Origin: a virus
Taxonomy: Duplodnaviria; Caudoviricetes
Length of the DNA: 64,000 bases
Strand: one strand, 5' to 3'
IMG/VR virus record: IMGVR_UViG_3300035429_000172
Span: 2,905-66,904 of that record
Part shown: piece after piece, positions 1 to 64,000 of the stretch
Position numbering within the stretch: the first letter of the stretch is position 1
Layout of the letters: the number at the start of each line of letters is the position of its first letter
The notes under the pieces: generated by a model
The model's database searches: none
Seen by the model: only the letters and a program-made list of their open reading frames with translations
What the model was told of the DNA's origin: nothing
Translations under genes and position numbers: made by a program

Positions 1-263
1 AGCATTTCTTCATCGTCTTTGTCTAAACCTAATTCATTTTCATTTTGTGAATCAGGAACTTTCCAATCGTCAGTTTTTCCTTCAAGAAATTCAATACTCG
101 TAGGAATTGCACGTGCAATTGCAAGTAAAGTTGATTTTCGAGGGGTAACTCCTTGCTTATATCTATAAATAGCTTTTTCACTCAATCCAGCTTCTTCTGC
201 AACTTTAATTACACTTTTTTTCTGTTTTTCGGCTGCGAATTGAATGCGTTCAAATAGCGTCAT
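1..263 (-). CDS. CI-like XRE immunity repressor, partial (runs off left edge)
   Basis: Manual translation from ATG at 263: MTLFERIQFAAEKQKKSVIKVAEEAGLSEKAIYRYKQGVTPRKSTLLAIARAI...; HTH pattern; divergent from cro. Confidence 0.85.
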   Translation of the reverse strand, partial: MTLFERIQFAAEKQKKSVIKVAEEAGLSEKAIYRYKQGVTPRKSTLLAIARAIPTSIEFLEGKTDDWKVPDSQNENELGLDKDDEEM

Positions 264-294
264 ATAAAGGATTCTCTTTCTAACCCTTCAAAAA

Positions 295-518
295 TTGTGC
301 CAAAAAGTATACTTTTATATTTGAATAAAGTACACAGTGTGGTATTATTATTTCTGTCAGGTAAAGTAATAACAAAATATTAGCAAATACTTAATTGAAA
401 ACCGCCAAGTTTATGTAATTGAGTAAGTCTGCTAATGCTTATTTCTTATACTCTGATGTTACACCATGTATACAATGTTATCAACTATTTATTAACATTT
501 TGTGCAAAAAGATACTTT
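295..518. promoter_or_regulatory. Lysis/lysogeny switch with candidate operators
   Basis: Palindrome AAAAGTATACTTTT at 303-316 within TTGTGCCAAAAAGTATACTTTT; related copy TTGTGCAAAAAGATACTTT at 500-518 just before the cro RBS. Confidence 0.5.
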
Positions 519-530
519 GGAGGTGAAATT

Positions 531-746
531 ATGCCATTAGAAGAACAATTGGATCAAGCAAAACAAGCAGTAACAACTGCGATTAAAAAGAAAATGCTTG
601 AAAAAGGCTGGTCACAAACTGAGCTTGCTGAAACACTACGACTAAATAGAGGAGTAGTTAGTCGAGCAATTAACGGGGATGCTAATCCTCAATCAGTAGA
701 GACTAGAAAGAAGATTTATAAAATTTTAGGAATGGAAGGTGAATAA
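531..746 (+). CDS. Cro-like HTH regulator
   Basis: GGAGG RBS then ATG 531; KGWSQTELAETLRLNRGVVSRAING HTH. Confidence 0.85.
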   Translation: MPLEEQLDQAKQAVTTAIKKKMLEKGWSQTELAETLRLNRGVVSRAINGDANPQSVETRKKIYKILGMEGE

Positions 747-748
747 AA

Positions 749-1475
749 ATGGATGAACTAAAAGATTTAGTAATTATGAAAGATCGTCAAGCTGTGACAG
801 ATAGCTTGAAGGTGGCGGCGTCTTTTGGAAAACAACATAAAGACGTATTGAAAGCATGGAAAAATTTGGCAGCGCAAAATTGCGCCACGAAAAAAATGTT
901 TTTTTGAAAGCGCCTATGTAAATCGTGGCAAAGAGTATCCAATGATCTATATGAACCGTGACGGTTTTACATTACTGGCTATGAGTTTTACAGGTAAGAA
1001 AGCAATGGAATTCAAGCTCAAATACATCGCAGCTTTTAACAAAATGGAAGCATATATTCGTGAACAAGAAGCTGCAAAGCAATTGCCAAAAACACCAGAG
1101 GAGTTACTTCAATTAACAATGAAAGCAACTAATCATTTGGATGAACGAGTAACTAATGTTGAAGAGGACATTGATTATTTGAAGAATAAGTCCGAAGTTG
1201 ATGAGAACCAACGCTACAAGCTTCAAAAAGCTCGCAACAAAAGATGTATTGAAGTATGTGGTGGTAAGGAAAGCAATTTCTATAAAACTAAATCTCGCAA
1301 GACATTCATGGCATTAGCACATGACTTTAAAGAATATTTCCAAATTCCACGTTACGATGCTTTGCACAAAGAAGACTTTGATAAAGCGATTGAGTTTATT
1401 AATGGCTGGTATCCGTCAGTACTGCTAAAGAGAGATATCGATGAAGTTAATGCACAGACTAACCTAGATATTTAG
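749..1475 (+). pseudogene. Rha-family regulator/antirepressor split by +1 frameshift in a T7 tract
   Basis: ATG 749 gives MDELKDLVIMKDRQAVTDSLKVAASFGKQHKDVLKA...KKMFF then TGA 905-907; removing one T of 899-905 continues ESAYVNRGKEYPMIYMNRDGFTLLAMSFTG (Rha motifs). Confidence 0.8.
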
Positions 1476-1487
1476 GAGGTATTAACG

Positions 1488-1778
1488 ATGGAAGTAACTA
1501 TTTCAAGAGAAGAACTAAAAAAAGAAATCATTGCAATTATGAAGGAACTGGATTTTGTCCCTAAAAATGAATCAAAAGGAAAAACAATTACCTTAGCTCA
1601 ATTCAAAAAAGAGTTTTGTCCCGGAAAAAGCATTGATTGGATTAAGGAAGAGATTTTTTACAAGTACAAGCCGGACTTTGTATTTGATATTCATCCAGGA
1701 CACGGTCGTACGATTCGTATCTATGAAAGTGCAGCTGCCGAATGGATGGAAAAGAATAGCAAAAAACTTCCTTGGTAG
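1488..1778 (+). CDS. DUF771-like / excisionase-like small DNA-binding protein
   Basis: Typical position; resemblance recognised from memory. Confidence 0.45.
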   Translation: MEVTISREELKKEIIAIMKELDFVPKNESKGKTITLAQFKKEFCPGKSIDWIKEEIFYKYKPDFVFDIHPGHGRTIRIYESAAAEWMEKNSKKLPW

Positions 1779-1807
1779 TCTAAAGTACAGAAAGTAAGTG
1801 AATAGAG

Positions 1808-2017
1808 ATGAATATAAGAGAAGTCACGTTGAAAGCACAGAAAGAAGGACGAGGTATGACTCGAAAAAGTTACGGATTTCAACCACCCATTTTACTGCCA
1901 ACAAATACTGATAAATGTGTAATAGTAATTCCTTTTAATAAGAAAAAAATTAAGCTCAATAGATGGAATCCTAATTTGGACGATTTACTTGCAGAGGATT
2001 GGTATGTGTATGGATAA
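1808..2017 (+). CDS. DUF2829/Tad2-like protein, copy 1
   Basis: MNIREV..MTRKSY..LLPTN..WNPNLDDLLAEDW family motif. Confidence 0.6.
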   Translation: MNIREVTLKAQKEGRGMTRKSYGFQPPILLPTNTDKCVIVIPFNKKKIKLNRWNPNLDDLLAEDWYVYG

Positions 2018-2276
2018 AGATATGGGCATTAACCAAGCAGCAAAAAAAGCTTTTCAGAAAGATTGCTATATACAAAGAAAAAGCAAAAAAGATTCTGATA
2101 TTGTTTTTTATCCAACTAATAGTCCTTCTCACATTGAAATTTGGAGTATGAAGAAAGAAAAAATGATAATGCCTAATTGGAATCCTAAGCTTGACGATTT
2201 AGTTGCTACCGATTGGCAATTAATAAAAAAAGAGAGCGACCCCATTAAAAGAGTACTCTCAAAGATTATAAATTAA
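2010..2276 (+). CDS. DUF2829/Tad2-like protein, copy 2
   Basis: MGINQAAKKA..FYPTN..WNPKLDDLVATDW; paralog of the upstream gene. Confidence 0.6.
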   Translation: MDKDMGINQAAKKAFQKDCYIQRKSKKDSDIVFYPTNSPSHIEIWSMKKEKMIMPNWNPKLDDLVATDWQLIKKESDPIKRVLSKIIN

Positions 2277-2532
2277 GAAATTGTTGATGAGCTTTTTCAC
2301 CAAGAGATGTTAATTTCCCAATTCGATAGCTAGTCTTATTATTTCCGTTTATTTCATCAAATAATACATAGCCATTCTTTACCAAACTATTAACGGCTAT
2401 ATTCAGCTCAGAATGTGAATAACGATTAGCAAAAGGAAAATCATCCATAAAATACATTGTATTTACGTCAGTGGCATTTGAATGCAGATAGTCAACAATA
2501 TCTTTTACACATTGCAAGTTTAAATCACTCAC
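2266..2532 (-). CDS. DUF2513-like winged-helix protein
   Basis: L..VKDIVDYL N-terminus and IGKLTSLG C-terminus; RBS AGGAG; convergent on the DUF2829 genes. Confidence 0.5.
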   Translation of the reverse strand: MSDLNLQCVKDIVDYLHSNATDVNTMYFMDDFPFANRYSHSELNIAVNSLVKNGYVLFDEINGNNKTSYRIGKLTSLGEKAHQQFLNL

Positions 2533-2588
2533 TTCATCATCTCCTTAATTATTAGATGATTTCAGTTTAGCAAAAAAGAAAGGAAAAA

Positions 2589-2888
2589 ATGGAAGAAATT
2601 AGACTCTTTAAATCAAAGTTTGATGATATAAAACCTGGCGACATGTTCATTAATGAAAATAAGACCAAAATATATGAAATCGTTTCAATGTTTTCTGGCT
2701 ATTTTACTGGCTGGATGCTTCTTACACGATACTTAGATGATGACAATGGCTTTACAGAATGTTCCTACATTCAAACAGGAAAAGATAAAGAGAAAAAGAT
2801 AGCGGCTTTGTTATATGGGCTAGATCGAACATGCCATTTAAAAAATATAGACCCTAAAGATTGGATAGGAGAAAAGGACAATGGATAA
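2589..2888 (+). CDS. Hypothetical phage protein
   Basis: AAGGA RBS, 99 aa ORF. Confidence 0.65.
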   Translation: MEEIRLFKSKFDDIKPGDMFINENKTKIYEIVSMFSGYFTGWMLLTRYLDDDNGFTECSYIQTGKDKEKKIAALLYGLDRTCHLKNIDPKDWIGEKDNG

Positions 2889-3008
2889 CGAATTTATTAC
2901 AAAGTTAAAAGATTACACAAGCAAGCAAATGGATGCAGGTGCATTCCCAGAACAAGTGTCCAAACTTGTGGCTGAATTAATCGAATTAGAACGGTAGGAA
3001 AGATAATT

Positions 3009-3227
3009 ATGGATTTTAAAAATGTGAACGATGCAATGGACTTCTTATTCAGCACGAATGATAAATATTCAATTACCCGAGTTAGAGATGGTGACGATGA
3101 AGATTGGAGACCCCAAACTCTTACTGACCTTAAAGAATCAAATTAGGAAGCATTAGCATATATTGCTGATTTGTTGGGAATGAGTGGATTGTACTTAGAC
3201 AGAAAGAGAAGTAATAAAAGTGAATAA
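3009..3227 (+). pseudogene. Hypothetical phage gene with in-frame TAG
   Basis: MDFKNVNDAMDFLFST...LKESN, TAG at 3144-3146, then EALAYIADLLGMSGLYLDRKRSNKSE in the same frame. Confidence 0.6.
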
Positions 3228-4216
3228 GTCTGACTTACAAACTGCTTTGTTAATACTTCCAGAAGACTATCGACAAAATGCGTTTGAGTTTTTAACAGAA
3301 CATACCAATTATACCCCAGAAGACTTTATCGACTTTATTAAGGATCAATTAGATCAAATGCAACGTGCATATGAATATGAGCTGCAAGATAAAGATGATG
3401 AAATTGCAAGTCTACAAAATGATTATGAAGCTGCGGACTATGGATATGATGAACTTCAAGATGATTTTGAGGCCTTAGATGATGATTACGGCAAGTTAGA
3501 AGAGGAATTAATAACAGTGCAAAAAGAAAAAGAAGAATTAGCAGAATATGCTTTTGGATTGAAGAATGCATTGGATAAAGCCGGAGTTTATGTGGAGTTA
3601 AAACAACCAAGTTGTTTATTGCATAAAGAACTAATGAATTTTTATTCACGGAGTTAGCAAGATGAATCAAAAAGAAACAGTGTCATTAACAGAAGAGGAT
3701 ATAAAGAAACTGGCGAATGAGCTTTATAAACTTCAAAGAAGAGATGAGTTAGTTGAAAAAGATTCCCTATATTGTGATGGATGGATCAAATTAAGAAAAG
3801 AAATTAACGATTGGATTCATAGTAACATTAATCGTTCTGAGTATAGTTACTCTTCTCTTCAAATGCAGATTTATGGTGCAGTTAAATTTGTAACTGGCTG
3901 TAAAGGAGGACTTAGAGAAATGACTAATGAGCAATCGAAGGGTGCCAGATGGATTTTTGAACAAATGAAAGATGGCTTTGAAAGATATGGCACAAATCAA
4001 AAAAGGGAGAGAAATTAAATGAACGAATTAGAAAAGACAGTAACGGATTTAGGGCATATTCAAGCTAAAGCTCGCTTTGATTCAGACAAGTTTTTAAATG
4101 ACTTAAATAGTTACTTAAACGAATGTATGAAGCTATGGGTTACCAAATATTTAAACAATTACATTGAAGTGGACTTACCTAAGCTTGATGATACCGGTGA
4201 TAAAAATGGAGACTAG
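3220..4216 (+). CDS. Three hypothetical early genes (3220-3657 acidic coiled coil, 3662-4018, 4019-4216)
   Basis: Tightly coupled ORFs on the phage early strand. Confidence 0.65.
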
Positions 4217-4340
4217 AAGAAACAAGCCTAAGAATGATTGGTGGACCATTAGTTTCTGCATTCTGATAATTTTTATCATTACATTCTTAATAAGTGTAAT
4301 TGGCTACTATGGATGGAGCTTGTTGTAGAAAGGTAAGAAT

Positions 4341-4916
4341 ATGAAAAAAGTCAAAAGCATATCAAAGCCACAATATTTGAAGAAAAGTGTTGTGATGGCT
4401 TATTTAAATGGAACTGGGAAGTCACAAACACAGTTAGAAGATGAACTGGGATGGGGACATGGAAGTCTCTCAAAGTATTTAACCTATAAAAACTTAATAC
4501 CACCTGAACGTTTATATCAATTGGCAAAAGCGATAGGATTCGGAAGTACTGCATCGTATTTAGTTCAATATAATCCAACAACCGCGATGGAAAAAGCACA
4601 TATGGAAGAAGTGCAAAGAGTAACTGCCCTTCACCGAAAAAAATCAAAACTTAATGAAGAGCATAGCAGTGAACAAGCAGTTCCAAATTTAAACGGCTCA
4701 GAGATGGAGCAAATCAAAACCTTATTGATAAATATCACCGGTGCTATTCAGCAAAATAGTAATTTAATGCATAAGATTGTATCTCTGTGTTCAACAAATA
4801 AGGATGAAATTATTGGTTCAGTTCAAAGTTTGCAAGAAAGAGCTGAACGTCAACATGCCTATATTCAATCGCAAGTAAAAGATACAAAGAAAGTAATTAA
4901 GGAAATGTGGAGTTAA
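4341..4916 (+). CDS. XRE-type HTH protein with coiled-coil C-terminus
   Basis: KSQTQLEDELGWGHGSLSKYL..ERLYQLAKAIG. Confidence 0.65.
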   Translation: MKKVKSISKPQYLKKSVVMAYLNGTGKSQTQLEDELGWGHGSLSKYLTYKNLIPPERLYQLAKAIGFGSTASYLVQYNPTTAMEKAHMEEVQRVTALHRKKSKLNEEHSSEQAVPNLNGSEMEQIKTLLINITGAIQQNSNLMHKIVSLCSTNKDEIIGSVQSLQERAERQHAYIQSQVKDTKKVIKEMWS

Positions 4917-4919
4917 AAA

Positions 4920-5749
4920 ATGAACGAAAACTATATTAAAAGATTGATGCATGAACTCGATGAGATTATTCACGATGATTCCGTAAAAGGTGATCCTATG
5001 GAAGAAATGGCTAAGAGACACCTATCAAAAGAAGACTACGAGGACTATAAGGCACAAGTAGAAATTGGAAATCAACTCGATTCAATGCAAAGAGTTCAAA
5101 AAGTACGCTTATTAAATGCATTGCTTGCTGATGACGATATTAGTTTCATTGATATTCTTGACGCAATGCATGGAAAAGCAATGCAAGCAGATATTATTGC
5201 TGGGGTATTTAAGGGGCATGATAAAGGAGATAGTGAAGATGAATAGTCATTTTTCGGAAAATACCATTGTAGGAATTTTATTTTCAAGCAATGCTATTAC
5301 GGATACTCCACAAGACAAACATAAACAATTATTTTTTGGAAATGGAGTAAATTCACGCATAAAAAAAGGCGAATTGCTTGAAATTGATTAGTAGCAATTC
5401 GCACCTATATTGTTGGAATAAATACCTTCGATACATTGATTATAACACAGGAGAGAACAACATGAGAGTTAACCAAGATGTAAATGCTATTGAACAGAAG
5501 TATTTCTCACAGGATACCGTGTTTGTACCTATAACTGATACAATCTGGGAACCAATTTCTGAACCAATGGAATATTTGCAAGATTGCATTTTTTCTGATG
5601 GATTGGTTTCGTTCTGTAACGAATATGAGCTTGATCCCGATGAAGTAGCTTACGATTTTCTGCTTGTTTCTCCTGATAACGATCAATGGGCTAAGGAATT
5701 CATTGTTCAACATATGGGAGGAAGACTAGTTGGAGAACAACATAATTGA
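4920..5749 (+). CDS. Hypothetical early genes (4920-5246, short ORF ending 5391, 5378-5749)
   Basis: Coupled ORFs, no recognisable motif. Confidence 0.5.
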
Positions 5750-6620
5750 TCCAAAAACGTTAAAAGTTCAATCTGAATTACCGATGATTGAATTTGAAAA
5801 TCAAGCTCAACTTGAAAAAAGAGTTGATGCAATGGTTGATCGTTTTACTGGACTAGTAGTAACCAAAGAGACTTATAAGTCATCTAAGGAAGTTAGAGCT
5901 CAAATTAATAAGGCAATTAAGATCATTGATCGTCAGCGTATTGACAAAGTTAAAGAGGTTAAGAAACCGATTGACAAATTTAATCAACACACAAAATCTT
6001 TAACAAAAAAGTTGTCTAGCATTGCAGATGACTTAAATCAGCAACTAAAAGTCTATGACGATAAGAGACGAGCTGGAAAACATGAAATTCAATACATCAA
6101 GTTTAAACAACTTCTTGATGAATATGGATTGCAAGAAGATCAGATTGAATATAATTCGAAATGGGATAACTTATCATTGGCGTTTCCTACCTTTGTCAAG
6201 GAAGCAAAAGAAGCTTGTAGGCTAGTTGAGCAAAAGCAAGAACAGCTTAAAGAAATTCGACAAGCGGTTATTGCTAGGGGAGATGAGCTAGGTATTGGCG
6301 TTCAACCATTTCTCGAACAAGTAGGTAAAAAAGATCTAGCTGCTATCTTACGTGAAATGAGCAAATATAAGCAAGAACTTATTGATGTTCAAAGGAAAAA
6401 AGATGAATTGCAGAAAGAATTTGAAAAGAACAATAAGATTTTGCCCAATGGGAAAGTCATTGATACCAAGACAGGAGAAGTCGTTGATGAGAAGGTAACT
6501 GTTCGGCTAATTATCAAAGATCTTACGCGATATCAAATTGCACAGCTTAAATCTTATTTAAGAGATAACGGATTACATGGCACTTTTAGAGTAATTAATA
6601 ATGAGGTTACAAATGTTTAA
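5730..6620 (+). CDS. DUF1351-family protein
   Basis: Coiled coil KEVRAQINK..RIDKVKEVKKPIDKF, C-terminal VIDTKTGEVV, immediately upstream of the recombinase. Confidence 0.65.
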   Translation: MENNIIDPKTLKVQSELPMIEFENQAQLEKRVDAMVDRFTGLVVTKETYKSSKEVRAQINKAIKIIDRQRIDKVKEVKKPIDKFNQHTKSLTKKLSSIADDLNQQLKVYDDKRRAGKHEIQYIKFKQLLDEYGLQEDQIEYNSKWDNLSLAFPTFVKEAKEACRLVEQKQEQLKEIRQAVIARGDELGIGVQPFLEQVGKKDLAAILREMSKYKQELIDVQRKKDELQKEFEKNNKILPNGKVIDTKTGEVVDEKVTVRLIIKDLTRYQIAQLKSYLRDNGLHGTFRVINNEVTNV

Positions 6621-6808
6621 ATAGAGACTTTACGCCAAAGCAAAAGGCATTCTTAAATGAAAAGTTTAGCCACTTAGAAGCATTTTTAACTAAGCAGAAT
6701 ATAAATATGCATAAAGGAGATAAAACTAAGCTTAAAACTGAAATTACGCATACTGTCGTAGGTCAATTAAAGCCTATCGGCAAATCTGTATTGAAGGAGA
6801 CTAAATAG
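6613..6808 (+). pseudogene. Small ORF frameshifted near its start
   Basis: ATG TTT AAA TAG, but a shifted frame reads NRDFTPKQKAFLNEKFSHLEAFL...ETK to TAG 6806-6808. Confidence 0.45.
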
Positions 6809-6811
6809 TTA

Positions 6812-7528
6812 ATGGCAGAAGTAAAACAACCAGCAGATAGAACGTTTATCAGTATTCAACAAGCTATGAGCGTGCCACTAGACAAGAATAATGACTTTGG
6901 CGGTTTTAACTATCGAACATTGGACGATATCCTGTTGAGATTAAAACCTTTACTCAACAAGCATAAAGCTTATGTCAAGTTAGACACAGCCGTCGTTTTT
7001 CATGACACATTACCTTATCAGCAGGCAACAGCAAAATATCATGATGATAATTTTGAAATTGCTGCTGTTTATGAAGTAAGAGAAGACGAAGCTAAAAAGA
7101 AGATGGATGCCCCACAAGTTAGTGGGTCTGCTGCAAGTTACGCCAAGAAAGGCGCATTAGCTAACTTATTTTTGATTGATGATGGAAGTAGTGATCCAGA
7201 TTCCACATCTGGTAAACCAGTTAAGCCTACTCAACCAAGAACTAAGCAAGCTAAGAGTGCTAAGCCATTGCCAAAACCTAAGCCGAAGTTTAAAAAATAT
7301 ACTCCTGCTGAAATGTTAAAGGCACAGGTAACTTATGGAGGTAAAAAGACTAACATCTGGAATGTTTACACTAAAGCCTTTAAGGAAAAAGATGTGACGG
7401 CTCAAACTTGGTGGAAAGAAAACCACAATAATCCAGATAGTGCACTAGGTAATCTTATTAGACAGTATGGACCATTTATGAAAGAAAAAGAGGCTGAGAA
7501 AGCCAAGGAAGCACAGCAAAGTAAATAG
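6812..7528 (+). CDS. ERF-family ssDNA annealing protein
   Basis: NDFGGFNYRTLDDIL, MDAPQVSGSAASYAKKGALANLFLIDD motifs. Confidence 0.85.
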   Translation: MAEVKQPADRTFISIQQAMSVPLDKNNDFGGFNYRTLDDILLRLKPLLNKHKAYVKLDTAVVFHDTLPYQQATAKYHDDNFEIAAVYEVREDEAKKKMDAPQVSGSAASYAKKGALANLFLIDDGSSDPDSTSGKPVKPTQPRTKQAKSAKPLPKPKPKFKKYTPAEMLKAQVTYGGKKTNIWNVYTKAFKEKDVTAQTWWKENHNNPDSALGNLIRQYGPFMKEKEAEKAKEAQQSK

Positions 7529-7546
7529 AAAGGTAAGGCGATAGTT

Positions 7547-8461
7547 ATGGGAGAGCCTTCATGGCTTTTCGCCAAACATCCCATAGTAGTAAACCCTGAT
7601 TTAGCTGCTGGAATTGGGCTGAATGAAGCAATTGTAGTTCAACAGCTTAATTACTGGCTCAATTCCAAAAGCGCTAAGACTATTGATGGCAAAAAATGGA
7701 TTTATAACACTTATGAAAATTGGCAAAAGGATAATTTTCCTTTTTGGAGTGTTAAAACAGTCAAACGAACTATGCGCAGTCTAGAAAAATCTGAAATAGT
7801 CTTGGCTAGTAATTTTAATAAAGCTGGGTTCGACAAGACTAAATGGTATTCAATTGATGAAGCAAAATTAAACGAGGTAGTGTCCCAACGATGGGGACAA
7901 AGTGACCCGTCGAAGGGGACAGATTGTCCCCATGCAGAGGGACAAAATGACCCAACCAATACCAGAGACTACACAGATAACACTACAGAGACTACTAACA
8001 ACAGTAATACTGAGGGTCATCAAGCTGACCCACAGGACAATAAGCAAAGTAAAACTAAGAAAAAGAAATCTGAAAGTTTACTTGCAAAGACCGTGGAAGT
8101 TATTGAATATCTAAACACAAAAACAGGTCGATCTTTTCGTACAACTACTGAAACCAATCGAAAGCCAATTAGAAATCGTCTAAAAGAAGGGTTTACTGTT
8201 GATGACTGTAAGAAGGTTATCGACAAGAAATACGCTGAATGGCATGGCGTAGAGTTCAGTAATGGAAATATGGGAGATAACTACTTAACTCCTGGCACAT
8301 TGTTTAGAGCTAAGAACTTTGAAAGATATTTAAACGAAAGTTCAAAAGTCGATATTGAACGTAAAGCTCGAAAAGAAAAAGACGGATTTGATATTGACCA
8401 AATGGCAGCAGAAACAGCATCTCAGATGGCTAAATTTGATGACAGTGATTTGCCGTTTTAG
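7547..8461 (+). CDS. Phage replication initiator with conserved phage C-terminal domain
   Basis: GLNEAIVVQQLNYW..KWIYNTYENW; VIEYLNTKTGRSFR..YLTPGTLFRAKNFERYLN. Confidence 0.85.
   Translation: MGEPSWLFAKHPIVVNPDLAAGIGLNEAIVVQQLNYWLNSKSAKTIDGKKWIYNTYENWQKDNFPFWSVKTVKRTMRSLEKSEIVLASNFNKAGFDKTKWYSIDEAKLNEVVSQRWGQSDPSKGTDCPHAEGQNDPTNTRDYTDNTTETTNNSNTEGHQADPQDNKQSKTKKKKSESLLAKTVEVIEYLNTKTGRSFRTTTETNRKPIRNRLKEGFTVDDCKKVIDKKYAEWHGVEFSNGNMGDNYLTPGTLFRAKNFERYLNESSKVDIERKARKEKDGFDIDQMAAETASQMAKFDDSDLPF
7881..8031. repeat. Iteron-like repeats, probable replication origin
   Basis: GGGACAAAGTGACCC, GGGGACAGATTGTCCCC, GGGACAAAATGACCC, GGGTCATCAAGCTGACCC clustered inside the initiator gene. Confidence 0.7.
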
Positions 8462-8476
8462 TTAGGAGGGATAAAA

Positions 8477-9283
8477 ATGAGTGATTTTTATTCCTTAGCA
8501 GGAGCTTTTAAAAATATATTTGAAACCACAAAAGATGAATGTCCTATCCACCATAAGCCAATGATTGAGGCACCGAGAGTAGGTAAGATTTGTCCTTTAT
8601 GTGAAAAAGAAAAGCTTGATAATGCTGAAAAAGAAATGGTTAGAAAAATCTATGAAGATAACGCTAGAAAAACTTTGCTTAGAAAATCCCTAGTGGATGA
8701 TCCAGCAACATATGCTTGTACTTTTGATAGCTATATCGTAAAAAATGCCACCTTAGAGGCCAATTTAAGACAACAAGCTAGACTTATAGCTGGTCAGTAC
8801 TTAAAGTGCCCAGATGCTAAATTTAACACGATTTTGTCAGGACCACCTGGTGTAGGTAAAACTCATCTTGCAATGGCAATCCTAAATGCTGTTAACGATA
8901 ATGCCCACCCTCCTCAAAAATGCGTTTTTATGAACGTGGTTAGTCTGTTTATGCAACTCCGAGCATCATTTGACGATAGTACGAGTTGGTGGACTGAAAA
9001 AAACGTTGAACGATTTTTAAAAGATGTTGATTTAGTAGTTATCGATGACTTAGGTAGTGAATCAGCAATGAGTGGTAATGCTAGGGATGCAACCCAGTTT
9101 GTTCAAACTATTTTGTACAACATTACTAATAGTCAGAGACGAATTATTTTCACCACTAATCTTACGCAAAATAAATTAGTTAAAACTTATAATTCTAAGG
9201 TTGTTAGTCGAATATTACGAGGAACAAAAGGACATATTTTGAATTTCAATGGCATTAAAGATAAACGAATAGAGGCCTTTTAA
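8477..9283 (+). CDS. DnaC/IstB-like helicase loader ATPase
   Basis: CPIH..CPLC zinc motif, Walker A GPPGVGKT, Walker B VVIDDLGSE. Confidence 0.9.
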   Translation: MSDFYSLAGAFKNIFETTKDECPIHHKPMIEAPRVGKICPLCEKEKLDNAEKEMVRKIYEDNARKTLLRKSLVDDPATYACTFDSYIVKNATLEANLRQQARLIAGQYLKCPDAKFNTILSGPPGVGKTHLAMAILNAVNDNAHPPQKCVFMNVVSLFMQLRASFDDSTSWWTEKNVERFLKDVDLVVIDDLGSESAMSGNARDATQFVQTILYNITNSQRRIIFTTNLTQNKLVKTYNSKVVSRILRGTKGHILNFNGIKDKRIEAF

Positions 9284-9601
9284 ATGGCGATGAATCGATT
9301 GAAAGAAATGCGTCTTAAACACCATTTACACCAGTATGACTTTGAGAAACTGGGATTTAGTGCAACTACTTACCGAAAATCGGAACAAGGAGTCAGACAA
9401 GTTTCATGGGATGAATGGCGTAAGCTAGCTGACTTTTACAATGTTTCTATTCCTTATTTACAAGAGAATGATCGATATTTAGTTAACTGTAAATACTGTA
9501 AGGCTAAATTTAAGGTATATAGCAAAGAAGAGTTTGATGAGTACAAATTCTGTCCTAAATGTAGCCATAAAACTTTAACCAAAAAGAAAGAAAAAGATTA
9601 G
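9284..9601 (+). CDS. XRE HTH fused to zinc ribbon, copy 1
   Basis: MNRLKEMR..WRKLADFYNVSIPYLQ then CKYC..CPKC. Confidence 0.75.
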   Translation: MAMNRLKEMRLKHHLHQYDFEKLGFSATTYRKSEQGVRQVSWDEWRKLADFYNVSIPYLQENDRYLVNCKYCKAKFKVYSKEEFDEYKFCPKCSHKTLTKKKEKD

Positions 9602-9613
9602 GAGGAAAAGATA

Positions 9614-11830
9614 ATGAGACGACTCTATTTAACATTAGGTGCTCCTGCTAGTGGGAAGTCACATTTTATTGAAGGCCATGGCTTAGATTATCTAACCGTA
9701 TCATCCGACAATCTAAGAAAAACGATAGGTGGTTTTCATTTTGGCGTTGACAGCGATGGGGACATTTTTCCTACTGGATATCGAAATAATAATGAACGTC
9801 TGGTATGGGATACTCTATGGAATATTGTAGAAAATCGTATGATACAAGGATTGACTACGATAGTAGATAGTACGCTGCTATATAAGGGTGCTTTTAAAAA
9901 TCCCAATAAGTTAAGAAAAAAATACAATTATCAAGTTTATGTTTTAGACTTCATGAAAGGCTTGTTTGGTGGAGATTATAGTCAAGATCAAATCGGAAAA
10001 GTAACTAAAACATTAAAAGAGCGTAACAGAAAAAGAAAAATCCCTGTTCCTGATGAAGTAATTGATAACTTTGTGACCCGATATGTAAATTTTGGTAGAA
10101 ATGTGCCTGATTGGGTAAAAGTAATCGACATGTCGAGTAGAGAAAATCGGTTAAAGGCATTCTGTTTAAATAAAACAGCTAATATGGAGCAATTTAATAG
10201 GTTACAAATTATTGGAGATGTACATGCTGATTATGATGCCCTTATGAAAGTTTTCGACAGTCACAAGCCGGGGACAGCATATATTTTTGTTGGAGATTAC
10301 CTAGATCGTGGTACTAAGACTATTGAAACCTTTAACTTCATCACACAAGAGTTAAAAGGAAAAAATCTATTCTTTTGTACTGGTAATCATGAAGACGGTT
10401 GGGAAAAATGGAAACAACTAAGAGAAAAACATGGTCAATTTGCTACGTTGTCTTTGCCTAAACTGTTAGACCATTATGGCGAAGAGAAGCTAGATGAAAT
10501 TATTAAGGGATTTACTAAACGCACAGTGGACTATATGATGTTTGATTATTTTGGTAAAACCTTTTATGTTTCTCATGCTGGATTTGAGCCTATCATTGCA
10601 CAACGTGAGGGTGCTTGGGCTGGTATAGAACCTCGTGGCGCGCTCATCTATGGATTGGGTAATAAGGATAACCGAGATTACCGTAATGCTCCATATAGCA
10701 GAAATATTGATAAGGTTTGGGAAGAATATCCGTATATTTCTCAAAATGACATCAATGTTCATGGTCATCGTAACAGTTTTAATGAATTTGTTCGATCTAA
10801 CAGTTACAACTTAACCGCAGAGGGTAAATTCAGATGGATTACAGTTACCAAAGAAGGCATTACTCCTCATGAAATTGACCGAATTGATGTTCCAACTTTT
10901 GATGAGCAGTTAGAAATGGAACCGCACATTAAACGTCGTGAAGTTGATGATAACATTGTGGCAAACAATTTCGATAAACATGTATTTTTTACGAACGAAT
11001 GGAATCGTTTAAATACAAAAGCAAGAGGACTATTTACTCGTGATAATGAAATTGTAGGTCGAGGTTTTAATAAGTTCTTTGTAGTGGATCAAGACGTTAA
11101 CGATAACGTGGATACATCCCTAGATTCACTAGACTATCCGGTCTGGATTATGAAGAAGCATGACGGATTTCTTGGAGTTGTTTTTTATGACAATGACAAG
11201 AACAAAATTAGAGTTTATTCAAAAGGTGGCTCTGATACGTATAGTCCACTAGCTGAACAAGTTCTAAAAGATACGGGCTACTATAAGAAAATTCAGAATT
11301 ACTATTCTGACAAAATGAATAGAGATAGTACCTTACTTTTTGAAATTATTGATCCTGAAAAAGATGTACATATTGTTAAATATCATCACAAGCATGCATA
11401 TCCATTAGCAATTATCAGTAATGATGAAAATGGAATTGTGCTTAATCACACTGATACTTTTAATTCACATTGGGGAAGTCATGCTTTTCAAGAAATGACT
11501 ATTGAAATAGATGAGAACAACTTTATAGCTTATGCACATAACAAAACTGAATTAGCTCAGTCCTTAAAGATCATTGAACAAGATTTTCCAACTCGTGAAG
11601 GTGTTGTCCTATATGGCAAAAATAAAATGTTAAAGATTAAGTTTCCATTCTATTTGAAAGCCAAAGAATTAAGAGGAGCACTTGAACATGGTGGAAAGAG
11701 AAAATGGTATTACGATGCACAGGATTGGTATAAGAAATGCAAAGCAAGAGGTATTACTGAGTTCACACCAGATTTAGCTCTTCAACTAAGAAAAGAAGAC
11801 TTAGAAAAGAGGGATGAGAATGAAAAATAG
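9614..11830 (+). CDS. Trifunctional RNA repair enzyme: polynucleotide kinase + metallophosphoesterase + Rnl1-like RNA ligase
   Basis: P-loop GAPASGKS and DST; phosphoesterase GDVH, GDYLDRG, GNHE, SHAG, HGH; ligase ARGLF..FNKFF, KHDG, FE, EGVV, LKIK. Confidence 0.9.
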   Translation: MRRLYLTLGAPASGKSHFIEGHGLDYLTVSSDNLRKTIGGFHFGVDSDGDIFPTGYRNNNERLVWDTLWNIVENRMIQGLTTIVDSTLLYKGAFKNPNKLRKKYNYQVYVLDFMKGLFGGDYSQDQIGKVTKTLKERNRKRKIPVPDEVIDNFVTRYVNFGRNVPDWVKVIDMSSRENRLKAFCLNKTANMEQFNRLQIIGDVHADYDALMKVFDSHKPGTAYIFVGDYLDRGTKTIETFNFITQELKGKNLFFCTGNHEDGWEKWKQLREKHGQFATLSLPKLLDHYGEEKLDEIIKGFTKRTVDYMMFDYFGKTFYVSHAGFEPIIAQREGAWAGIEPRGALIYGLGNKDNRDYRNAPYSRNIDKVWEEYPYISQNDINVHGHRNSFNEFVRSNSYNLTAEGKFRWITVTKEGITPHEIDRIDVPTFDEQLEMEPHIKRREVDDNIVANNFDKHVFFTNEWNRLNTKARGLFTRDNEIVGRGFNKFFVVDQDVNDNVDTSLDSLDYPVWIMKKHDGFLGVVFYDNDKNKIRVYSKGGSDTYSPLAEQVLKDTGYYKKIQNYYSDKMNRDSTLLFEIIDPEKDVHIVKYHHKHAYPLAIISNDENGIVLNHTDTFNSHWGSHAFQEMTIEIDENNFIAYAHNKTELAQSLKIIEQDFPTREGVVLYGKNKMLKIKFPFYLKAKELRGALEHGGKRKWYYDAQDWYKKCKARGITEFTPDLALQLRKEDLEKRDENEK

Positions 11831-12395
11831 ACTTAAAGAGTTACGAATAAATAGAGGTTTATCTCAAAAAAATCTTATAAACGAATTCAATTTATTTTTA
11901 GAGAAAAATTTAAATAAATACGTTGGTCAACGAGGAATAAGACAGGTCACGTCGGCTACTGAATCACGTTGGGAAAATGGATTAAATAAACCAACTTCTG
12001 CAATGTGGCAAGCATTATCTGATTATTTTGGTGTTAATGTCTCATATTTACAAGGCTATCCATTTGCTAAGTGTCACTGGTGCGGTAATGAATTTGTATT
12101 AGTAGATAAAAAAGATAGAGATATGTATTTCTATTGCCCTTATTGTGGGCGATCACCACTAGATTTTGGAGATAAAAAACCAAGTGCTGAAACTAAAAAC
12201 CATGATGAAAAACAGATTTTTTTAAAGCTCGAAAATGAAAAAGATACTCTTGATGATGCAATTGAGTTCCTTAATGAATTAATTGGTACTAGTGAAAGTC
12301 TTACTAATGTAGGTAAAGCTGAACTAACCAAAGTAGTTCGAGTTCTCTATAACATCTATTATGATGATACGCATGCATGTTGGAAAACTAAATAA
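11814..12395 (+). CDS. XRE HTH fused to zinc ribbon, copy 2
   Basis: KNRLKELR..WQALSDYFGVNVSYLQG then CHWC..CPYC. Confidence 0.75.
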   Translation: MRMKNRLKELRINRGLSQKNLINEFNLFLEKNLNKYVGQRGIRQVTSATESRWENGLNKPTSAMWQALSDYFGVNVSYLQGYPFAKCHWCGNEFVLVDKKDRDMYFYCPYCGRSPLDFGDKKPSAETKNHDEKQIFLKLENEKDTLDDAIEFLNELIGTSESLTNVGKAELTKVVRVLYNIYYDDTHACWKTK

Positions 12396-12485
12396 TTCTT
12401 ACTAGGGGAAAATAAGCAAATTAAAACAATAAATCTATCAATATAATTTACATAAATAAGATTATGTTTAAGTAGGAGCTAATAA

Positions 12486-13277
12486 ATGCTATCAGAAGAC
12501 GAGATTAAATATAAGAAATTAGAAAATTTGAAGTGTGAACTCTTTAATGACAATTTTGAGAATTTTAAAAGGTATGGCATCCCCAAGGCACAATTAATCA
12601 TTGCAGATATCCCCTATAACATTGGAAATAATGCATATGCATCTAATCCAATGTGGTACAAAGGGGGCGAAATAAGCAATGGAGAAAGCAAGTTAGCTAA
12701 TAGCAATTTCTTTAATAGGGATGAAGGATTTAATGTAATCAACTTTATGAAGTTTGCTAGAAAAATGTTAATTAAAGAGCCTAAAGAATCTGGAAAAGCA
12801 CCAGCTATGATTGTGTTCTGTTCTTGGCAACAAATGCCGATGTTAGAAGCACAGGCGAAAAAAGAAGGATTTAATCACTGTTTCCCACTATTCTTTATCA
12901 AAAAAACTAGCTCGCAAGTTTTGAAAGCTAACATGCGAATTGTAGGCGCAACAGAATTTGCGGCAGTGTTTTATCGAGACAAGCTCCCGAAATTTAATAA
13001 TGATGGTCATATGGTTTTAGATCATATGAATTGGGAAATAGATCCTGGTTATCCGAAAATACATCCTACTCAGAAACCAATTCCTGTATTAAAAAAGTTA
13101 ATAAACCTCTTCACTGATCCTGGAGATGTAGTAATCGATCCAACGGCAGGAAGTGGCTCTACCTTACGAGCAGCTGCCGAATTAAAACGAAATACTTATG
13201 GTTTTGAAGTAGAAAAAGCCATTTATGAAAAAGCAAAAAAGCAGATGTTAAGTCACGCAGAATTAAGTTTAGTTTAG
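12486..13277 (+). CDS. Amino-DNA methyltransferase (N6A/N4C, beta-type motif order), orphan
   Basis: DIPY catalytic motif, HPTQKP, DPTAGSGST SAM-binding motif. Confidence 0.9.
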   Translation: MLSEDEIKYKKLENLKCELFNDNFENFKRYGIPKAQLIIADIPYNIGNNAYASNPMWYKGGEISNGESKLANSNFFNRDEGFNVINFMKFARKMLIKEPKESGKAPAMIVFCSWQQMPMLEAQAKKEGFNHCFPLFFIKKTSSQVLKANMRIVGATEFAAVFYRDKLPKFNNDGHMVLDHMNWEIDPGYPKIHPTQKPIPVLKKLINLFTDPGDVVIDPTAGSGSTLRAAAELKRNTYGFEVEKAIYEKAKKQMLSHAELSLV

Positions 13278-13297
13278 AAAATATGAGGAGCAAATGA

Positions 13298-14307
13298 ATG
13301 AAAGAAAATAGAATAGATATTTCTTACGGCAATCGACTTAACGAGCAGATTGCCAAGGTAAAAAAGATGAAAAAACAACCACCTATTGATGCTTGGTCAA
13401 AAATTGAAATTGGAAAGCGTGCAATAGCGAGTGTATACAAAGAAAGTCCAGATTATTTACTGTATCGCAAAATGACGGAAGATGGTGGAGTAGTGCTAGC
13501 ACGTATGACAAACAAGTCCTCAACGAAAAATGTTGCTTATAAGGTAACGATGGATATTAAAATTACTCCAATTATCGAAGATTCAACCAACATTAGCTTT
13601 TGAGGACATAGAGATGAGAAAAGAACCGGACTTTCTAGCAATGCTGATTGTTCTAGGAATGATAGTGATAATTATGACTGTGGTTTATTGGGTGGTGTTT
13701 GTGCTATGAAAAAAATTGATTGGAACGATTTCAGATTTTATTTTATGTTGGCTGTTTCATGGACGATAATCTTAGGCGTGATATGCGGCTTTATTTATTA
13801 CTGGGTCACATCAAGTGCATGGCTTAGCTTTTGCGTTATTGTTGGACTATTAGTGCTTTGGAGTTTAATAGCTTATTTTTTAGCGAAACATGACAAAAAA
13901 TCTTAAATACACTAAAGGAGCTTGGTATCACGTGGATAGCGATGACAAGTTGACACCAATAGATTATGAAAAAGAAATTCATAAGTACTATCAGCATTGG
14001 CACAAGTATTTAAAAGCAATTGCGGTAAATAAAGACGATGACCGATAAAGAATATCTAGAAATTTATAAATATATTGAGTTAAACGATCAAATGCTGATG
14101 AAAAGTTTGATTAATTGCGATCTGCATCATGCAGCCCAAGCAATGCAAAATACTGTCGATTTGCTTAGTGTACTTGGAATATCTTCGGCAACTCCTTTAA
14201 CTGGCGTTGTGAAATTAAAACTAAGAGTAGATGAACTACTAAACAAAATGACTAGCGAACGTGCTTTATATAACTATGTAATTAAGAAAGATGAGGAAGA
14301 AAAATAA
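13298..14307 (+). CDS. Small hypothetical and membrane proteins (13298-13603, hydrophobic ORF ending 13906, 14038-14307)
   Basis: Coupled ORFs; transmembrane character of the ORF ending 13906. Confidence 0.55.
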
Positions 14308-14750
14308 TGCTTAACTTAACTATTTTAGAAGGAAGATTAACCAGAGATCCAGAACTTAGAAAGACACAAAGCGGTATTGCGGTTGCTACCTTTACAGTAG
14401 CTTGCGATAGACCACGTAAGAAAGATGCTGAACAACAAGCGGATTTTATTAATGTGGTTGCATGGCGCCAATCAGCCGAATTTTTATCTAATTACTTCCA
14501 TAAAGGGGATGCTGTGCAAGTTCAAGGACGAATTCAAACAAGAACCTATGATGATAAAAATGGCAATAAAGTATTTGTTACTGAGGTCGTAGCCTATAAC
14601 ATCAACTTCCCATTAACCAGTAAGAATGGAGGCAATAGCAGTAACAGCTCAACTAATAAGGCTACTGCACAAAATTCAGCACCAGCAGTTGAAGATCCAT
14701 TTGTTGATACAAATAGCGTAGAAATTAGCGATGATGATTTACCATTCTAA
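14307..14750 (+). CDS. ssb: Single-stranded DNA-binding protein
   Basis: LEGRLTRDPELRKTQSG..ADFINVVAW..VQGRIQTRTY; acidic DDDLPF tail. Confidence 0.95.
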   Translation: MLNLTILEGRLTRDPELRKTQSGIAVATFTVACDRPRKKDAEQQADFINVVAWRQSAEFLSNYFHKGDAVQVQGRIQTRTYDDKNGNKVFVTEVVAYNINFPLTSKNGGNSSNSSTNKATAQNSAPAVEDPFVDTNSVEISDDDLPF

Positions 14751-14774
14751 TTTTAAAAGAAGGAGAAAGAGAAG

Positions 14775-15080
14775 ATGCAATGGTTTACTCATGACCAACT
14801 AAGTGAACTAAAGGAAAAAGAGGGTCTTCTTTTAACAAACGTTCATGGCGGTAAAGTAGCAATTTGCCAAGGAAAAGGATTTCGTTACCAAAATGTTTAT
14901 GATTTCATAGCTGATTATGTTAAGTGCTATCGATTAGATAACTTAGCAGAAACTATGGAGTATGAAAACGCACAAGACTTAATTGAATGTTGGGTAACGT
15001 TACCTTTAAATGAATTAGATCTTTTGGATTATTGTGTTAATTCTTTCGATGGATATGAAGCATACGCATTGGAGAGTTAA
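14775..15080 (+). CDS. Hypothetical phage protein
   Basis: 101 aa ORF with AAGGAG RBS. Confidence 0.6.
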   Translation: MQWFTHDQLSELKEKEGLLLTNVHGGKVAICQGKGFRYQNVYDFIADYVKCYRLDNLAETMEYENAQDLIECWVTLPLNELDLLDYCVNSFDGYEAYALES

Positions 15081-15082
15081 TT

Positions 15083-15358
15083 ATGGTAATACACAGATTG
15101 AAAATTTTACCTGAATATTTTGAAGCTCAAAAGAATAGAGTAAAAACTTTTGAAATTAGAAAAAACGATCGAAATTTCAAAGTTGGTGACAAGCTGATGC
15201 TGTACGAAATCAACTCAAAAACAAAGCAAAAAACAGGGCGAGTTTTGGAAGTTCAAGTAACTTATATGACTGACTATGCTCAAAAAGAAGATTATGTTGT
15301 GATGGCAACAAGACTAAAAAGCTTTAAAGATTCTGTACATATGGCAATTTATGAATAA
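15083..15358 (+). CDS. DUF3850/ASCH-like protein, copy 1
   Basis: HRLKILPEYFEAQ..KTFEIRKNDRNFKVGD. Confidence 0.8.
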   Translation: MVIHRLKILPEYFEAQKNRVKTFEIRKNDRNFKVGDKLMLYEINSKTKQKTGRVLEVQVTYMTDYAQKEDYVVMATRLKSFKDSVHMAIYE

Positions 15359-15560
15359 GAGTATTAAGGATAAAAAGAATGTTACATGGTATGCCATGTA
15401 TAGGGGTGACACATTTGTGGATCTTGGAACGGCCGATTATTTAGCTGAAAAGTACCACAAGAGAAAAGAATCGCTAGTTTATCTATCCCGACCAACTGCT
15501 CATAGAAGAGCAAAAAAAGGTGGAAAAAGACTCTTACTGTATCGAATTGAAGAGGACTGA
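15351..15560 (+). CDS. Conserved small phage protein
   Basis: YAMYRGDTFVDLGTADYLA motif common in Firmicute phages. Confidence 0.6.
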   Translation: MNKSIKDKKNVTWYAMYRGDTFVDLGTADYLAEKYHKRKESLVYLSRPTAHRRAKKGGKRLLLYRIEED

Positions 15561-15562
15561 AA

Positions 15563-15928
15563 ATGAATAGATTAAAAGAATTGAGAGAATCGAAAAATTT
15601 AACTTTTAAAGAATTAAGTAACGAACTGAAAAGTAGAAATGTAAGTATCTCCCCGAACTCTTTATCAAAATATGAGCGTGGAGCTAGAAATCCCAAAATA
15701 GAAACCTGGCAAGCCTTAGCCGACTTTTTCGACGTTTCAGTTCCATACTTGCAGGGCGAATTAACTTACGACGACTTAACACCAGAAGGAAAGAAGTTAG
15801 AAGATAGATTAGGCAGAACAATTAATGATGCAATAAATGATGAGCTTAAATACTCAGAATTATCGAGTGAAGAAAATAAGCGTGCAATAAAGTTGGCTTT
15901 GCAATCCGCTTTAGAGTACTACGCATAG
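15563..15928 (+). CDS. XRE HTH regulator
   Basis: MNRLKELR..LSKYERGARNPKIETWQALADFFDVSVPYLQG. Confidence 0.85.
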   Translation: MNRLKELRESKNLTFKELSNELKSRNVSISPNSLSKYERGARNPKIETWQALADFFDVSVPYLQGELTYDDLTPEGKKLEDRLGRTINDAINDELKYSELSSEENKRAIKLALQSALEYYA

Positions 15929-15932
15929 AACT

Positions 15933-16307
15933 GTGGAAGTGATTAATATGAACAGGTTAAAAGAACTAAGATTACAACACAAAAAAACTCAAAAAGATGT
16001 AGCGAAAGTTCTAGGAGTTGAAACGATTACTATTTCAAGATATGAAACAGGTAAAAGAGAGCCAAAAATAGAGACTTGGGATAAGCTAGCTATGTTCTTT
16101 CAAGTCCCGACTTCCTATTTAATGGGTTTGTCTAATGATGGAACAAAAAAAGTCTTCAGGAAAGATCTTTCTCCTGAATTACAAGATATGTTTGACGACA
16201 TTCAAGATTTGGTTACTCTTGTTGTTCCTGATTATGCAGTGGAACGTGTGCTAACGGCTTTAATTAACAGTTTTAAATATAATTATTTAAATGATGGATG
16301 GGATTAA
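15933..16307 (+). CDS. XRE HTH regulator (tandem paralog)
   Basis: MNRLKELR..ISRYETGKREPKIETWDKLAMFFQVPTSYLMG. Confidence 0.85.
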   Translation: MEVINMNRLKELRLQHKKTQKDVAKVLGVETITISRYETGKREPKIETWDKLAMFFQVPTSYLMGLSNDGTKKVFRKDLSPELQDMFDDIQDLVTLVVPDYAVERVLTALINSFKYNYLNDGWD

Positions 16308-19134
16308 CAATGAAAGTAATAGATAAACGTAAAATAAGCAAAGATGAAGATTGGAATGTTGGCGATGTGGTTTGTTATTGGGATGATTACAAATCAAAGA
16401 AATATGGATTAATTGTAAAACTAATGGACGGGTATTATATTGCCTTAATAGAAACCGATGATACAAAAGATTCAGGATACTTATCATGGAATGGATATCG
16501 TCCTGCTATAAGCATTAGAAAGTCAACAAGTATATTTGATTTAATCGACAATTTAGTTTCAATGTGGACACACGTTGAAAAAGTAAACGCACATCTAGTT
16601 GTGGAGGATTAAAAATGAGTTTAGATATTATTGCTTATGATCCGAAGAAGTTAAAGGAAAGAAAAGATAAATTTGAAGAAAAATATGGTCTGTCATATGA
16701 AAAGTTTAATGATTTGATGCTTACTCCGTCTAAAGATATTTTCTTTTATTTTCTACATCCTGAATTTTTGAAAAGTGATACTAAAAAGTATGAAGAAATG
16801 GAAAAAGATGCTGACAAAGTCCAAGAGTTTGATGAAATTGATAGTTTTCATATCGGTTATGGACATTTTCACTTTCTTAGAAAAGAACTTGGAGAATTAG
16901 TTAGTGTGAGGTATGACGATAGTAATCTTTTTGATCCTCGCATTTATTATGACGATGAACTTGTAGATACGGCTTTGCTTAGATTCTTTTTACATTCAGA
17001 CTGTGACGGTGAGTTTAGCAGTTATGATATTCATGAATCCTATGACCAATTTTTAAAGCTTTGTGATGGAAAGAAGTTGCAAGATAAAAAAGCTGGTAAT
17101 TGGGGAAAAGAGATAGATGAATTTCTAAATTTTTGGCGAAAAAGTTCTGAACAAAAACTTCAATGGGAATTTTGCTAAGAATATAATGGAGGACTAACAA
17201 TGGAAGGTGCCGATAAAAGAAATGAAAAATGGCAATTGGGCGACGTGCTTGTAACGAAGCACTATACAAGCTTAATTATAAAAGATAACAATGAAAATTA
17301 TTGTTTAATGAATATTGGATCTGATGGATTCGGGTATAGCACAGATAAACTTTCTATTTTTGGTAAACCTTACAAATCTCTTGAAGATCTTTATCAAAAA
17401 GCTTTTCCCATTTGGCACAAAGTAAAAGCAAAGCTAGTAATTGAATAATGACCAGAACAAAGTTACCAATGATTGGCGAAAAGTTATTCATGGAGGCTAA
17501 ATTATGAAATCATTTGATCCAAATTATATAAATCGTTTTTCAAAGAAGACAATAAAATTAATATTTCAGCAATGGGAATATATAGGAATCGCATTTGTTG
17601 AAATTGGAGGAAATTGTACTTTTGCTGATATGCTTTCCGACTTTCAAGACGGGGATACCTTATTAAGTTTGCTCAAACAAAAAACTAGTATGCTTAATTT
17701 TAAATTGGAAGATCTTAGCCGAGATAAAGAAGGAAAGAACTGGTTTAGAGCTGTTTTATTTAGTGATACAGGGGAAAATTGTGAAATCGAAGATTATTTA
17801 GGCTCATTACCAAAAATGTTAGTTGGTATCGAACTTATGAATATTCGAACGGAGGATTAACAATGGAAATTATTGATAAGACAAAAGAAGAGTGGAAACC
17901 TGGCGATGTTTTAAAAAAGGGCACAAGTTTTGCATTAGTCGTTGAAGGGTTAGATTCGTGCTTCTTTTTAATGAATATTACACCGAATGACACAGGAACG
18001 TTTTCTTTAAATGAAGGAAACCATTGGGGTGTGGATGACAATTTGAAATATTTAAAGGATTTTCATAATGAGTGGCACAAAGTAAACGCAAAGCTGGTGA
18101 TCGAATGACAGTAGCAACTAGAGAAAAATGTCCCTGCTGTGATTTTGATTCAGATGGTTTTGGTAAAAACATAATTGGCAAAGGTTATGGTAGCTGCGAA
18201 ATTAGATTATATAGAGCAACTAAATATGACTTCTACATTTATTCATATTCAGCTGGAGCTGAAGCACTTTTAAAAGATTGGTTTGAAATATATTCTCAAA
18301 AAGTTAGATTTTGTCCAGTATGCGGAAGGAGATTGAAATAATGGATTCAATTACTAAGGAAGAATTTTATAAATCGTTCAACTTACTGATTAATGATTTT
18401 AAAGTTCACAGTAATTATATTTTAGACATGAATAATGGCACTCATGGTTATATGAATCTTGACCTTTTTAAAAGAGAAAGTAAGGCAATTATTGCTGATT
18501 GTAATGATATGAATAGACTAATTAACAGATTATGGCTTGGCGAAGAAAGGTGAAAAAATGAGTTATTTAGATGAAAAAATACATTTTAGAGCTGAAATGG
18601 GTGCAGAAAAAGACCTAGAAAATCTTAAAAATGGTCTTCGGAAAGTTTTCGAGGAAAATCCTATCGGAAGGCAATTATCTTCAAGTACCAAGTCAGAAAG
18701 TTCAATGTTTGATGATACTTCATTTATACAGGAATACTGTCAAACAACAAATGATTTTAGACTATGGTTGCGTAAAACGTTTGACAATTATAACCACGTA
18801 GAAAATAAGTTGATTGATAGCTATGAACAAAAGATTACTGATGAAGTTATCAATTCTGCGACTGGGTCAATGGATGATAAAAGAATGAAGTCTTCTAATA
18901 ACTAACGGAGGAGTACATATTATGTTTAGTAAAATAGCAGTTTTGATGCCACGACAAGATGCTACAAATAGTGGTCGCTACAATGAATCGGATGCCATAA
19001 GGATTATGGAAAAATACTACAATATTAAGATTACTGAATATAAGTGGTATAAGGATTATCCTGTTGACATATGGGTTGTATTAACTGCTTACGTTAAATA
19101 TGAAAAAAAGAAAGATAAATGTGATGTAAAGTGA
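16298..19134 (+). CDS. Run of hypothetical early genes (16298-16612, 16615-17178, 17200-17448, 17504-17860, 17863-18108, zinc-finger ORF ending 18341, ORFs ending 18553 and 18905, 18922-19134)
   Basis: Contiguous coupled ORFs; three share WxxGDV...KVxAxLVxE. Confidence 0.6.
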
Positions 19135-19611
19135 AAATTTTAGATATGTGTTGTGGATCAAAAATGTTTTGGTATGAAAAGCATGAACCACATACAACTT
19201 ATATGGATATTAGAAAAGCTACATATACAGCAATGGACCGAGGTAAGGAACGAAAAATAGAAATTTCTCCTGATATTCAAGCTGATTTTAGAAATATGCC
19301 TTTTGAAGATAATACTTTCGATTTAGTAGTATTTGATCCACCACATTTAATTCGTGCGGGTAAAAATTCTTGGTTAGCTAAAAAATACGGTGTCTTGGAT
19401 AAACTTCAAGGGATGAATGACCTAGTTAAAGGATTTAATGAGGGAATGCGTGTGTTAAAACCAACCGGCACGTTACTTTTCAAATGGAACCAAGATCAAA
19501 TTCCATTTAGCAACATAATAAAAATGCTGGCAAAAAATGGATACCAACCAATTATTAGGTGATAAACGCAGCAAGACAAAATGGAGTGTTTTTATTAAGC
19601 AAGGAGTATAG
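19131..19611 (+). pseudogene. SAM-dependent methyltransferase, frameshifted near the C-terminus
   Basis: LDMCCGSKMFW and FDPPH motifs; stops at 19562, but the shifted frame continues GDKRSKTKWSVFIKQGV to TAG 19609-19611. Confidence 0.7.
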
Positions 19612-19614
19612 ATC

Positions 19615-20593
19615 ATGATAAAGACAACAATGATATCTATTAAAAGTGCTAAAGTTGGGGATTGGCTTCTAATGAAACCATGTGGAAGTGATTTCTGTTT
19701 AGTTGGTGTAATCATTCAGCAGACTGACGATAGCTATGCGCTTATGTATTTGCCAGAATGTGATACATTTCCCTACAAAACACATTGCAATACAATTGGC
19801 GAATTACTGAATCACTTAGATGGAAAGTTTGAATTTGTCGAAGAAGCTAACGTTGCTTTACCAATTAGTATCAATACTTTTCAAGATGTTGCATTTGAAG
19901 AAAATTCAAAAGAACGTCAGGAAGTAATTCGTAGAATTGTAAAAGAGATGGAAAAAGATGAAAGCTTGGCAATTAAGAATAAGGGATAATGATGAAACAT
20001 CACTTGTTTGGGCTGATACAGCAGGTAAAGCAAAAGCTCAGTTTGATTGTGATGGCTTGGGTCTAAGATCATGGTTCACTCATAGTCTTAGTGAAGATAT
20101 ATATAGTTTTATTGACGTTAGTGCTATTAGATTGCCTAAACTTGATGATTTAGAAAACGCCGATCCAAAAGCAGTTATTAAAATTCTTGTCAAAGAGTAC
20201 GGGTGGGAAAGCGATGAGATCAATATAGAAAACATTGATGAATCGGATGAATTACTATAATTAAGACTATGAAATTTTAACTAAGGAGAAAAAATAATGT
20301 TTTTAAATGGCGAAGATTGGAAATGTCCTAAATGTAAAACTGAAAATTATATTGGAGATAGTGTAAACGATGTGGCTACATCAAAAAGTTTAGAATATCT
20401 TGAAAATTATAATATTGATGTACCATTTATTTGCGATAAGTGTGGTTTTAAAGAAGTATTACTAGTTACGTATGACTTAACTAAAAATCGTTACGAAGTG
20501 GATTATGAAGACACAGCATTTTGTAATAAAGATACAAAATGGAGAGATAAGTTGCTCAAAGAAGCTGGATTAATCATGGGAGATTGTAAATAA
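19615..20593 (+). CDS. Hypothetical genes (19615-19989, 19958-20260, zinc ribbon 20297-20593)
   Basis: Coupled ORFs; CPKC..CDKC in the last. Confidence 0.6.
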
Positions 20594-20878
20594 ATGGAAG
20601 TACATGAATTAAAAATTTTACCAGAATACTTCAAAGCCCAAAAAGCTGGTAAGAAAAACTTCGAAATTCGGAAAAATGATCGTGATTATAAAGTAGGAGA
20701 TAAATTGGTTTTAAAAGAATATGATCCTAAAGCTAAAGAGTTTACAGGACAATCTTTTATTACTGAAATTACATTTATAACCGATTATCAACAAAAAGAT
20801 GGCTATGTTGTACTGGGTACTAAAGACTTGGCACTTGATGTTTATCGTAGAATGTCTGAATTGGGGTTAATAAAATGA
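20594..20878 (+). CDS. DUF3850/ASCH-like protein, copy 2
   Basis: HELKILPEYFKAQ..KNFEIRKNDRDYKVGD. Confidence 0.8.
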   Translation: MEVHELKILPEYFKAQKAGKKNFEIRKNDRDYKVGDKLVLKEYDPKAKEFTGQSFITEITFITDYQQKDGYVVLGTKDLALDVYRRMSELGLIK

Positions 20879-21052
20879 AAGTTAAAACAATTGGCGAGAT
20901 AAATACATATACTCTAGACAAACAAATAAATGAATTTATTAAAGGAAAACATGTGATTGACATTAAATTCAGTAGTTTCTTTGATGAAATAGAAGGTGCC
21001 AGTTTTTCAGCGCTTATTATGTATGAAGAAATAGGGATTTAACTATGTCTGA

Positions 21053-21898
21053 TTGGATAATAGTAGCAGGATTTTTGATTTTATTAGCAATAATAGTTTT
21101 AGTAGTAGGAGCTGTCTAATGATTGTTAAAGTGACAAATGCTGATCCTCACAATGATTTAGAAGATTATAGGTATATTTTGCACCATTTCGGATATCCTC
21201 TAACGGATATATGTAAAGAGGGGAAAAAGAGATGGTTTAAAGTTGGTATTACAAATTTGAACGATCTTATAGATATTGTCTACTGCCTTAAGACACCAAT
21301 CACTATTTCACGTAGCGAAGTTGGAGTGATAAACATTGAAATTTGTGATCCTTACAAAGAATAGGAGATAAAAATGTTACTACATGGTATGGAAGCTAGC
21401 CCTGATGATTTAAATAATTGGGGAAGTGGAACTCTTAAAAAGTTTCGTAACGATTTAGAAGAAAAAATTACTAAACAACAAGGAAATATAAGCGAGTATT
21501 TAAAGTTGTATACGTTAATTGACTATCAGATTGCTTTTAATTATTTTAATGATTTGACGTATAATGCGGCAAATCAACTGCGTGAGGAAATGGAGAATGA
21601 ATAATAAGCAAAAAAGCAAGCTTTTTTATTTTTTGCCCATATCTCGAACATCAGTTCTAAAAAAGGTGACGAAATGTGGGAAATAGATATAGCGAGAGAA
21701 ACACTTATAGAAAAATATCCCAATTATGAGTGGTACTTATTAAGTTCCAAACGAGACCATACACAAATGACTTTTATTACACTTAATAATAAGTCAAAGT
21801 TTGCAAGAGTATGTTTAAGCAATCAAAAACGACATATGACGATAGAAATATACGATTTATCAGATAGAATCGATGAAATGATACAGATAGGTAACTAG
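21053..21898 (+). CDS. Hypothetical genes (ORF ending 21364, 21374-21604, 21674-21898)
   Basis: ORFs with RBS, no recognised motif. Confidence 0.5.
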
Positions 21899-21967
21899 TG
21901 CAAGACGCTAAATAGGTGGTAGCAAACAAAGGGATTGAAGAAATAGGAAAGAGATTGTGAAAAGAAG

Positions 21968-22549
21968 ATGGCAAAGCTAAAAAATCATCCAATTTCGGAA
22001 TTAACAATAAAAATTGAACATAAGTATGGATCAGTGCTGAAATGCCCGGACAATGATCCGATGTTAATCCAGCTACATAAACTCACAGATAAAACTTTAA
22101 ATGTATCGAACAAAAATAATGGACTAAAAAATAAAGCTCGTCGTACAGAGCGGCTAATTAAAAAGAAAGCCCATGATTTAGCACTACAAGGATATACTGA
22201 TGTAGAAATTGAAAGAGAGCTATCTGTTAAAAGATCAACTATTAGAAATTGGTTGAGAAATCTTAAAGAAAGACCAGCTAAATTTACAAGAATTGTAGTA
22301 GCGAAAAGTACTGGAAATAGAATTTATTTTTCTACATCAAAAGGCGTGCAAGAATGGTGTGGTCAACTTGGATATAAATTTTCAGCAGTAAATCAAGGAA
22401 AAGATAAATCCTTTGAAGTGCAAAAAGAAGAAATTCATTGGGTTGAACTACCTATAGGTGCTGTTTATCAAAATCCGAGGCAGCATGATGAATTCTATAT
22501 TAAAGAAAACAATGCAAGTTATGCTCGAGGAGAGCAATATTATTTTTAA
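21968..22549 (+). CDS. HTH-containing protein
   Basis: LALQGYTDVEIERELSVKRSTIRNWL. Confidence 0.6.
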   Translation: MAKLKNHPISELTIKIEHKYGSVLKCPDNDPMLIQLHKLTDKTLNVSNKNNGLKNKARRTERLIKKKAHDLALQGYTDVEIERELSVKRSTIRNWLRNLKERPAKFTRIVVAKSTGNRIYFSTSKGVQEWCGQLGYKFSAVNQGKDKSFEVQKEEIHWVELPIGAVYQNPRQHDEFYIKENNASYARGEQYYF

Positions 22550-22562
22550 GTGAGGTAAATAA

Positions 22563-22913
22563 ATGGAGTCAAAAACAAATGATGTAAAAGAATTCTTTGA
22601 TGAGGCCGTTAAGATCAAAGAACAACGAGGTAAAAATTATGATAATGGTGGCAAATCGGCGTTTGAGCGTTCAATGGATATGTTCGACGAAAAAAATGCA
22701 GTAGTAGTATCAATTTGGCCTGTTGTTCAAAAAGCATCGAGATTAGTTTCGTTGGCTAAAGAAGTTCAAGAAATTCAAAACGGTAGTTCTACCTTGAGTT
22801 TATCAGAGGCGATAAAGTCTATGGACGATACAAGCAAAGATCTTGTTAACTATACTGCTATGCAATGGGTAAGAAACGTAAAACCTTATCTTAAAAAGGG
22901 AGAGCAAAAATAA
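22563..22913 (+). CDS. Hypothetical protein, possibly nucleotide-modification-associated domain
   Basis: IKEQRGKNYDNG and DLVNY motifs; family assignment from memory. Confidence 0.4.
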   Translation: MESKTNDVKEFFDEAVKIKEQRGKNYDNGGKSAFERSMDMFDEKNAVVVSIWPVVQKASRLVSLAKEVQEIQNGSSTLSLSEAIKSMDDTSKDLVNYTAMQWVRNVKPYLKKGEQK

Positions 22914-22918
22914 GTGGC

Positions 22919-23347
22919 TTGAATGCGTCACAAACCACTGTTTCTTTTGTTATTCCAGGACAGCCAGTAGGGCAAGGTAGACCGAGATTTACTACTAGAG
23001 GACGATATCCACATGCTGTTGACCCACCAAAATCACGGCAGTATAAAAATCTAGTGAAAAAACTTGCATATGATGCTTATCAGGGAGAACCGTTAGATGG
23101 GCCTATAAAAATTAAATTGATTCATTATTTTGAAATTCCCAAGAGTTATTCCAAAAAAAGAAAAAAGGCTTGTTTAGAAGGTACAGAAAGACCAACTAAA
23201 AAGCCAGATATCGATAATGTTTATAAAGGAATTGCTGATGCAATGAGTGGAATAATTTATCAGGACGATAAGCAGATAGTAGAAGATATGCAGGAGCAAT
23301 GGTATAGTTTAACGCCTTGTGTTAAAGTTGAGGTAATGCAAATATAA
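22919..23347 (+). CDS. rusA: RusA-family Holliday junction resolvase
   Basis: VGQGRPRF, KKPDIDNVYKGIADAMSGIIYQDDKQIV. Confidence 0.9.
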   Translation: MNASQTTVSFVIPGQPVGQGRPRFTTRGRYPHAVDPPKSRQYKNLVKKLAYDAYQGEPLDGPIKIKLIHYFEIPKSYSKKRKKACLEGTERPTKKPDIDNVYKGIADAMSGIIYQDDKQIVEDMQEQWYSLTPCVKVEVMQI

Positions 23348-23350
23348 TTG

Positions 23351-23391
23351 AAAGAGTTCTATTCATTTTATTGAGTAGAACTCTTTTTTTT
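23351..23391 (+). terminator. Intrinsic terminator ending the early operon
   Basis: AAAGAGTTCTA/TAGAACTCTTT stem followed by a T run. Confidence 0.85.
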
Positions 23392-23401
23392 AAAAATTCG
23401 C

Positions 23402-23430
23402 TTGTGACCATTTTAAAAACTACATATCAT
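23402..23430 (+). promoter_or_regulatory. Putative sigma-A promoter for the ncRNA cluster
   Basis: TTGTGA-N17-TATCAT. Confidence 0.5.
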
Positions 23431-23478
23431 AGAATATGTCCTAATAAAGAAGACATTTGACACAGTCCACATATTCTG

Positions 23479-23543
23479 TAGCCACCTTTTTATTTTTATA
23501 AGGAAAAAGCTAAAAGTAAAGGTTCGATTCCTTTAGTGGCTAT
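23479..23543 (+). ncRNA. tRNA top-half mimic 1
   Basis: Acceptor TAGCCAC/GTGGCTA, T arm TAAAGG-TTCGATT-CCTTTA, one middle arm CTTTT/AAAAG, no D arm or anticodon. Confidence 0.65.
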
Positions 23544-23746
23544 TGCCAGTTACTGGCAAATTTTCTCGAAGGTTTTTTGATCTGCTTTAGTACAGACGCA
23601 ACTAAGGCTTTGGAAATAATCAAATGCATATTTAAAAAGTGTAAGCAAATTCGTCTTATTTTTTGAAAAAGTGTCAGTGCATTTGATTGTCTTGGCGCAA
23701 TTGGATTTTTGATTTTAACCAATATATAGTTTGCAAATCTAATTGC

Positions 23747-23847
23747 TAAGTGAATAAGGGATAGCAAAAAATCATATTGAATTATTTATTTCGGTCAGAA
23801 TATTTTTACATCCGCTATCCTGGTGGTTCGACTCCACGTTCACTTAT
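23747..23847 (+). ncRNA. tRNA top-half mimic 2
   Basis: Acceptor TAAGTGAAT/GTTCACTTA, T arm GTGG-TTCGACT-CCAC, long middle arm GGATAGC/GCTATCC. Confidence 0.6.
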
Positions 23848-24024
23848 TAGGGTATGAATACAACCCTGACACTGGTTTACTAATCTTAATTGCTAATTTA
23901 GGCATAATAGGTTAATTAATTGAAGATGACGGTGTAATGCGCATCATTCCGTCAATAACGCAGAGAAAGCGAAACTCCAATTAATTGTGAAAGCGATGCT
24001 TAAGGAAAGCAGCTTTCCTGTTTG

Positions 24025-24106
24025 GGCAAAGTGGTCCAGTAGCAACGACAGCGGACTGTAAATCCGCCACCGAAAGGTTTCGCAGGTGCGAGTCCTGCCT
24101 TTGCCA
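24025..24106 (+). tRNA. tRNA-Tyr(GTA)
   Basis: GGCAAAG/CTTTGCC acceptor, GCGGA-CTGTAAA-TCCGC anticodon arm, long variable arm, GCAGG/CCTGC T stem, discriminator A. Confidence 0.9.
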
Positions 24107-24221
24107 TGAATAGCCGATGTTTGAGAGTTTAACGACTAATATAAGCAAATAAACAATTATGTGCGGTAATGGTAAATCGTACGTAAAATACCAAGTTAGT
24201 CACGAGGAAATCGTGCGTGTT

Positions 24222-24295
24222 GGCACCTTAGCTCAGTTGGTAGAGCGCTAGAGCGAAGTTCTAGGTCGTCGGTGGTTCAATTCCATCAGGTGCCA
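24222..24295 (+). tRNA. tRNA-Phe(GAA) with non-canonical anticodon loop
   Basis: GGCACCT/AGGTGCC, GCTC-AGTTGGTA-GAGC, CTAGA-GCGAAGT-TCTAG, GGTGG-TTCAATT-CCATC. Confidence 0.75.
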
Positions 24296-24442
24296 TTTAT
24301 ATTAATGGGCTATTGCTTACGATAAAAGATCGATCCGCTAGTAGCGCTTAAATAGTGGACCCCAATAAGAGCAACACTTTTACAAGTTAGTGACGGATCA
24401 TTACACAGCCATGGAGTGCAAATGGCGAGGATAAACTTGTGG

Positions 24443-24501
24443 TGCGTATGTTGGTACTCACGAAAATATAGTGAGGCAAGGTTCGACTCCTTGATACGCA
24501 A
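24443..24501 (+). ncRNA. tRNA top-half mimic 3 (59 nt, no D arm)
   Basis: TGCGTAT/ATACGCA acceptor, GTTGGTA linker, CTCAC-GAAAATATA-GTGAG arm, CAAGG-TTCGACT-CCTTG T arm. Confidence 0.75.
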
Positions 24502-24503
24502 TT

Positions 24504-25061
24504 TGTGTGAAGCTGGTGCATAAGGGACTGATAATCCTTCCAGCAATACTTCTTATAAAAACCTGGTGAACGTATTTGAGGGATACCGCAAATATTTTCT
24601 AGTCCAAAACGTAGTTGTTAGAGGGCATTGTGAAAGAAAGCAATCTAGGTTAGAAGCAAGGGCAACACACAGGAAACTAAAAACAAATACCGTGTGGCAA
24701 TCGAATAAATTCCGAACCTGCGTTGAATGATAGCAGGTGTAGGGACTCTAGTTAATATTGACTTTCTCTTAGTTAATAGAACCAAAAGAGTGTTAGAGAA
24801 TAAGATTGTAGCACCTTGATGCTGGGATAAAAACCAGCTATAAGCACACGAGTATTGTACAAGTAGCTCAAATGGTGCAATTTGATTATTACAAAATACA
24901 GAAAATCGTATTTCGAGTGAACGTTGAGTGGGATTGGTCCACGTCCTAGCTTATAAAACGTATATCAGCTTACAGGTCGCTCCTGTAAGTACGAGATATA
25001 TTGCTAGTAGTTTTAATATAGTCCTTGTGAAAGTTGCCGAGGTCCTAATAAGACCCACACA
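24504..25061 (+). ncRNA. Large structured RNA, ROOL-like (~560 nt)
   Basis: No ORF; closing TGTGTG/CACACA; helices ACCTGC/GCAGGT, GCTGG/CCAGC (twice), CTTACAGG/CCTGTAAG; blocks ATACCGCAAATATT, TCCGAACCTG, GTACAAGTAGC, GTTGAGTGGG, GTGAAAGTTG resemble ROOL as remembered; size and tRNA/prophage context fit. Confidence 0.7.
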
Positions 25062-25065
25062 TTTT

Positions 25066-25197
25066 TAGGGAATGACGAAATGGTCGTAATAGTTTTATAT
25101 ATTAATTTGCTATTTTTGTACGAAAATTTGCTAATACCAAGAGATACTCATAAATATTAACACTATAACTATTCTAGTTCGATTCTAGCATTTTCTA
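25066..25197 (+). ncRNA. tRNA-like element 4 with large insertion in place of the anticodon loop
   Basis: TAGGGAATG/CATTTTCTA acceptor, ACGA-AATGG-TCGT D-like arm, AATAGTT/AACTATT stem around about 70 nt, CTAG-TTCGATT-CTAG T arm. Confidence 0.6.
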
Positions 25198-25304
25198 TAC
25201 GTAGTGCCGTGACCCATTATTTTTCAATTTAAGTATCAGAGCTGCTTAAATTGACTATCTATTTTCAGACTGCTTTTTTTGTAGGTAGGATGGTAGCCTG
25301 CGGT

Positions 25305-25374
25305 AGATATTTAGTTCAAGTAGAACACCGCCATACATTCACCGGAGATATAGGTGCAATTCCTATGATATCTA
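25305..25374 (+). pseudogene. Degenerate tRNA
   Basis: AGATATT/GATATCT, GTTC-AAGTA-GAAC, ATAGG-TGCAATT-CCTAT; anticodon stem keeps only CCG/CGG. Confidence 0.65.
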
Positions 25375-25485
25375 TATAGCCTAAACTAAAAGGCTGTAAC
25401 CTTACAATTCAAATTCAATCATTACTAGTCTTGCGTCCAGATTCCCTTTCTTCTGGTCGCTTTTCTTTTATGGAGGAAAGAACAT

Positions 25486-25662
25486 TTGTTTAATTTCTTT
25501 AATAATTTAATTTTTAACATGACGCATACCTTGTTACCATGCACTCTATTTATCGCTAATTTTTTAGCACTTATTACAGTGGTATATTTCGCCGTTTGGG
25601 GTGTTGGGTTTGTGCTTGGCGGTTTAGCTGCACTTATTAATCATTTTACACGTAAGAATTAG
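25486..25662 (+). CDS. Small membrane protein (58 aa)
   Basis: GGAGG RBS, TTG start, two hydrophobic segments; not in the ORF track. Confidence 0.55.
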   Translation: MFNFFNNLIFNMTHTLLPCTLFIANFLALITVVYFAVWGVGFVLGGLAALINHFTRKN

Positions 25663-25674
25663 AGGTGACAGCAA

Positions 25675-26106
25675 TTGAGGAGACAAACACGAGCTTATAT
25701 CGAATCTCTACTTGAAGACTACATGAATTATCACAAATACAAGGCTCAAAGAGAGTTTGAGCTTCGTCATCCTTTTATTCCAGTAGATGAAAATGTGGGT
25801 GGCGGTAAAGCTCAATATAAACCAAATGATAGTGTCGACCGCATGTTAATCACACTGGATGAAGATATCAGATTGAACAATCTTCGACGTGAGCATTTTA
25901 CTATCAAAGCATGTTATGAAGAAGCACCGGAATACGTACAACAGATAGTAAATGAATTGTATTTTAAAGCTCCAAGAAACAGAAAGTATTTAACCATTGC
26001 TGATCTAGTGATTGCACATGTCATCCCTGTTAGCAAAACAAAGGCTTATGATGCTTTCAATGACTTTTTAGAAGATATAGCAAAGGAATTAAAGTTGCAT
26101 TACTAA
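25675..26106 (+). CDS. ArpU/RinA-family late transcriptional activator
   Basis: IESLLEDY..ELRHPF..DENVGGGK; typical position. Confidence 0.8.
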   Translation: MRRQTRAYIESLLEDYMNYHKYKAQREFELRHPFIPVDENVGGGKAQYKPNDSVDRMLITLDEDIRLNNLRREHFTIKACYEEAPEYVQQIVNELYFKAPRNRKYLTIADLVIAHVIPVSKTKAYDAFNDFLEDIAKELKLHY

Positions 26107-26107
26107 A

Positions 26108-27153
26108 ATGACTAATAAAGATAAGAGTACAGAAAAAATAAGAGAGTTAATTGGAACTAAGCAAATTTATCGTGTTTATTACACTATTGGTAATGAAATG
26201 CGTTGTATTTATGTTGTAGCGGACAAAATTGACTTATATAGCTCCGAAAATCTAATAGCTTTCAATAAGATTGAGTCTTATGTAGGAAAACATATTTACA
26301 CCACTGTATCTGGTCCGGAGGGCACCTATCCTTCCGAAGATTATATAGATTTTGAGTGGCAAGTTGATTTTCAAGAACCTGACGATTCAGTGAAGGATTA
26401 TCGACTAAGATTTGTGAAAATTCCTATAAAAAACATTGAATTCATAGAAGAACAAGCAAGATGGGAGTAATAATCGATGAAAAATCTAGTAGTACATACA
26501 TTATCAGATTTGTTAAAGGAAAATAAGAAAATATATCAAGTTAACTATCTTGTTGCTGACAAGTTGAGGTTAATTTACATCATTGATGAACCAAATGTAC
26601 TTGATATGAAGTTAACAAAATCCGGCTTTATAGACTTAAATAAATTACATATTGAGATTGACTTGATGAAAGACGATAAAATTCACTCTCGTTATCAATG
26701 GTTTGATGACTTTAAAGATTCAGAAATTCGGAACGCTGAAAGTTACCAGGTTACTCAATTTAGGATCCGTGTTTGTGATATAAAAAATGTTTCTGAAATA
26801 AGAGGATAAATTACAAAATGACGAATAATAAAATGAATGAAGAAGAAGCAAGTGCACGTTTAGCTAATATGTTAAATGAAAGAAAAGTCTATAAAATTAG
26901 ATACACCAAGTCGGATAAAACTACTCATACTTATGTAGTATGCAAACCAGAAGACATGAAAGGCGCTTTACGATCAGGAACTGGTTTTGTATTTTTCGAT
27001 AAGATAATGAGTTATGCCAAACGCATAGGGTGTATAGGTGTAAGCTGGGGTGATGGACTTGTAATGCCAAAGGACGGTGCAAAAAATTATTGTCTAGTTG
27101 ATTTCAGCATCCCAGTAAACAAGATTGAAGAAGTAGATGAGGTAAAACTTTGA
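26108..27153 (+). CDS. Three tandem diverged paralogs (26108-26470, 26477-26809, 26818-27153)
   Basis: Shared K(Q/K)(I/V)Y(R/Q/K)(V/I)xY...(I/T)Y(V/I)(V/I) N-terminal and I..IE/V.E C-terminal patterns. Confidence 0.6.
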
Positions 27154-27170
27154 TGATAGAAGGAAATAAG

Positions 27171-27560
27171 ATGAAAAGAAAACTAATTGGACTATTGGGA
27201 GTTGCATTAAGTTGTTTAGCATTAACAACAGGCTGTTCCTCATCAAACAATGATAGTAAAGCTGCAAACGATCCTCATTCTAGCGCAATGGTAGAAAATA
27301 AAGAATATAAGCTGGCCTATTTTGAGGCTAAGGCTAATAGCGACATTGAAAGTCAATACTATTCTCTGGGATTCTATAAATCAGGGGTAGTGGTAAATAA
27401 AGATTTAAAAAGTGGTTCCGATAATTACCAAGAAATCATAGTTCCTGATCTTGAGACGCCATATGTTAAGTTTAAAGATGATACTTATTATATTTACCGT
27501 GCCCCTTATACTATGTATAACCAGCCAGTAATTAAGGGAAAGGTAACAAAGAAAGAATAA
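27171..27560 (+). CDS. Lipoprotein
   Basis: Signal peptide MKRKLIGLLGVALSCLALTTG-C with lipobox. Confidence 0.75.
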   Translation: MKRKLIGLLGVALSCLALTTGCSSSNNDSKAANDPHSSAMVENKEYKLAYFEAKANSDIESQYYSLGFYKSGVVVNKDLKSGSDNYQEIIVPDLETPYVKFKDDTYYIYRAPYTMYNQPVIKGKVTKKE

Positions 27561-28288
27561 TGAAGCGTATAGCAAAAATAGTCACTATTTTAGGACTAGC
27601 AACTGTTTCTTTGGGCACAACTGGTAATAACGTTTATGCTATAAGTCATTCATCTGCCCATCCATCATCTCATCCCTCTGCACACCCTAGTTCACATCCA
27701 ACAAGCCATCCAACAACGGCCAGACCTACATCTCGTCCAGCGACTACACCACATACTTCGGCCACGCCACATTCTAATAACGTCCACGGTTCAAGTTCTA
27801 CTATGCATGCTCCTAATAGCACAACCAGAACAAATACTAGTCCAGGAAATACAAGCAGCAAAACATCAAATACGGGTACTGCTAAAACAGTATCTCCAAC
27901 TACAAAAGCTATAAATCGTTTGCCACAAACCCTTAAAGTATCTAAAAGTATTGAACGTGCAAAAACGACTACAACATATCATTCTTTAAGCAGTAATTCC
28001 TATAGATCAGATTACTTATATTGGCATGGGTATTGTGACGCTTATTATAGACGACCTATGTTTAGCTACTATTATCCATGGATGCCTTGGTGGTTCTGGA
28101 ATTCACACAATTATGAGTCTACTAAGGTGAAACAAGAAGCTCAAAAGAAAAATATGCGGTGGATTAAAGTTGACGATAAAGCAATTGCTGTTCCTAAAAA
28201 GATATACGCCAAGATTAAAGTAGGGGATACAGTCGAGCTCACTGATAACACGCATATTAATATTAACGGTCACACTTATAGTAGGTAG
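27560..28288 (+). CDS. Secreted low-complexity His/Ser/Pro/Thr-rich protein
   Basis: Signal peptide to VYA, HPSS/HPSA/HPTS repeats, aromatic YYYPWMPWWFW segment. Confidence 0.75.
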   Translation: MKRIAKIVTILGLATVSLGTTGNNVYAISHSSAHPSSHPSAHPSSHPTSHPTTARPTSRPATTPHTSATPHSNNVHGSSSTMHAPNSTTRTNTSPGNTSSKTSNTGTAKTVSPTTKAINRLPQTLKVSKSIERAKTTTTYHSLSSNSYRSDYLYWHGYCDAYYRRPMFSYYYPWMPWWFWNSHNYESTKVKQEAQKKNMRWIKVDDKAIAVPKKIYAKIKVGDTVELTDNTHININGHTYSR

Positions 28289-28334
28289 AGAGCGAAGATA
28301 ATGAAGAAAAATAGGGAGGAACAAAAATTTATCT

Positions 28335-28901
28335 ATGGCAAAAACACTCATCCTTATTATTTTTTATTTTTGCATCGGTATAGCAATAGGACTACTGATT
28401 GCAAAGCTTAAAGCGCTTAAGAAAAAAGATGTTGAATTAGAATTACAAGAGAAAATTGATACACTAAAAATTGAAAAAGAAGAAATCACTTTAGAAAACG
28501 AAAAATTAAAAAATTTTCTTGAAGAAAAACAAAACGAAATAACACAGAATTCGGTTCAAAACAAATTCGATGAGTTCTGTTCCAGATACAAGTCAGATGC
28601 TATCGCAAAGATTAAGTTGAAAAATAAAAAGTTAGTCCTTACAGGATTTATTAATGAAACTCAACTAGAACAATCGCTAGCATTAAATACCAAATATGTA
28701 TCTTTTTATAGAATACAGAGTAAAATACCATACAGTATTTCTAAAGTTTTCTTTGGAACTTCATATATTAACGAATTAAGCGATAAATATTATTGGAGCG
28801 ACGGATGGATAAAGCCAAAAGATTATGCGATAGATTGGAAAACATCTAGAATGTATATAAAATTATCAGATCTTGAAGACATAGAAATTGAAAGTGACTA
28901 A
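28335..28901 (+). CDS. Membrane-anchored coiled-coil protein
   Basis: N-terminal TM helix followed by heptad-rich region. Confidence 0.65.
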   Translation: MAKTLILIIFYFCIGIAIGLLIAKLKALKKKDVELELQEKIDTLKIEKEEITLENEKLKNFLEEKQNEITQNSVQNKFDEFCSRYKSDAIAKIKLKNKKLVLTGFINETQLEQSLALNTKYVSFYRIQSKIPYSISKVFFGTSYINELSDKYYWSDGWIKPKDYAIDWKTSRMYIKLSDLEDIEIESD

Positions 28902-29066
28902 TAAATAGTTAGTGCTGAGAGGAGCATTCTAAGTTCTTTAAAAAGTATTTAGGCCAATTAATCGAAATAGAAACATTAGATTTTAAAGAAGCATACATTG
29001 ATTAGAGATAGATAGTATAATTATTTTAAGATCAACTTTGATGGCCGTAGGAGTAGGTATCAAAGT

Positions 29067-29095
29067 AAGCTCTCTGATTACAGGAGAGCTTTTTT
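29067..29095 (+). terminator. Intrinsic terminator
   Basis: AAGCTCTCT/GGAGAGCTT plus T run. Confidence 0.7.
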
Positions 29096-29105
29096 GTAGG
29101 GAGGG

Positions 29106-29402
29106 ATGAATAAAGTGACAAAAAGAATAAAGCCTAAATGGCAGCTTGAAAAAGAACAAAGTAAAAAGGGGAGGATTTTTGATTCTCTAAATGATTATGC
29201 CAATTCTCTCCGAAAAGCTTTTGAAAATTTAGGTAAAACATTTCATTGGGGATATAGTAAAACGAAAAGTAAAGATACTGGTGGGATAGTAACTGCTAAT
29301 ACCATTACTTTGTTTAAGGATAGGAACGATGAAATTAGAAAGAAAGCCGATCAGCTATCGAAAAGACTAGACGAGTTAGAAAGAAAAATAAACGGGCATT
29401 AA
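29106..29402 (+). CDS. Hypothetical protein
   Basis: GGAGG RBS, followed by a hairpin and T run. Confidence 0.55.
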   Translation: MNKVTKRIKPKWQLEKEQSKKGRIFDSLNDYANSLRKAFENLGKTFHWGYSKTKSKDTGGIVTANTITLFKDRNDEIRKKADQLSKRLDELERKINGH

Positions 29403-29542
29403 AAATATTATATATTAATTATTGCTATTGTACTTTCCTTGAAAGAAAGCAATGGCTTTTTTTATGTCCTTAAAAAGGTTTGTATTCTAACCCCGTCGAT
29501 TTCGACCGGTTTAAATTTTTTTGCGGGAGTTATCTAACTCGA

Positions 29543-29571
29543 TTGTGACCATTATTAATCATCCCTATAAT
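29543..29571 (+). promoter_or_regulatory. Putative sigma-A promoter
   Basis: TTGTGA-N17-TATAAT. Confidence 0.6.
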
Positions 29572-30076
29572 GAACTAAGATAGCTTTATAGGGGGGATAA
29601 AATGCGGTTGAAAAATTAATCGACCGTTTTTGCGACCGTTTTTAGTTAGAATAAAAATTAAACGCCCTAGCTTTTACGAACTGGGGCGTACTTTATTGAA
29701 TAGAAAGAGTTTAATTATATGCTATCTAATTTTAATGTTGCATTTGGATTTGTTAGAAACTATGGACGTATTTTATTTAAACAGGCTGGTATTTACTATG
29801 ATGGTACTAATGTAGTTGTCAGAATGCTCAATAATGGCAGTTTAGTAGTGGTGTCAAAAAATGTCGTCCCAACACAACTATCCTATAAATGTCGTAACTT
29901 ACTTGATATGTCAATGGACAAAGGGGAGAGTTAATTGTGACTACAAAAGAATTTGAGCAAGAAATAAAGACAGGCCTAAATAAATTGAGTGAACAGGATA
30001 TTAAACGTATAAGGGATGAGTTCAATTCTGAGCCAGATTATTCTATTCCTAGTCAAAGCCCAAAAAATAATCGTCT

Positions 30077-30230
30077 CAAAAATGATAGGGGGGTATATTT
30101 TTCATTTGAAAATTCGAAAATTTAGAGTCTTCAAAAATGACAGGGGGATAAAATTTTTATTTCAAAACTCGAAAAAATTAGACCTTCAAAAATTAATGGG
30201 GGGTATATTTTTCATTTCAAAAATTGTTTT
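30077..30230. repeat. Three degenerate 55-bp tandem repeats
   Basis: Units start CAAAAAT at 30077, 30132, 30187, each with a G5-6 run then ATATTTTTCATTT-like sequence. Confidence 0.8.
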
Positions 30231-30254
30231 TTCAGTAAAGTAGGAGACTTAGTA

Positions 30255-30931
30255 ATGCCAGATTTCAATATATTTCATATGAAAAATGATCCAATAAATT
30301 TGGACTCAGATCAAGTTTGCGAAATAAGACGAATATACGATAGTAGAAGAACAAAGAGTAAATATTGGTGTCCCTTTTGTGATTTTCACATAGGAAATGA
30401 TGAAACAACTAAAATTGCTGAATTAGAAATACCAACAAAGGTTAAAGAAGCGAATCTATATCATGGCTACATCTTTTCATCATTAGATATGGAAAATTTG
30501 TGGGATTATCCTACTAATTGGTTAAGTGAAATTAGAATGCTGGTTAAAGCTAATAATTGCTATGGTTTATATAGAGAAATTACAGATTCTCACAGGATAA
30601 GCAGCGCTTATATATCAATAGTAAAGAGATGTCCTAAATGTAATAGGAGGTTAACAGATTGGGAAAAAGACCTGTTATATATAAAAAGCACCCCATGAAG
30701 GGATGCTATAAGATGAACAAACATGATAGATGGAAAGCTGAAATGCTGTTAAACAGTGATTGGATGAAACGATTTACACATATCACTAATGCAATGATTT
30801 ATGATGAAGCCACAAGAATTAGTGGCATCGACTGGTTTACTGATAAAAACTATAGCTCGCATAAATACACAGAAGTAAAACTACAAGCAGCTCATAATCT
30901 AAGAAAGAAGTACATTAAATATGCAAGATAA
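30255..30931 (+). CDS. Zinc-binding hypothetical (30255-30698) and hypothetical ORF ending 30931
   Basis: CPFC..CPKC; coupled ORFs. Confidence 0.6.
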
Positions 30932-31187
30932 AGATTTTTTATATCAATCAGTTCATAAAACTTGGGAACAATTGAAACTTCCTGCTGAACTTATGGATCA
31001 ATATTGATATCAACCACGTGTAGTTTGGCAGTCATACATTGCTGGCAACCGAAAAATGATGTTTTTCTTGGATGCATTTAAAGATCCGTGTCATGTGGGT
31101 AATTTCTACATTGAATGCACTTTTGTGGCACATGACTGCTCACTTTCGATTGATATTTATCAGCTACATTCTCACAACTCATACTGA
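30921..31187 (+). pseudogene. Hypothetical gene with in-frame TGA
   Basis: MQDKDFLYQSVHKTWEQLKLPAELMDQY, TGA 31005-31007, same frame stays open to TGA 31185-31187. Confidence 0.55.
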
Positions 31188-31595
31188 TCCAGAAAATAAG
31201 AGAATTTATTCCCAGAAAAAGCATGCTTTTTATATATACAGAAGAAAAATTTTTTCTGAAAAAAGCATGCTTTTTATATATGCTTATTTGGCTTTCATCC
31301 CGGAAAACTTTTTCTTTGAAAAGATCTTTCTTCTATATATCTAAATATCTAATTTGAACACATGTTCGCTTACTATTATATAGTCGTAATGTAATTAAAA
31401 GCTTCTATATAATGTAGAGAAAACATGCTAACAGCTCTAAAAAGGGCTATTTTTGCCCGCTAGCACCTTTTTTCTCCCTACACTTCTAATTGTATTCATG
31501 TTTTTAAAAATCTTAGTTGCTAGCTATCTACCTTATATAGATAAATCCTTATTTAGTAAGTGTTCAGACTATGCGAAAAAAGTTTATAAAAGGGG

Positions 31596-31624
31596 TTGAC
31601 TAATTTAAATCATAATATTATGAT
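31596..31624 (+). promoter_or_regulatory. Promoter/operator, cassette A
   Basis: TTGACT-N17-TATGAT overlapping perfect palindrome ATCATAATATTATGAT (31609-31624). Confidence 0.8.
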
Positions 31625-31716
31625 CATTGTGTAAGGTTGATTAAGGCAAAATAAAAAGCCTTAAAGGTAGAGCCCTCAAGACCTTACTAAATTTAATAGC
31701 AAAGGGCGCAAAAGCC

Positions 31717-31812
31717 ATGAGTATTACAGTAACTTTTGCGGATCCTAAAATAATTTTATTTATTGTAGCTGTTTGTGTTTGGCTATATGAACAGCACAAA
31801 AATAAAAAATAA
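31717..31812 (+). CDS. 31-aa hydrophobic peptide, type I toxin-like (cassette A)
   Basis: MSITVTFADPKIILFIVAVCVWLYEQHKNKK; not in the ORF track. Confidence 0.65.
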   Translation: MSITVTFADPKIILFIVAVCVWLYEQHKNKK

Positions 31813-31881
31813 GATTCGTAAAGGGTAAGCTTAAAGGCTTGCCCTTTGCTATAAGTATACCATATAAAAGGAGTTTGAAAA

Positions 31882-32124
31882 ATGGTATTAAGTGAAGAAG
31901 AAAAGAAAAGAAGACATAGAGAAGCACAAAGGCGCTATAATGCTAGACGCATAAAAAAGAGACTAGCAGGAGACAAAAAGGAATTAGAACAGTATGAAAG
32001 AGACAAAGCCAATTCAATGTATGGGAATGTTAAGAGTTATATAAGCGAACAGGCAACAAAAGCCCAATTATTAGAATTTAGGGACTTAATAGCAGAACGC
32101 CAGAAAAAACTTTCAAAAAAATAA
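31882..32124 (+). CDS. Small basic helical protein (cassette A)
   Basis: REAQRRYNARR..YISEQATKAQLLEFRDLIAER; paralog of 33933 and 34274. Confidence 0.75.
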   Translation: MVLSEEEKKRRHREAQRRYNARRIKKRLAGDKKELEQYERDKANSMYGNVKSYISEQATKAQLLEFRDLIAERQKKLSKK

Positions 32125-32134
32125 ATAAAAAGTA

Positions 32135-32163
32135 TTGACTATCATAATATTATGATATATTAT
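32135..32163 (+). promoter_or_regulatory. Promoter/operator, unit A2
   Basis: TTGACT-N17-TATTAT with palindrome TATCATAATATTATGATA (32140-32157). Confidence 0.8.
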
Positions 32164-32346
32164 AAATATGTAAGTTGAAGAGGGAACAAAAAAAGCCCAG
32201 TGCGGGAACACTGAGCAAACTCAAAAACTTATAAAGTGTCTAAACAATATAAATAGTAGGCTAGAAGCCTTTTAATTTGAGTAACTATATAATACCAAAT
32301 TAGAAGCTTCTAGTCTAGCAAAATTTAGATTAGGAGTGTTTTTATT

Positions 32347-33355
32347 ATGGTTAAAAATGAAGTAAAAGAATTTAATGTTTACGGTAATGTTTACGGTGTA
32401 AGCCTTTGGCGTTCTGGTATGGCTGCGATTTTTGATATGTTAGACGGCTTAGCAGGCAGTAAAGAAAATAGTGAATTACATGAATATAAACAAGCACTAA
32501 ACCAAGAAGGAACATACAGCCTAAAAATTAACGGTAAATTTAACCCGAACAGCGTTTCAAGTTCTGAACTATTTAATAATTTTGCTGATGATTTAAAAGC
32601 TAATATCTTAAATAGTGAGCTTGAACAAGTTGGATTTAGTAAAGAATGGTTAATAAGTCAACATAATAAATTAGTTGAAATAGCTATCAACTTAAACAAG
32701 AACAAAGTAGAAATTGAATATTAAGAGGTGTTGAAAATGAAGACTATAAAAAATGTTGCAGACGTTAAAAGTTTAGATATAATAGCAGCATTTAAACAAG
32801 CAAAAAAGGTTTATTACGATACAGTTGAAGAAGTTTGCGGGAGTATAACCGCCTATAACACCCCTAAACAATCTAACAAAATTGATGAAGCACTAAAAAA
32901 ATACGATAAAAAATTTTATATTAACAATCGTCAATTTTTAGAAATTTCCATCATTGATGCAAGTTTTGAAAAATATGGCGTCGGGGCGCTATTTATAGGC
33001 TTTAACGATGACACGGGCGAGAACTTCAACCACTATCCCTCGGCAAGCTTTGAGGTGTGTTATTCACTTAGTGAAGTTGCTTACTATTGGAATGATTTTT
33101 TAAAGCGATTGAATGAAAATACTTTTATTTACAGATAGAAGAAACAAAGTGAAAAAAATAAAATTTGTGTTTATTGAGTATGTGCCGGCTAGCAAGAAAC
33201 TAGAAGAATTTGAAGAAGTCGCAAGCTTTGCGCCTGAATTGATGGAAGTTGCACAGCGGACTTTTAAAAGTTATAAAAAGAGCTTAGAAAATAGCGAAAA
33301 TGATTGCTATTTAGGCATTCAATACCAAGACGGCGACAGCGAAAAAATTATGTAA
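32347..33355 (+). CDS. Three hypothetical proteins downstream of the A2 promoter (32347-32724, ORFs ending 33138 and 33355)
   Basis: ORFs with RBS; followed by a broken ORF remnant and a terminator at 33604-33635. Confidence 0.6.
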
Positions 33356-33644
33356 AGGAGTATTTAAAATGTTAGAAAGTGAAGTATTTACAACAGTAGC
33401 AGGATATAAAAAGCATTAGCTAATTTAGTTATTAAAGCAGCAAAGCAAAATAAAAAATAAGTTTGCTTGGTATATATCTATGTGATGCAAATAGCGGTGG
33501 ACTAGATGAAAACGAAATACAATTTTTTGAACGAATAGTGAAAGACGGCAAAAAGGACGGGCGTAAGTGGGTTCTAAGATATCCTAAGACAATATAAAAC
33601 AATAAAAAAGACGGCTAAAGTAGCCGTTTTTATTTATATTTTAC

Positions 33645-33673
33645 TTGATTTTATATCTTATAAGGTATATTAT
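33645..33673 (+). promoter_or_regulatory. Promoter/operator, cassette B
   Basis: TTGATT-N17-TATTAT with near-palindrome TATATCTTATAAGGTATA (33652-33669). Confidence 0.75.
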
Positions 33674-33778
33674 AATACTTGTGATGGGGATGGAATGGTA
33701 AACCTGAAACCTCACACGTGGCAAAGTAAAAGCCGTGGGCTTTTGCAGAACCCACGGCAACAATAGAAAGGGTAAGCA

Positions 33779-33871
33779 ATGACCATCACAATAACTATTG
33801 CTAGTCCCTACTTCTTAATTATTATTATAGCGGGAATAATTGCCGTTGTAAACAATAAGAAAAAGAAGTAA
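33779..33871 (+). CDS. 30-aa hydrophobic peptide, type I toxin-like (cassette B)
   Basis: MTITITIASPYFLIIIIAGIIAVVNNKKKK; homologous to the cassette A peptide. Confidence 0.7.
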   Translation: MTITITIASPYFLIIIIAGIIAVVNNKKKK

Positions 33872-33932
33872 AGAGCTATAACGTGGGTAAGTCGGAGGGC
33901 TTGCCCTTTCTATTTATATAAGGGGCTTTATT

Positions 33933-34133
33933 ATGAAAACAAGCAACGCACAACGAAAAGCAAATAAAAAATATAAGGATAACCACCCAGACAAACAACG
34001 CACTTACGTCGCAAGGTCAACCGCTAAGCGTTTTGTAAAAGAACTTGCAACACTTAAAGACTTAGACGAACTAACGGCGCTTATACAAGCTAAACGCCAA
34101 GAACTAAGAGAAGGCGAGAACGATGAAAAATAA
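33933..34133 (+). CDS. Small basic helical protein B1
   Basis: SNAQRKANKKY..RSTAKRFVKELATLKDLDELTALI. Confidence 0.8.
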   Translation: MKTSNAQRKANKKYKDNHPDKQRTYVARSTAKRFVKELATLKDLDELTALIQAKRQELREGENDEK

Positions 34134-34305
34134 GGCAATTCAAAATGGTATCACTTTAATTGTTTTATTAAGCTTTTTAATTGGCGCAATAAAAGAAAGA
34201 AGTATACTATTAGCAACAATCTTTTTTATAGGTATAATCATTTTTATAATTGTTAAGTTAAGAGGTGGGAACGATGGCAACGGAAGCACAAAAAAAGGCT
34301 CGTGA
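34123..34305 (+). CDS. Small two-TM membrane protein
   Basis: Two hydrophobic segments; overlaps neighbouring genes. Confidence 0.6.
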   Translation: MKNKAIQNGITLIVLLSFLIGAIKERSILLATIFFIGIIIFIIVKLRGGNDGNGSTKKGS

Positions 34306-34459
34306 TAAGTGGAAGGCTAAGAATAAAGAAAAGAACGCGCTTATTAATAAGCGATCGACGGCAAGAAGTTTTATAAGAAGGTTCGCTAGCTTGGAAGACT
34401 TGGAAGAGTTAAAAGGGCTAATAAAGGAACGCGAAACCGAGCTAAAAAGCGAAAAATAA
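34274..34459 (+). CDS. Small basic helical protein B2
   Basis: TEAQKKARDKW..RSTARSFIRRFASLEDLEELKGLIKER. Confidence 0.8.
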   Translation: MATEAQKKARDKWKAKNKEKNALINKRSTARSFIRRFASLEDLEELKGLIKERETELKSEK

Positions 34460-34472
34460 TTTATTAATTCTC

Positions 34473-34501
34473 TTGACTCTATACCCTATAGGGTATATTA
34501 T
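34473..34501 (+). promoter_or_regulatory. Promoter/operator, cassette C
   Basis: TTGACT-N17-TATTAT with perfect palindrome TATACCCTATAGGGTATA (34480-34497). Confidence 0.8.
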
Positions 34502-34578
34502 AATATATGTAAGGAGGTTGAAAGCCTTAACCGAGTAAACTTCCTTACGATTCCCGAATAGTGGGAGGTGGTCGGCAC

Positions 34579-34728
34579 TTGGCTTATAAGTCACGTAAAG
34601 ACTACCAGCGAAAAATAAGGGCACAAAAAAAGGCGAAAAGATGGAACTTAATAGAACATCTTAACACCTTAATAAACCTTATTATAGCGCTGGTTCAGCT
34701 CTGGTTACTTTACCACCAATACCACTAA
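34579..34728 (+). CDS. 49-aa basic/hydrophobic peptide (cassette C)
   Basis: GGGAGG RBS, TTG start, MAYKSRKDYQRKIRAQKKAKRWNLIEHLNTLINLIIALVQLWLLYHQYH. Confidence 0.55.
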   Translation: MAYKSRKDYQRKIRAQKKAKRWNLIEHLNTLINLIIALVQLWLLYHQYH

Positions 34729-34804
34729 GGGAAGTAACCACTAAGGGGCGAGCGTTAAGGGCTTGCCCTTTTGTGGTTTTATTATACCATGAAGGAGCTT
34801 TATT

Positions 34805-34966
34805 ATGAAAAAAAGAAAAAACATTATTAAGTTAATAGATTTTATTGTGCTTCTGATTGCTCTTTTTACTTTAGTTTTTTATGAATTTGATACATATAAA
34901 TTAATTTCTGGGCTGGTTGTTTTATCGTGTAGCATTTCATTATATATAGAAACATTTAAAAATTAA
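34805..34966 (+). CDS. 53-aa two-TM membrane protein (cassette C)
   Basis: AAGGAG RBS; MKKRKNIIKLIDFIVLLIALFTLVFYEFDTYKLISGLVVLSCSISLYIETFKN. Confidence 0.65.
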   Translation: MKKRKNIIKLIDFIVLLIALFTLVFYEFDTYKLISGLVVLSCSISLYIETFKN

Positions 34967-34980
34967 GATAAACGAATTTA

Positions 34981-35012
34981 AAGGCTATCTATTTATTTAG
35001 GTAGCCTTTTTT
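34981..35012 (+). terminator. Intrinsic terminator closing the cassette array
   Basis: AAGGCTATCTA/TAGGTAGCCTT plus T run. Confidence 0.8.
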
Positions 35013-35672
35013 ATTTGCTCATTTAATAACATATGTTTGCTTAGCTTCAATGGCTATTAAAGCTTATATCATTAAGCAACTATAAGACTAATAAGAGAGA
35101 TACACACGACAACACCAGCACCCAAAGCATAGACATCGAACAAGCTAAACTACTAAGACACTTAAGGCTTAACTATATAAGGAAGAAGGTAACGGCACGA
35201 GCTTATAGACCACAACCCAAACAACACCAGTAAGACTATGCACGCGAACAATTACAACTACAACACTATTACTATTTCTTATCATATTACTAAGAACACA
35301 AGTAAGAGAATAGAAAAAACATACCAGCAAGACGCAGGAGCACACAAGAGCACAACAAGGCTATATAAGGCAAGTAATACCACAATACTACAAACTCATA
35401 TATTAAGTGTGTCACGTGCGGAAAAAATGCGGAACCATTGGACGGCTTAAGGTGCTATATTGATAGCATACAGAACTAGAGTTCAGGACGCGCACGCGTG
35501 CGGCTGCTGGCTGTACCTTGTACCATCGCATACGATAGCACACCACACCAGCGACGCGACCACGTGAGACACTACACACGATAGACAAGCAAGACAACGA
35601 CAAGAATAACAATTATAAATTACTTTTGTTTTTTCTTTTTTTGTTTTATAAAAAAAGATTTTTCTTCTTTCT

Positions 35673-36065
35673 TTGTCGTTTGTTGCTACACTATCAGCAA
35701 TCCAACACAGCAAGAGAAGAGCAGACACAGTGAACCGATACAGATACGAGACAAACAACAATACTTTCTACCATTCGCAAGCGTGGAGAACGCTACGACG
35801 TCAAGCGCTCGAACGTGATAAACATCTTTGCCAAATCTGTTTGCAACACAACGAACTCACGTTTGCCGATACAGTACACCACATTAAGCCTATAAGGGAA
35901 AACGACTCGGAAAAATTGTGCCTTGAAAACCTTGTGACTGTTTGCCGTAAGTGCCACAACGAGCTACACCGTGAAAAGCCTATGACTTTAAAAAAGAAAA
36001 AAAGACGTTTAAACAACTATACCAATTTAGTGAAACGGTTCACAAACAACAAAGAAGTATGGTGA
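35673..36065 (+). CDS. HNH endonuclease (packaging-associated); start uncertain
   Basis: CQIC..VHHIKP..NLVTVCRKCHNELH directly upstream of terS. Confidence 0.9.
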   Translation: MSFVATLSAIQHSKRRADTVNRYRYETNNNTFYHSQAWRTLRRQALERDKHLCQICLQHNELTFADTVHHIKPIRENDSEKLCLENLVTVCRKCHNELHREKPMTLKKKKRRLNNYTNLVKRFTNNKEVW

Positions 36066-36081
36066 AAATTCACCAGATATA

Positions 36082-36156
36082 GCCCCCCTGGGGTGAAAAA
36101 TATTGCTGTGTTGACACCGGTGGAGCGGTGCAGGCCCCCACTTCACGATAAATTCG
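36082..36156. other. Putative cos region
   Basis: GC-rich island CCCCCC...ACCGGTGGAGCGGTGCAGGCCCCC between HNH and terS; exact ends not determinable. Confidence 0.5.
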
Positions 36157-36269
36157 CTTTATTTTTGAAAAAAAGTGGGTCGAAATAGGGTGTACCAATT
36201 CTATTTTATATAGATAATAAAACCGCGCGTATGCTAAAAATTAACGAAAGGAGGTAGACCAATTTAGCT

Positions 36270-36728
36270 ATGCCTAGAAATGCTCAAAGTGCTTATATAC
36301 AGTTGCTTAATGGCAATCCAAATAAGCGTACAAAAAAGCAATTAAAAAAGAGAATTAAGCAAGAAGAAAAGCTTCAAGTTTCAGCCGAAGATATGGATAT
36401 ACCAATTTCAGCTGATGCAGGGGTGAAAAAGGAGTATAACCGAATTTTAAAAGTGTTTAAGGATTCGGACCTTTTTAACGAAGCTGATGTCACAACTTTG
36501 GCTCGATATGCCGATTTATGGGGCGAATACGTTGCAGCTAATCGTCGATTGAAAAAGAACGGTAAGTACCACGATGGAAAGCTTGATCCTGATTTAGGTT
36601 TTAAATTAAAGTTATCTGCTGAACTAGACAAGTTAGCAAAAGAATTAGGTTTAACTCCCGCTGCGCGTGCATCCCTTGCAATAAGCAAGAAAGATGATGA
36701 GCCTGATAAGTCGGATGACGACTTTTAA
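36270..36728 (+). CDS. Terminase small subunit (P27 family)
   Basis: LLNGNPNKR, LARYADLW, ELGLTPAARA. Confidence 0.9.
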   Translation: MPRNAQSAYIQLLNGNPNKRTKKQLKKRIKQEEKLQVSAEDMDIPISADAGVKKEYNRILKVFKDSDLFNEADVTTLARYADLWGEYVAANRRLKKNGKYHDGKLDPDLGFKLKLSAELDKLAKELGLTPAARASLAISKKDDEPDKSDDDF

Positions 36729-36742
36729 AGGAGGTTTTATTT

Positions 36743-37201
36743 ACGACCGAAACAGAATCAATTTTAGATAAGAACCCATTAGATCTTGACTATCAAGGCG
36801 TGGTCGAATGGGTAAATAAATATAAAGAACGGGAGAGGTCTCTAGGTCACATCTTAGATAAACCTGCTCCCGCTTTATTAGCCACTTTTTATGCTCAAAT
36901 GGTTGCAGAAGGCTCTATTGTTTCTAATGAGTGGGTAAGAAGAGCTTGTGAGCGTCATTTAAAAGACCTAAAAAGATCAGAAGAAGATCCTGATTATCCG
37001 TGGGTTTTCGATGAAGAAAAAGCTTGGCGACCTATTCGGTTTATCGAAAAGAAGTGTCATCCTACTAAAGGTAATTTTAAGCATTTAGTTATGCAACCTT
37101 GGCAACATTTTATCGTTGGTAGCATGTTTGGTTGGGTTAACAGAGATACAGGAATGAGACGATTTCGTGAATCATTGATATTCGTTGGACGTAAAAACGG
37201 T
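36743..37201 (+). CDS. Terminase large subunit, exon 1 (start ACG 36743 or GTG 36800)
   Basis: VRRACERHLKDL, LVMQPWQHFIVG, ends at Walker A GRKNG. Confidence 0.85.
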
Positions 37202-38188
37202 AAACGTTTTGCCGTTTAAAAATCGAGCAAAATCGGTAAAAAACTTTAATTATGAATAGTTATTTTCTCTATAAACATACAAATCAAATTAATGGCAAAG
37301 TATACATTGGGATAACAAATGACATTTCACGGAGATGGCGTAATCAAGGCATAGAATATAAGCCCCATTCTTCAAACACATCCCGATTTTGGAATGCTAT
37401 ACAAAAATATGGATGGAATAATTTTAAACATGAGATTCTAATCAACAACTTAACTTCACAAGAAGCATGTAAGAAAGAAATAGAATATATAGCTAAGTAC
37501 GATTCGACTAATCGTTTAAAAGGATACAATATTGCAAGTGGTGGAAATGGAGGAAGAATCTGGAAAGAACATCCTCGTGGCATGCTTGGTAAACATCAGA
37601 CTAAGTTTGAAATAGAATCTCACAGATTGCTTTTGAGCGATCCGCACAAGAATCCAATGCTTAATGGTAAAACAGTATGGGGAAGAACTCATCCACATCC
37701 TCGTGGCATGCTTGGTAAGCACCAAACAGAACATCATAGGTTAGTCATGAGTAAACAAGTGGGAAATAAGAATCCAAATAGCAAAGGATTAAAAGTTATA
37801 TTTCCAAATAATACTATTAGGACATGGCCTACGATGAAAGCTTTTGTTGATGAATATGGTTTTTATAAAGTATATGAGTTAGTTAAAAGTGGAAAGCCAT
37901 ATAATGTTGATTTGAGAAAAATAAAAAAGAAAGATAGAGAAAAATGCTCTTATTTCATGGGATGTATTTTTAAACATCAATAAAGAAAATACCGAGGTAA
38001 CTTGTTAGATTGCGTAAGGCTAATAAGTACCGTAACGCATAGAGCTTGAATAAATATAATAGCTCCAAGAGTGTTCGACATTCTTAAGGAATGAAAATAT
38101 ATGCTAAACCAGAATGGAATTAACCATTCGATGAAAATGAGGGTGACCTCTGGAGTGTAAGATAAAAAGCTTACAGTTAAGAACAAAG
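37202..38188 (+). mobile_element. Group I self-splicing intron in terL
   Basis: P1 AAACGGU/GCCGUUU with U.G at the 5' splice site, P3 TCGAGCA/TGTTCGA, P7 GCATA/TATGC, terminal G38188; splicing restores GRKNG-KTELESGLADY in frame. Confidence 0.88.
37252..37983 (+). CDS. Intron-encoded GIY-YIG homing endonuclease
   Basis: FLYKHTNQINGKVYIGIT, E and GYN motifs, repeated HPRGMLGKHQT units. Confidence 0.9.
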   Translation: MNSYFLYKHTNQINGKVYIGITNDISRRWRNQGIEYKPHSSNTSRFWNAIQKYGWNNFKHEILINNLTSQEACKKEIEYIAKYDSTNRLKGYNIASGGNGGRIWKEHPRGMLGKHQTKFEIESHRLLLSDPHKNPMLNGKTVWGRTHPHPRGMLGKHQTEHHRLVMSKQVGNKNPNSKGLKVIFPNNTIRTWPTMKAFVDEYGFYKVYELVKSGKPYNVDLRKIKKKDREKCSYFMGCIFKHQ

Positions 38189-39529
38189 AAAACTGAACTA
38201 GAATCGGGACTTGCAGATTATATGGCTGGTTTTGATGGAGAAAATGGACCAAACGTTTACTTTTTAGCCAACTCACAGCAACAGTCCCGACTATTATTTG
38301 AAGCATCACGTTCAATGATTAGAAAATCGCCATGGCTAAGTGAAAGATTTGTGCCTAATCGCAGTGAAATTCGTTTTCCTGCTACTGATGGAAAGATCAT
38401 GGCAATGTCAGCTGAAAAGAGTAACAAAGATGGAGAAAACGTTCACTTCGCCGTTTTCGATGAAATCCATGAATATCAAGATTACAGCTTAATTAACGTA
38501 ATGAAAAACAGTCGTGGTACACGTACACAACCATTAATTGTTTACATTACTACTGCTGGTTTTGTCCTCGATGGTCCACTAATGGATATGGTGGAGCAGG
38601 CACAAGATACTCTTAAAAACTATGAAGATGACATAAATTCACGTACTTTTTACTACATTGCTAGCCTAGACAATGAAAAAGAGACAGAAGATCCTACTAA
38701 GTGGGTTAAAGCTAATCCTAATATTGGCTTAATGCAAATGGTTGATATGATTACCGACTTTAAATCAGCTAAGCGTGTTCCTCGAGAATATGCTGACTGG
38801 TTAACTAAACGTTTCAACATATTTGCTGATGCTGATGAGATGAGCTTTATCACTCCTGAAATTTTGAAAAAGAATAATCAACACATTAATTTGAATACTT
38901 TATTAGATCGAGATTGTATCGGTGGTTATGACCTATCTGATACAGAAGACTTTACGTCAGCATGTCTGGAATTCCCTCTGGACGATGGTGGCGTTTTTAT
39001 TTTGGAACATTCTTGGATTCCACATCGTAGATATGAGCAAGATAAGAACCCAGAACGTATAAGAATGTGGGAAAAACAGGGAGAAATAACAATTATTCCT
39101 GGCGATTATGTCGATTTCAGCTATGTTTACGACTGGTTTAAAGATATGTCTGAAAAGTACAACATTGTGCAGATTAATTACGACCCTGCTAAGGCAATTA
39201 GACTTAATAAGCAGATGGAAGAATTTGGATTTAAGACCCAACCAGTACGTCAAGGTTTCTTTACTCTTGGTGGTCCAATGCAAAACTTTAAAGAATTACT
39301 GCTTGATGGCAAGGTCGTATTTAATGAGCAATCAATGTTTAAGTGGTACTTAAATAATGTCGAGCTAATTACAGATAGAAATGATAACTGGATGCCTACT
39401 AAGACATCTCGTTCCCGTAAGATTGATGGCTTTGCAGCAGCATTAGATGCACACGTAAGTGTAATTGACATGCTAGTTGAACCAGACGATGACGATGAAC
39501 CAATATCACAATTTATTTCTTTTAGATAA
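38189..39529 (+). CDS. Terminase large subunit, exon 2
   Basis: Walker B AVFDEIHE, ITTAG, GGYDLSDTEDFT, KIDGFAA. Confidence 0.92.
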   Translation, partial: KTELESGLADYMAGFDGENGPNVYFLANSQQQSRLLFEASRSMIRKSPWLSERFVPNRSEIRFPATDGKIMAMSAEKSNKDGENVHFAVFDEIHEYQDYSLINVMKNSRGTRTQPLIVYITTAGFVLDGPLMDMVEQAQDTLKNYEDDINSRTFYYIASLDNEKETEDPTKWVKANPNIGLMQMVDMITDFKSAKRVPREYADWLTKRFNIFADADEMSFITPEILKKNNQHINLNTLLDRDCIGGYDLSDTEDFTSACLEFPLDDGGVFILEHSWIPHRRYEQDKNPERIRMWEKQGEITIIPGDYVDFSYVYDWFKDMSEKYNIVQINYDPAKAIRLNKQMEEFGFKTQPVRQGFFTLGGPMQNFKELLLDGKVVFNEQSMFKWYLNNVELITDRNDNWMPTKTSRSRKIDGFAAALDAHVSVIDMLVEPDDDDEPISQFISFR

Positions 39530-39568
39530 TATGAAGAAACCCAATCAAATAATTATGATCCACAAATT

Positions 39569-39931
39569 ATGGTACTTCTTTCTATGGAAGATGGTTCACC
39601 AACTATATACGTTAATGGAGAGTATCGATGGGTGAAGATTAAGGAAATACAAATGAATAAAAGACAGAAAATTAAGCTCTTGCGGAACAACCCGCAGGGC
39701 TTTTTTTGTAGATATGGTAAAAATCAAGCTATATCACTTGCCTGCTGGTGTGTGTTAAATCGAGGCATCAGTGGAGAATTACTTTTTAATCAAATAGAAA
39801 TGATTATATTTTTTGAAGACGAACGCTGGAAGTATGGATTGCTTAAAGCTCATGAAGCAGAATTAAACCAATCCCAGCAAGGACTTTTGAAGTATGTAAA
39901 ATCTAAGTTCATGAGCTGGCTTCCCGAATAG
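39569..39931 (+). CDS. Hypothetical protein between terL and portal (start uncertain)
   Basis: ORF track only. Confidence 0.35.
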   Translation: MVLLSMEDGSPTIYVNGEYRWVKIKEIQMNKRQKIKLLRNNPQGFFCRYGKNQAISLACWCVLNRGISGELLFNQIEMIIFFEDERWKYGLLKAHEAELNQSQQGLLKYVKSKFMSWLPE

Positions 39932-39946
39932 AGAGGAGGTGAGCGA

Positions 39947-41275
39947 ATGAGCTTTTGGGATAAAGCTAAAAAATTTTTAAATCCATTCCAGCAAAGCAAA
40001 GGGAATAGCTGGGAAGGGCCGCATTATAACTTCAATGGTTGGGCTAATACACCATTTTTCGGCATTAAAAATCAGGATTTAACTACTAACGAAGAAGTTT
40101 TTAGTGTAGTTACAAGATTAGCTAATACAGTTTCAAGCTTACCCTTGCATGAATACAAAAAGTATCAGCAAACTACTACTCCTGTAAGTGGTCTTCTAAC
40201 AGTAGAATCTAATCCATCAATGACAGCCTTTCAACTATTAAATCAATTAGAAACATCACGTAATGTCGATGGAAATGGATATTTGTGGATTGAAAGAGAT
40301 AGCTATGGGACACCGCAACATTTATGGCCGATTGACCCTAAGACAGTTGTAGTTAAGCGAGATATTGATACTGGCAATATTTGGTATCAAATTAGTTCAG
40401 ATACGTATAACTTTTTAGTATTTAACACGGAAATTATCCATGTTAAACATATTAGCCCATTATCTGACTTTGTGGGTATTAGTCCATTGGATGTGCTTTC
40501 TAGCTCTTTGAAGTTTGCACGTACAGTAGAAGAGTTTTCCATGAATGAAATGGATAAAAAGGATGCATATATCATTCAATACGACCGAAGTGTTGGTCAA
40601 GAAAAACGCCAAGCACTTATGGACGATTTTAGAAGAATGATTAAAGAAAACGGTGGTGCAATCCTACAAGAACAAGGCTTTAAGATTGACCGTTATGAAA
40701 GTAGATTTCAACCAGGCGATCTGCAAACTGTATCTAATATTACTAAGCAAAGAATTGCTAATGCTTTTAACGTGCCACTATCTTTTTTAGATAACGGCAA
40801 TACGAATAATGCTAAAAGTTCTGAAAGCATTATGACCCAGTTTGTTGAGATGACTCTAATACCAATCGTAAGACAATATGAAGCAGAATTTAACAGAAAG
40901 CTCCTAACGCAAAATCAACGTGCTAGGGGCTATTATTTTAAGTTCAACATCAATGGCTTAATGCGTGGAGATACTGCATCAAGAACAAGTTTTTACGCAA
41001 TGATGATTAGAAACGGAATTGCGACTCCTAACGAATTGAGAAAGCTTGAAGATTTACCTGAAACTAAAGATAAGAATGCAGATAAATTATGGTTCTCTAA
41101 AGATTTGGCTTTGCTTGAAGATGCTGATAAATTCAGCAAATCGACCGATATTAAGCAAGTGCCGCAATTGAAAGGAGGTGACAATCCTGATGACGACAAC
41201 GAAAATGAAGATGCCAAGCTATCTGACAATCAAACAGGAAGCGAAAACAAACAATACAGCCGACATGTATATTGA
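39947..41275 (+). CDS. Portal protein (HK97 family)
   Basis: VFSVVTRLANTVSSLPL, GNGYLWIER, IANAFNVP, TPNELRKLEDLP. Confidence 0.95.
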   Translation: MSFWDKAKKFLNPFQQSKGNSWEGPHYNFNGWANTPFFGIKNQDLTTNEEVFSVVTRLANTVSSLPLHEYKKYQQTTTPVSGLLTVESNPSMTAFQLLNQLETSRNVDGNGYLWIERDSYGTPQHLWPIDPKTVVVKRDIDTGNIWYQISSDTYNFLVFNTEIIHVKHISPLSDFVGISPLDVLSSSLKFARTVEEFSMNEMDKKDAYIIQYDRSVGQEKRQALMDDFRRMIKENGGAILQEQGFKIDRYESRFQPGDLQTVSNITKQRIANAFNVPLSFLDNGNTNNAKSSESIMTQFVEMTLIPIVRQYEAEFNRKLLTQNQRARGYYFKFNINGLMRGDTASRTSFYAMMIRNGIATPNELRKLEDLPETKDKNADKLWFSKDLALLEDADKFSKSTDIKQVPQLKGGDNPDDDNENEDAKLSDNQTGSENKQYSRHVY

Positions 41276-41969
41276 TGGCGAAATTGTAGCTGACGAATGG
41301 GAAGATTCCGATACATCAGCAGCAGGGTTTAGGGATGCTCTTAAATCACTAGGGGATGTAAAAGAAATTAATTTACATATCAATTCACCTGGCGGAAGTG
41401 TTTTTGAAGGTATAGCAATCTACAACATGCTTAAACAAAATAAAGCAAAAGTGAATATTTATGTTGATGCCTTAGCTGCATCGATCGCAAGCGTCATCGC
41501 AATGAGTGGTGACGCTATTTTTATGCCTTCAAACAGTATGATGATGATTCACAATCCTTATACCTTGGCAGTTGGCAATGCAAATGAACTGCGTAAAGCG
41601 GCAGATGATCTAGATCAAATTACTAAGGCTAGCATTGCTTCTTATTTAGCAAAAGCCGGAGATAAATTAGACGAATCTACTTTAAAAGAGTTGATGGATA
41701 ACGAAACTTGGTTAACGGCAGAAGAAGCCGTTGATTATGGCTTAGCTGACGAAGTATTAGAACCTAATCAAGCAGTTGCTTCTGTAAATAATCCATTTGC
41801 TAGAAAATTCAAGCATTTGCCAGAACAGCTTTTAAAACACAATTCAGTTAAGCAGGAGGATGAACAATCTTCTGAAACAATGAAACAACTTGAAGAAATT
41901 AAAAAGAGAGCGTTGCAATCCAGCAGCGCTCTTTCTATTGAACTTTTAAACATTAAGGAGAATTTTTAG
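41190..41969 (+). CDS. ClpP-type prohead protease
   Basis: INSPGGSVFEGIAIYN, AASIASVIAM, MMIHNP, ETWLTAEEAVDYGLAD. Confidence 0.95.
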   Translation: MTTTKMKMPSYLTIKQEAKTNNTADMYIDGEIVADEWEDSDTSAAGFRDALKSLGDVKEINLHINSPGGSVFEGIAIYNMLKQNKAKVNIYVDALAASIASVIAMSGDAIFMPSNSMMMIHNPYTLAVGNANELRKAADDLDQITKASIASYLAKAGDKLDESTLKELMDNETWLTAEEAVDYGLADEVLEPNQAVASVNNPFARKFKHLPEQLLKHNSVKQEDEQSSETMKQLEEIKKRALQSSSALSIELLNIKENF

Positions 41970-43151
41970 ATGAATATTTATGAATTACGACAAGAAACTT
42001 ACAATGCTGGTCAAGCATTAAAGGATATCGAAGATGCATTAGCAAAGGCTGCTACTGATCCAGATCCAAAGGCACTTGAAGATATTAAGGCTTTGAATCA
42101 AAAGAAAGATGGTGCGGCTTTACGTTACAACACTTTAAAGGAACGTTATGACAAGGCTAAAGAAGCTCAATCTGATGAAATTAAGAACAAATTAGCAGAA
42201 GCCAAAGATAAGCAAGTAGAAATGCCAGCAGATCCAAAGCAACGCCTAATTAAAGCAGAAGCTGCATGGATTCGTAAGACTGTTCGCCCTGATAATGCCA
42301 ACTTCCAAGAAAAGTGGAACTCAGTTAAGCAAGAATTAAAGGACGATGATGCATCTAAGGGTGGTAACTTATTACCAGTTAATGTATCAAATCAATTAAT
42401 CTCTGAACCATTTGCTACTAACCCTCTACGTCAAATGGAAACTATTTCAACTGTAACTAACTTAATTTTGCCACGTATTGCATTTGATGTTGCTGATGAT
42501 GATTTCATTAAAGATGGTGAAATCGCTAAGGAAATGGACCTTAAAACAGATAAAGTAACTTTTGGCCGTAATGAAATGAAAGTACGAGCTGGTATTTCTG
42601 ATACTGTTTTACTTGGTTCAGATGCAGGCTTAGTTGAATACGTAAATAATGCTCTATCATCTGCATTGCAATTAAAGGAACGTAAATTACAACTTGGCAC
42701 TTCTAACCCAGCAGGCTTAGAACATATGAGTTTCTATGATACTACCACTGTTAAGATTAAGTCTGTTTCAGGCAAGGATTTATTCCATGCAATCCGTAAA
42801 GCTATTGCTGACTTAGACGATGCTTTCCAAGATAACGCACAAGTTTTAATGACTAGAAGTGATTACTATGACATGCTTGATAGTTTAGCTAATAATTCAG
42901 CTACTCTTTACCAAGCACAACCAGAATCAGTTTTAGGTGTTCCGGTTAAGTTCACTTCTGCTGCAACTACCCCTGTTGTTGGTGACTTTAGTTTTGCTCA
43001 ATTGAACTACGAAATCAATAGTTCTTTATACGAACAATACAAGGACTACCAAAAGGGTATGAACTACTTCCAATTAACTGCATGGTTTGACCACCAAATC
43101 AAGTTAGCTAGTGCATTCCGCCTTGCAAAGGTTGATGGCGCGGGAAAATAA
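41970..43151 (+). CDS. Major capsid protein (HK97 fold)
   Basis: N-terminal delta coiled coil, GGNLLP, LGVPVKF; ends GCG GGA AAA TAA. Confidence 0.92.
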   Translation: MNIYELRQETYNAGQALKDIEDALAKAATDPDPKALEDIKALNQKKDGAALRYNTLKERYDKAKEAQSDEIKNKLAEAKDKQVEMPADPKQRLIKAEAAWIRKTVRPDNANFQEKWNSVKQELKDDDASKGGNLLPVNVSNQLISEPFATNPLRQMETISTVTNLILPRIAFDVADDDFIKDGEIAKEMDLKTDKVTFGRNEMKVRAGISDTVLLGSDAGLVEYVNNALSSALQLKERKLQLGTSNPAGLEHMSFYDTTTVKIKSVSGKDLFHAIRKAIADLDDAFQDNAQVLMTRSDYYDMLDSLANNSATLYQAQPESVLGVPVKFTSAATTPVVGDFSFAQLNYEINSSLYEQYKDYQKGMNYFQLTAWFDHQIKLASAFRLAKVDGAGK

Positions 43152-43606
43152 CAACCCCGTCTGGCGATAAAGGATCAGATGACAAAAAGTCTGATACTAA
43201 GCCAGATACAGGCGGGGATACCAAGCCCGTAAATAAACCAGCAACTCCTGATGACCAAAAATCAGATACAGGTGACTCCAAAAAGCCAGATGAGAATGTT
43301 CAGCCCAGATATACAAAAGAAGAACTTGATTCCAAATCAATTGATGAGCTTAGACCTATCCTTAATAAGATGAGTCCTGATCCTATGAATCCTTCTACAC
43401 AATACATACCAACCGCATTTGATACTAAGGATGAAATTGTTGCAGGAATACTTAGTGGCAAAGGCATTACGCAAAGAATAGCTATGAAAGATAGAACAGT
43501 AGCTAACTTAAAACAAGGCTTAGACACTATGCAAATTAGCTATCCATCTAATGCTACAAAGCAACAATTGCTAGACATCATTGGTGAACATCATATTGGT
43601 GATTAA
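43148..43606 (+). CDS. Predicted -1 frameshift extension of the capsid protein (linker plus HeH/LEM-like helical domains)
   Basis: Slippery G GGA AAA at 43142-43148; -1 frame open to 43606. Confidence 0.65.
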   Translation: MTTPSGDKGSDDKKSDTKPDTGGDTKPVNKPATPDDQKSDTGDSKKPDENVQPRYTKEELDSKSIDELRPILNKMSPDPMNPSTQYIPTAFDTKDEIVAGILSGKGITQRIAMKDRTVANLKQGLDTMQISYPSNATKQQLLDIIGEHHIGD

Positions 43607-43608
43607 TT

Positions 43609-45167
43609 ATGTCAATTAAGTCTTTGTTAACAACAGTAGAGCCAGAAGACCTTCAAAATGTTAAAAACTTTTGCAAAGTTGATGGCGATTTAGAAGATCA
43701 AGAGATAACTGGAATGATGCTATCGGCTCGTCGAGATATTATTGGTCAAGTTGGAGATAGAATTGACGATTTTTTCGATGATAATTGGAATTTTAAGTAC
43801 GCAGTTTGGTTAAAAACATATCACAGTTATAACAACCGTGATACATCTTCAAATGCGATGACTTTTGAAATTCAAGATACTTATAATTCGACTATTAATG
43901 CGATGAAAGACGATTATCGTTATCGAGTTTGGCTTGAAGATAAAGAAAACGATCATGACGACGGAGAAAGGAATGAAAACTAGTGACTAAGCATACTAGC
44001 ATAAATATCGCACGAATGCGATATAGACTTGAATTCGGCATAATGGGTTCAACCGACGAAATCAATCCAAATACGGGCGAAGCAGTGAATGGCTTTGTAC
44101 CACAATTTACTAAATGGGCCGGTCAATGGACTTTAAGCCAAACCCAAGAAGCTACTTTTGCTGGTTCTAATCAAGGCGATTTAATGACTTTCTTCGTTCG
44201 TCACGACAAAAACATTACTAGTGATATGATTTTACGCTTAGATGGCAAGGAATACACAATCACACACATCAATAGGGATGATGGGCTAACGGCTAATTCA
44301 TTTGACTTAATCACGTGCAAGAGGAAAGAGGTGCATCATGCATGAGTGAAATTCTTAATGAGAATAATTTTGATCGTGCCATTGATGAAATTAGTAAATC
44401 TTGGACGATGCAAGAACGTACTTTTGTCAATAATACTGGTATGGGTGCTTTTTATCCAGTGTTAAAAACAAAGGTAGACGCACATAAGGATCCCACTAGA
44501 AAACCAGTAGGGTATCCAGAACATATGGCGGATACTTTGGTTAAAAATGTTAATAAAGATGGCTCAATTGAGGTGGGCTTTTCTAAAAAAGGCAATAAAG
44601 CTTATATTGCTCGCTTTATTAACGATGGTTGGCAATCAAGCAATCAGTATGGTGGACCATATAAATACATTCCTGGGGAACATTACTGGGAAAGTACCGA
44701 GGATGAAACTCATGATGCTGTTATAAAAGCTATGGCTCAAGCTGCAAAAGCAGTTATGGATAAGAGAGTAGGTTTATAAAATGACACCGGCAGCACAAGT
44801 AGTTTCTCTTATTAAAAAGAATATTAGTCAATTTGACGGCTTAAAGAGCGAACATGTTCACTCTTTTATGATTAGCCAAGAAGATAAGACTAAAACTGAT
44901 GCAATTATTGTTGTGTCAGAAGCACCCGGCGGTCGTCACGGATATGGAAATGGTGTACCTATCTTTGAAAGACGGCGACTGCAAATTGAATTTTATTATC
45001 CGAAAAATTACATGAAAGATATGGAAGGACTTGAAAAACAAATCAAGTCCTTTTTATTTGCCCACGGTTTTGTTTGCTATGCAAATGCAGGGCATGTAAT
45101 TAGTCCGGATCAGCAGAACATAACAAATACACTCAAATTTAACTATCAGAAGGAGGATATTATTTAA
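43609..45167 (+). CDS. Neck genes: head-tail connector 43609-43983, head closure 43983-44345, HK97 gp10-like ending 44779, tail terminator 44781-45167
   Basis: Order, sizes, motifs VKNFCKVDGDLED and FFVRH. Confidence 0.8.
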
Positions 45168-45799
45168 TGGCAACTATCGGTCTAAAAACGATTTATACTG
45201 GCATTAAATTACCAAACGGTAGCGTTGCCCTTGACGACCAAGGTGTTGACCCAACCGGTATTTTTGAAATCGATACTAAGAAAGAAAATGGAAACTTAGG
45301 TTCTAAGAGCTTCAACATTACAAACTTGACTGGTACTACAACCAAGATTGTTGGTAATAACGAAATCGTTGATACTTCTGTGGGATCAAGTTCACCAACT
45401 GTTGCAATTGACTCAAACATGATTAACCCTGAAAAACTTAATAAGCTTTTGGGACGTGTTCAATTAGGCGACGGTGGATGGGCACCAGGTAAGACGACTG
45501 TTGAAGTTGGTTTAATTGGCGTAGCAGAAGATCCAATTTATCACTCACGCATTTTTTATTGCTTTGGTCGTGGTACTTTGGCTAAGACTACTCAAAACAT
45601 TCAAACAAATACTGATACTGCCCAAACTCGTGAGGATGATAACTTAACCTACACTGCCATGTCTTACGATAAGTTTAATTCAGAACCATATGCAGTTTAC
45701 TGGGAAAAGAACAAAGATTTTAGTTTGAAGAAGATGTTTGATCGAGTATTTCCAGGTCAAACTTTCATTAAAGATCCGGCACAACCAGCTGGCAAGTAA
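45167..45799 (+). CDS. Major tail protein
   Basis: MATIGLK, position and size; terminator at 45905-45926. Confidence 0.85.
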   Translation: MATIGLKTIYTGIKLPNGSVALDDQGVDPTGIFEIDTKKENGNLGSKSFNITNLTGTTTKIVGNNEIVDTSVGSSSPTVAIDSNMINPEKLNKLLGRVQLGDGGWAPGKTTVEVGLIGVAEDPIYHSRIFYCFGRGTLAKTTQNIQTNTDTAQTREDDNLTYTAMSYDKFNSEPYAVYWEKNKDFSLKKMFDRVFPGQTFIKDPAQPAGK

Positions 45800-45991
45800 T
45801 AGAAAAAATGTGATGAGAGAAAGATTTTAAGAGCACGTTCATTAAGTTTGATTAATAACTAATAACCTAAGTTTTTAAAATCAGCGTCTCAACATTAAAC
45901 ATTTAGCCTATATTAAGGCTTTTTTTATTGCAAAAAAATTAATAGTACAGAGACGAGAGATATGAGACGAATTTCTAAGGAGACAAATTAA

Positions 45992-46623
45992 ATGAGTAAA
46001 GTTGTTACTTTAAATGCTAAAGATGTATTGGGAAAAGATTATCCAGTAATTGATTCATTTGAAAATGTAAAGAAAACCAGTAAAGGTCTTATTGCTATGC
46101 TCAATGCAATGGACGAAGTAGAAACTAAAGCAAAAGAAGAGAAGAGAGACCCACTTTTGCCAGAATATGCCCTTGTTATTGACGAATATATTATTAAGAA
46201 TGTAGCCAAATTATTGAATTTGGGTACAGAGGATACCAAGAAATTAAATGAAATGAGCAGATCTGACGTAGCCGAATTCTATGAAAAAGTTGCAGAAGAA
46301 TTTTGCCAAATGCGAGTGCCATCAATGGGAGCTATCACTGGTGTCGGTGAAGAAGACAAGGAAGACAATTCAGTAGAACAACCTAAGGAAAAGCTAAAAA
46401 CAGTTGACCCAAAATAGCACGCCGAAAGATTTGCTGGGAATTAAAGAATTTAATTGAGGATATTGACTATATAGCTCAATGGAGCTTAGAGCAAAAAAAT
46501 ATTCCTCCTGATGAATTTTATGGTAGTTCGCTTTCCAATTGGACGGCTGCACAAAATGCTAAGTCTCGTGAAGATAGGGAAGTGGATCCACTTCAATATG
46601 CACGTCAAATTGGGGCTATTTAA
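45992..46623 (+). CDS. Tail assembly chaperone (45992-46417) with predicted -1 frameshift extension to 46623
   Basis: C CCA AAA at 46408-46414 before TAG; -1 frame KIARRKICWELKNL...IGAI. Confidence 0.8.
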
Positions 46624-46644
46624 AGAAAGGAGGAATAAATATCT

Positions 46645-49600
46645 ATGCCTACAATTTCAGGCTATAAGTTCGTTATTGACTTAGAAGATCGTGGCGTCAC
46701 GATGTCTTTAAGGAATATGAAAGCTGCGGCTCAAGCCTTAAAGGCTGAAATGAGAGCTAACTTTTCTATTCTACAATCTGGTGAAGGCTCTTTTGCTGCA
46801 TATAGTCAAAAAGTGACTGATGCATCTCATGCTATTGAACAATACGGTAAAGTTATTGCTAACTTAAATAACCGTCTAGCCAACTATGGCACTAAGCTAA
46901 CTGAATTAAGAAATCAAGAAGCTGAACAACAAGCAACACTAGATAAGTTAAAAAACTCTAACGAGGAAAATACCAAGCAATATAAGGATGCAGAAAAGGC
47001 TTTAACTAAGACTAAGAACAGCATTCAGAGTTTAACTAGAAGTCGACTATCTGATTTAAAGAACTTACAAACGCAAAGAGCAGCACAGCAAAGCTTAATT
47101 GAGCAACAAAAGCGTGCAGAAGAAACTTTGAAGCAGCTTAGAACTGGCATGGCTGACTATCAGCGTATCAGTAAGAGTGTTTTAAGCGTAAATAAGTCTT
47201 ATGTTTCTTCAATGAAAGAAACAGGACATTACTTTAAAGCTAATTCTGCTAACATTAAAACTTTAAAATTAGCTCATCAATCATTAGCTTCTCAGTATAA
47301 AGCAGAGAAAGATGTTGCTCATCAATTAGAACTTTCTACTACTACTTTATATAAGCGATACGATCAGGAGCGTTCTGCTTTAACTAGGATTAATTATGAA
47401 CGCAATCGTGCTAGGAATGAATTAAAACAACTTACATCTCAATATGGTTCTAATAGTACACAAGCTAAGAATGCACGAGATAAAGTTGAACAACTAAATA
47501 CTCAATATACAAATCAAGAGCGTCGTCTTACCGGATTGCGCGAAAAAGTCACACAATCAACAGAAGCTTACTCAAAACAGGCTGTACAAGCCGGAAAAAC
47601 AGCAGATCAACTTGTAAAAGTTCAACGTGCAACTTCTGGATTTAAAGCAACAGGGTTAGGACGTCTAACCACCTCTGTTGGTCAATTCAATACTAAATTA
47701 AAGGAGTCCACTTCTCATACGAGAGAGTGGGCTTCTTCTTTAAAAGGCGGTTTTGCAGCAGTTAGTGCAGGCGCTGTTGGCGTTACTGCTGGTCTTGGCA
47801 AAGTAACGTCAATGGCTGGCGAAATGCAGCAAAAATGGGTAACTGCTAAAAACTTAATGGTAACTGGCAGTGAGCAAGCTGTTGAAGTTACTAAAAATTT
47901 AGCATTGATGCAAAAGGATGCTTCCAAGTATTCAAAAGAATATGGAATTTCTCAAAGTGAGATTGCAGATCAATACACTAACTTAATCAAACGTGGTTAT
48001 AACTCTAAATCAGCTTTAGGTGCTATGAAAGACGAATTGGAAGCAACTAGAGCTACAGGAGACGAGTTTAGTGATGTTGTAGATAGTGCTTCCCAAGCGC
48101 TAGATGCTTTTGGACTGAGAACTAGTGACACTGCTCAAATGGCTAAGAATACTCACCGTGTTCTTAACGCTATGGCTTATTCAGCCGATTTAACTGCAAC
48201 TAGTTTTAAAGATTTAAGTACAGGAATGGCTTATGTTTCTGCCCCGGCTAAACAAGCTGGTTGGGACATTGAGCAAACATCTGCTGCCTTAGGGATGTTG
48301 TCTAATGCAGGTGTTGAAGGAAGTCAAGCTGGTACTGGTTTACGTAAAGTTATTGTATCATTAACCAAACCTACAAAGGGTGCAGCTGCTGCCTTAAAAG
48401 AGGCCGGATTATCTATTAAAGACTTTCAAGATAAATCTGGTCAATTAAAACCAGTTGATGAGATTTTTAAATCTATTAACCAAAAAGTTGCAGGTTGGGG
48501 AAGTGCTAAAAAAGGTGCTTTCTTTAAATCAATATTCGGAGCCACAGGAATGCAGGCTGCATCTATTTTGGCTCAAACTGCTGGTGGATTAAAGGCTAAT
48601 GACGACCAACTTACACAGTTAATTGCTAATTCAAGAAAAGCAGAAGAAGGTTCTGGTTATGTCCACCAGTTAGCCCAAAAGAACATGCAGACCACTAAAA
48701 TGCAACTAGAACGTCTAAAAATGACATTCCAAGATCTTGCAATTAATATGGGTAAGCAAATGCTACCTGCTATTAATAATGTTGCTGATGCATTTAGTAA
48801 GTGGAGTGTATCAAAAGATGGGCAAGACGCCATTAAAGGAATATCTGGTGCTGTTGGGGATGTTGCCAATGCAGTGTCTAAGCATAGCAAAGATATCATG
48901 GGATTCTTTTCTGGTATTGTTCAGGGAGCTAAGACTGCTTCTAAATGGATACATGATGTAACTAAATCTGTATCCGACTTCTTTAACCATACCCCAGTAA
49001 TTAAAGATGCTACTAAGAAGGTAAAAGACTTCTTCAAGTGGGCTAACACCCAAATGGGTGGAAATAAGAATAATAATGCATTTGTTCGTTTTGCTGGTCA
49101 AGCTGTTGGAGCATTAGCAATGCTCGCTATACCGCTTTTAGCAATTCGCAAAACAGCACAAGGCATACGTGCAATCTTAATGGATGTAGGTCAGTTTAAA
49201 AATTGGATTACTGGTAATAAAATTGTGGATCAACGTGCCAAGGATATGAGACGCGTTGTAGAACTGCAAGAACAATCCTTAAAGTTAACCCAACAACAAA
49301 TCGATCTTGAAAAGAGAAATCAAGGTTGGGGAGATGCCACTCATAGTGGAGAACATCCAACTGGCAAAGAACCAACAAACAAAGCCAATATGGTTGGGGA
49401 TGTTGTTGATGCTGTTGATACAGTAACGGATCTTAAAGGTGGAGAAGGCGAAAAAGTAGCTAAAAATGTTGAAAAGATGGGCGAAAAACATGCTCATTTC
49501 TGGCAACGTGGCTTTTTAGGAAAACTTAAAGGCTGGGGTTCTAGTCTCATTTCCGCATTAAATCCAAGCAATTTGATTCAAAAATTTGCTGACTTGGGCG

Positions 49601-52600
49601 ATAAGATTGGTAGTTTCTCGGGTAAAAGAATTGTTGCTAAGATCAAAAGCGCTGTTTCTAAGCTTAACCCAACCAATCTCATTCAGAAGTTTTCTGCTTT
49701 AGGTGACAAAATTGGTAGTTTTTCTGGTAAAAAGTTTGTTGCTAAGTTTAAGAGAGCAGTATCTAAGCTCAATCCTAAAAATTGGAGCATTATTCAAACC
49801 ATGGCCAATATCGGTGATAAAGCTGGTAGCAAATCAGGTCATGGCTTTGTTTCTAAATTTAAATCAGCTTTATCCAAACTAAATCCATTAAACCTATTCA
49901 GACGACATACCAAATCAGCAAGTGCAGCTGCTGAAAAAGCAGGTGGTACTGTTGGAACAAAAGCAACTTCTGGATTTTTAAGCAAGTTAAAGGGCGGCAA
50001 AGTATTTGGTGCTATTAAAGGCGTTGGATCCGATCTTTTCCATGGCTTCTTTAATGGCTGGTCCTTAGCCTTTGGATTAGTAGACAATGGCTTTAATATT
50101 ATCAAGGGTATCAAAGAAAAAAATTCCACTCAAAAAGCTCGTGATCTTGGTTCTGGCATTGGTGGTGGCATCGGTGCAGGAATAGGTGGAATGCTTGGTT
50201 CTATTGTTCCTGGTATTGGTACTATGGCTGGAGCCTCCTTAGGACAGGCAATAGGCAGTCAAGTCGGTAAGCTAGCTCCTGAAATTGGGAGGCTTTTAAG
50301 TGCCGGATTTAAGACTGGTATTAATACAGGCAAAGAGGTTGTAGGAGCTTACATAAAATACGCCAAAGGAGAATTCCAAGTACTTGGTGATCTTATTCAT
50401 GGGGATTTTAACAAAGCTTGGAAAGATGCTTCTAAAGGCTTCCATCAATTTAGCGATGGAATGGTAAAGTATTTTGATGAACATGGTGGAAAAGGCGTTA
50501 AATCTTGGGTTGGCAAATCAATTGATACAATAAAAAAAGGCAATTGGAAAGGCGCTTGGGATAATACCGTTAATAGCGCAAAATCAGCATGGGGCGGTTT
50601 TACTTCATGGTTTGATAAAAACATCTTAGGTAAAACTAAGAAAGCAACATCTAATTCTTCAAAATCTCCATCTACCAAAGGTAAAAAAGTCGTTAGTTTA
50701 TCAAAAGCGCGTGCTTCTAAACAGGACATAGCTAACATTAAATCTATGACAGCAGCGCTTAAAGCCTATACCACTGCTTTGAGTGGCCTTAAAGCTACTG
50801 TTAAGAAAAATGACCCATCTACAATTGTTAATAATATGAACAAATCAATTATTAACAGTACTAAAGGTTGGGATAAAGCAGCTCAACCCATTAAGAAGAT
50901 GGGTGACGCATTTAAATATCTTGCTACTTTCGCCAAAGCAATGGCAAAGAAAGATGTTTTTAAAGCTTTTAATACTGATTTGCCAAAGCTAGATAAGACA
51001 TTAAAAACTCACGTAAATTCATTAAAGACTAATCTTAATAAATTAGGTGATGCACTTAAAGGTGGCAAAAAAGGAAATGGTATTGAAAAGTATGCTAAAA
51101 AGATTGTTGACGCTTTAGCTAAGCTTACAGATAAAGCTAAAAAAGTTAATTCCCCAATTAAGACATTAAAGTCGTCATTTAGCAGCTTAAAGAGCTCACT
51201 CTCAAGTCTTGTAGGTAAAGGATCGAAAAACACTCTATTTGATAGAGTAGGGCGGGGACTAGATCGTATGCAGACTAAGTTCTATCACGTTTTACGTGGT
51301 AAGAACTCTATTCAAAACTTAATTGATAAGTTGGTTAAGAGTCTTAAAGATAGCAAACTTGATGATCTTTTGACGAAAATAGAGGGACCTTTAAAGAAGA
51401 TTGCTAATGATCTGAATAAAATGTCGTCTCCAATGAAGAACTTTGCCAAGGCTATGAGTACTTTGGGATCAACCATGAAAGTATTCCAAACTGCTAAAGG
51501 TAAGAAAAATCCTTTAGATTCAATGGTTGAAAGTTTAGAGAACTTAAAGAAAGCATTAGCTGGCGGTAAAACTAAGACTACTGTGGTCAAGGAACTTCAA
51601 GATTTAACAAAAGCTTTTGCTGGTTCTGGTGGCAAAAAATCCACAGGTGGTTTTGTTTCTGCAATTCAGAAAGTAAACGATCCACTTAAAAAGTTATCAG
51701 GGTACTTTAAGGATCTAAATAAACCGCTTGATAGTTTTAATAAATCTATCGCAGCATTTACAGGTAAAGGTAAGAAGTCTAACCCATTAGAAAATATGGC
51801 TTCTGGTTTTTCCGATTTGAAGAAAGTTTTCGATACTAAAAAGGGTAGTAAAGGCTTAGCAGATCAGATCAAAGAGATGGGCGAAGCTTTTGGTGGTAAT
51901 GGTAAAAAATCAGTTGGTTTAGCTGACAAAATTACCAAGACTAATAAGCCACTAGATACATTTACTTCCAGTTTAAAGTCCGTCGCAAATAACATTAAAC
52001 CGGTCAACAGTGGTATTAAATCCTTTAGCGATTTACTAAGTGCGTTTGCTAAGAAGAGTAATGCATTAGATAGATTTGCATCATCCTTGAAGTCATTGAA
52101 TAGTGCTTTAAAGAAGTATCCATTTGGTGACACAATCAAAGATGAAGCAAGCACAGCATACAATGCTTTAAAAGACTACAATTTTGCAAAGGAATTTAGC
52201 AGTCAAGTAAGTTCCTTAAAGTCCAGACTAAGTTCATTTAAGTCCGCTTTTAATAAGAGTTGGAAGAACCTTTGGGATAACCTCCATACAGTTAGTGCTA
52301 AAGGCTTAGATAGGGTTGATACATCTCTTTACCGTGGCTTTAAGCAATTACAAAGTAGAGCAAGTGCCTTTTATAGATCATTTAAACGCGGATGGTCTAA
52401 TTGGATAGATGATATCCAAACAATGTTCTACCGTGGGGTTAATAAATTACCTGGCTACGCTAGCTCAGCAATGCAAGATGTCATCGGAAAGATGAATAGA
52501 GGTATTGGTGGGGTTAACAAAGTTATTGGAGAATTTGGTGGAGACAAGAAACTTGGAACCATTAGATATGCTGATGGTACACATGGAGGCCATCCAGGTG

Positions 52601-53742
52601 GTCATATGCTTGTTAATGATTCTCAACGTCCTCACTGGAAAGAACTTGTTAAGTTTCCACATAGACCATGGATGATGTTTAATGACAGAAACACCTTAAT
52701 TCCGAATGCACCCGCCGGTACGCAAGTACTAAGCGGAGAAGATACTCATAAAGTGATGTCTTCAATGGGTATTCGTCATTACGCTGATGGAACTGATGAT
52801 ACATTAGATCCTGATAAAGCTGAAAAAATTATGGATGCTATTGATAAGAATCCATTAGGTGAATTAAAGAAATACTTCTATGGTGCAACTAATTTCAACG
52901 GCAGTCCATTTGTATCTGATTTCGGGCCTGCTATTTCTAACGCTTTTTTGAATGCAATTAAAGATCCTTTTAAGAAAGCAATTGATGAATTTGGCGGACA
53001 ACTAGCAAATCCTGCTGGTGCGGGTGTTACTCGTTGGATTCCGGTTATTAAACGCGCAGCCAAAGTCATGCATGTTAACTTAACAGCAGCTGGATTATCT
53101 AAGTTGCTAAGTAATATGCAACATGAATCAGGTGGTAATCCTACTATTGTTCAAACTGTTGATGACATCAATATGAGAAATGGGAATCCTGCTATTGGAT
53201 TATTCCAGTTTATACCACAAACATTTAGTTCCTATGCCGTAAGAGGTCATACTAATATTAGAAGTGGGTATGACCAAATCTTAGCGGTATTTAACGATTC
53301 TAACTGGTTTAGTGATATTGCATCTGGTGGTGGATGGGGACCATCTGGTAGACGTAGATATGCCAACGGTGGTTTTTCATATGCTCACCAACTTGCTGAA
53401 ATATCTGAGAATAATAAGCCAGAGGCAATAATTCCGCTTGATTTATCTAAGCGACCAAGAGCTTACCACATCTTGTCACAAATCATTTCAGGCTTTGCCA
53501 AAGATGAGCCAGACAATGGTGGATTTGGTAGTGCAGGTACTTCTGTACTTCAAGATGAGATTAATTCATTAAATAATAAGTTTGATACTTTAATTAGTTT
53601 AATGACAGAACTAGTTAATGGCGATCGGGTAACTAATATTAATGTTGATGGTAGAACTATTGCAAGAGCTACCAATTCCGCATTTAGAGCGCAGAATGCG
53701 TTAGATATTGAAAGAAAGAGGAGAGGCTTTAGTGGCGTTTAA
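46645..53742 (+). CDS. Tape measure protein with C-terminal lytic transglycosylase
   Basis: TP901-type core (EQTSAALGMLSNAGVEGSQAGTGLR); SLT motifs HESGGNP, GLFQF. Confidence 0.95.
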   Translation: MPTISGYKFVIDLEDRGVTMSLRNMKAAAQALKAEMRANFSILQSGEGSFAAYSQKVTDASHAIEQYGKVIANLNNRLANYGTKLTELRNQEAEQQATLDKLKNSNEENTKQYKDAEKALTKTKNSIQSLTRSRLSDLKNLQTQRAAQQSLIEQQKRAEETLKQLRTGMADYQRISKSVLSVNKSYVSSMKETGHYFKANSANIKTLKLAHQSLASQYKAEKDVAHQLELSTTTLYKRYDQERSALTRINYERNRARNELKQLTSQYGSNSTQAKNARDKVEQLNTQYTNQERRLTGLREKVTQSTEAYSKQAVQAGKTADQLVKVQRATSGFKATGLGRLTTSVGQFNTKLKESTSHTREWASSLKGGFAAVSAGAVGVTAGLGKVTSMAGEMQQKWVTAKNLMVTGSEQAVEVTKNLALMQKDASKYSKEYGISQSEIADQYTNLIKRGYNSKSALGAMKDELEATRATGDEFSDVVDSASQALDAFGLRTSDTAQMAKNTHRVLNAMAYSADLTATSFKDLSTGMAYVSAPAKQAGWDIEQTSAALGMLSNAGVEGSQAGTGLRKVIVSLTKPTKGAAAALKEAGLSIKDFQDKSGQLKPVDEIFKSINQKVAGWGSAKKGAFFKSIFGATGMQAASILAQTAGGLKANDDQLTQLIANSRKAEEGSGYVHQLAQKNMQTTKMQLERLKMTFQDLAINMGKQMLPAINNVADAFSKWSVSKDGQDAIKGISGAVGDVANAVSKHSKDIMGFFSGIVQGAKTASKWIHDVTKSVSDFFNHTPVIKDATKKVKDFFKWANTQMGGNKNNNAFVRFAGQAVGALAMLAIPLLAIRKTAQGIRAILMDVGQFKNWITGNKIVDQRAKDMRRVVELQEQSLKLTQQQIDLEKRNQGWGDATHSGEHPTGKEPTNKANMVGDVVDAVDTVTDLKGGEGEKVAKNVEKMGEKHAHFWQRGFLGKLKGWGSSLISALNPSNLIQKFADLGDKIGSFSGKRIVAKIKSAVSKLNPTNLIQKFSALGDKIGSFSGKKFVAKFKRAVSKLNPKNWSIIQTMANIGDKAGSKSGHGFVSKFKSALSKLNPLNLFRRHTKSASAAAEKAGGTVGTKATSGFLSKLKGGKVFGAIKGVGSDLFHGFFNGWSLAFGLVDNGFNIIKGIKEKNSTQKARDLGSGIGGGIGAGIGGMLGSIVPGIGTMAGASLGQAIGSQVGKLAPEIGRLLSAGFKTGINTGKEVVGAYIKYAKGEFQVLGDLIHGDFNKAWKDASKGFHQFSDGMVKYFDEHGGKGVKSWVGKSIDTIKKGNWKGAWDNTVNSAKSAWGGFTSWFDKNILGKTKKATSNSSKSPSTKGKKVVSLSKARASKQDIANIKSMTAALKAYTTALSGLKATVKKNDPSTIVNNMNKSIINSTKGWDKAAQPIKKMGDAFKYLATFAKAMAKKDVFKAFNTDLPKLDKTLKTHVNSLKTNLNKLGDALKGGKKGNGIEKYAKKIVDALAKLTDKAKKVNSPIKTLKSSFSSLKSSLSSLVGKGSKNTLFDRVGRGLDRMQTKFYHVLRGKNSIQNLIDKLVKSLKDSKLDDLLTKIEGPLKKIANDLNKMSSPMKNFAKAMSTLGSTMKVFQTAKGKKNPLDSMVESLENLKKALAGGKTKTTVVKELQDLTKAFAGSGGKKSTGGFVSAIQKVNDPLKKLSGYFKDLNKPLDSFNKSIAAFTGKGKKSNPLENMASGFSDLKKVFDTKKGSKGLADQIKEMGEAFGGNGKKSVGLADKITKTNKPLDTFTSSLKSVANNIKPVNSGIKSFSDLLSAFAKKSNALDRFASSLKSLNSALKKYPFGDTIKDEASTAYNALKDYNFAKEFSSQVSSLKSRLSSFKSAFNKSWKNLWDNLHTVSAKGLDRVDTSLYRGFKQLQSRASAFYRSFKRGWSNWIDDIQTMFYRGVNKLPGYASSAMQDVIGKMNRGIGGVNKVIGEFGGDKKLGTIRYADGTHGGHPGGHMLVNDSQRPHWKELVKFPHRPWMMFNDRNTLIPNAPAGTQVLSGEDTHKVMSSMGIRHYADGTDDTLDPDKAEKIMDAIDKNPLGELKKYFYGATNFNGSPFVSDFGPAISNAFLNAIKDPFKKAIDEFGGQLANPAGAGVTRWIPVIKRAAKVMHVNLTAAGLSKLLSNMQHESGGNPTIVQTVDDINMRNGNPAIGLFQFIPQTFSSYAVRGHTNIRSGYDQILAVFNDSNWFSDIASGGGWGPSGRRRYANGGFSYAHQLAEISENNKPEAIIPLDLSKRPRAYHILSQIISGFAKDEPDNGGFGSAGTSVLQDEINSLNNKFDTLISLMTELVNGDRVTNINVDGRTIARATNSAFRAQNALDIERKRRGFSGV

Positions 53743-54484
53743 TGAAGAGGTCCGATATGCGCAATTTGTAATGGGCGATCATAGCTCGTTAGATTTTGGT
53801 ATTCAAATCAAATATCCTTTTACTCTTGCGCATTCGACAATGGATGTTTCGGCTGTATCAATTCCCGGACATTCGGGCGATTTACTTAGTCGAAATCATA
53901 GGTTTAATAATTTTACACAAACAATTAATTTGTATGTAAGAAAACCACCAGGTTATGATACCTGGTCACGGTTAGCCGCGGACATTAATAATTGGCTGAT
54001 AGGAGATACCTATCAGCTTTTTTATTTGAGCAATTTAAGAGAATGGGTATTAGAAGCATATTTAACTCAACCACTTGCCTTAGAGCCACAGAATGACTTA
54101 GAGGCTAGTGGTTCAATAACTCTTAATTGCAAGCCCTATATGAAACGTGAAGATGGATTGCATTTTATCCCATTGAATTCTGCATTGCCGATTGTCAATA
54201 CAGAAGTAGAAACAGCAGAGCCAATCTTTCACATAGTTGGCAAGGGAGACATTAGATTATCTGTTAATGGAGATAATTATTATTTCAATAACATCGAAGA
54301 TGAGATCTACATAGATAGTGAACAAGAGTGGATTTATCGGCATAACTTTAATGAAAATATGGCGATGCACGCCGTTTTCCCAAACAATAATTTTCCCACA
54401 TTTCATCCAGGCGATAATGGTGTGTTTATTTTTGGAAATTATAGCAAAGTTGAATATAAAGCGAATTGGAGGCGATTAGTTTAG
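53708..54484 (+). CDS. Distal tail protein (Dit)
   Basis: Position after TMP; SIPGHSGDL, LNCKPY. Confidence 0.8.
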   Translation: MKERGEALVAFNEEVRYAQFVMGDHSSLDFGIQIKYPFTLAHSTMDVSAVSIPGHSGDLLSRNHRFNNFTQTINLYVRKPPGYDTWSRLAADINNWLIGDTYQLFYLSNLREWVLEAYLTQPLALEPQNDLEASGSITLNCKPYMKREDGLHFIPLNSALPIVNTEVETAEPIFHIVGKGDIRLSVNGDNYYFNNIEDEIYIDSEQEWIYRHNFNENMAMHAVFPNNNFPTFHPGDNGVFIFGNYSKVEYKANWRRLV

Positions 54485-57303
54485 TGAAATATCCTATTCT
54501 TTTGGAAAAATCTTCGGACTTAGGATCGATGGGATTAGGACCTTTGCGTGGCTTTACAAGCTTAACTACTCAAAGAGATAGAAACGCAATCCCTGTTCTT
54601 TCAGGCAGTTACGATAAAGACGACGAGATGGCAAAAGAGCTAAAACCCGGTCGAATTATTGTCACTTCTATGGGTCCTAAAGATGAAGAGCAGAACCAAA
54701 TGTTCCGCATTAGTAGCGTTGGTGGGGATGAATTAACTTCAATTTCAGTACAGGCTAATCATATTGTCGGAGATTTGGCTTATAACCTTATCAAGAATGA
54801 TATCAGTATAGCTAATGCAACGCCGGCAATGGCTTTTGATGCAATCAAAGATGCGCTTGTAGATCCTATGCCACAATTGTGGTTTACAAGTAACATTCGT
54901 AAGGTTGCCAATCTTGGATGGAGCTTCAAAGATGGTAAAGCTGTTACTAATCTCTTGATGGGTGAAGACCAGCAGGGAGACACAGTAACTAATACGATGC
55001 AAGCTTTATATCAAGGCGAGTGGGATTTTGATAATTACTGGTTAAAATTCACTGATAAAACCGATGTAATGCGTGATACAGGCATTGTAATTAAATATGG
55101 TAGACGGCTCAAATCGTTAAGTCAGGACACCAATATTGATAATACCTATAATGCAATCATGCCTTATTCCTTTTATGATCCTAGTCAAGAAAAAGAAGGT
55201 AAGATCAAAGACTATGACGCTTCTGGTGTAGTTCAATACATCGGTACTGGTGGCGCTTTGACTTATGATAGTCCATTTAAAGGGCATCATCTAAATGGAA
55301 CAGTACAAAACGGATCATACTACCATGTAAATAAAATTGTTACCAGTGGTGCTGTTAATGATGATACTTGGTATGAAATTGGCAATAACCAATGGATTGA
55401 CCAACACTTCTTCTCTTATGACAAGAGCAGAGCGTACATTGTTAATCCGATTAAGGCCAAGGGAACAATTAGACTTAATGACGCTACCAACGATACTCAA
55501 GGATTAATAGTTGATTTTAAAGGCGTTGGTACTATCGAATACGCCGGCAACGGGAAAGTGCCTTTATGGACTAGTCCTTTTGTAGGCGGTCATGAAAGTG
55601 GTCAATATATAAGTAATGGTAGTAGCTGGAAGATATATAAGAAGGCTATCGCTTATGACGGTATGGTTTGGTACTGTCTTGGAAACGACAATACTCAATG
55701 GGTTCCTTCTCAATATTTCTCTTTACAAAAAACGGGGGACTACGCAACAACCCCAACCATTGGTATTTTAAACATTACCAAAGCAAAGAAAGATAAAGAT
55801 GATGAAGGCGTAGTTGCAATGAGCTTGCCAGGCACTGGTAATAGAGTTAACTGGAATGTTGGAGTTGGATCTAAATGGAAAATTACTCAAACCGCTAAAG
55901 ATTCAAGTGATAATACTTGGTATCAAGTTAGTGCGTATATTTGGGTTAAAAATAATGACTACGTCGACTTTAAGGCTACTGGTACTGTTACTCCTGATGA
56001 GGATAGTATGCGTAATCAGATTGCACGTGCAACAGGTAGAGTACCAATTTATCATGCACCAAATGGTACAGAAGTAACTCATGATTACTTAACTATTGGT
56101 ACACAAAAGCTCATTACAGCACAAGCTCAAAACCAAGATCGTGTCTGGTATGAAATTGGAACTAATCAATGGGTAGATTCTTCGTTTTTCAGCTTTTCAG
56201 GTGATACAGATGTCCCACCGGGTCAAGATGATAGCGGGACCGCTGTTGAAATCAAAGCACAAGAAGAAACTATCATGCTTCCAGAACTTGTGATGCGTTC
56301 ACCATTTACTAGTGGTAATGAACAATTACGAATTAAACCTGTCGACTTTTCAAGTTATGGCGTTGAGAAAGATATTAATAAGCTAAGAATGCTAGCCTCT
56401 ACATATATGAAACAATATCGTATTGGCTATCCTACTAATTCATTTACTATTACTTACCAGCAAGTATGTAATGAAGTTGATTTATATGATTTAGTGAAAA
56501 TTCATTATGAAAAATTAGACATCATGGATGTGGCCGAAGTTAGTTCTGTTACATGGGATGCATTGGCTGATGAATTTACATCGATCACCTTAGGACAATT
56601 ACCTGTTGCTCCTGAACACCTGCTGGGCAATTATATTCAAAATATGGTTGATAGTGGTAAAGCTGAATCAGAAAAGCGAGCTACTCACTTGTTTGGTGAA
56701 ATGAAACAAGCAATGGAACTCAAAAATGCTGACCAAGATGCAGCAATGATTAAACTTTCTGATGAATTAGGAATGGATAGGCAAGTAGTTAGAGATAACA
56801 TGCAGCAGCTTAAAGATATGGTTACATCCATTAATGCTACTGTTTCTGATGTTCATAATTGGATTTCAAGTGGTGGTGGTGGAATTATTTCTGCTTATCC
56901 TAATTGGCAAAATCCTACAGAACTGAGAGCGCAGAGTAAAACAGGCGGTTACATGAGATTTAACTCTGATGGCTTGGAATATGTAGGACGAGATGGTGTA
57001 GCGAGAACAGCTATTGATAGTCAAGGACGACTGATTGCCGAACGTATTACGGGCGGAACCATCACAGGAATTAAACTTGAAGGTATTACAGTAGATGGAA
57101 ATTCCTATCTTCGATCAATTGGAGCTGATGGTGCAACTGCGGTTATGTCAGGCTCTCATGGTTTTTCCTATACTAGTAGCGGTAAAGAAAAAATTGCTCT
57201 TGATTGGGATAAAGATTGGGCAATATTAAGACTAGGTAGTCAGTACCTGTATGCTTCTGATATAGCTTGGATTCGTCAACAGCGTGGTGGCCGAATTCAT
57301 TAG
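54484..57303 (+). CDS. Tail-associated protein (Tal / phage tail spike-endopeptidase family) with SH3-like repeats
   Basis: QMFRI, GEWDFDNY, IKYGRRL; four WYxxGxxQW repeats. Confidence 0.8.
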   Translation: MKYPILLEKSSDLGSMGLGPLRGFTSLTTQRDRNAIPVLSGSYDKDDEMAKELKPGRIIVTSMGPKDEEQNQMFRISSVGGDELTSISVQANHIVGDLAYNLIKNDISIANATPAMAFDAIKDALVDPMPQLWFTSNIRKVANLGWSFKDGKAVTNLLMGEDQQGDTVTNTMQALYQGEWDFDNYWLKFTDKTDVMRDTGIVIKYGRRLKSLSQDTNIDNTYNAIMPYSFYDPSQEKEGKIKDYDASGVVQYIGTGGALTYDSPFKGHHLNGTVQNGSYYHVNKIVTSGAVNDDTWYEIGNNQWIDQHFFSYDKSRAYIVNPIKAKGTIRLNDATNDTQGLIVDFKGVGTIEYAGNGKVPLWTSPFVGGHESGQYISNGSSWKIYKKAIAYDGMVWYCLGNDNTQWVPSQYFSLQKTGDYATTPTIGILNITKAKKDKDDEGVVAMSLPGTGNRVNWNVGVGSKWKITQTAKDSSDNTWYQVSAYIWVKNNDYVDFKATGTVTPDEDSMRNQIARATGRVPIYHAPNGTEVTHDYLTIGTQKLITAQAQNQDRVWYEIGTNQWVDSSFFSFSGDTDVPPGQDDSGTAVEIKAQEETIMLPELVMRSPFTSGNEQLRIKPVDFSSYGVEKDINKLRMLASTYMKQYRIGYPTNSFTITYQQVCNEVDLYDLVKIHYEKLDIMDVAEVSSVTWDALADEFTSITLGQLPVAPEHLLGNYIQNMVDSGKAESEKRATHLFGEMKQAMELKNADQDAAMIKLSDELGMDRQVVRDNMQQLKDMVTSINATVSDVHNWISSGGGGIISAYPNWQNPTELRAQSKTGGYMRFNSDGLEYVGRDGVARTAIDSQGRLIAERITGGTITGIKLEGITVDGNSYLRSIGADGATAVMSGSHGFSYTSSGKEKIALDWDKDWAILRLGSQYLYASDIAWIRQQRGGRIH

Positions 57304-57319
57304 ATAGAGGGTGAAATAG

Positions 57320-57529
57320 ATGAATAACGATGCTGTTTTAACGAAAGCTTTAAACGAAATTGCTCGTTTAGAACTAATCAACTTTCGACAAGCAGTTGCA
57401 ATTGAACAACTGCAAAACGAAATCTCAATTAGAGATCAGATGAAAGGAGGTCAAAACGTAAATGACACAACCAACACTTCAACTGAACACGAACAAAAAC
57501 CTAGCGTCAGTGAAGAACATAACGATTAG
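57320..57529 (+). CDS. Small coiled-coil tail protein
   Basis: RBS, heptads, typical position. Confidence 0.6.
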   Translation: MNNDAVLTKALNEIARLELINFRQAVAIEQLQNEISIRDQMKGGQNVNDTTNTSTEHEQKPSVSEEHND

Positions 57530-60500
57530 GGACAGTGGTAATAAAGAAGTTTTAGAAGCTTATTTCTTAAACCATGAAGGACAACCTTATAATTTGGAAA
57601 ATAAGACTGTAACTTTTATGGAAAATAAAGACGGAGATAAGTTTGTTTCGGATCCTAATGTTCAAATTGTAAATGCGACGGCTGGATTTGTACGTTATAC
57701 TTTACAGAGCCAAGTACACTCTGCATCTGGTATTGCCTGGTTTGAAATTAATGACAATTCTGGATTGGTTGATTCAACTGGTAACTTCAACATTCGTGTT
57801 GAAAATGGATTGCGAGCTACTGCTGATAATACAACTTACATCGCCGCTCTTGAAAAATTAAAGCAGCAAATGGAAGCCTTGATTAGACAAGCTGATGGCG
57901 AATTGAAAGCTGAATTGCAAAAAGCGGAACAGCAATTAAATCAAGAGTTGCAGAACTTTCGTAATCAATACGGCGCTTTAAGCAATGATTTCCAGAACCA
58001 GTTTAAGGCTGCACAAAATGCTCGTCAGCAAGATTACAACAATCAAAAGAATTCCATTAATCAAGATTGGACGAATAACAAAAATCAGATCTGGGGGACA
58101 TGGAATGGTGATAAAGCTAATATTGATAGACAAGCGCAAGACACTATCAATGCTATTAAAGACAACGCTAAGCAAGTTCTTGATAAGGACCAAGCTGATT
58201 GGAATGCAAAGCAGGCTTCATGGAATGATACATTTAGTCGTATTGTTAAGGAGTGGCAAGTTAAAACAAATAGTTTAAATAGTACTGTTCAAGATTTGAC
58301 TAATAAATTTAACACTATTATCGGTCAAGTGTCTGACTTGATGAATAATAAGCTTCCTACTATGAATGCTAAAACTGATGCAGTTCAAGCAAAAGTAAAC
58401 GAGCTCAGAGCTAGTCTTGGTCAAATTGACTGGACTACTTTCGCCAGAAGAACAGATAACAGTGGAGGTGTAAATCTACTTCCTAATACTTCAACGTTTA
58501 GGCTTTTTAGTACAGGACATTATGGTGACAGTGATGCACACAACGGAATATCTATAGATCCTAAAAATCAGTATTCCTCGGATACAAACATTAATTTGGT
58601 TAAAACAAAAATAGCTCATGTGTGGGGCGACAAAGCGAAAAATGCTCCCCTCAATATTCCAGGTGGTGTGTATTTGCCCGCAGGAACATACACATTAAGT
58701 TTTCTAGCTCGAACAAACGGTAGAGATGATTCCCCAGTATTTCATTTCGGATTATATAGCGACTGGACTGATAATCATGGTGGAGCTCCGCTGGCTACTT
58801 CTGATGCTATAAACAATAAATGGGGAAGACATCAGATAACTTTTAGCATTCCAGAAAGTTATTATCATGTTACCTTGCGGATACAGCAGTATGATGATGC
58901 CGCCATTCCAGGCGGCTCCCTTTACTTTGCTAATCTAAAGCTTGAATCAGGTTCAATTGCTACTGAATGGTGTCAAAGCTATCTTGATTTTGACAGATTA
59001 GATGGTCGTCATGATCCAGTAGATTCTCCTGATTTCAATGCATTAACTAATACTGGAACGTATATGATTACTCAACCTGACCATGGTCATAATTATCCTG
59101 TTGCAACTTGGGGTATCTTAAAAGTTGATAACGCTCATGATTCACGTATTGAACAAACCTATTATGAAGACGCAAATGCAGCTCATATATGGCATCGACA
59201 ATGCATAGACGGTACGTGGAAGCCATGGAAAAAACTACCGAATAGTGATGATGTACTATCTGTATCTGGCGGAAATATGAATAAAGGTAGCTGGATTAAT
59301 TGGGATGCGCATAGTGCATACAATGCTCATGAAGGAATAATCGGTGGTGTCATGTGGAACGGAGCTTCTGATAACATTAAAATCTTTGGCGACAATAACG
59401 CAAGCGATAACTTAGATCTAGCTATTCAATTAGGCGATGATAACTCCAATCACATTTCATTTCGAAGAGCAGATGGTAATGAAGTAGCTGCTATTGATAT
59501 GAATGGTAATTTCACTGGTTGGACTAATTGGGCTAAAGTAATAAATACAGGCATTAATAATCCAACTCTTGGTAGATATATCAGTCAAAGCAACACGTGG
59601 AATGACATTATTGGTCAAGATAATGGTAAGAATGCATTAGCTGCAATTAGAGATCAATCTAACGGACAAGGCAATACGATTGGAAACTTCTCATCAGGTA
59701 TTGTCTTTGGTGGTGGCGATACTAAAGGTATGCTAAACGTTGCCTACGATAAACCTCAAGCTCGAATAATCGGCGGTAACGGGAATGGTCCTGTATGGCA
59801 CAAAGACATTGCTTGGAAAGATGATGCTAAGGTACAAGTTGTTAGAGATTATAATATTGAAACTGAACAGCCAGGGCCAAGAACAATAGAGAATGCTAAT
59901 AATCCGTGGTTAGTTGACCAAGTCACCTTAGCTACATTTGCACGAGCTCATAGAGATGTGCGAAATCACACGGATTTCAGATATCCGACAGATCAAGCTT
60001 GGAACACGGCAATTAACCTAAATAGTGATCCTTATTTAGATACGGGGATTTATAAGATAGGTAATTGTGCCATTATAAATGGGCCATGGTCTGACGTTGA
60101 TACTAGACGATGGTTATTTTTACAAGTGGCAAAATATGACGACAATTCAATCTATCAAACAATTAATTATGGTAATGGTGAACTATATAGTAGGTGCGTT
60201 TCAAAAACTACTAATTCGTATCCTGGATGGGTACAGTTTGCTACTATGGAACGAGTTGCACAGAACGTATCCTCTGTTTCTGGTAATTTACAAGCGTTTA
60301 TTATGGATCAGCTTAAAGTAAACAAGCGTGTTGATTATAGTAGTCCAACAGGAACTATTACTAATGAAACTGTTAACTTTAATGATTATCGTGAAACGGG
60401 GATTCTGAAAGTTGTTAATTGCCTTATCCAAAATGGCCCATATAGATCTGATTATCGTCATACCGTGTTCCTTAAGATAACTAATCTTGATGGTCAAACT

Positions 60501-60596
60501 CAATATCAAACTGTGTATGAGGGAGACAACCTTTACGGCCGTAAGCTTTATAATGGCTCTGGTCAATGGCATAAGTACACTAACACGCCGATTTAA
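57462..60596 (+). CDS. BppU-type baseplate / receptor-binding protein
   Basis: N-terminal BppU-like domain, long coiled coil, CBM-like region (YTLSF..LYFANLKLESG), repeated C-terminal knob-like units. Confidence 0.8.
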   Translation: MTQPTLQLNTNKNLASVKNITIRDSGNKEVLEAYFLNHEGQPYNLENKTVTFMENKDGDKFVSDPNVQIVNATAGFVRYTLQSQVHSASGIAWFEINDNSGLVDSTGNFNIRVENGLRATADNTTYIAALEKLKQQMEALIRQADGELKAELQKAEQQLNQELQNFRNQYGALSNDFQNQFKAAQNARQQDYNNQKNSINQDWTNNKNQIWGTWNGDKANIDRQAQDTINAIKDNAKQVLDKDQADWNAKQASWNDTFSRIVKEWQVKTNSLNSTVQDLTNKFNTIIGQVSDLMNNKLPTMNAKTDAVQAKVNELRASLGQIDWTTFARRTDNSGGVNLLPNTSTFRLFSTGHYGDSDAHNGISIDPKNQYSSDTNINLVKTKIAHVWGDKAKNAPLNIPGGVYLPAGTYTLSFLARTNGRDDSPVFHFGLYSDWTDNHGGAPLATSDAINNKWGRHQITFSIPESYYHVTLRIQQYDDAAIPGGSLYFANLKLESGSIATEWCQSYLDFDRLDGRHDPVDSPDFNALTNTGTYMITQPDHGHNYPVATWGILKVDNAHDSRIEQTYYEDANAAHIWHRQCIDGTWKPWKKLPNSDDVLSVSGGNMNKGSWINWDAHSAYNAHEGIIGGVMWNGASDNIKIFGDNNASDNLDLAIQLGDDNSNHISFRRADGNEVAAIDMNGNFTGWTNWAKVINTGINNPTLGRYISQSNTWNDIIGQDNGKNALAAIRDQSNGQGNTIGNFSSGIVFGGGDTKGMLNVAYDKPQARIIGGNGNGPVWHKDIAWKDDAKVQVVRDYNIETEQPGPRTIENANNPWLVDQVTLATFARAHRDVRNHTDFRYPTDQAWNTAINLNSDPYLDTGIYKIGNCAIINGPWSDVDTRRWLFLQVAKYDDNSIYQTINYGNGELYSRCVSKTTNSYPGWVQFATMERVAQNVSSVSGNLQAFIMDQLKVNKRVDYSSPTGTITNETVNFNDYRETGILKVVNCLIQNGPYRSDYRHTVFLKITNLDGQTQYQTVYEGDNLYGRKLYNGSGQWHKYTNTPI

Positions 60597-60650
60597 TATT
60601 TTTAGTCCTTAACCAAATGGTTAGGGATTTTTTTATGGAGGAATTTAATA

Positions 60651-61376
60651 ATGACAGAAGAAACTTCAAATGTACAAAACGTAACAGAAAATGTTCAACC
60701 AGTTGCTACACCAGCAACTAATACAGAAAAAGCACGCGCTGTAACAATGAAGACCTATTATTGGTCAACTGATGATGTGCCCTTTAGAGTAATGACATCA
60801 AATGATGAAATTACTGCTAATCAATATCCTTTAGTAGTAACTGCACCTGATCCAAGTCTAAAATCTCCAAAGTATGATTGGATGAAGAATGAATGGTATG
60901 ACATCAGTGAACAATCATATGGGCAACGCTTAACCGCTGTTGCTGAAAGCTTGAAGACCCTTGAGGGAAGCATTACTAGCCTGCAAGAAGCCCACAAGGA
61001 CACTGTGCAAAGTGCGGAAGCCAGCGATAAGGTTATGGATCAACTGCAAGCAACTGTACAACAAACTAACAGAATGGTTGCTAGTTTAAGTGCAATGATG
61101 GTTGCATTGGGTAAAAACTCTCAATCCAATAATGAAGTAGCAAAATAGGAGGCACAAAATATGAATTTACAAGCAATGATTGCAGAAGTTCAAAAAGAAC
61201 TAATTGAATCATGGAAGAACCAATATAATTGGGGATGGTTTGGCAAAAAAGAAGAGGCTAATAATACATTTCGTGGCTATGTTCAAGAGGGTATTCTTAG
61301 CAAAGAGGGTTACAAAGACATCACGGGTGAAGACTATGACCAAGCTGAAACAGTATCTAGTCAACCTCAAGCTTAA
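60651..61376 (+). CDS. Tail-associated small proteins (60651-61148 and XkdX-like 61161-61376)
   Basis: PKYDWMKNEW; GILSKEGYKDITGEDY. Confidence 0.65.
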
Positions 61377-61938
61377 TGATTTACAGGTTATTATTGCCTT
61401 AGCCATGATTGCCATTGGTGGATCTCTTTGGTATGACCGACATTATTTCTTTTGGCCGCCTAATTTGCAAAGTGCACTTAACGATTGGAGAATAGATATT
61501 TTTATTTTGCTAGTTGGCATAGTGCTGTTTTTTGTCACCGCTTTTAGACCTGACGATACCTTGTTAATTCGTACGCTTTTAGTAGTATGTGGAGGTATTG
61601 TATTAGGCTTAGCTTTCTTGCAATTAGGACACATTATCTTTACATCAGAATTCAGAATGGGACACACCGCCATTGGCGATGTAGTCCTTTTTCTTTTAAT
61701 CTTGCATGTAGCTCATAATCGCTAGGAGGTGTTTCGCTTGCATATAGATCTTATTATTGGCGCTCTTGGCTCATTGCTTGGTGTGCTAATAACCGCATAT
61801 AACGCATATCACAAAAACAAGCGAGATACTTTCCAAGATATTGTGACAGAGTTAAAAAGTGAACGTGACGATTACAAGAAACAGGTTAAGCATCTACAAG
61901 AAGAGAATGAAAAATTGAAAGAGGAATTACGAAAATGA
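61204..61938 (+). CDS. Lysis-module membrane proteins (multi-TM ORF ending 61725, start uncertain; 61729-61938)
   Basis: Hydrophobic segments; TM plus coiled coil. Confidence 0.6.
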
Positions 61939-62369
61939 GATTAGATATTAATTTGATTTGGGCAATTGTAGTTTTATCAGTAGCGGGAATGGCTACTGCT
62001 TACAGCTTGAATAAGCAGAAATTAGAAAAATTAAAGCTTACACATCCTAAGCTTGCGATAGTTTTAGAAACGGCGGGCGAATTAGCCTTAAAAGCTACTA
62101 CTTATCAAGCATCCCTTGATGATAAAGAAGGTGCAAAGAAACTGTATGATGCAACTGATGAAGTTTATAACCAATTAAAGAGATTATATCCTAATGTACC
62201 AATTGATCGTGATACGGTACGCAATTATGTACAACATGCTTACGATTTCGATATTAAAAACAGCCAACCTAAAGCGAATGTAAAACTAGATGGTAGCGAC
62301 CTTGCTAGCCACATGCAATCTGTTTTAGGTAGCACTAATGTTATTGCTGATTCAATTGATAAGAAATAA
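61935..62369 (+). CDS. Holin (LL-H-like)
   Basis: Single N-terminal TM, directly upstream of lysin. Confidence 0.75.
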   Translation: MRLDINLIWAIVVLSVAGMATAYSLNKQKLEKLKLTHPKLAIVLETAGELALKATTYQASLDDKEGAKKLYDATDEVYNQLKRLYPNVPIDRDTVRNYVQHAYDFDIKNSQPKANVKLDGSDLASHMQSVLGSTNVIADSIDKK

Positions 62370-62426
62370 TTATGTACACCTACAATCAATATATTTTTAA
62401 TTCGTTTAATAAAAGGAAGAGAAACA

Positions 62427-63383
62427 ATGGCAAGAGAAATATTCATAGATCTTTCAAGTTTCCAAAAAGATCTAACAGTAGACGATTACAAAAAGCTAGG
62501 AGTCAAGAAAGCTATCGTAAAGATTAGTGAAAGCACTAATTATGTAAATCCATATATCCATGATTTAGTTGATAAAGCAGCAGCTGGTGGTGTTAACGCT
62601 TTTGCATTCTACCATTTTGGTCGATTTACTAATGATTCACAAGCTGTCAATGAAGCAAAATACTTTATTGACAATTCTAAGGCTAAGATTAACGTAAAAC
62701 CGAAGACTTTAATGATTTTAGATGCTGAAATTAGTGGTATGCCTACAAGTTCAGTAATTGTCTTTTTAAAAGCCTTACGAGATGCAGGCTTTAAGACTGG
62801 ATTCTACACCGGAAAGAACTTATTAACTAGTTTTGACTTAGAAGCAATAAAGCCATACATGGATTTCTTCTGGTTAGCATCATATCCAACAGTTGCACCA
62901 GCAGATAAGAATCCTGATTTTAATTACTTCCCATCTGCTAAATACGTAGATGCATGGCAATATACAGATAATTTGCTTGGAATGAAGGTGGACGGATCAA
63001 TTACTGTAACTGATAACGGTAAGGATGTTTTTAATGCTAACAATTCATCCCAATCTAGTGAAAATAAACCTTTAGCACAACCTAGCAAGCCCGCTACAAA
63101 TCCTACTCCTGCTCAACCTAAAACTTGGGTAGACGCACAAGGCGATAAATGGGTAGAAGAACATGGTACTTTTATCTCAAATACCTACATCAATTTGAGA
63201 TGGGGTGCTAAAACAATTAGTTCAGTTGCAACTACTATTGGACCAGGTACGGAAATTAAGTATGATGCATATTCAAACCACGATGGCTATGTGTGGTTAC
63301 GTCAACCACGGTCTGGTGGCGGATACTTGTATTTGGTCGGTAGAAATGCTTATACCAATGAACCTTGGGGTACTTTTAAATAG
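62427..63383 (+). CDS. Endolysin, GH25 muramidase plus SH3 domain
   Basis: IDLSSFQ, KISESTNYVNP, ILDAE, WQYTD; INLRWGA..YDAY..GYVWLRQ. Confidence 0.95.
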   Translation: MAREIFIDLSSFQKDLTVDDYKKLGVKKAIVKISESTNYVNPYIHDLVDKAAAGGVNAFAFYHFGRFTNDSQAVNEAKYFIDNSKAKINVKPKTLMILDAEISGMPTSSVIVFLKALRDAGFKTGFYTGKNLLTSFDLEAIKPYMDFFWLASYPTVAPADKNPDFNYFPSAKYVDAWQYTDNLLGMKVDGSITVTDNGKDVFNANNSSQSSENKPLAQPSKPATNPTPAQPKTWVDAQGDKWVEEHGTFISNTYINLRWGAKTISSVATTIGPGTEIKYDAYSNHDGYVWLRQPRSGGGYLYLVGRNAYTNEPWGTFK

Positions 63384-63483
63384 TTATGATATAATTATAG
63401 AAAGAAAAGTGCTAAGGAATTCTACGTGAACTTAGTGCGCATGTTTTAGTTGTAGGCTAGAACATGTAAAAATCCTACAAATT

Positions 63484-63530
63484 AAAAGAGCCACTTTAGG
63501 GAGTTAATTCTCTAAGGTGGCTCTTTTTTT
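63484..63530. terminator. Bidirectional intrinsic terminator
   Basis: AAAAGAGCCACTTTAG/CTAAGGTGGCTCTTTT. Confidence 0.9.
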
Positions 63531-63681
63531 GTGTTATAAATTATAGTAGGTGAGTTGATATGTATGATTTATTATAATATTAACATTGACTTTAAAGCTG
63601 GACTATTTTATATCTTTGTATTATAGTTTTTGTTCCAATGGATAATAAAGGGAAAGATAAAGTAAAAGTAAGTTTTTAAAG

Positions 63682-63790
63682 TTGGCGCACATTTGGCACA
63701 CAAGTATTTTTAGAAACACTATAAAAGCCGCTATAATAATGAATTTTATAGTTATATAAAACGTAAGTCCGGTTCCCGCAAAGGAACCGT
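63682..63790. other. attR-like junction
   Basis: Direct repeats TTGGCGCACA (63682) and TTGGCACACA (63693) resemble integrase arm sites; GGTTCC/GGAACC inverted repeat at the point where dprA similarity begins. Confidence 0.55.
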
Positions 63791-64000
63791 ATACTTGCGG
63801 GCTTAAGTAAAAATATTATTGTGACTGAAGCTAGAAAAAGATCGGGCTCCTTAATTACTGCAAATATTGCTTTAGAAGAAAATCGCAATATTTTTGCAGT
63901 TCCGGGACCAGTCTCAAGTCCCTTGTCAGAAGGCCCTAATGAGCTAATTGCCGCTGGTGCTTATCCATTGGTTAATGCTGATTTTAAAAATTTGCTTTAG
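63770..64000 (+). pseudogene. dprA: 3' fragment of host DNA-processing protein DprA
   Basis: RFPQRNRILAGLSKNIIVTEARKRSGSLITANIALEENRNIFAVPGP...; in-frame TAA at 63764-63766 and no start before the homology. Confidence 0.9.

What the first reader, a model, noticed from the sequence alone, without database searches (positions are those of the whole stretch)
23402..25400. A 2-kb all-RNA operon built around a ROOL-like giant RNA
Seen: one promoter, no credible ORF, and an alternation of tRNAs, tRNA mimics and folded spacers around a ~560 nt highly paired RNA. Known: ROOL and GOLLD RNAs occur next to tRNAs in Firmicute prophages and their function is unknown. The ROOL match is from memory.
Basis: partly seen in the sequence, partly recalled or inferred. 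Interest (0 to 1): 0.8.

Follow-up and report, generated by a model that had tools for sequence, protein, structure and literature searches.

The report
ROOL RNA in prophage tRNA island
A Lactobacillus-type prophage carries a genuine copy of the known giant ROOL RNA inside a 2-kb gene-free stretch with two normal tRNA genes and several tRNA look-alikes that cannot read codons; one look-alike touches the start of ROOL and probably marks where the cell's tRNA-trimming enzymes cut it free.

Summary
Rfam ROOL (RF03087) matches 24488-25074 (+) over its full length at 130.4 bits (cut-off 99.1). GOLLD does not match.

The ORF-free island runs about 23393-25470. A very strong terminator follows the upstream RusA gene, and a hairpin with a U-tract sits at 25433-25469.

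The island holds:
- tRNA-Tyr and tRNA-Phe
- three non-decoding tRNA "top-half" elements, A, B and C, each with a 7-bp acceptor stem and a T arm
- one tRNA-like pseudo-tRNA, E

A fifth proposed mimic, D, is not supported. Most spacers fold no better than shuffled sequence. "One promoter" remains a guess.

A diverged relative (L142) keeps the helices of A (its T arm and the hairpin after it), B and C through compensatory changes. C ends one base before the ROOL terminal helix. An unrelated Lactobacillales provirus (L128) has ROOL bracketed exactly by a tRNA-like element and tRNA-Gln. The L. salivarius ROOL, whose ends were mapped by RACE, and most streptococcal-type ROOL loci lack such flanks.

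Best reading: a co-transcribed precursor cut by RNase P and RNase Z. ROOL next to tRNA islands in prophages is published, so this is a new member of a known kind with a testable maturation detail. The scan has already noted similar tRNA-mimic arrays on other Lactobacillus prophage DNA.

The parts
23350..23391 (+). Intrinsic terminator of the upstream RusA-like gene (16-bp stem plus U8); 5' boundary of the RNA island
   Evidence: Fold -21.7 kcal/mol, z -7.3, 0 of 200 shuffles as good. RusA-like assignment: phrog_140, 4e-47.
23402..23430 (+). Candidate promoter P1 (TTGTGA-17-TATCAT)
   Evidence: 9/12 consensus match. Both hexamers are unchanged in L136, L139 and L147. Not evidence of function.
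23479..23543 (+). tRNA-like element A: 7-bp acceptor stem, AU-rich arm, canonical T arm, no D arm or anticodon loop; discriminator A followed by U
   Evidence: Fold z -2.2. ARAGORN calls it only in mitochondrial mode. Rfam tRNA scores 22 bits, below the cut-off. Two T-stem pairs are compensated in L142.
23543..23566 (+). Hairpin (7 bp) plus AUUUUCU after A; weak terminator-like site
   Evidence: Flagged by the terminator scan. Only -7.3 kcal/mol. One compensated pair, and a U8 tract in L142.
23701..23730 (+). Conserved TTGGAT-18-TATAGT block just upstream of B; possible second promoter (inferred)
   Evidence: 79% identical to L142, against 44% for the B-Tyr spacer. Not called by the promoter scan.
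23747..23846 (+). tRNA-like element B: acceptor stem, one long irregular arm, T arm
   Evidence: Fold z -3.8. The L142 counterpart is 66% identical yet folds to the same architecture, z -4.0. Changes in L105 and L136 are mostly G-U-compatible.
24025..24106 (+). tRNA-Tyr (GUA), class II, no encoded CCA
   Evidence: Rfam 53 bits; ARAGORN. 92% identical to the tRNA-Tyr and tRNA-Phe stretch of prophage Lj965. Two compensated T-stem pairs across lineages.
24221..24296 (+). tRNA-Phe (GAA), no encoded CCA; anticodon loop GCGAAGU with C33 in this copy
   Evidence: Rfam 54 bits; ARAGORN. L105, L136 and L147 have U33; L139 reads GCAAGGU.
24443..24501 (+). tRNA-like element C: 7-bp acceptor stem, 5-bp hairpin, 5-bp T stem with loop UUCGACU, discriminator A24501; abuts ROOL
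   Evidence: Fold z -2.9, MFE frequency 0.69. On A4 the acceptor and T stems are 100% paired, with 3 pairs changed on both sides; 2 of 500 shuffles reach the whole-structure measures. The L142 counterpart folds to the same shape, z -3.0.
24488..25074 (+). ROOL RNA (Rfam hit). Predicted mature RNA runs from about 24502 to about 25066-25074; terminal helix 24504-24509 pairs with 25056-25061
   Evidence: RF03087, 130.4 bits against GA 99.1, E 1e-26, model 1-574. 84% identical to L142 and 98% to L105, L136 and L147.
25161..25197 (+). Element D: 4-bp T-arm-like hairpin (UUCGAUU loop); not supported as a tRNA mimic
   Evidence: Folds z -0.5 and +0.5, and the T arm is absent from the MFE structure. 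Conserved only in close relatives.
25305..25374 (+). Element E: tRNA-like pseudo-tRNA with acceptor, D and T arms and a 3-bp 'anticodon' stem with an oversized loop
   Evidence: Rfam tRNA 40 bits against GA 29, in the sensitive scan only. ARAGORN calls it only at a relaxed threshold, with a 4-base anticodon. One D-stem pair is compensated in L147.
25433..25469 (+). Hairpin plus UUUUCUUUU tract; likely 3' end of the RNA island, just before the RBS of a 58-aa ORF (25486)
   Evidence: Fold of 25375-25485, z -3.2. Missed by the simple terminator scan, probably because of its 10-nt loop (the scan allows loops of 3-8).

Best explanation
The stretch from about 23393 to 25470 is a non-coding RNA island of a temperate Lactobacillus-type phage. 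It lies between the recombination genes (RusA) and a phage transcriptional regulator.

It encodes, all on the + strand:
- a bona fide ROOL RNA
- two decoding tRNAs, Tyr and Phe
- three conserved non-decoding tRNA 'top halves' (A, B, C) and a tRNA-like pseudo-tRNA (E)

Shown here: ROOL identity, the tRNAs, and the structural conservation of A, B and C. C ends at discriminator A24501, three bases before the first pair of the ROOL terminal helix.

Inferred: the island is transcribed as one or two long precursors. The host tRNA-end enzymes then cut at every acceptor/T-arm module. RNase P cuts at the 5' side. RNase Z cuts right after the discriminator, because all modules lack an encoded CCA and carry A-U at that point. 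RNase Z cleavage of C would therefore create the ROOL 5' end at U24502.

By homology with the solved ROOL structures, the released ~570-nt RNA would self-assemble into the octameric nanocage. The cellular role of that cage is still unknown.
For: ROOL identity:
- RF03087 scores 130.4 bits (GA 99.1) over model positions 1-574.

tRNAs and tRNA-like modules:
- Two tRNAs are called by both Rfam and ARAGORN.
- T-loop motifs cluster: 5 of 6 in 64 kb, and 0 of 100 shuffles reach 6.
- A, B and C fold autonomously as acceptor stem plus T arm.
- In element C, the acceptor and T stems are 100% paired across 5 lineages, with 3 double-sided changes. The L142 versions of B and C are only 66-68% identical yet fold to the same shapes, z -3 to -4.
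- Every module, and both tRNAs, lacks CCA and has discriminator A followed by U.

Geometry in other ROOL loci:
- In the unrelated provirus L128/L135 a tRNA-like element ends one base before the ROOL terminal helix. tRNA-Gln starts two bases after that helix.
- In L122 a tRNA lies 15 nt after ROOL.

Boundaries:
- A strong terminator lies upstream and a hairpin with a U-tract lies downstream.

Literature:
- RNase Z cuts immediately 3' of the discriminator of CCA-less precursors in Bacillus and Streptococcus (PMC1874595, PMC8549757).
- Co-transcription of ROOL with tRNAs was already suggested (PMC5737381).
- ROOL forms an octameric cage (PMC12286853).
- From my own knowledge: an acceptor stem plus T arm is the minimal RNase P and RNase Z substrate.
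Against: - No expression or end-mapping data exist for this locus.
- Promoter calls are weak.
- A terminator-like hairpin follows A, so the island may not be one unit.
- The window has no supported tRNA-like element at the ROOL 3' end; D fails.
- tRNA-like flanks are not general to ROOL. The RACE-mapped L. salivarius ROOL has none.
- In the unbiased motif sample, only 3 of 6 sequence clusters have an abutting tRNA or tRNA-like element. The 29-member streptococcal-type cluster does not.
- The covariation rests on few independent lineages, essentially the window type against L142.
Confidence: 0.6

Rival explanations
1. The tRNA top-half mimics are products in their own right. After release they act as decoys or sponges for proteins that bind the acceptor/T-arm half of tRNA. 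Candidates are host defence toxins that modify or cut tRNA 3' ends, the CCA-adding enzyme, or other tRNA-binding factors. Cutting ROOL free would then be incidental.
For: - A, B and C keep exactly the acceptor/T-arm half under compensatory change while the lower half is replaced.
- Similar orphan T-arm modules recur in related Lactobacillus prophage tRNA islands that carry no ROOL: L130-L134 and Lj965.
- The anticodon loop of the neighbouring tRNA-Phe varies among near-identical lineages. That would fit pressure from tRNA-targeting defence.
Against: - No binding partner or defence gene is linked to the island by any test here.
- The mimics lack anticodon loops, so they cannot decoy anticodon nucleases.
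- The exact abutment of C (and of the L128 element) to the ROOL helix is not explained by this reading.
Confidence: 0.2
2. The look-alikes are decaying tRNA genes of an old phage tRNA island with no present function. ROOL would be transcribed and matured independently of them.
For: - The syntenic slot of Lj965 holds four ordinary tRNAs.
- Phage tRNA islands often hold aberrant tRNAs. E and D look like decay products.
- ROOL does not need tRNA flanks in L. salivarius or in the streptococcal-type loci.
Against: - Random decay should break helices. Instead, helices of A, B and C are kept by double-sided changes at only 66-68% sequence identity.
- The same half of the tRNA is spared in every element.
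- The junction geometry recurs in an unrelated ROOL lineage.
Confidence: 0.12
3. Element C is not cut off. It stays covalently joined to the ROOL 5' end, so each subunit of the cage carries a tRNA-like handle. This would resemble the tRNAs embedded in some GOLLD linkers.
For: - The Rfam ROOL alignment runs into the 3' half of C.
- GOLLD RNAs with covalently linked tRNAs are discussed in PMC12286853.
- The C-ROOL junction is conserved in all window-type lineages and in L142.
Against: - The first pairs of the model's outer helix are non-canonical where they overlap C.
- C has the CCA-less A-U context typical of RNase Z substrates.
- In L128 the 3' flank is an ordinary tRNA-Gln that must be released to function.
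Confidence: 0.08

Closest known systems
ROOL RNA (Rfam RF03087; Weinberg et al. 2017, PMC5737381; cryo-EM nanocage, Kretsch et al. 2025, PMC12286853; L. salivarius lncRNA, Cousin et al. 2017, PMC5643018)
   Same: - Full-length covariance-model match above the curated cut-off.
- About 570-590 nt, with the conserved sequence islands.
- A variable linker at the expected place.
- Prophage location beside tRNA genes.
   Different: - The score is moderate (130 bits, against 260-360 for the streptococcal copies).
- The 5' end is abutted by a non-decoding tRNA-like element. I did not find this feature in the ROOL papers I read, nor in a full-text search for 'GOLLD' with 'tRNA-like'.
Phage tRNA islands, e.g. 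the four tRNAs of L. johnsonii prophage Lj965 (NC_005355)
   Same: - Same genome slot, between the early and recombination genes and the packaging genes.
- The tRNA-Tyr and tRNA-Phe stretch is 92% identical.
- Lj965 also has an unannotated T-arm element upstream of its tRNAs.
   Different: - Lj965 has no ROOL.
- It carries Ser and Glu tRNAs where the window has the non-decoding elements A and B.
tRNA-like processing handles: mascRNA at the 3' end of MALAT1, plant mitochondrial t-elements, the mitochondrial tRNA punctuation model, and the small stable RNAs C and D co-transcribed with phage T4 tRNAs (from my own knowledge)
   Same: The logic is the same: a tRNA-shaped module without decoding function, placed directly against a long non-coding RNA, so that RNase P or RNase Z defines that RNA's end.
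   Different: - Bacterial prophage context.
- The handle sits at the 5' side of the long RNA, which predicts an RNase Z cut.
- No sequence relation to these elements.
- Cleavage has not been shown here.
GOLLD RNA (Rfam RF01998)
   Same: A large ornate phage-associated RNA found next to, or containing, tRNAs; it also forms a nanocage.
   Different: No GOLLD match in the region, even at E<=10. It is a different family.

Membership tests
ROOL (RF03087) | Covariance-model score at or above the curated gathering score (99.1 bits) | tested here: met
   130.4 bits, E 1.2e-26 on the whole window. The same hit appears in the sensitive scan and in the genome search.
ROOL (RF03087) | Full-length architecture of about 580 nt covering all model helices | tested here: met
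   Model positions 1-574 are aligned to 587 nt without truncation.
ROOL (RF03087) | Conserved sequence islands (GGAUAC, GUACAAGUAGC, GGUCGCUCC and others) | tested here: met
   Present in the alignment. The two-motif core pattern recovers ROOL loci elsewhere, all of which pass the model where checked.
ROOL (RF03087) | Poorly conserved internal linker (disordered in the cryo-EM structure) | tested here: met
   Indels and low identity among lineages fall at about 24868-24905, which is the long loop of the model.
ROOL (RF03087) | Prophage or phage context, often next to tRNA genes | tested here: met
   IMG/VR provirus record; RusA and a phage regulator flank the island; two tRNAs lie within 470 nt.
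ROOL (RF03087) | Self-assembly into a homo-octameric cage | not testable with these tools
   Known only from cryo-EM of other members (PMC12286853).
ROOL (RF03087) | Stable, abundant transcript of the predicted size | not testable with these tools
   No transcript data are available for this provirus.
GOLLD (RF01998) | Covariance-model match | tested here: not met
   No GOLLD hit in 23200-25800 at E<=10, nor in the window at gathering score.
tRNA (RF00005), applied to elements A, B and C | Cloverleaf with a D arm and a 7-nt anticodon loop; score at or above 29 bits | tested here: not met
   A scores 22 bits; B and C give no hit. ARAGORN calls them only in mitochondrial or relaxed mode. The folds lack a D arm and anticodon loop.
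tRNA (RF00005), applied to element E | Cloverleaf with a functional anticodon arm | tested here: inconclusive
   40 bits, above the cut-off. But the anticodon stem has 3 bp with a 12-nt loop. ARAGORN rejects it at the default threshold.
tRNA-like processing handle (mascRNA or t-element type) | Acceptor stem stacked on a T arm (12-bp minihelix) without decoding parts, placed directly against another RNA | tested here: met
   A, B and C have 7 + 5 bp with 7-nt T loops. C ends three bases before the first pair of the ROOL helix.
tRNA-like processing handle (mascRNA or t-element type) | Actual cleavage by RNase P and/or RNase Z | not testable with these tools
   Needs end mapping or in vitro cleavage.
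YrlA / tmRNA (other bacterial tRNA mimics) | Model match | tested here: not met
   No YrlA hit in the region. ARAGORN finds no tmRNA.

The most novel reading that the evidence does not exclude
Non-decoding tRNA top halves are a conserved, functional class of phage RNA in Lactobacillaceae. In some lineages they have been recruited as built-in RNase P/RNase Z handles that set the ends of the ROOL cage RNA. The released top halves, or a ROOL cage still carrying them, then engage host tRNA-binding proteins such as acceptor-end-targeting defence toxins or the CCA-adding enzyme. This would give ROOL its first functional link to tRNA biology.
Probability: 0.2. Interest if true: 0.75.

Novelty: new member of a known kind. 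Interest (0 to 1): 0.42.

Why it matters
ROOL is one of the largest bacterial RNAs. It was recently shown to build an RNA-only cage, and it still has no known function.

This locus adds nothing to the fact that ROOL sits beside tRNA genes in prophages. It does give a sharp, cheap-to-test prediction of how the RNA gets its ends: an RNase Z cut between A24501 and U24502, directed by a structurally conserved tRNA look-alike. The bracketed arrangement recurs in another lineage.

If confirmed, it would tie ROOL biogenesis to the tRNA-processing machinery. It would also give a defined construct for expression and assembly studies in lactobacilli.

Tried and rejected
- GOLLD, YrlA, tmRNA and other Rfam families give no hit in the island.
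- Protein coding is rejected: the ORFs are 78 aa or shorter, mostly antisense, and have no Pfam hits.
- Element D fails as a tRNA mimic, with either possible acceptor pairing.
- 'Folded spacers': z-scores near zero for three of four spacers. The spacers do hold conserved blocks; those either side of the tRNA-Phe slot are 71-72% identical to L142.
- I tested whether the spacer after tRNA-Phe is a remnant of a second ROOL 3' end. The local alignment is only marginal: score 25 against a shuffle mean of 18.8, with 17 of 500 shuffles as good.
- I looked for support from the RACE-mapped L. salivarius ROOL. That locus has no tRNA-like flank, so it neither supports nor contradicts the processing model for this lineage.
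- BLAST against phage and plasmid collections found only the tRNAs (Lj965) and no ROOL homologue.
- The order-wide ROOL scan with the genome search failed three times for technical reasons.
- More of the L142 contig could not be fetched. The 5' strand of its element A and its region downstream of ROOL remain unseen.
Full report
**What is there**

A whole-window Rfam scan gives three hits above gathering score:
- ROOL (RF03087) at 24488-25074 (+), 130.4 bits against a cut-off of 99.1, covering model positions 1-574
- a tRNA at 24025-24106
- a tRNA at 24222-24295

ARAGORN names the tRNAs Tyr(GUA) and Phe(GAA). A sensitive scan of 23200-25800 repeats these hits. It adds a third tRNA-model hit at 25305-25374 (40 bits, cut-off 29) and a sub-threshold one at 23484-23542 (22 bits). 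GOLLD and YrlA give nothing, even at E<=10.

**Context**

The window is part of a 66.9-kb IMG/VR provirus rated complete. All large ORFs are on the + strand.

The tRNA-Tyr and tRNA-Phe stretch is 92% identical to that of Lactobacillus johnsonii prophage Lj965. In Lj965 the same slot holds four annotated tRNAs and no ROOL. The terminase region is 73% identical to L. fermentum phages.

Upstream lies a RusA-like resolvase (phrog_140, 4e-47). Downstream lie a 58-aa ORF and a phage transcriptional regulator (phrog_36).

The RusA gene ends in a 16-bp hairpin plus U8 (-21.7 kcal/mol, z -7.3). A hairpin with a UUUUCUUUU tail lies at 25433-25469, just before the next ribosome-binding site. Between these marks no ORF exceeds 78 aa, most are antisense, and none has a Pfam match.

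**The tRNA look-alikes**

The T-loop motif GGTTCGANTCC (one mismatch allowed) occurs six times in 64 kb. Five occurrences lie on the + strand within 23521-24490. Shuffles give a mean of 1.3, and none of 100 reaches six.

- Elements A (23479-23543), B (23747-23846) and C (24443-24501) fold on their own into a 7-bp acceptor stem stacked on a 5-bp T stem with a 7-nt T loop. One unrelated arm replaces the D and anticodon arms. z-scores are -2.2, -3.8 and -2.9.
- ARAGORN recognises them only in its mitochondrial or relaxed modes.
- Element E (25305-25374) has acceptor, D and T arms but only a 3-bp 'anticodon' stem with a 12-nt loop.
- The proposed element D (about 25121-25197) does not fold as a tRNA mimic with either possible acceptor pairing.
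- Three of four spacers fold no better than shuffles (z 0.0, -0.6, -1.1). Only 25199-25302 reaches -2.2.

**Relatives and covariation**

A pattern joining the T loop to the first ROOL hairpin recovered three groups:
- close relatives of the window array: L105, L136, L139, L140 and L147, 89-99% identical
- one diverged relative: L142, a metagenome contig
- a second lineage: L128, L135 and six others

The six-way alignment A3 gives these identities between the window and L142:

| Segment | Identity to L142 |
|---|---|
| tRNA-Tyr | 92% |
| ROOL | 84% |
| Spacers either side of the tRNA-Phe slot | 71-72% |
| Element C | 68% |
| Element B | 66% |
| B-Tyr spacer | 44% |

Despite this divergence, the L142 versions of B and C fold into the same architectures (z -4.0 and -3.0).

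For C, the acceptor and T stems are 100% paired in five lineages, with three pairs changed on both sides. Only 2 of 500 shuffles reach the whole-structure measures, which also count the register-shifted hairpin, and slid registers collapse to 30-49% paired. The middle hairpin is register-shifted in the MAFFT alignment. Read from the two independent folds, it changes CUCAC/GUGAG to CAUGCA/UGCAUG.

Further compensated pairs:
- A has two in its T stem and one in the hairpin that follows it.
- E has one in its D stem.
- The two true tRNAs show the same kind of change.

This argues against simple decay. It rests on few independent lineages.

**Geometry at ROOL**

The acceptor 3' strand of C ends at 24500, and the discriminator is A24501. 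The ROOL terminal helix (24504-24509 pairing with 25056-25061) begins three bases later. The Rfam alignment marks its own outermost pairs as non-canonical where they overlap C.

All modules and both tRNAs lack an encoded CCA and have discriminator A followed by U.

In the L128/L135 lineage (ROOL at 148-160 bits) a different, cloverleaf-like non-decoding element ends one base before the terminal helix. tRNA-Gln starts two bases after the helix, and further tRNAs follow: four in L128 and two in L135. In L122 a tRNA lies 15 nt after ROOL.

This is not general:
- The motif-based, unbiased sample of 37 ROOL loci falls into six clusters at 90% identity. Three have an abutting tRNA or tRNA-like element. 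The 29-member streptococcal-type cluster has none.
- The L. salivarius pMP118 ROOL, whose ends were mapped by circular RACE, also scores 130.4 bits. It has no tRNA or T-arm upstream (PMC5643018).

**Mechanism**

Established knowledge: in Bacillus and streptococci, RNase Z cuts CCA-less precursors immediately after the discriminator, and RNase P acts on such precursors (PMC1874595, PMC8549757). From my own knowledge, an acceptor stem plus T-arm minihelix is enough for both enzymes.

I therefore infer that the island is made as one or two precursors and cut at each module. RNase Z cleavage of C would create the ROOL 5' end at U24502. By homology, the freed RNA would form the octameric cage described for ROOL (PMC12286853).

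Weinberg et al. already suggested co-transcription with tRNAs (PMC5737381). I did not find the precise, non-decoding handle at the ROOL end in the papers I read, nor in a full-text search for 'GOLLD' with 'tRNA-like'.

Open points:
- Promoter use is unknown. The 23402-23430 match is weak. A conserved TTGGAT-18-TATAGT block precedes B, and a weak terminator-like hairpin follows A.
- How the ROOL 3' end is made in this lineage is unknown.
- Whether A, B, C and E have roles of their own (decoys, or handles that stay on the cage) is unknown.

**Verdict**

ROOL beside tRNA islands in Firmicute prophages is published, so this is a new member of a known kind. Its added value is a concrete, testable maturation model.

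Earlier notes of this scan describe similar arrays of non-decoding tRNA mimics in other Lactobacillus prophages. One of them remarks that related phages carry ROOL at that spot. I treated these as leads only.

Noticed in passing
window 24252-24260 (tRNA-Phe anticodon loop); L105, L136, L139, L147 in alignment A3: The anticodon loop of the phage tRNA-Phe differs among near-identical lineages. The window has GCGAAGU, with C33 instead of the near-universal U33. L105, L136 and L147 have GUGAAGU. L139 has GCAAGGU, which ARAGORN reads as Leu(AAG). The stems change only by compensated pairs. This could be decay, or pressure from anticodon-targeting defence.
   Followed up: partly
L139:2361-4371: In one relative, a DNA methylase gene (Pfam N6_N4_Mtase, 3e-34) is inserted in the island. 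It is flanked by a duplication of the leader, element A, the conserved block and element B. The start of the island therefore acts as a moron insertion point.
   Followed up: partly
window 24192-24203 and 24383-24394; L128:1465-1480: The 12-nt motif CAAGTTRGTSAC occurs twice in the window (expected 0.01). Each copy lies about 20-60 nt upstream of a tRNA or tRNA-like element. Both are invariant in L142. A similar CCAAGTTGGTCAC sits inside the tRNA-like element before ROOL in L128. Its meaning is unknown.
   Followed up: no
window 24298-24323 and 25098-25123: A repeat of about 26 nt (TATATTAAT..GCTATT...TACGA) follows both tRNA-Phe and, 24 nt downstream, the ROOL 3' end. It is only marginally above chance (17 of 500 shuffles).
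   Followed up: partly
L001 (Lj965) about 3440-3500; L130, L133, L134: Lj965 and related prophage tRNA islands without ROOL carry unannotated T-arm/acceptor elements, each followed by AU and a hairpin that often starts (U)AGCC or UGCC. Their T stems covary among lineages. The non-decoding modules are therefore not tied to ROOL.
   Followed up: partly
L136:5408-5507, L139:4272-4371: ARAGORN at default settings calls the element B homologue a 100-nt 'tRNA-Asn(att)' in two relatives but not in the window. Automatic annotation of these elements is unstable.
   Followed up: no
L146:769-861: A metagenome contig has a normal tRNA (read by eye as Trp, anticodon CCA) followed directly by a hairpin that resembles the first ROOL hairpin. 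No ROOL follows; more tRNAs do.
   Followed up: no
window 28901-30255, 30698-32347, 33138-35673: Further stretches without ORFs of 100 aa or more lie elsewhere in the prophage. Other notes of the scan deal with part of them. They were not examined here.
   Followed up: no

Follow-up and report, generated by a model that had tools for sequence, protein, structure and literature searches.

Non-decoding tRNA-like elements abut both ends of a ROOL RNA in a Lactobacillus-type prophage and are putative processing signals

Few non-coding RNAs of bacteria and phages are as large as ROOL and GOLLD, and the cage structures of both were determined in 2025. The window analyzed here, a 64,000-nt (64-kb) stretch of an IMG/VR virus record assigned to the Caudoviricetes, appears to be a Lactobacillus-type prophage carrying a giant ROOL RNA, which by its family would be cage-forming. 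An Rfam covariance search placed the RF03087 match at 24488–25074 on the + strand (130.4 bits vs. a gathering score of 99.1, model positions 1–574), and the ROOL motifs GTACAAGTAGC and GGTCGCTCC were both found in it. The RNA is closed by helix P1, in which TGTGTG (24504–24509) pairs with CACACA (25056–25061) at a base-pair probability of ~0.8. For other ROOL members, homo-oligomeric cage assembly has been seen by cryo-EM (PMC12286853; PMC12990946).

The ROOL RNA lies within an array of RNA elements at about 23400–25400. The only + strand sigma-70-like match near the array, TTGTGA-17-TATCAT at 23402–23430, is a consensus match only (9/12) in a region where such matches are not more numerous than in shuffles, and could be where a polycistronic, RNA-only transcript begins. 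It is followed on the same strand by mimic 1 (23481–23542; acceptor GCCAC/GTGGC, T arm AAAGG-TTCGATT-CCTTT, AT-rich middle), called by ARAGORN in -mt mode at 23479–23543 and partially matched by RF00005 with 18.7 bits, and by mimic 2 (23747–23846; 9-bp acceptor, T arm GTGG-TTCGACT-CCAC; recovered by the strict scan described below), in which one long arm replaces the D and anticodon arms (dG −25.8, z −3.2). Two tRNAs come next, tRNA-Tyr(GTA) at 24025–24106 (+, 53 bits) and tRNA-Phe(GAA) at 24221–24296 (+, 54 bits), neither with an encoded CCA; the latter has a C at position 33 of its anticodon loop (GCGAAGT) and shows compensatory stem changes in the relative L069. Downstream of ROOL and its two flanking mimics, a further degenerate tRNA-like element at 25305–25374 (+) scores 40 bits against RF00005, is missed by ARAGORN, has a 3-bp anticodon stem with a 12-nt loop and the T loop TGCAATT, and is conserved in L096, L098, and L101. 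All 7/7 tRNA and tRNA-like elements of the array have a discriminator A followed by T, and CCA is not encoded in any of them. When the region was searched by BLAST against a phage collection, the near mode returned only the tRNA-Tyr of prophage Lj965, which has a Ser-Glu-Tyr-Phe tRNA island without ROOL, and the distant mode returned nothing.

Mimic 3 (24443–24501, +, 59 nt) is a D-armless tRNA-like element recovered by folding, by the strict scan and by ARAGORN, whose D-armless (-mt) mode gave a call at exactly these positions. Its acceptor comprises 7 bp (24443–49/24494–500) and is followed by the discriminator A24501 and UUU, a 5-bp stem with a 9-nt loop occupies the middle (24457–75), and the T arm (24477–93) reads CAAGG-TTCGACT-CCTTG. 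Folded alone it reaches −18.5 kcal/mol (z = −2.6), with 3/200 shuffles folding equally well. No promoter was found inside it, the TATAGT at 24467–72 being without a usable −35 box. Mimic 4 (25066–25197, +, 132 nt), recovered by the strict scan and by relaxed ARAGORN, has an acceptor of 7–9 bp (25067–73/25190–96) with two G-U pairs, extendable by T25066-A25197 and G25074-C25189, then a D-like hairpin (25076–88, ACGA-AATGG-TCGT), an AT-rich variable insert of 84 nt (25089–25172), a T arm (25174–88, CTAG-TTCGATT-CTAG) whose stem of 4(5) bp includes one U-C mismatch, and the discriminator A25197. On its own it folds no more stably than shuffles do (z = +0.6), and the cloverleaf of the relaxed ARAGORN call (25066–25198, UUA anticodon, 61-nt insertion) is not kept in L101. 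Two bases (24502–03) separate mimic 3 from the closing helix and four (25062–65) separate the helix from mimic 4, compared with 107–205 nt for the other spacers of the array. The first-pass annotation had placed the end of mimic 3 at 24501, 2 nt ahead of the helix start at 24504, and the start of mimic 4 at 25066, 4 nt past the helix end at 25061, and all of these coordinates were reproduced.

Both mimics have the minimal shape of an RNase P/Z substrate, i.e., an acceptor stacked on a T stem over ~12 bp and a T loop of the type UUCRANY, with 7 + 5 bp and the loop TTCGACT in mimic 3 and 7(8) + 4(5) bp and the loop TTCGATT in mimic 4. Neither has the 7-nt anticodon loop on a 5-bp stem of a canonical tRNA, and in a 2.3-kb search both were passed over by standard ARAGORN and by RF00005, even at E ≤ 10; this silence and the folds bear out the earlier observation that acceptor and TTCGA T arm are kept without a usable anticodon. 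A strict acceptor-plus-T-arm scan gave four matches on the + strand of the window, all within 23748–25196, against 1.1 per strand expected in Markov shuffles, and the chance of matches within a few bases of both ROOL ends is of the order of 1e−8.

With 6 bp vs. the ~16-bp outer closing helix of the RF03087 model, P1 of the window ROOL lacks the long helix of its family model. The outer 14 nt (5′) and 9 nt (3′) of the RF03087 match belong to the mimics and were forced to fit the long P1 of the model, and the outer P1 positions accordingly show non-canonical pairs, likewise in L068, L103, and L104. Because these loci show the same, the window ROOL was kept in the family; short-P1 ROOL is a sub-type of ROOL, and P1 length is no ground for exclusion.

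Roughly 60 ROOL loci were surveyed for their flanks, and in the genome samples ROOL was present in 4/61 Streptococcaceae and 2/61 Lactobacillales genomes. Most surveyed loci have their own promoter and terminator and no flanking tRNA. In this autonomous architecture both signals sit tightly around a closing helix of 20–30 bp; it is found throughout one Streptococcus-phage clade, where 5–14 nt separate the promoter end from the Rfam start and the Rfam end is followed by the terminator within 50 nt (28/28 and 26/26 loci), and was seen in other lineages too. The second architecture is tRNA-bracketed, with real tRNAs 1 nt upstream and 3–4 nt downstream of ROOL. These are present on both sides in L103 (Phe/Trp), L104 (Ser/Asn), L106, L109, L110, and L111 (Asn/Trp), and L108 and L112 (Ser/Met), while only the 3′ side is visible in L107 (Trp) and in L068 and L100 (Gln). 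The identities of the flanking tRNAs differ between lineages while the spacing stays constant, and the real tRNAs overlap the Rfam ROOL ends by 11–15 nt, the window mimics by 14 and 9 nt. In L103-type prophages no tRNA other than the flanking pair lies within 2.7 kb, and the arrangement is therefore a cassette rather than a chance spot inside a tRNA island. Nothing usable came from scanning L103 and L104 for promoters and terminators. P1 is short (6–7 bp) in every tRNA-bracketed ROOL, compared with 20–30 bp in the ten lineages without an abutting tRNA (duplex dG −28 to −48 in nine of them, the exception being L090 with 21 pairs but only −9.7 kcal/mol).

The window ROOL has this tRNA-bracketed geometry, with non-decoding mimics at the tRNA positions. 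The first-pass annotation had proposed that ROOL loci be surveyed for flanking mimics, and the outcome is divided: real tRNAs occupy the homologous sites in other lineages, and most loci have neither. tRNA punctuation is thus not general to ROOL but lineage-specific. In the ROOL tree, whose deep branches are unresolved, the three tRNA-bracketed lineages form no supported clade (AU p = 0.025, 3 state changes). This test suffers from long branches and from a grouping chosen with the tree already in view, and no claim on the number of origins is attached to it. Three chance IMG/VR matches to the pattern GGGATACC..GTACAAGTAGC (L093–L095) were tried as ROOL and rejected by the covariance model. When candidate ancestor tRNAs were sought for the mimics, agreement reached at most 16/24 stem positions, with tRNA-Trp and tRNA-Asn of the L103/L104 type as the best candidates, ~1.7–2.7 sd above the mean. 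A similarity of the mimics to the tRNA-Gln of L068 plus its trailer was also seen and is suggestive only.

Within the window lineage, six sequences that are 97–99% identical were compared (the window, L069, L096, L098, L099, and L101), and mimic 3 is conserved in all five relatives. No acceptor or T-stem pair of the mimics is broken by any substitution in this set: C24499T in the mimic 3 acceptor keeps its pair as G-U, and G25069A, carried by four relatives, turns a G-U pair of the mimic 4 acceptor into A-U. These are two one-sided, pair-preserving changes, and double compensatory changes number zero among these close relatives. Variable columns amount to 21/86 (24%) in the insert of mimic 4 vs. 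3/48 (6%) in its tRNA-like parts (Fisher p = 0.009) and vs. 29/568 in ROOL (p = 1e−7), the insert changing five times faster than ROOL. Such a pattern would fit selection for the processing shape, judged from few substitutions in very close relatives. Alternatively, the mimics could be decaying pseudogenes of ancestral flanking tRNAs, any cleavage being a leftover without selection. The real tRNAs at homologous positions in other ROOL lineages are in line with such decay, as are the three more degenerate tRNA-like elements of the same array and the weak stems of mimic 4 with their G-U pairs and mismatch, and purifying selection cannot be proven from relatives this close. We nevertheless consider decay unlikely, given that each of four separate elements has kept acceptor and T arm, with anticodon regions that were replaced or vary strongly, that both acceptor-stem substitutions preserve pairing, and that the window ROOL, with a P1 of 6 bp, has no promoter or terminator of its own in the 2–5 nt available. 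The short P1 and the missing signals point to processing at or near the mimics as the probable source of the ROOL ends.

The mimics are probably processing signals at which host tRNA-processing enzymes free ROOL from one precursor, as suggested by the arrangement of the locus and its homologs. The array (~23400–25400) would be made as a single transcript comprising tRNAs, tRNA-like elements, and ROOL; a terminator-like hairpin at 23543–59, which separates the candidate promoter from the remainder of the array, counts against this single-precursor model. Mimics 3 and 4 would keep only what tRNA-end-processing enzymes measure, namely the 12-bp acceptor/T stack, the canonical T loop, and a discriminator A then U without CCA. 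RNase P is proposed to cut before 24443, at the 5′ end of mimic 3, and RNase Z after A24501, leaving the ROOL 5′ end at ~24502; endonuclease cleavage followed by exonuclease trimming, as for CCA-less Firmicutes tRNAs, would give the same end. A second RNase P cut at 25066/25067 would leave the 3′ end at ~25065–66. The predicted mature RNA (24502–25065, +, 564 nt; 2-nt 5′ overhang and 4-nt U-rich 3′ overhang) would be sealed by the 6-bp closing helix with overhangs of 2–5 nt, and its cage assembly is presumed to be as in other ROOLs. The mimics themselves would descend from real flanking tRNAs, with decoding lost and the processing shape retained. In loci whose flanking tRNAs are functional, established tRNA biology demands that ROOL be released by RNase P and 3′-end maturation. 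The earlier proposal that the mimics serve processing thereby gains comparative support from the homologous real tRNAs, the constant spacing, and the short P1.

Two further readings were weighed against processing at the mimics. In one, the flanks stay on, either as tRNA-like domains displayed on the cage or paired as a long discontinuous stalk that replaces the long P1 and could itself be cut by a double-strand nuclease, as happens in rRNA operons. The MFE structure of a 781-nt precursor does pair 24488–94 with 25065–71 and 24443–49 with ATACGTA (25197–25203), and an engineered ROOL with a 3′ pre-tRNA still forms cages with radial cargo, according to the summary of Ling et al. given in PMC12515178. 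Retained flanks are nonetheless highly improbable in our judgment: G25069A, present in 4/6 sequences, would break the alternative extended-P1 (stalk) pair C24490-G25069 and strengthens the acceptor of mimic 4, real tRNAs arranged in this way need release to function, and the MFE mis-folds the real L103/L104 flanking tRNAs too. In the full-precursor partition function the acceptor stems of the mimics likewise reach only P ~0.01, a value that was discarded as evidence because 3/5 real flanking tRNAs in L103 and L104 score equally low, which makes the test uninformative. In the other reading, the mimics are functional small RNAs, i.e., decoys or substrates in tRNA-targeting defence by the host or in RNA repair/CCA addition by phage enzymes, or molecules that the ROOL cage carries or partners with, so that adjacency reflects a shared function. 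An odd tRNA-Phe with C33 in the array, anticodon-arm-less tRNA-like RNAs conserved in a second ROOL lineage (L068:2478-2539, L100:885-946, 54 bits), and the published speculation that cages might hold phage tRNAs (PMC12286853) agree with it. We find it very unlikely as a substitute for processing, since it leaves unexplained the 1–5 nt abutment, the interchangeable identities of the flanking tRNAs, and the link to a short P1; it is also compatible with a processing role, as released mimics could have a second life, like mascRNA.

In L. salivarius, the ROOL promoter lies 225–450 nt upstream of the RACE-mapped 5′ end (PMC5643018), and ROOL can therefore be a processed RNA. These mapped ends cannot test the present model, because the ROOL region of L. 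salivarius pMP118 (L074) gave no RF03087 detection and showed no flanking T-loop or tRNA. For the family as a whole, it seems to us an evenly balanced possibility that maturation follows two interchangeable routes, one with promoter, terminator, and a long helix, the other as tRNA-ROOL-tRNA with RNase P/Z, and that dedicated mimics evolved in the window lineage.

tRNA punctuation of polycistronic transcripts was reportedly described in animal mitochondria by Ojala, Montoya, and Attardi in 1981, and the spacer tRNAs of bacterial rRNA operons are also a case of it. There, RNase P and RNase Z cuts at intervening tRNAs release the neighbours, as we infer for the L103-type cassettes; unlike there, ROOL is a 564-nt phage ncRNA of a cage-forming family, and mimics take the place of tRNAs as marks in the window. 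Plant mitochondrial t-elements and the tRNA-like structures of MALAT1 (mascRNA) and MEN-beta, said to have been described by Forner in 2007, Wilusz in 2008, and Sunwoo in 2009, are likewise non-decoding tRNA shapes with acceptor and T arm, and theirs are RNase P/Z sites that end the adjacent long RNA. They are, however, eukaryotic or organellar and mark one end, whereas the phage RNA in the window is bracketed on both sides, with putative cleavage, by a mimic without D arm and another with an 84-nt insert. In the tRNA cluster of phage T4, the stable RNAs species 1 and 2 are co-processed with tRNAs by host enzymes, so that both loci are phage RNA-only operons with non-tRNA stable RNAs maturing beside tRNAs (in the window, as proposed); the T4 RNAs, in contrast, are small and of unknown fold, and we know of no report of tRNA mimics around a large structured RNA in that cluster.

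The ROOL/GOLLD literature describes these RNAs as 'often near tRNA islands', states that they 'could be co-transcribed', and reports tRNAs embedded in GOLLD linkers (PMC5737381; PMC12286853; PMC12990946). In the same three papers there is no nucleotide-level abutment, tRNA-ROOL-tRNA cassette, inverse relation with P1 length, or non-decoding mimic, and no link of ROOL to RNase P or Z. The first-pass annotation did not know the mechanism as described for ROOL, and our literature search found no paper describing it. In the engineered ROOL of Ling et al. 2025, as summarised in PMC12515178, a suppressor pre-tRNA was fused at the 3′ end and was compatible with cage assembly; the natural loci have the same layout, with the tRNA precursor directly at the ROOL end, on both ends, while that construct is artificial. 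The mimic-bracketed ROOL would appear to be a known principle, that of tRNA punctuation, t-elements, and mascRNA, in a new variant.

If this is true, the window would hold a bacterial/phage counterpart of plant t-elements and mascRNA, and a phage would be shown to use non-decoding tRNA-shaped processing signals, a principle whose known cases to date are mostly organellar or from lncRNAs of eukaryotes. The maturation model predicts native ROOL termini, knowledge of importance in designing constructs for structural and functional work, and, if true, it would explain in concrete terms why ROOL, and perhaps GOLLD too, has long been noted beside tRNA genes.

The full RF03087 model matched the window at 24488–25074 on the + strand (Rfam, 130.4 bits), and the closing helix of this ROOL RNA, P1, was found to consist of just six pairs (24504–09 with 25056–61, pair probability about 0.8). 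At its two ends the match includes 14 and 9 bases of flank sequence, forced into the long outer helix of the model, where they form many non-canonical pairs. Folded alone (dG −18.5 kcal/mol, z = −2.6), mimic 3 (24443–24501), which ends 2 nt before P1, forms an acceptor of 7 bp, a T arm CAAGG-TTCGACT-CCTTG and, between them, a 5-bp stem closed by a 9-nt loop; ARAGORN in D-armless mode called it with identical boundaries (24443–24501). Mimic 4 (25066–25197) starts 4 nt after P1. Its acceptor of 7–9 bp contains two G-U pairs and is followed by a D-like hairpin, an AT-rich insert of 84 nt and the T arm CTAG-TTCGATT-CTAG; the folding energy by itself is unremarkable (z = +0.6). Under relaxed settings ARAGORN takes the element for a tRNA(UUA) carrying an insertion of 61 nt, and the anticodon stem of this reading is mutated in L101, a close relative of the window. 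Neither mimic was called as a tRNA by RF00005 or standard ARAGORN. The first-pass annotation had described two non-decoding elements that keep acceptor and T arm and closely bracket ROOL, and both their architecture and their coordinates were reproduced. A strict acceptor-plus-T-arm scan of the + strand of the 64-kb window gave four matches, all within 23748–25196, with 1.1 expected per strand. The tRNA-like bracketing of ROOL is real and non-random.

The source record is a 66.9-kb IMG/VR provirus, in which the 2-kb array stretch, free of credible ORFs, is flanked by a RusA gene (22919–23347, Pfam 2.9e−36) and by a run of small ORFs of unknown type from about 25486. The array starts with two tRNA top-half look-alikes, mimic 1 (23481–23542) and mimic 2 (23747–23846; 9-bp acceptor, z = −3.2), followed by tRNA-Tyr (24025–24106, Rfam), tRNA-Phe (24221–24296, Rfam), the mimic-ROOL-mimic block and a degenerate tRNA (25305–25374; RF00005, 40 bits with permissive filters), all on the + strand. 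Each of the seven tRNA or tRNA-like elements lacks an encoded CCA and has a T after its discriminator A; the spacers measure 107–205 nt, except for the 2- and 4-nt gaps at ROOL, and other released small RNAs may lie within them. The degenerate tRNA, missed by ARAGORN, has a 3-bp anticodon stem, a 12-nt loop and the T loop TGCAATT, and is kept in three relatives (L096, L098, L101; 35–40 bits). The tRNA-Phe carries the anticodon loop GCGAAGT, with C instead of U at position 33, and seems to be under selection, as compensatory stem changes were found in the relative L069 in the same alignment as the mimics. Between the window and the related Lactobacillus johnsonii prophage Lj965, the tRNA-Tyr genes share 95% identity. 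The Ser-Glu-Tyr-Phe tRNA island of Lj965 (12822–13397) contains neither ROOL nor mimics, so that the mimic-ROOL-mimic block looks like a separable module inserted after tRNA-Phe.

Both mimics occur at the same positions in five relatives with 97–99% identity (L069, L096, L098, L099, L101), and no change among these lineage sequences breaks an acceptor or T-stem pair. C24499T (three sequences) converts the mimic 3 acceptor pair G24444-C24499 to G-U. In mimic 4, G25069A (four sequences) converts an acceptor G-U to A-U, and T25184C falls within the T loop. The anticodon-like stem of mimic 3 loses its closing pair in L101 through C24461A. Variable columns are concentrated in the mimic 4 insert (21/86) compared with its tRNA-like parts (3/48; Fisher p = 0.009) and with ROOL (29/568; p = 1e−7). 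This sparse but directional variation is the pattern expected from selection on the processing half alone, although the small number of events makes it no more than suggestive. The main rival, in which the mimics are inert pseudogenes and any cleavage is incidental, appears unlikely to us, and a role as small RNAs or decoys with an independent function still less probable.

Flanking domains that stay attached without cleavage, or a stalk formed by pairing of the two flanks, are likewise minor alternatives. For the 781-nt precursor, the partition function does prefer flank-to-flank pairing, including a third ATACGTA copy at 25197–25203, with the mimic acceptor stems at P about 0.01; however, 3/5 real flanking tRNAs of the tRNA-bracketed loci L103 and L104 scored equally low (0.00–0.02), so the calculation is non-discriminating for the mimics. 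G25069A would also disrupt C24490-G25069 of an alternative extended-P1 pairing. The ATACGTA copy starts at the mimic 4 discriminator and repeats the 3′ acceptor strand of mimic 3 (ATACGCA in the window, ATACGTA in L096, L098 and L099). Its potential pairing with the 5′ strand of mimic 3 (24443–49), seen in the precursor MFE, would give a possible long-range helix around the entire mimic-ROOL-mimic unit.

About 60 ROOL loci were surveyed, obtained from an IMG/VR motif scan (36 records, 36/36 confirmed by covariance model), scans of genomes and metagenomes, unbiased searches with the covariance model in 61 Streptococcaceae and 61 Lactobacillales genomes, and a 20-mer specific to one lineage. The loci fall into two architectures: one bracketed by tRNAs, with both mimics in the window and the five close relatives and real tRNAs at the same spots in L103, L104 and L106–L112, and an autonomous one with a promoter and terminator. 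In the autonomous architecture, typified by a ~37-kb Streptococcus phage/prophage clade, an extended −10 promoter ends 5–14 nt before the Rfam start (28/28 loci) and a hairpin with T-run follows ≤50 nt past the Rfam end (26/26); L090, L091, L102 and L105 show this same layout. Jumbo-phage ROOLs (L066, L067, L070–L073; contigs of about 100–130 kb) run straight into a terminator and are preceded by a suppressor tRNA (anticodon CUA) that ends 70–76 nt upstream. In the tRNA-bracketed architecture (L103, L104, L106–L112), ROOL lies between two bona fide tRNAs (≤73 bits; in L107 only the 3′ side is visible), the sole tRNAs within 2.7 kb, whose identities differ among phages (Phe/Trp, Ser/Asn, Asn/Trp, Ser/Met) while the spacing stays constant: discriminator, 1 nt and P1 TTGTGC at the 5′ side, P1 GCACAA, TTAA and tRNA at the 3′ side. 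The flanking tRNAs extend 11–15 nt into the Rfam ROOL match, as the window mimics do (14 and 9 nt). A conserved hairpin, GCTGG-ACGGTAAAA-CCAGC, stands 3–4 nt before the tRNA preceding ROOL (~5–25 nt upstream of it) in L106 and L108–L112. In a second ROOL lineage (L068, L100), a real tRNA-Gln begins 3 nt past P1, and upstream in L068 only a T-arm-like hairpin (GGGGG-TTGGATT-CCCTC) is left at the place of the mimic 3 T arm. The tRNA array downstream in this lineage conserves a 62-nt tRNA-like RNA that lacks an anticodon arm but retains the acceptor and the D and T arms (L068:2478–2539, L100:885–946; 54 bits on the tRNA model). Just downstream of another ROOL, a weak RAGATH-36 match (L064:2124–2297; 37.6 bits against a gathering score of 70) is separated from a tRNA array by T-arm-like motifs. 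In the ROOL tree the tRNA-bracketed lineages do not form one supported clade (AU p = 0.025); as branches are long, deep branching is open and the grouping is post hoc, we make no claim of independent origins.

For a tRNA in a transcript to function, RNase P must cut the 5′ end of a downstream tRNA, and the 3′ end of an upstream CCA-less tRNA needs maturation, reportedly by RNase Z in Firmicutes (Pellegrini et al. 2003). By this established biology, ROOL would be cut free wherever its flanking tRNAs are functional. Mimics 3 and 4 are probably tRNA-derived, non-decoding RNase P/Z signals, cuts at which would define the ROOL ends inside a polycistronic precursor. Among candidate parent tRNAs, the best agreed with a mimic at 16/24 stem positions (tRNA-Trp and tRNA-Asn of the L103/L104 type), about 1.7–2.7 sd above the mean, and neither mimic was assigned to a particular ancestor.

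P1 length tracks architecture. RNAduplex on both ends gave 20–30 pairs in all ROOLs without an abutting tRNA, with −28 to −48 kcal/mol in 9/10 lineages (L090 has 21 pairs yet just −9.7 kcal/mol), vs. a core helix of 6–7 bp in all tRNA-bracketed ROOLs, including that of the window.

tRNA-shaped processing signals are a known principle, as in mitochondria, plant t-elements and MALAT1. The location of ROOL near tRNA islands or within tRNA arrays has been repeated after Weinberg et al. by Kretsch et al. 2025 and a 2026 review. The 520-nt ROOL of L. salivarius was mapped by circular RACE with a promoter 225–450 nt upstream (Cousin et al. 2017, PMC5643018), which implies processing. Its locus has no flanking tRNA-like element; this region (pMP118, 178186–179024) gave no RF03087 match even at E ≤ 1, so the Rfam model misses a divergent, structurally confirmed member. 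According to a commentary on Ling et al. (PMC12515178), the cage is undisturbed when a pre-tRNA has been engineered onto the 3′ end of ROOL. In agreement with the first-pass annotation, which knew of no such mechanism, neither a tie of ROOL to RNase P or Z nor a description of flanking mimics was found in the literature searched, and the application of this principle to ROOL appears undescribed, as do the tRNA-ROOL-tRNA cassette and the P1-length link. The link of P1 length with architecture fits a simple rule that ROOL ends must be set close to P1, at most a few bases away: transcription start and stop plus a long clamp would do this in one architecture, cuts by tRNA processing in the other.

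Follow-up and report, generated by a model that had tools for sequence, protein, structure and literature searches.

The question raised by this locus is what kind of element its repeated short genes form and how they are controlled. In the window (the whole stretch of DNA analysed, 64,000 nucleotides of a temperate Lactobacillus phage), three peptide cassettes (U1, U3 and U4) are arranged in tandem, with a further operon, U2, between the first two. The first-pass annotation had described an array of operator, peptide, hairpin and effector, and the promoters, open reading frames (ORFs), hairpins and basic proteins were all found again. It had also recognised no named system, which did not hold: the core order of peptide (A), hairpin, antisense promoter and second membrane-protein gene (B) follows the published layout of yonT/SR6/yoyJ, an experimentally studied type I toxin-antitoxin locus of Bacillus phage SPbeta (PMC5848175). 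U1, U3 and U4 are read here, at a probability of roughly 0.55, as type I toxin-antitoxin-like cassettes of this design combined with a protein-level autoregulator (C).

The features are collected in Table 1. The hairpin, convergent extended -10 promoter and B gene of the yonT layout are all three present in U4. The layout is partial in U1 (hairpin followed by a minus-strand extended -10 promoter, without B) and in U3 (hairpin and B, with a different antisense promoter inside the ORF); no extended -10 box was found 3' of the U3 hairpin. For comparison, 53 representative loci from prophages of Clostridium, Listeria, Streptococcus and Lactobacillus were used.

Table 1. Features of the array, by position in the window.
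Feature	Position	Strand	Basis
Promoter P1, TTGACT-17-TATGAT, with 16-bp palindromic operator 31609-31624	31596..31624	+	consensus scan, palindrome analysis
U1 leader 5' stem, GTAAGGTT...AACCTTAC, from predicted +1	31631..31687	+	fold, z -2.05
Intrinsic terminator within U1 leader	31647..31685	-	scan; fold z -3.2; L. gasseri relatives keep terminator
Ribosome-binding region of pep1, predicted partner 31836-31848 (hairpin 3' arm and tail)	31700..31716	+	-27.6 kcal/mol, 0th percentile; minimum-energy fold
pep1, 31-aa hydrophobic peptide, Lys-rich tail; pep3 paralog	31717..31812	+	ORF list, pairwise comparison
Hairpin 1, 5' arm SD-like, 3' arm anti-SD	31820..31847	+	scan, fold
Extended -10 promoter TGGTATACT, directed into hairpin 1 and pep1	31854..31881	-	scan
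C80, 80-aa basic protein; distant phrog_2277 paralog, N-terminal basic region different	31882..32124	+	profile search, hhalign
Promoter P2, operator 32141-32156 identical to P1 operator	32135..32163	+	consensus scan, palindrome analysis
U2 leader 5' stem, GTAAGTT...AACTTAT	32170..32232	+	fold
Terminator, U2 leader	32185..32216	-	scan; fold z -3.2
Promoter-like site TAGACT-17-TATTAT, with TG, U2 leader	32289..32317	-	scan; relatives keep site
U2 cargo genes (125, 133, 80 aa), without family	32347..33355	+	ORF list, profile searches
Terminator closing U2	33607..33631	+	sequence scan
Promoter P3 with operator 33652-33669	33645..33676	+	consensus scan, palindrome analysis
Terminator, U3 leader	33722..33758	-	scan; fold z -4.0
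Ribosome-binding region of pep3, 16 consecutive predicted pairs with 33899-33914	33762..33777	+	-25.3 kcal/mol; minimum-energy fold
pep3, 30-aa hydrophobic peptide, KKKK end	33779..33871	+	codon-position variation
Promoter within pep3, TTTACA-17-TATAAT, 11/12	33824..33852	-	scan
Hairpin 3	33885..33906	+	scan, fold
C66, phrog_2277 basic protein, 66 aa	33933..34133	+	E 3.8e-17
B60, 60-aa two-helix membrane protein; overlaps both C genes (C66, C61)	34123..34305	+	ORF list, profile search
C61, phrog_2277 basic protein, 61 aa; three helices, predicted dimer	34274..34459	+	E 3.3e-21, models
Promoter P4 with perfect 18-bp palindrome 34480-34497	34473..34504	+	consensus scan, palindrome analysis
U4 leader 5' stem, GTAAGGAGG...CTTCCTTAC	34508..34549	+	fold
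pep4, 49 aa, start TTG; N-terminus basic, C-terminus hydrophobic	34579..34728	+	alignment of relatives
Hairpin 4, T-run after	34743..34771	+	scan, fold
Extended -10 promoter TGGTATAAT, -35 overlapping B53 start codon	34781..34809	-	scan
B53, 53-aa two-helix membrane protein	34805..34966	+	ORF list
Terminator at array end	34980..35009	+	sequence scan

P1-P4 scored 9-10/12 in the consensus scan. Promoter-like hexamers were found in this A+T-rich region at chance frequency (33 against 34 expected), so the case for the four promoters is their common design and conservation, not the scan. The single design ascribed to them earlier was borne out: in each, a 17-nt spacer that contains a palindrome separates TTGA(C/T)T from a -10 box of the TAT type, and all four are retained in related phages. 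A perfect 16-mer is common to P1 and P2, with exact copies at these two sites only in the 64 kb; P3 and P4 have TATA(C/T)C..TATA..G(G/A)GTATA in common. Operators were found within the window at the four promoters only, and perfect palindrome arms of length at least 7 were present in 25/31 promoters, compared with 2.3 % of control segments.

The three short hydrophobic peptides were confirmed, each preceding a hairpin as claimed, and coding signals are present for pep3 and pep4. Among 13 variants of pep3, variable columns numbered 3/3/16 at codon positions 1/2/3, a coding signature; the pep4 frame is retained among relatives, including through an in-frame 12-nt insertion, and pep1 is a paralog of pep3 (z 8.5). 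An upstream GTG start for pep4 was ruled out by a stop codon in relative L033. All three fit type I toxins in size and hydrophobicity (about 20-60 aa, short mRNA). They matched no toxin family in Pfam, NCBIfam or PADLOC, nor Pfam Fst_toxin (Fst/Ldr) at E values up to 10, a search in which HMMER filters may hide very weak matches. The A peptides evolve under purifying selection and keep a membrane helix and a Lys-rich tail. In some lineages they have decayed: the prophage copy L003 has a truncated pep3 and a frameshifted pep4, pep1 is deleted or truncated in L103-108, and L. gasseri prophages have lost pep1 and the hairpin while promoter, operator and C were retained. Such decay is as would be expected for a harmful gene and is an indirect hint of toxicity for these putative toxins.

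The hairpins appear to tie these peptides to control at the RNA level. The 8-mer GCTTGCCC has three copies in 64 kb, all within the three G+C hairpins. The hairpin 3' arm forms 16-17 predicted pairs with the peptide ribosome-binding site in units 1 and 3, and in minimum-energy folds the Shine-Dalgarno (SD) sequences SD1, SD3 and SD4 are each paired with a distal 3' element, namely the hairpin 3' arm and tail in U1 and U3 and the last ORF codons in U4. In truncated folds, early hairpins also sequester the SD. Complementarity of the hairpin 3' arm and tail to the A start region was at or below the 5th percentile of background in 16/34 loci; with the B start region, this was so in 3/32 loci only. 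The hallmarks of type I toxin mRNAs, that is, SD/anti-SD pairing, 5' and 3' stem-loops and long-distance 5'-3' pairing (PMC8594479), were thus all found in silico.

Antisense control is suggested by signals on the minus strand. The GTAAG.../...CTTA(C/T) stem attributed to three leaders was recovered by folding in U1, U2 and U4, in which the closing stem begins at the predicted +1; it is absent from the U3 leader. Minus-strand terminators lie in the leaders of U1-U3 (fold z -3.2 to -4.0). In relatives, the U2 terminator has another stem sequence but retains its T-run, and that of U3 carries two compensatory base-pair changes (L006 group). Candidate promoters for the antisense transcripts are also conserved: in the site inside pep3 both hexamers are invariant and synonymous sites of the spacer vary, and in TGGTATAAT TG and TATAAT are fixed in relatives, the n of TGnTATAAT being T, G or C. 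The TGGTATACT motif class occurs in 19 other loci, and SPbeta has it where the SR6 antitoxin promoter lies. In the comparison set, strict minus-strand TGnTATAAT was found up to 55 nt 3' of the hairpin in 19 loci, among 39 strict sites in 160,845 nt overall (these 19 included). Because promoter-like hexamers occur at chance frequency, what speaks for each single antisense promoter is its conservation; the one proposed within pep1 (31791..31762) loses its -10 box in L006. The convergent promoters would yield cis-antisense RNAs; no Rfam match for an antisense RNA antitoxin was obtained. For Gram-positive type I families, a 3'-side position of the antisense RNA is reported (PMC8594479).

The position of the hairpins could also be explained by leader-peptide attenuation without toxicity. 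A ribosome at the A stop codon would melt the hairpin and set read-through into, or translation of, B and C, which would then act simply as membrane factors of lysogenic conversion or exclusion. The A stop codon does always lie between 17 nt inside the hairpin start and 23 nt before it, within reach of a terminating ribosome; a T-run makes hairpin 4 terminator-like, with a weaker one after hairpin 3; and natural cassettes without a peptide exist (L096-L101 among them). Against this, a plus-strand T-run is missing after most hairpins in other phages, purifying selection on membrane helices with Lys-rich tails is not usual where a peptide acts solely as a leader, the conserved minus-strand extended -10 boxes and leader terminators are left unexplained, and the SPbeta locus of equal layout is a tested toxin locus. 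We regard attenuation as unlikely.

The protein-level half of the type I-like reading concerns the basic proteins. The paralogy claimed for all three stood: two match phrog_2277, and C80 is a distant member (marginal E 0.0087; hhalign probability 85 %, C-terminal 32 residues only). C is predicted to dimerise. The homodimer model scored 0.54 (best of three controls 0.01), its runs agreed in 100 % of contacts with partner pLDDT of at least 78, and the modelled interface comprises residues 23-58, leaving basic helix 1 free. The mark used for homodimers is reached by 20/30 proteins solved as one-chain pairs and by 1/23 solved single, counts that are only rough (own alignment used). By Mantel test, in which shared ancestry is not fully removed, operator distance followed distance in the N-terminal half of C (r 0.69; partial r 0.67 given the C-terminal half, reached by 0/2000 permutations); for the C-terminal half, partial r was -0.06. 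In L103-105, the P1 and P2 operators change jointly from ATCATAATATTATGAT to ATCTTATATATAAGA(T), and the N-terminus of the C80 homolog has diverged there. DNA binding is thereby suggested, and C probably represses the promoter of its own cassette. No DNA-binding fold could be recognised in C, and structure comparison gave no match. In one natural case the C domain is fused to a multi-pass membrane protein, a hint that C may act at the membrane instead of, or besides, binding DNA.

Lambda N-type antiterminators are arginine-rich motif proteins that bind the nut-site hairpin. Helix 1 of C, very basic with a conserved Trp/Tyr (pattern AQ..A.K(W/Y)..KN), is reminiscent of that motif, so C might instead bind the hairpin RNA through its Arg/Lys-rich helix as an antiterminator or translational regulator, with the palindromes bound by another factor. 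The hairpin does stand directly 5' of C where A and B are missing (L096, L097, L101). Covariation of the operators with the N-terminal half of C is difficult to reconcile with this proposal, as is the constancy of promoter and C as the core of the module across loci; moreover, U2 has an operator without a hairpin of the cassette type, hairpin sequences are very different between phages, and C gave no Pfam match to N-type proteins. RNA binding of this kind is considered very improbable.

For the type I-like cassettes, the following order of events is proposed. A strong sigma-70 promoter would give a transcript with a protective 5' stem in U1, U2 and U4. Its first ORF would encode A, a membrane peptide of 30-49 aa and the presumed toxin, the SD of which would be locked in the finished mRNA by the anti-SD near the ORF end. 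A convergent minus-strand promoter, either an extended -10 just 3' of the hairpin (U1, U4) or a full promoter inside the ORF (U3), would supply a cis-antisense RNA as presumed RNA antitoxin, spanning hairpin, ORF or SD and ending at the minus-strand terminators in the leaders. From the downstream genes would come B, a further small membrane protein, and C, the basic protein with three helices. C would dimerise via helices 2-3, and its basic N-terminal half would bind the palindrome overlapping the -10 box and so repress its own cassette; C80 would also repress cargo operon U2 through the operator common to P1 and P2. The biological role would likely be retention of the prophage, abortive infection or the exclusion of other phages.

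The yonT locus of SPbeta is transcribed polycistronically, yonT and sr6 each having an extended -10 promoter, and SR6 overlaps the yonT 3' end (PMC5848175). Like the cassettes, it is a prophage-borne transcript with a small hydrophobic first ORF, a basic tail and a non-ATG start (TTG/GTG), a SD-like/anti-SD hairpin after the stop (AAGGGGA against TCTCCTT), a minus-strand extended -10 box (ATTATAACAT) and then a second membrane-protein gene, yoyJ. Clostridium-type A peptides resemble YonT (z 5.2-5.9; score reached by 0/300 shuffles). The Lactobacillus phage peptides, in contrast, are at noise level (z -0.4 to 1.8, below 2) and do not match the YonT model NF047537, for which relative L039 gave 15.5 bits (cut-off 45). 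The phage further differs in its three tandem cassettes, in the U3 antisense promoter inside the ORF with its leader terminator, and in its antisense RNAs, which are predicted only.

SPbeta, unlike the Lactobacillus phage, has no phrog_2277 protein (YonU is unrelated) and no promoter palindrome, so the RNA half and the C half need not act together. The joint RNA and protein control proposed in the first-pass annotation fits the SD/anti-SD pairing, minus-strand motifs and operator covariation; the core, as shown above, does not lack a name. Repeated insertion of a type I locus beside an independent regulator gene in an accessory region, with the halves uncoupled, would likewise account for SPbeta, for loci that have C without A or B, and for A peptides of several unrelated sequence types in both topologies. 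It accords poorly with the recurrence of promoter-operator, A, hairpin, B and C in this order under one promoter, in at least four genera and at two genomic positions (after lysin, before terS), and with the overlap of B and C genes in most loci; we consider it quite unlikely.

Further known systems share parts of the type I-like design. Clostridioides difficile prophages carry type I pairs (CD0977.1-RCd11 etc.) with unannotated 34-47 aa toxins and convergent antisense RNA, proposed to aid prophage maintenance (PMC7699646). Their prophage location and toxins with hydrophobic N-terminus and Lys-rich tail are as in the cassettes, but their description includes neither a linked repressor protein nor a second membrane gene (PMC7699646). 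In hok/Sok and AapA1/IsoA1, fold-back inhibition involves long-distance 5'-3' pairing (PMC5416894, PMC6733600). The full-length cassette mRNA is likewise predicted to be untranslatable because the distal 3' element pairs with the SD; those loci, however, are Gram-negative, have the antisense RNA on the 5' side and are unrelated in sequence. Autorepressed type II operons resemble the cassettes in the small dimeric protein presumed to sit on a palindrome over its own -10 box and in the overlap of its gene with that of a potentially harmful partner (B), but C has no known antitoxin or DNA-binding fold, and the putative toxins here are membrane peptides thought to be controlled by RNA.

Absence of the architecture elsewhere would have spoken against the array; instead, 35/53 loci were flagged by automated criteria and about 31 of these judged genuine. 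In the consensus order, a palindromic promoter is followed by A, a membrane peptide of 23-61 aa, by a hairpin at its stop codon, by minus-strand TGnTATAAT, and then by B and C. It is possible, and put forward tentatively, that Bacillota temperate phages carry a widespread undescribed class of cassettes with a YonT/SR6-style membrane toxin behind operator-repressor, mRNA fold-back and antisense RNA, phrog_2277 being split into many operator specificities. If so, these repressors, a new three-helix dimer, would have diversified in operator specificity as phage immunity repressors do, one phage could therefore stack several independent cassettes, and stacked cassettes with cargo operons on the same operators might serve prophage retention or inter-phage conflict.

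Among PADLOC anti-phage models, the cassette components gave no match beyond a weak one of B53 to a generic 2TM effector model/SLATT-like (E 5.7e-4). The content of cargo genes in U2 differs among relatives.

The best reading of the array of four transcription units (U1-U4), from its sequence, is a set of modules that resemble type I toxin-antitoxin systems and are built like yonT/SR6/yoyJ, a studied type I locus of Bacillus phage SPbeta, with a conserved putative autoregulator and its operator added. The module is present three times in this phage, and the cargo operon U2 is best read as wired to the operator of U1. Its parts are a short hydrophobic peptide, the presumed toxin (A; pep1, pep3 and pep4 in U1, U3 and U4), a hairpin, a second small membrane protein (B) and a small basic protein (C; C80, C66 and C61). 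The array had been put forward as not being a named system; its core design proved to be already known, and what is new is the putative protein layer, how this layer has diversified and how broadly the family occurs. Positions are collected in the table.

Positions of features in the window (nt)
Feature	Position	Remark
CI-like repressor (divergent), Cro-like HTH protein, Rha antirepressor	left end of window	
Cassette array	31596-35012	U1-U4
Promoter P1	31596	U1
Paired segments, U1	31700-31716 with 31836-31848	minimum-energy fold, whole transcript
Antisense promoter inside pep1	31791..31762	set aside
Promoter P2	32135	U2
U2-U3 interval	32347-33600	
Promoter P3	33645	U3
Paired segments, U3	33762-33777 with 33899-33914	minimum-energy fold, whole transcript; 16 consecutive pairs
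Promoter P4	34473	U4
GTG codon	34561	rejected as pep4 start
ATG codon	34641	rejected
Non-coding stretch	35020-35680	~650 nt, from cassette array to HNH gene
T-rich block	35620-35680	reads appear cut there
Large terminase gene (terL)	36800-39529	interrupted
Insertion in terL	37202-38188	987 nt
GIY-YIG endonuclease ORF	37252-37983	inside the insertion
Skipped stretch	39716-39843	126 nt
GH25 endolysin	right end of window	

The window comprises bases 2905-66904 of a 66.9-kb virus record (one contig), and nearly all of its genes lie on the plus strand. The closest large terminases are those of the Lactobacillus phages JNU_P1, JNU_P5 and JCL1032. C61 (61 aa) was found identical to the last letter on 580 contigs, including mouse-gut metagenomes and a 348-kb bacterial contig, and C80 (80 aa) has 88%-identical homologues in Lactobacillus gasseri. 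By gene content, terminase kinship and the hosts of these homologues, the source is therefore a temperate Lactobacillus phage. The array is placed after the early region, ahead of an A/C-rich spacer, an HNH endonuclease, terS and terL. Contigs from RNA libraries (Logan) cover 33317-34932, carry no strand, ends or levels and possibly stem partly from DNA; uncovered stretches in the RNA-library runs were not counted as evidence of silence.

The four promoters of one design reported in the first-pass annotation were present, and are among the best consensus matches of the region. Consensus hexamers as such occur there at chance level (33 found vs 34 expected); P1-P4 are thus set apart by their shared design, namely TTGA(C/T)T, a 17-nt spacer, a TAT-type -10 box and a spacer palindrome (the operator) reaching the -10 box. 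P1 and P2 carry one perfect 16-mer with exact copies nowhere else in the 64 kb, and P3 and P4 have a second palindrome type in common. Across the related loci compared, perfect palindromes with arms of at least 7 were found in 25 of 31 promoters vs 2.3% of control segments. The GTAAG leader stems were likewise borne out by folding: in U1, U2 and U4 transcription is predicted to start at the G of GTAAG, which is also where the closing stem of the folded leader begins.

For two of the proposed hydrophobic peptides, pep3 and pep4, natural variation supports a coding frame. The variable columns of pep3 are distributed 3/3/16 by codon position (13 natural variants), a clear coding signature; pep1 is its paralogue (z 8.5). 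For pep4, a 49-codon frame from a TTG start is kept, and an in-frame 12-nt insertion is tolerated. The upstream GTG was rejected as pep4 start because a stop codon falls between GTG and TTG in one related locus (L033); the frame opened by the ATG in the window is just 7 codons long and shows no conservation as an ORF. Pfam, PADLOC and NCBIfam searches with all peptides and small proteins gave no significant match.

A conserved hairpin follows each of the three peptides, as had been claimed; GCTTGCCC is common to all three and occurs three times in the window, always in these hairpins. The 3′ arm and tail are complementary to the ribosome-binding region of the peptide (-27.6 kcal/mol in U1, -25.3 in U3), the predicted duplexes being stronger than with any background 30-mer (sampled every 7 nt, 28000-38000), and the minimum-energy folds of both whole transcripts contain long-range pairings (table); in the U4 fold, the SD is paired with the last codons of the ORF. 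Across the loci compared, the 3′ arm resembles an anti-SD, and in 16 of 34 loci its fit to the start region of A ranks within the lowest 5 percent of background. Pairing of the same arm with the start region of B was rejected, as no enrichment was seen (3/32). According to the authors of T1TAdb, type I toxin mRNAs are marked by an SD paired with an anti-SD, by 5′ and 3′ stem-loops and by long-distance 5′-3′ pairing, and the antisense RNA of Gram-positive families is found at the 3′ side (PMC8594479). The pairings and folds predicted for the cassettes are of this kind; AapA1 is comparable. An Rfam search (E up to 5) returned chance-level matches only.

The plus-strand sequence ATTATA-n-CA stands just 3′ of the hairpin; read on the minus strand it is TGnTATAAT, an extended -10 box. 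In 19 loci a strict copy of this motif is found no more than 55 nt past the hairpin; only 39 such sites, the 19 included, occur in the 160,845 nt of these loci. Among relatives of U4, n varies (T, G, C) and the adjoining ribosome-binding site of B changes, while TG and TATAAT are fixed; in U4, as in Listeria phage B025, the start codon of B is overlapped by the -35 hexamer. At the matching place in U1 stands TGGTATACT, and U3 instead contains an 11-of-12 minus-strand promoter within the peptide ORF; neither of its hexamers varies, whereas synonymous sites do, both within the spacer and immediately beyond the promoter. The antisense promoter inside pep1 was not relied on because its -10 box is lost in one related locus (L006). 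Three strong leftward terminators were located in the U1, U2 and U3 leaders (z -3.2, -3.2 and -4.0) of a phage that is transcribed almost wholly rightwards. The U3 terminator shows two compensatory base-pair changes in one related phage group, and in L. gasseri prophages the U2 stem differs in sequence with the T-run kept. From the minus-strand promoters and leader terminators, antisense RNAs of ~200 nt (U1), ~95 nt (U2) and ~90 nt (U3) are predicted.

The SPbeta yonT locus matches the cassettes in layout: an extended -10 promoter precedes a hydrophobic peptide with a non-ATG start and a very basic tail, a hairpin (AAGGGGA vs TCTCCTT) stands directly after the stop codon, and ATTATAACAT and the membrane protein gene yoyJ follow. 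[quoted passage not shown] Given this overlap and the extended -10 box, the conserved motif sits at the position required of an SR6 promoter. Clostridium-type A peptides are similar to YonT (z 5.2-5.9), yet fall below the NCBIfam cut-off, whereas the peptides of the window bear no resemblance to it. Unlike P1-P4, the yonT promoter has no palindrome of the cassette type. YonU was ruled out as a homologue of C (hhalign probability 0.1%).

The three basic proteins had been described as paralogues; C66 and C61 match phrog_2277 (834 representative clusters at E up to 0.001), and C80 shares the C-terminal two helices only. C was modelled by AlphaFold as three helices (pLDDT 95). Structure searches with this model gave no meaningful match (Foldseek E >7; best VIA Z 5.5 at rmsd 8.9), a protein atlas returned 'phage protein' and 'hypothetical' clusters only, and Pfam gave no informative domain for ten longer proteins bearing the C domain. 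A homodimer model passed its controls (score 0.54 vs 0.01 for the best control) with 100% contact agreement and pLDDT of at least 78; its interface comprises residues 23-58 and leaves the basic helix 1 free. Of 30 proteins solved as one-chain pairs, 20 attained the dimer mark, as did 1 of 23 single-chain proteins; these counts are only rough because C was modelled from a purpose-made alignment.

Three lines, all of co-variation and not of binding, would tie C to the palindromes. Promoter-operator and C form the constant core, even in loci without A or B. In L. gasseri prophages with a diverged C80 N-terminus (45% identity), the P1 and P2 operators have both switched to ATCTTATATATAAGA(T). Among 23 loci, operator distance follows the distance of the N-terminal half of C (r 0.69, partial r 0.67; reached by 0 of 2000 permutations); the partial r for the C-terminal half is -0.06. 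The uncharacterised family phrog_2277 thereby gains a testable role as a dimeric operator-binding autoregulator, and matched operator-repressor pairs could potentially serve as small orthogonal switches in Gram-positive hosts. A metagenomic protein of 327 aa (P0178) is a natural fusion of a multi-pass membrane protein with a C-terminal phrog_2277 domain, so that C may in addition act at the membrane; other relatives carry acidic extensions of unknown fold, N- or C-terminal.

A DNA search with 31400-35100 against 50,697 phage records gave zero matches, and a first search for related loci with a three-sequence alignment as query found no relatives. Homologues of C were collected and their surroundings read (53 representative loci). 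In Listeria phage B025, Clostridium phage phiCT19406C, Streptococcus phage Javan210 and one metagenomic phage, C is preceded by B (30-54 aa), a G+C hairpin, A (33-46 aa, hydrophobic, with a Lys-rich end) and a near-consensus promoter with a spacer palindrome. In the three named phages the module is located between lysin and attachment site, the usual location of accessory genes expressed from a prophage. The architecture is thus conserved elsewhere: the A-plus-hairpin pattern was found by automated criteria in 35 of the 53 loci, ~31 of them judged genuine, with the stop codon of A falling anywhere from 17 nt within the hairpin to 23 nt ahead of it. A design previously known from work on a single Bacillus phage is thereby extended to prophages of Clostridium, Listeria, Streptococcus and Lactobacillus, in which the cassette peptides are mostly unannotated.

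Peptide genes are lost or impaired in several relatives, a possible sign of counter-selection. On the 348-kb bacterial contig (L003), pep3 is shortened to 27 residues without the Lys tail and pep4 is frameshifted in an A-run; the pep3 ribosome-binding sites of L015 and L017 are weakened. The end of pep1 and the hairpin are deleted in the L. gasseri prophages L106-108, as is most of pep1 in L103-105, with promoter, operator and C kept in both groups. This decay fits, without proving, a gene that would be costly when misregulated. Should the peptides prove toxic, the cassettes would give type I systems a further lock, on transcription and exerted by a protein, and would be candidates for stabilising prophages or for abortive infection in lactobacilli from gut and food.

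In Listeria phage B025 (record 22859-23463), gp29, gp30 and gp31 are annotated opposite to the strand of the conserved cassette (promoter, 33-aa peptide, hairpin, 45-aa membrane protein and 69-aa phrog_2277 protein); the deposited annotation is probably on the wrong strand. In a metagenomic phage (L012), the peptide-hairpin-membrane protein-C cassette adjoins a minus-strand DUF4325 gene; QueC and PAPS-reductase-like genes, also present, suggest a 7-deazaguanine DNA modification pathway.

In the U2-U3 interval and the matching stretch of L001-L019, proteins of 173, 130, 68, 108 and 74 aa come and go by phage, so that the interval stands out as a place where accessory genes are exchanged. The 133-aa cargo protein of U2 gave a sub-threshold Pfam match to the RnlB antitoxin family (E 0.037). 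The non-coding stretch downstream of the array is strongly skewed in strand composition (AT skew up to +0.45, GC skew -0.35) and may be a cos/pac region or an RNA gene. The insertion in terL looks like a mobile (group I-type) intron: 37201 is joined to 38189 in contigs of four RNA libraries. An uninterrupted 547-aa terL is present in some relatives, and the joined form could alternatively come from phages without the insertion. The shorter skip at 39716-39843, seen in contigs of three RNA-library runs, is probably an in-frame length variant among strains.

What the first reader, a model, noticed from the sequence alone, without database searches (positions are those of the whole stretch)
31696..33914. 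Mutually exclusive RNA fold that hides the peptide RBS
Seen: cassette A ATAGCAAAGGGC (31696-31707) is the exact complement of GCCCTTTGCTAT (31841-31852). Cassette B AATAGAAAGGGTAAGC (33762-33777) pairs with GCTTGCCCTTTCTATT (33899-33914) with one G-U. The sequences differ between cassettes yet pairing is kept. The 3' strand is also the arm of the local hairpin. Inference: a switch between RBS-locked and RBS-free states, like fold-back inhibition in type I toxin mRNAs.
Basis: partly seen in the sequence, partly recalled or inferred. Interest (0 to 1): 0.78.

Follow-up and report, generated by a model that had tools for sequence, protein, structure and literature searches.

The report
Fold-back lock on prophage membrane-peptide genes
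Two tiny membrane-peptide genes in a Lactobacillus-type prophage are predicted to fold their messenger RNA back on itself so that the ribosome landing site is buried, and each faces an antisense RNA gene. This is the wiring known from RNA-controlled "type I" toxin genes, here in a new sequence family, so it is real but a familiar kind.

Summary
**Observation confirmed.** Each 3' strand is also the 3' arm of a local hairpin.

**Not chance.**
- Ribosome-site-to-downstream duplex energies are -26.1 and -26.6 kcal/mol. The 108 other ORF starts in the window average -9.3 (sd 2.8).
- In predicted ensembles the long-range helix forms with probability about 1, also when the downstream operon RNA is added.

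**What the tools added.**
- A second, early hairpin pairs each ribosome site with codons 6-12 of its own ORF. It shows compensatory changes between lineages.
- An antisense unit faces the start of peptide B. Its promoter is the best sigma-70 match in the whole window. Its terminator is conserved through two compensatory pairs.
- The peptide evolves as a coding sequence: variable sites by codon position are 1/2/12.
- The 3' hairpin and strand are the most conserved non-coding part: 1 of 32 columns varies.
- Cassette C and a 41-residue cassette in a relative also bury their ribosome sites by pairing near the stop codon.

**Weak points.**
- Covariation for the long-range helix itself rests on one base-pair insertion or deletion between A and B.
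- No RNA ends, toxicity or probing data exist.
- The peptides are first cistrons of small operons.

**Verdict.** A type-I-toxin-like translational lock, closest to aapA1/IsoA1 and hok/sok. It is a new member of a known kind. The scan has reported similar fold-back toxin modules in other genomes.

The parts
31596..31624 (+). Promoter of cassette A (10 of 12 to the sigma-70 consensus), with a 16-bp palindrome at 31609-31624
   Evidence: read
31631..31687 (+). 5'-terminal stem-loop of the A leader. On the minus strand it overlaps a terminator-like hairpin, 31685 to 31655.
31696..31716 (+). 5' strand of the long-range helix in A. It covers the Shine-Dalgarno element (31701-31706) and runs up to the start codon.
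31717..31812 (+). Peptide A ORF: 31 residues, hydrophobic with a Lys-rich tail
31733..31746 (+). Codons 6-10 of peptide A. They pair with 31703-31714 (ribosome site and spacer) in nascent transcripts, forming the early hairpin.
31820..31847 (+). Local 3' hairpin of A: 11 bp with one G-U and no U-tract after it
31836..31852 (+). 3' strand of the long-range helix in A, shared with the 3' arm of the local hairpin
33645..33673 (+). Promoter of cassette B
33732..33758 (-). Intrinsic terminator of the antisense RNA of B, a hairpin followed by a T-run on the minus strand only. It is kept through two compensatory base-pair changes in relatives.
33762..33777 (+). 5' strand of the long-range helix in B, covering the Shine-Dalgarno element
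33779..33871 (+). Peptide B ORF: 30 residues, a paralog of peptide A. Variable sites by codon position are 1/2/12.
33796..33815 (+). Codons 6-12 of peptide B. They pair with 33765-33781 (ribosome site and AUG) to form the early hairpin. One pair changes A-U to U-A in three relatives.
33824..33852 (-). Antisense promoter inside the peptide B ORF. It matches 11 of 12 consensus positions, the only such match in the 64-kb window on either strand.
33885..33906 (+). Local 3' hairpin of B: 9 bp, followed by a U-rich tract, so terminator-like
33899..33914 (+). 3' strand of the long-range helix in B. It comprises the 3' arm of the local hairpin plus the U-rich tract.
34473..34771 (+). Cassette C. Promoter 34473-34501; ORF of about 49 residues at 34576-34728 (TTG start inferred); terminator 34743-34771. 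The ORF is closed by 34553-34555 with 34729-34731 and by 34561-34564 with 34722-34725.

Best explanation
**What it is.** Cassettes A and B are RNA-controlled small-membrane-peptide genes built like type I toxin-antitoxin modules. Three layers keep the peptide untranslated.

1. **Early hairpin.** While the mRNA is being made, the Shine-Dalgarno element and its spacer pair with codons 6-12 of the same ORF. In B the AUG is included.
2. **Long-range helix.** Once the 3' region is transcribed, a segment just after the ORF pairs with the Shine-Dalgarno region over 15-17 bp and closes the whole ORF into a loop. That segment is the 3' arm of a hairpin, plus in B its U-rich tail. This helix and the local 3' hairpin cannot coexist. 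The helix is the equilibrium state.
3. **Antisense RNA.** An RNA of about 95 nt, strongly predicted for B, starts inside the ORF and ends at a terminator in the leader. It is complementary to the same ribosome-binding region and could catch any opened mRNA.

**How it could be released.** Loss of the last few 3' nucleotides would shift the 3' strand into the local hairpin, as in hok and aapA1 mRNA activation.

**Shown by computation:** the helices, their energies, their conservation, the antisense signals and the coding constraint.

**Inferred:** translation repression, the trigger, the existence of the antisense RNA, and peptide toxicity.
For: **Sequence.** The complementarity is exact at the stated coordinates.

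**Energies and folds.**
- Duplex energies lie about 6 sd beyond the other ORF starts.
- Helix probability is about 1 in transcripts of 230-500 nt. Opening the 5' strand costs 17.8 and 9.1 kcal/mol.
- Fold z-scores are -8.1 and -4.4.
- Truncation series show the early hairpin, and show the flip to the local hairpin when 4-8 nt of the 3' end are removed.

**Conservation and covariation.**
- The early hairpin has A-U to U-A and G-U to G-C changes among B lineages. A and B each match their own codons 6-8.
- The 3' hairpin and strand vary in 1 of 32 columns, against 54 of 237 overall (P=0.0016).
- Every wobble pair in these helices is G-U on the plus strand, with no A-C.
- In L021 six of seven changes at paired sites keep the pair.
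- Where the A peptide is truncated, the 3' strand and hairpin have decayed (L136) or are deleted (L027).

**Antisense unit.** It has the best promoter match in the window, plus a terminator with two compensatory pairs and a T-run on the minus strand only.

**Peptide.** It is under purifying selection: variable sites by codon position are 1/2/12.

**Other cassettes.** Cassette C and the 41-residue cassette of L021 also pair their ribosome sites with the ORF end.

**Published parallel.** aapA1/IsoA1 has a 30-residue toxin and an inert full-length mRNA that is activated by 3' processing (PMC5416894). For the paralogous aapA3/IsoA3 module, SD-sequestering metastable hairpins were proposed, one of them embedded in the ORF (PMC6733600).
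Against: - **Thin covariation for the helix itself.** Among 8 B-type sequences the long-range helix never covaries (14 of 16 pairs are invariant). Support rests on one mirrored C:G insertion or deletion between A and B.
- **Uncompensated change.** One relative (L027) has an uncompensated G-to-T change in the 5' strand.
- **Not a stand-alone toxin gene.** The hairpin of A has no U-tract, and there is no room for a promoter before the next gene. The peptides are therefore first cistrons of operons.
- **Unit D.** It has the same promoter, leader and antisense terminator but no peptide. The antisense RNAs may therefore regulate the operons in general.
- **No known family.** Nothing in Pfam, NCBIfam, PHROGs or Rfam matches the peptides or RNAs.
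- **Distant modules differ.** phrog_2277 modules in Listeria, Clostridium and Streptococcus prophages show no such fold-back in their minimum-energy folds.
- **Evidence type.** All structure evidence is thermodynamic prediction.
Confidence: 0.55

Rival explanations
1. The 3' hairpins are ordinary terminators, attenuators or stabilisers of operon mRNAs. Their complementarity to the ribosome sites would be a by-product: the purine-rich ribosome-site motif was duplicated as the 5' arm of the hairpin when cassettes recombined. On this view there is no selected long-range pairing.
For: - The same 11-nt motif serves as the ribosome-site region of B and as the 5' arm of the hairpin of A.
- The cassettes are modular and shuffled among relatives.
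- There is no covariation of the helix within the B type.
- The hairpins of B and C are terminator-like.
Against: - Pairing extends 5-8 nt beyond what the local hairpin uses in both cassettes.
- A mirrored C:G difference keeps the register.
- The energies are extreme outliers.
- A classical antiterminator would have to bind the 5' arm of the terminator, not its 3' arm.
- The 3' strand outside the local stem is invariant, while the spacer before it varies.
Confidence: 0.2
2. The long helix is a processing stalk. In A it is extended by a nearly continuous rod through the ORF. A double-strand-specific nuclease such as RNase III would cut there. That would detach or destroy the peptide cistron and set the stability of the downstream phrog_2277 message.
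For: - In A the minimum-energy fold pairs 134 of 171 nt into one rod.
- The peptide is co-transcribed with downstream genes, as inferred from the lack of a terminator and promoter.
- RNase III processing of phage early operon RNAs is established knowledge (T7, lambda).
Against: - B has only a 16-bp helix closing a loosely structured loop.
- This does not explain why the helix sits exactly on the ribosome site in A, B, C and the L021 cassette.
- It is compatible with the main explanation rather than exclusive of it.
Confidence: 0.12
3. The two strands are DNA-level inverted repeats, such as recombination or mobility sites flanking a peptide mini-cassette, and not RNA elements.
For: - Inverted repeats of 12-16 bp flank a unit of about 120 bp that is present, truncated or absent in relatives.
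Against: - All imperfect pairs are G-U on the plus strand, which would be A-C mismatches in DNA or on the minus strand.
- The repeats overlap the ribosome site and a hairpin arm.
- No target duplications or transposase genes were seen.
Confidence: 0.03

Closest known systems
aapA1/IsoA1 and aapA3/IsoA3 type I toxin-antitoxin modules of Helicobacter pylori (PMC5416894, PMC6733600)
   Same: - A membrane peptide of about 30 residues.
- An antisense RNA opposite the 5' part of the mRNA.
- A full-length mRNA made inert by pairing of its 3' end with the ribosome-site region.
- Earlier Shine-Dalgarno-sequestering hairpins, one of them embedded in the ORF.
- Release predicted on loss of the 3' end.
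   Different: - No sequence or Rfam relationship.
- A Gram-positive prophage context.
- Here the 3' strand is also the arm of a terminator-like hairpin.
- The peptide is followed in the same operon by a phrog_2277 protein.
- The promoter carries an operator-like palindrome.
- Toxicity and RNA processing are untested.
hok/sok (parB of plasmid R1): fold-back inhibition (fbi/tac) of hok mRNA
   Same: - A 5'-3' long-range helix locks translation.
- Metastable hairpins act during transcription.
- The antisense RNA targets the 5' region.
- 3' trimming activates the mRNA (established knowledge; see also PMC9841398).
   Different: - No mok-like overlapping leader frame.
- Here the helix covers the peptide's own ribosome site directly.
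- An unrelated peptide family.
bsrG/SR4, txpA/RatA and related prophage type I modules of Bacillus subtilis (PMC6562991)
   Same: - Firmicute prophage location.
- A small hydrophobic peptide.
- A structured toxin mRNA.
- Cassettes A and C also have candidate antisense promoters just downstream of the 3' hairpin.
   Different: - Those antisense RNAs overlap the 3' end of the toxin mRNA. The best-supported one here (B) overlaps the 5' end and the ribosome site.
- No match to their Rfam or Pfam models.
Fst/RNA I-RNA II (par of pAD1) and the Lactobacillus Lpt relatives
   Same: - A peptide of about 30 residues with an Ala-x-Pro motif early in the hydrophobic segment and a charged tail.
- 5' structures of RNA I limit translation (my own knowledge, not tested here).
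   Different: - No hit to the Fst family in Pfam or NCBIfam at E up to 1-5.
- par RNAs are convergent, with direct repeats and a shared terminator. That arrangement is not seen here.

Membership tests
Type I toxin-antitoxin systems (general definition) | A small (under 60 residues) hydrophobic, membrane-type peptide gene under coding constraint | tested here: met
   The ORFs encode 31 and 30 residues, with a hydrophobic core and a Lys-rich tail. Variable sites by codon position are 1/2/12: nine codons change only synonymously and three change the residue.
Type I toxin-antitoxin systems (general definition) | An antisense RNA gene whose transcript base-pairs with the toxin mRNA | tested here: inconclusive
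   - B: an 11-of-12 promoter at 33852 to 33824, plus a terminator at 33758 to 33732 with two compensatory pairs and a minus-strand T-run.
- A: only 9-of-12 promoters and a wobble-rich terminator.
- No RNA ends could be obtained, because the runs are held only as contigs.
Type I toxin-antitoxin systems (general definition) | The peptide is toxic when expressed without its antitoxin | not testable with these tools
   This needs induced expression in a Lactobacillus or surrogate host.
Fold-back-regulated toxin mRNAs (hok, aapA type) | A long-range 5'-3' helix that sequesters the ribosome-binding region in the full-length mRNA | tested here: met
   Predicted only. Probability is about 1, the cost of opening is 9-18 kcal/mol, and the energies are outliers against the window. 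There is no probing data.
Fold-back-regulated toxin mRNAs (hok, aapA type) | Transient Shine-Dalgarno-sequestering hairpins during transcription | tested here: met
   Truncated-transcript folds show them. There are compensatory changes among lineages.
Fold-back-regulated toxin mRNAs (hok, aapA type) | Activation by 3' processing of a monocistronic transcript | tested here: inconclusive
   - In silico, removing 4-8 nt at the 3' end of B flips the fold.
- A has no terminator, and both cassettes are followed directly by another gene.
- The real 3' ends are unknown.
Known sequence families (Rfam RNA families; Pfam, NCBIfam and PHROG toxin families) | A significant match to a curated model | tested here: not met
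   Rfam gives nothing near gathering scores. Pfam, NCBIfam and PHROGs give no family for the peptides. No relative was found in 401 Lactobacillaceae genomes searched.

The most novel reading that the evidence does not exclude
The fold-back peptides may be one half of a hybrid module that is widespread in Firmicute prophages. Such a module would be an operator-controlled mini-operon. Its first cistron is a type-I-toxin-like peptide, locked by RNA folding and an antisense RNA. A following phrog_2277 basic protein would be the cassette-specific repressor or protein-level partner. These units are stacked in tandem, next to the packaging genes here and by the lysin gene or the attachment site in other prophages. 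Together they could act as an addiction or anti-phage array that combines RNA and protein control.
Probability: 0.2. Interest if true: 0.7.

Novelty: new member of a known kind. Interest (0 to 1): 0.45.

Why it matters
- **A new example outside the classic hosts.** It would add a Lactobacillaceae-prophage family to the few toxin mRNAs for which a full folding pathway can be proposed: early hairpin, 5'-3' lock and antisense RNA. Most such cases are from Gram-negative bacteria.
- **A simple physical switch.** The lock's 3' strand is shared with a terminator-like hairpin.
- **Function of the tandem cassettes.** The cassettes lie next to the packaging genes, and some relatives carry dead copies. 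This offers a route to what such small-peptide genes do in gut lactobacilli, such as prophage maintenance, exclusion or abortive infection.
- **Annotation.** Genes of about 30 codons and their antisense RNAs are missing from phage records.

Tried and rejected
- **DNA searches for the cassette region.** Megablast and blastn against 50,697 phage records found nothing useful.
- **Hairpin pattern in viral contigs.** It returned only unrelated terminators.
- **phrog_2277 paralog profile in viral contigs.** No relatives were found.
- **Peptide profile in 401 Lactobacillaceae genomes.** Only chance-level hits came back. On inspection none was a relative.
- **Back-translated N-terminal pattern in metagenome contigs.** Of 87 loci, only four held true relatives (L103, L133 and two places in L136). 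The rest were chance matches.
- **Protein atlas.** No usable hit for the peptide, and only unnamed phage clusters for the basic protein.
- **RNA-library runs.** Four metatranscriptome runs were laid on 31300-35200. All are kept only as contigs, so they show no strand, start, end or level. Contigs span 33704-34880 and similar stretches but cannot show a single transcript or an antisense RNA. I draw no conclusion from covered or uncovered parts.
- **Distant phrog_2277 modules.** Folds from Listeria B025, a C. tetani phage and S. equinus Javan210 show no ribosome-site-to-3' fold-back. The lock is therefore not a universal feature of that wider module.
- **Classical attenuation.** Considered and rejected, because the ribosome-site strand resembles the terminator's 5' arm rather than complementing it. 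It cannot pre-empt terminator formation during transcription.
Full report
**Context**

The window is most of a 66.9-kb provirus record.
- Its large terminase is 81% identical to that of Limosilactobacillus fermentum phages JNU_P1 and JNU_P5.
- Its small terminase is 74% identical to a Lactobacillus hominis prophage.
- Runs holding about half of the stretch are labelled mouse gut metagenomes.

The finding lies in a block of short plus-strand transcription units, directly upstream of an HNH endonuclease gene (35673-36065) and the small terminase gene (36270-36728). Four consensus-like promoters stand there, at 31596, 32135, 33645 and 34473. I call their units A, D, B and C.
- A and B each encode a paralogous peptide of about 30 residues, with a hydrophobic core and a Lys-rich tail.
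- Each peptide gene is followed by a hairpin and then, without room for a promoter, by a small basic protein of PHROG family 2277, whose function is unknown.
- C encodes an unrelated peptide of about 49 residues followed by a terminator.
- D has no peptide.

**The observation**

- In A the 12-bp helix continues, after a 4-nt bulge, with four more pairs that end at the base before the start codon.
- In B the 16 pairs end two bases before the start codon.
- Both 3' strands are also the 3' arms of local hairpins.

This is not chance.
- The best duplex between the 22 nt preceding the start codon and the region 60-220 nt downstream is -26.1 kcal/mol for A and -26.6 for B.
- The 108 other ORF starts in the window average -9.3 (sd 2.8, best -17.9). 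Only 0.4% of 3000 random positions reach -20.

**Folding**

- Minimum-energy folds of the presumed transcripts contain the long-range helix in both cassettes, with z-scores of -8.1 and -4.4 against dinucleotide shuffles.
- In the Boltzmann ensemble each core base of the 5' strand pairs with the 3' strand with probability 0.95-1.0.
- Forbidding the 5' strand from pairing costs 17.8 (A) and 9.1 (B) kcal/mol. The best remaining structure then contains the local 3' hairpin. The two folds are therefore truly exclusive, and the locked one is favoured.
- The helix persists when 230-270 nt of downstream operon RNA are added.

**A second lock**

I folded successively longer 5' fragments.
- As soon as about 40 nt of the ORF exist, the Shine-Dalgarno element and the spacer pair with codons 6-12 of the same ORF. 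In B the AUG is included. The pairs are 31703-31714 with 31733-31746 in A, and 33765-33781 with 33796-33815 in B.
- In B this hairpin remains the predicted partner of the ribosome site until the last 8 nt are added. With a 3' end at 33906 or 33910 the minimum-energy fold has the local 3' hairpin. With 33914 it switches to the long-range helix.
- The 'other' state is thus not ribosome-site-free. The mean unpaired probability of the ribosome site stays near 0.3.

The 5' partner is non-coding and the 3' partner is coding, yet each version matches its own codons.
- A and B differ at the pairs made by codon 7 position 1 (A-U versus U-A) and codon 8 position 3 (C-G versus A-U).
- Within the B type, three relatives changed another pair from A-U to U-A, and four relatives changed a G-U to G-C.

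**Comparative evidence for the long-range helix**

Homologues of the downstream basic protein led to 17 metagenomic and genomic loci. The terminase search and a pattern search added more.

Among eight distinct B-type cassettes:
- 54 of 237 columns vary.
- Only 1 of the 32 columns of the local hairpin plus 3' strand varies, and that one lies in the hairpin loop (P=0.0016).
- The helix therefore never covaries. This is silent on pairing, but it shows strong constraint on a non-coding 3' segment.

The only two-sided event is between the paralogs. A has one additional C on the 5' strand and one additional G at the mirrored place on the 3' strand.

Three further hints:
- Every non-Watson-Crick pair in the long-range helices, local hairpins and the C terminator is G-U when read on the plus strand. 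None is A-C.
- In the 91%-identical A cassette of L021, six of seven substitutions at paired positions keep a pair, all through wobble.
- In the two relatives where peptide A is truncated to 14-15 residues, the 3' strand and hairpin are deleted (L027) or degraded by changes on both arms (L136).

Against:
- L027 carries an uncompensated G-to-T change in the 5' strand of an intact B cassette.
- The outermost pair is not conserved.

**The peptide is real**

- In the B type the variable ORF sites fall 1, 2 and 12 on codon positions 1, 2 and 3.
- Nine codons change only synonymously and three change the residue.
- Three contigs have lost the stop codon and would read through to 50 residues. One contig has a frameshift.

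**Antisense transcription**

For B:
- The minus strand carries, inside the ORF, a promoter matching 11 of 12 consensus positions with a 17-nt spacer. It is the single best match on either strand of the whole window.
- About 60 nt downstream of the start expected from it lies a 10-bp GC-rich hairpin followed by a T-run. The T-run exists only on the minus strand.
- The stem is kept through two compensatory changes in three relatives. No shuffle reached the observed covariation score.
- The predicted RNA of about 96 nt would be complementary to the ribosome site, the AUG and the first 13 codons. It would present the anti-Shine-Dalgarno stretch as a single-stranded linker.

For the other units:
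- A has weaker signals of the same layout.
- A and C have further candidate promoters with an extended -10 element just beyond the 3' hairpin.
- D has a strong minus-strand terminator and an extended -10 promoter but no peptide ORF. The antisense RNAs may therefore serve operon control more generally.

**Other cassettes**

- In C, the consensus fold of seven homologues puts the ribosome site in a hairpin with early codons. It closes the ORF by pairing 34553-34555 and 34561-34564 with 34729-34731 and 34722-34725, around the stop codon. The most diverged homologue uses a different but equivalent pairing.
- In L021, a fourth and unrelated 41-residue cassette pairs its ribosome-site and start region with the last codons of its ORF.
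- Burying the ribosome site by pairing with the end of the ORF is thus a recurring design in this phage group.
- Distant phrog_2277 modules from Listeria, Clostridium and Streptococcus prophages also have one or two small membrane peptides upstream. They do not show the fold-back.

**Interpretation**

The anatomy matches fold-controlled type I toxin mRNAs, above all aapA1/IsoA1.
- That module has a 30-residue peptide, a 5'-overlapping antisense RNA, and a full-length mRNA that is inert until 3' processing.
- The SD-sequestering metastable hairpins, one of them inside the ORF, were described for its paralog aapA3/IsoA3 (PMC5416894, PMC6733600).

I consider a selected translational lock the best explanation (0.55).
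- A classical attenuator is unlikely, because the ribosome-site strand resembles the terminator's 5' arm rather than complementing it.
- A by-product of motif duplication (0.2) and a nuclease processing stalk (0.12) remain open.

The differences from the known systems are:
- the operon context;
- the operator-like palindromes in the promoters;
- the tandem arrangement;
- the shared use of the 3' strand by a terminator-like hairpin.

No curated RNA or protein family matches.

Earlier notes of this scan describe similar fold-back toxin modules in other genomes, and a comparable peptide-plus-repressor cassette pair in a Clostridioides difficile phage. I did not test those.

**Limits**

- All structures are predictions.
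- Transcript ends, the antisense RNA, repression of translation and toxicity are inferred.
- The RNA-library runs available are stored only as contigs and could not settle any of these points.

Noticed in passing
window 31609-31624, 32141-32156, 33653-33668, 34480-34497: Each cassette promoter holds a palindrome between or across its -35 and -10 hexamers. A and D share the same perfect 16-bp palindrome. C has a perfect 18-bp one that differs among relatives. B has an imperfect one. They look like operators, perhaps for the phrog_2277 proteins.
   Followed up: partly
window 32135-32346 (unit D): Unit D has a promoter, a 5' stem-loop leader, a strong minus-strand terminator (32216 to 32195) and a minus-strand extended -10 promoter (32317 to 32289). 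It has no peptide ORF, only a 177-nt leader before a 125-residue gene. D-like leaders recur two to four times in related loci (L011, L021, L031).
   Followed up: partly
L067 (Listeria phage B025, record 22859-23463), L066 (C. tetani phage phiCT19406C), L068 (Streptococcus phage Javan210): phrog_2277 homologues sit near the lysin gene or the attachment site of distant Firmicute prophages. Each is preceded by one or two membrane peptides of 33-54 residues behind a palindrome-bearing promoter. In B025 this module reads on the strand opposite to the annotated gp29-gp31.
   Followed up: partly
window 35060-35620: A stretch of about 550 nt between cassette C and the HNH gene is strikingly rich in A and C and poor in T on the plus strand. 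It has no convincing ORF. It could be the packaging (cos) region or an unstructured RNA.
   Followed up: no
L011:2616-2768, L012, L013; L133:621; L027:2158-2202; L136 (minus strand, A-type): Natural variants of the peptides occur in relatives. The stop codon of B is lost, giving a 50-residue read-through across the hairpin. B is frameshifted in one contig. A is truncated to 14-15 residues together with loss or decay of its 3' hairpin.
   Followed up: partly
window 34123-34305 and 34805-34966: Two further small membrane proteins, of 60 and 53 residues, lie in the same operons. The first overlaps both flanking phrog_2277 genes. The second has a weak, sub-threshold resemblance to a SLATT domain (E 0.01).
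   Followed up: no
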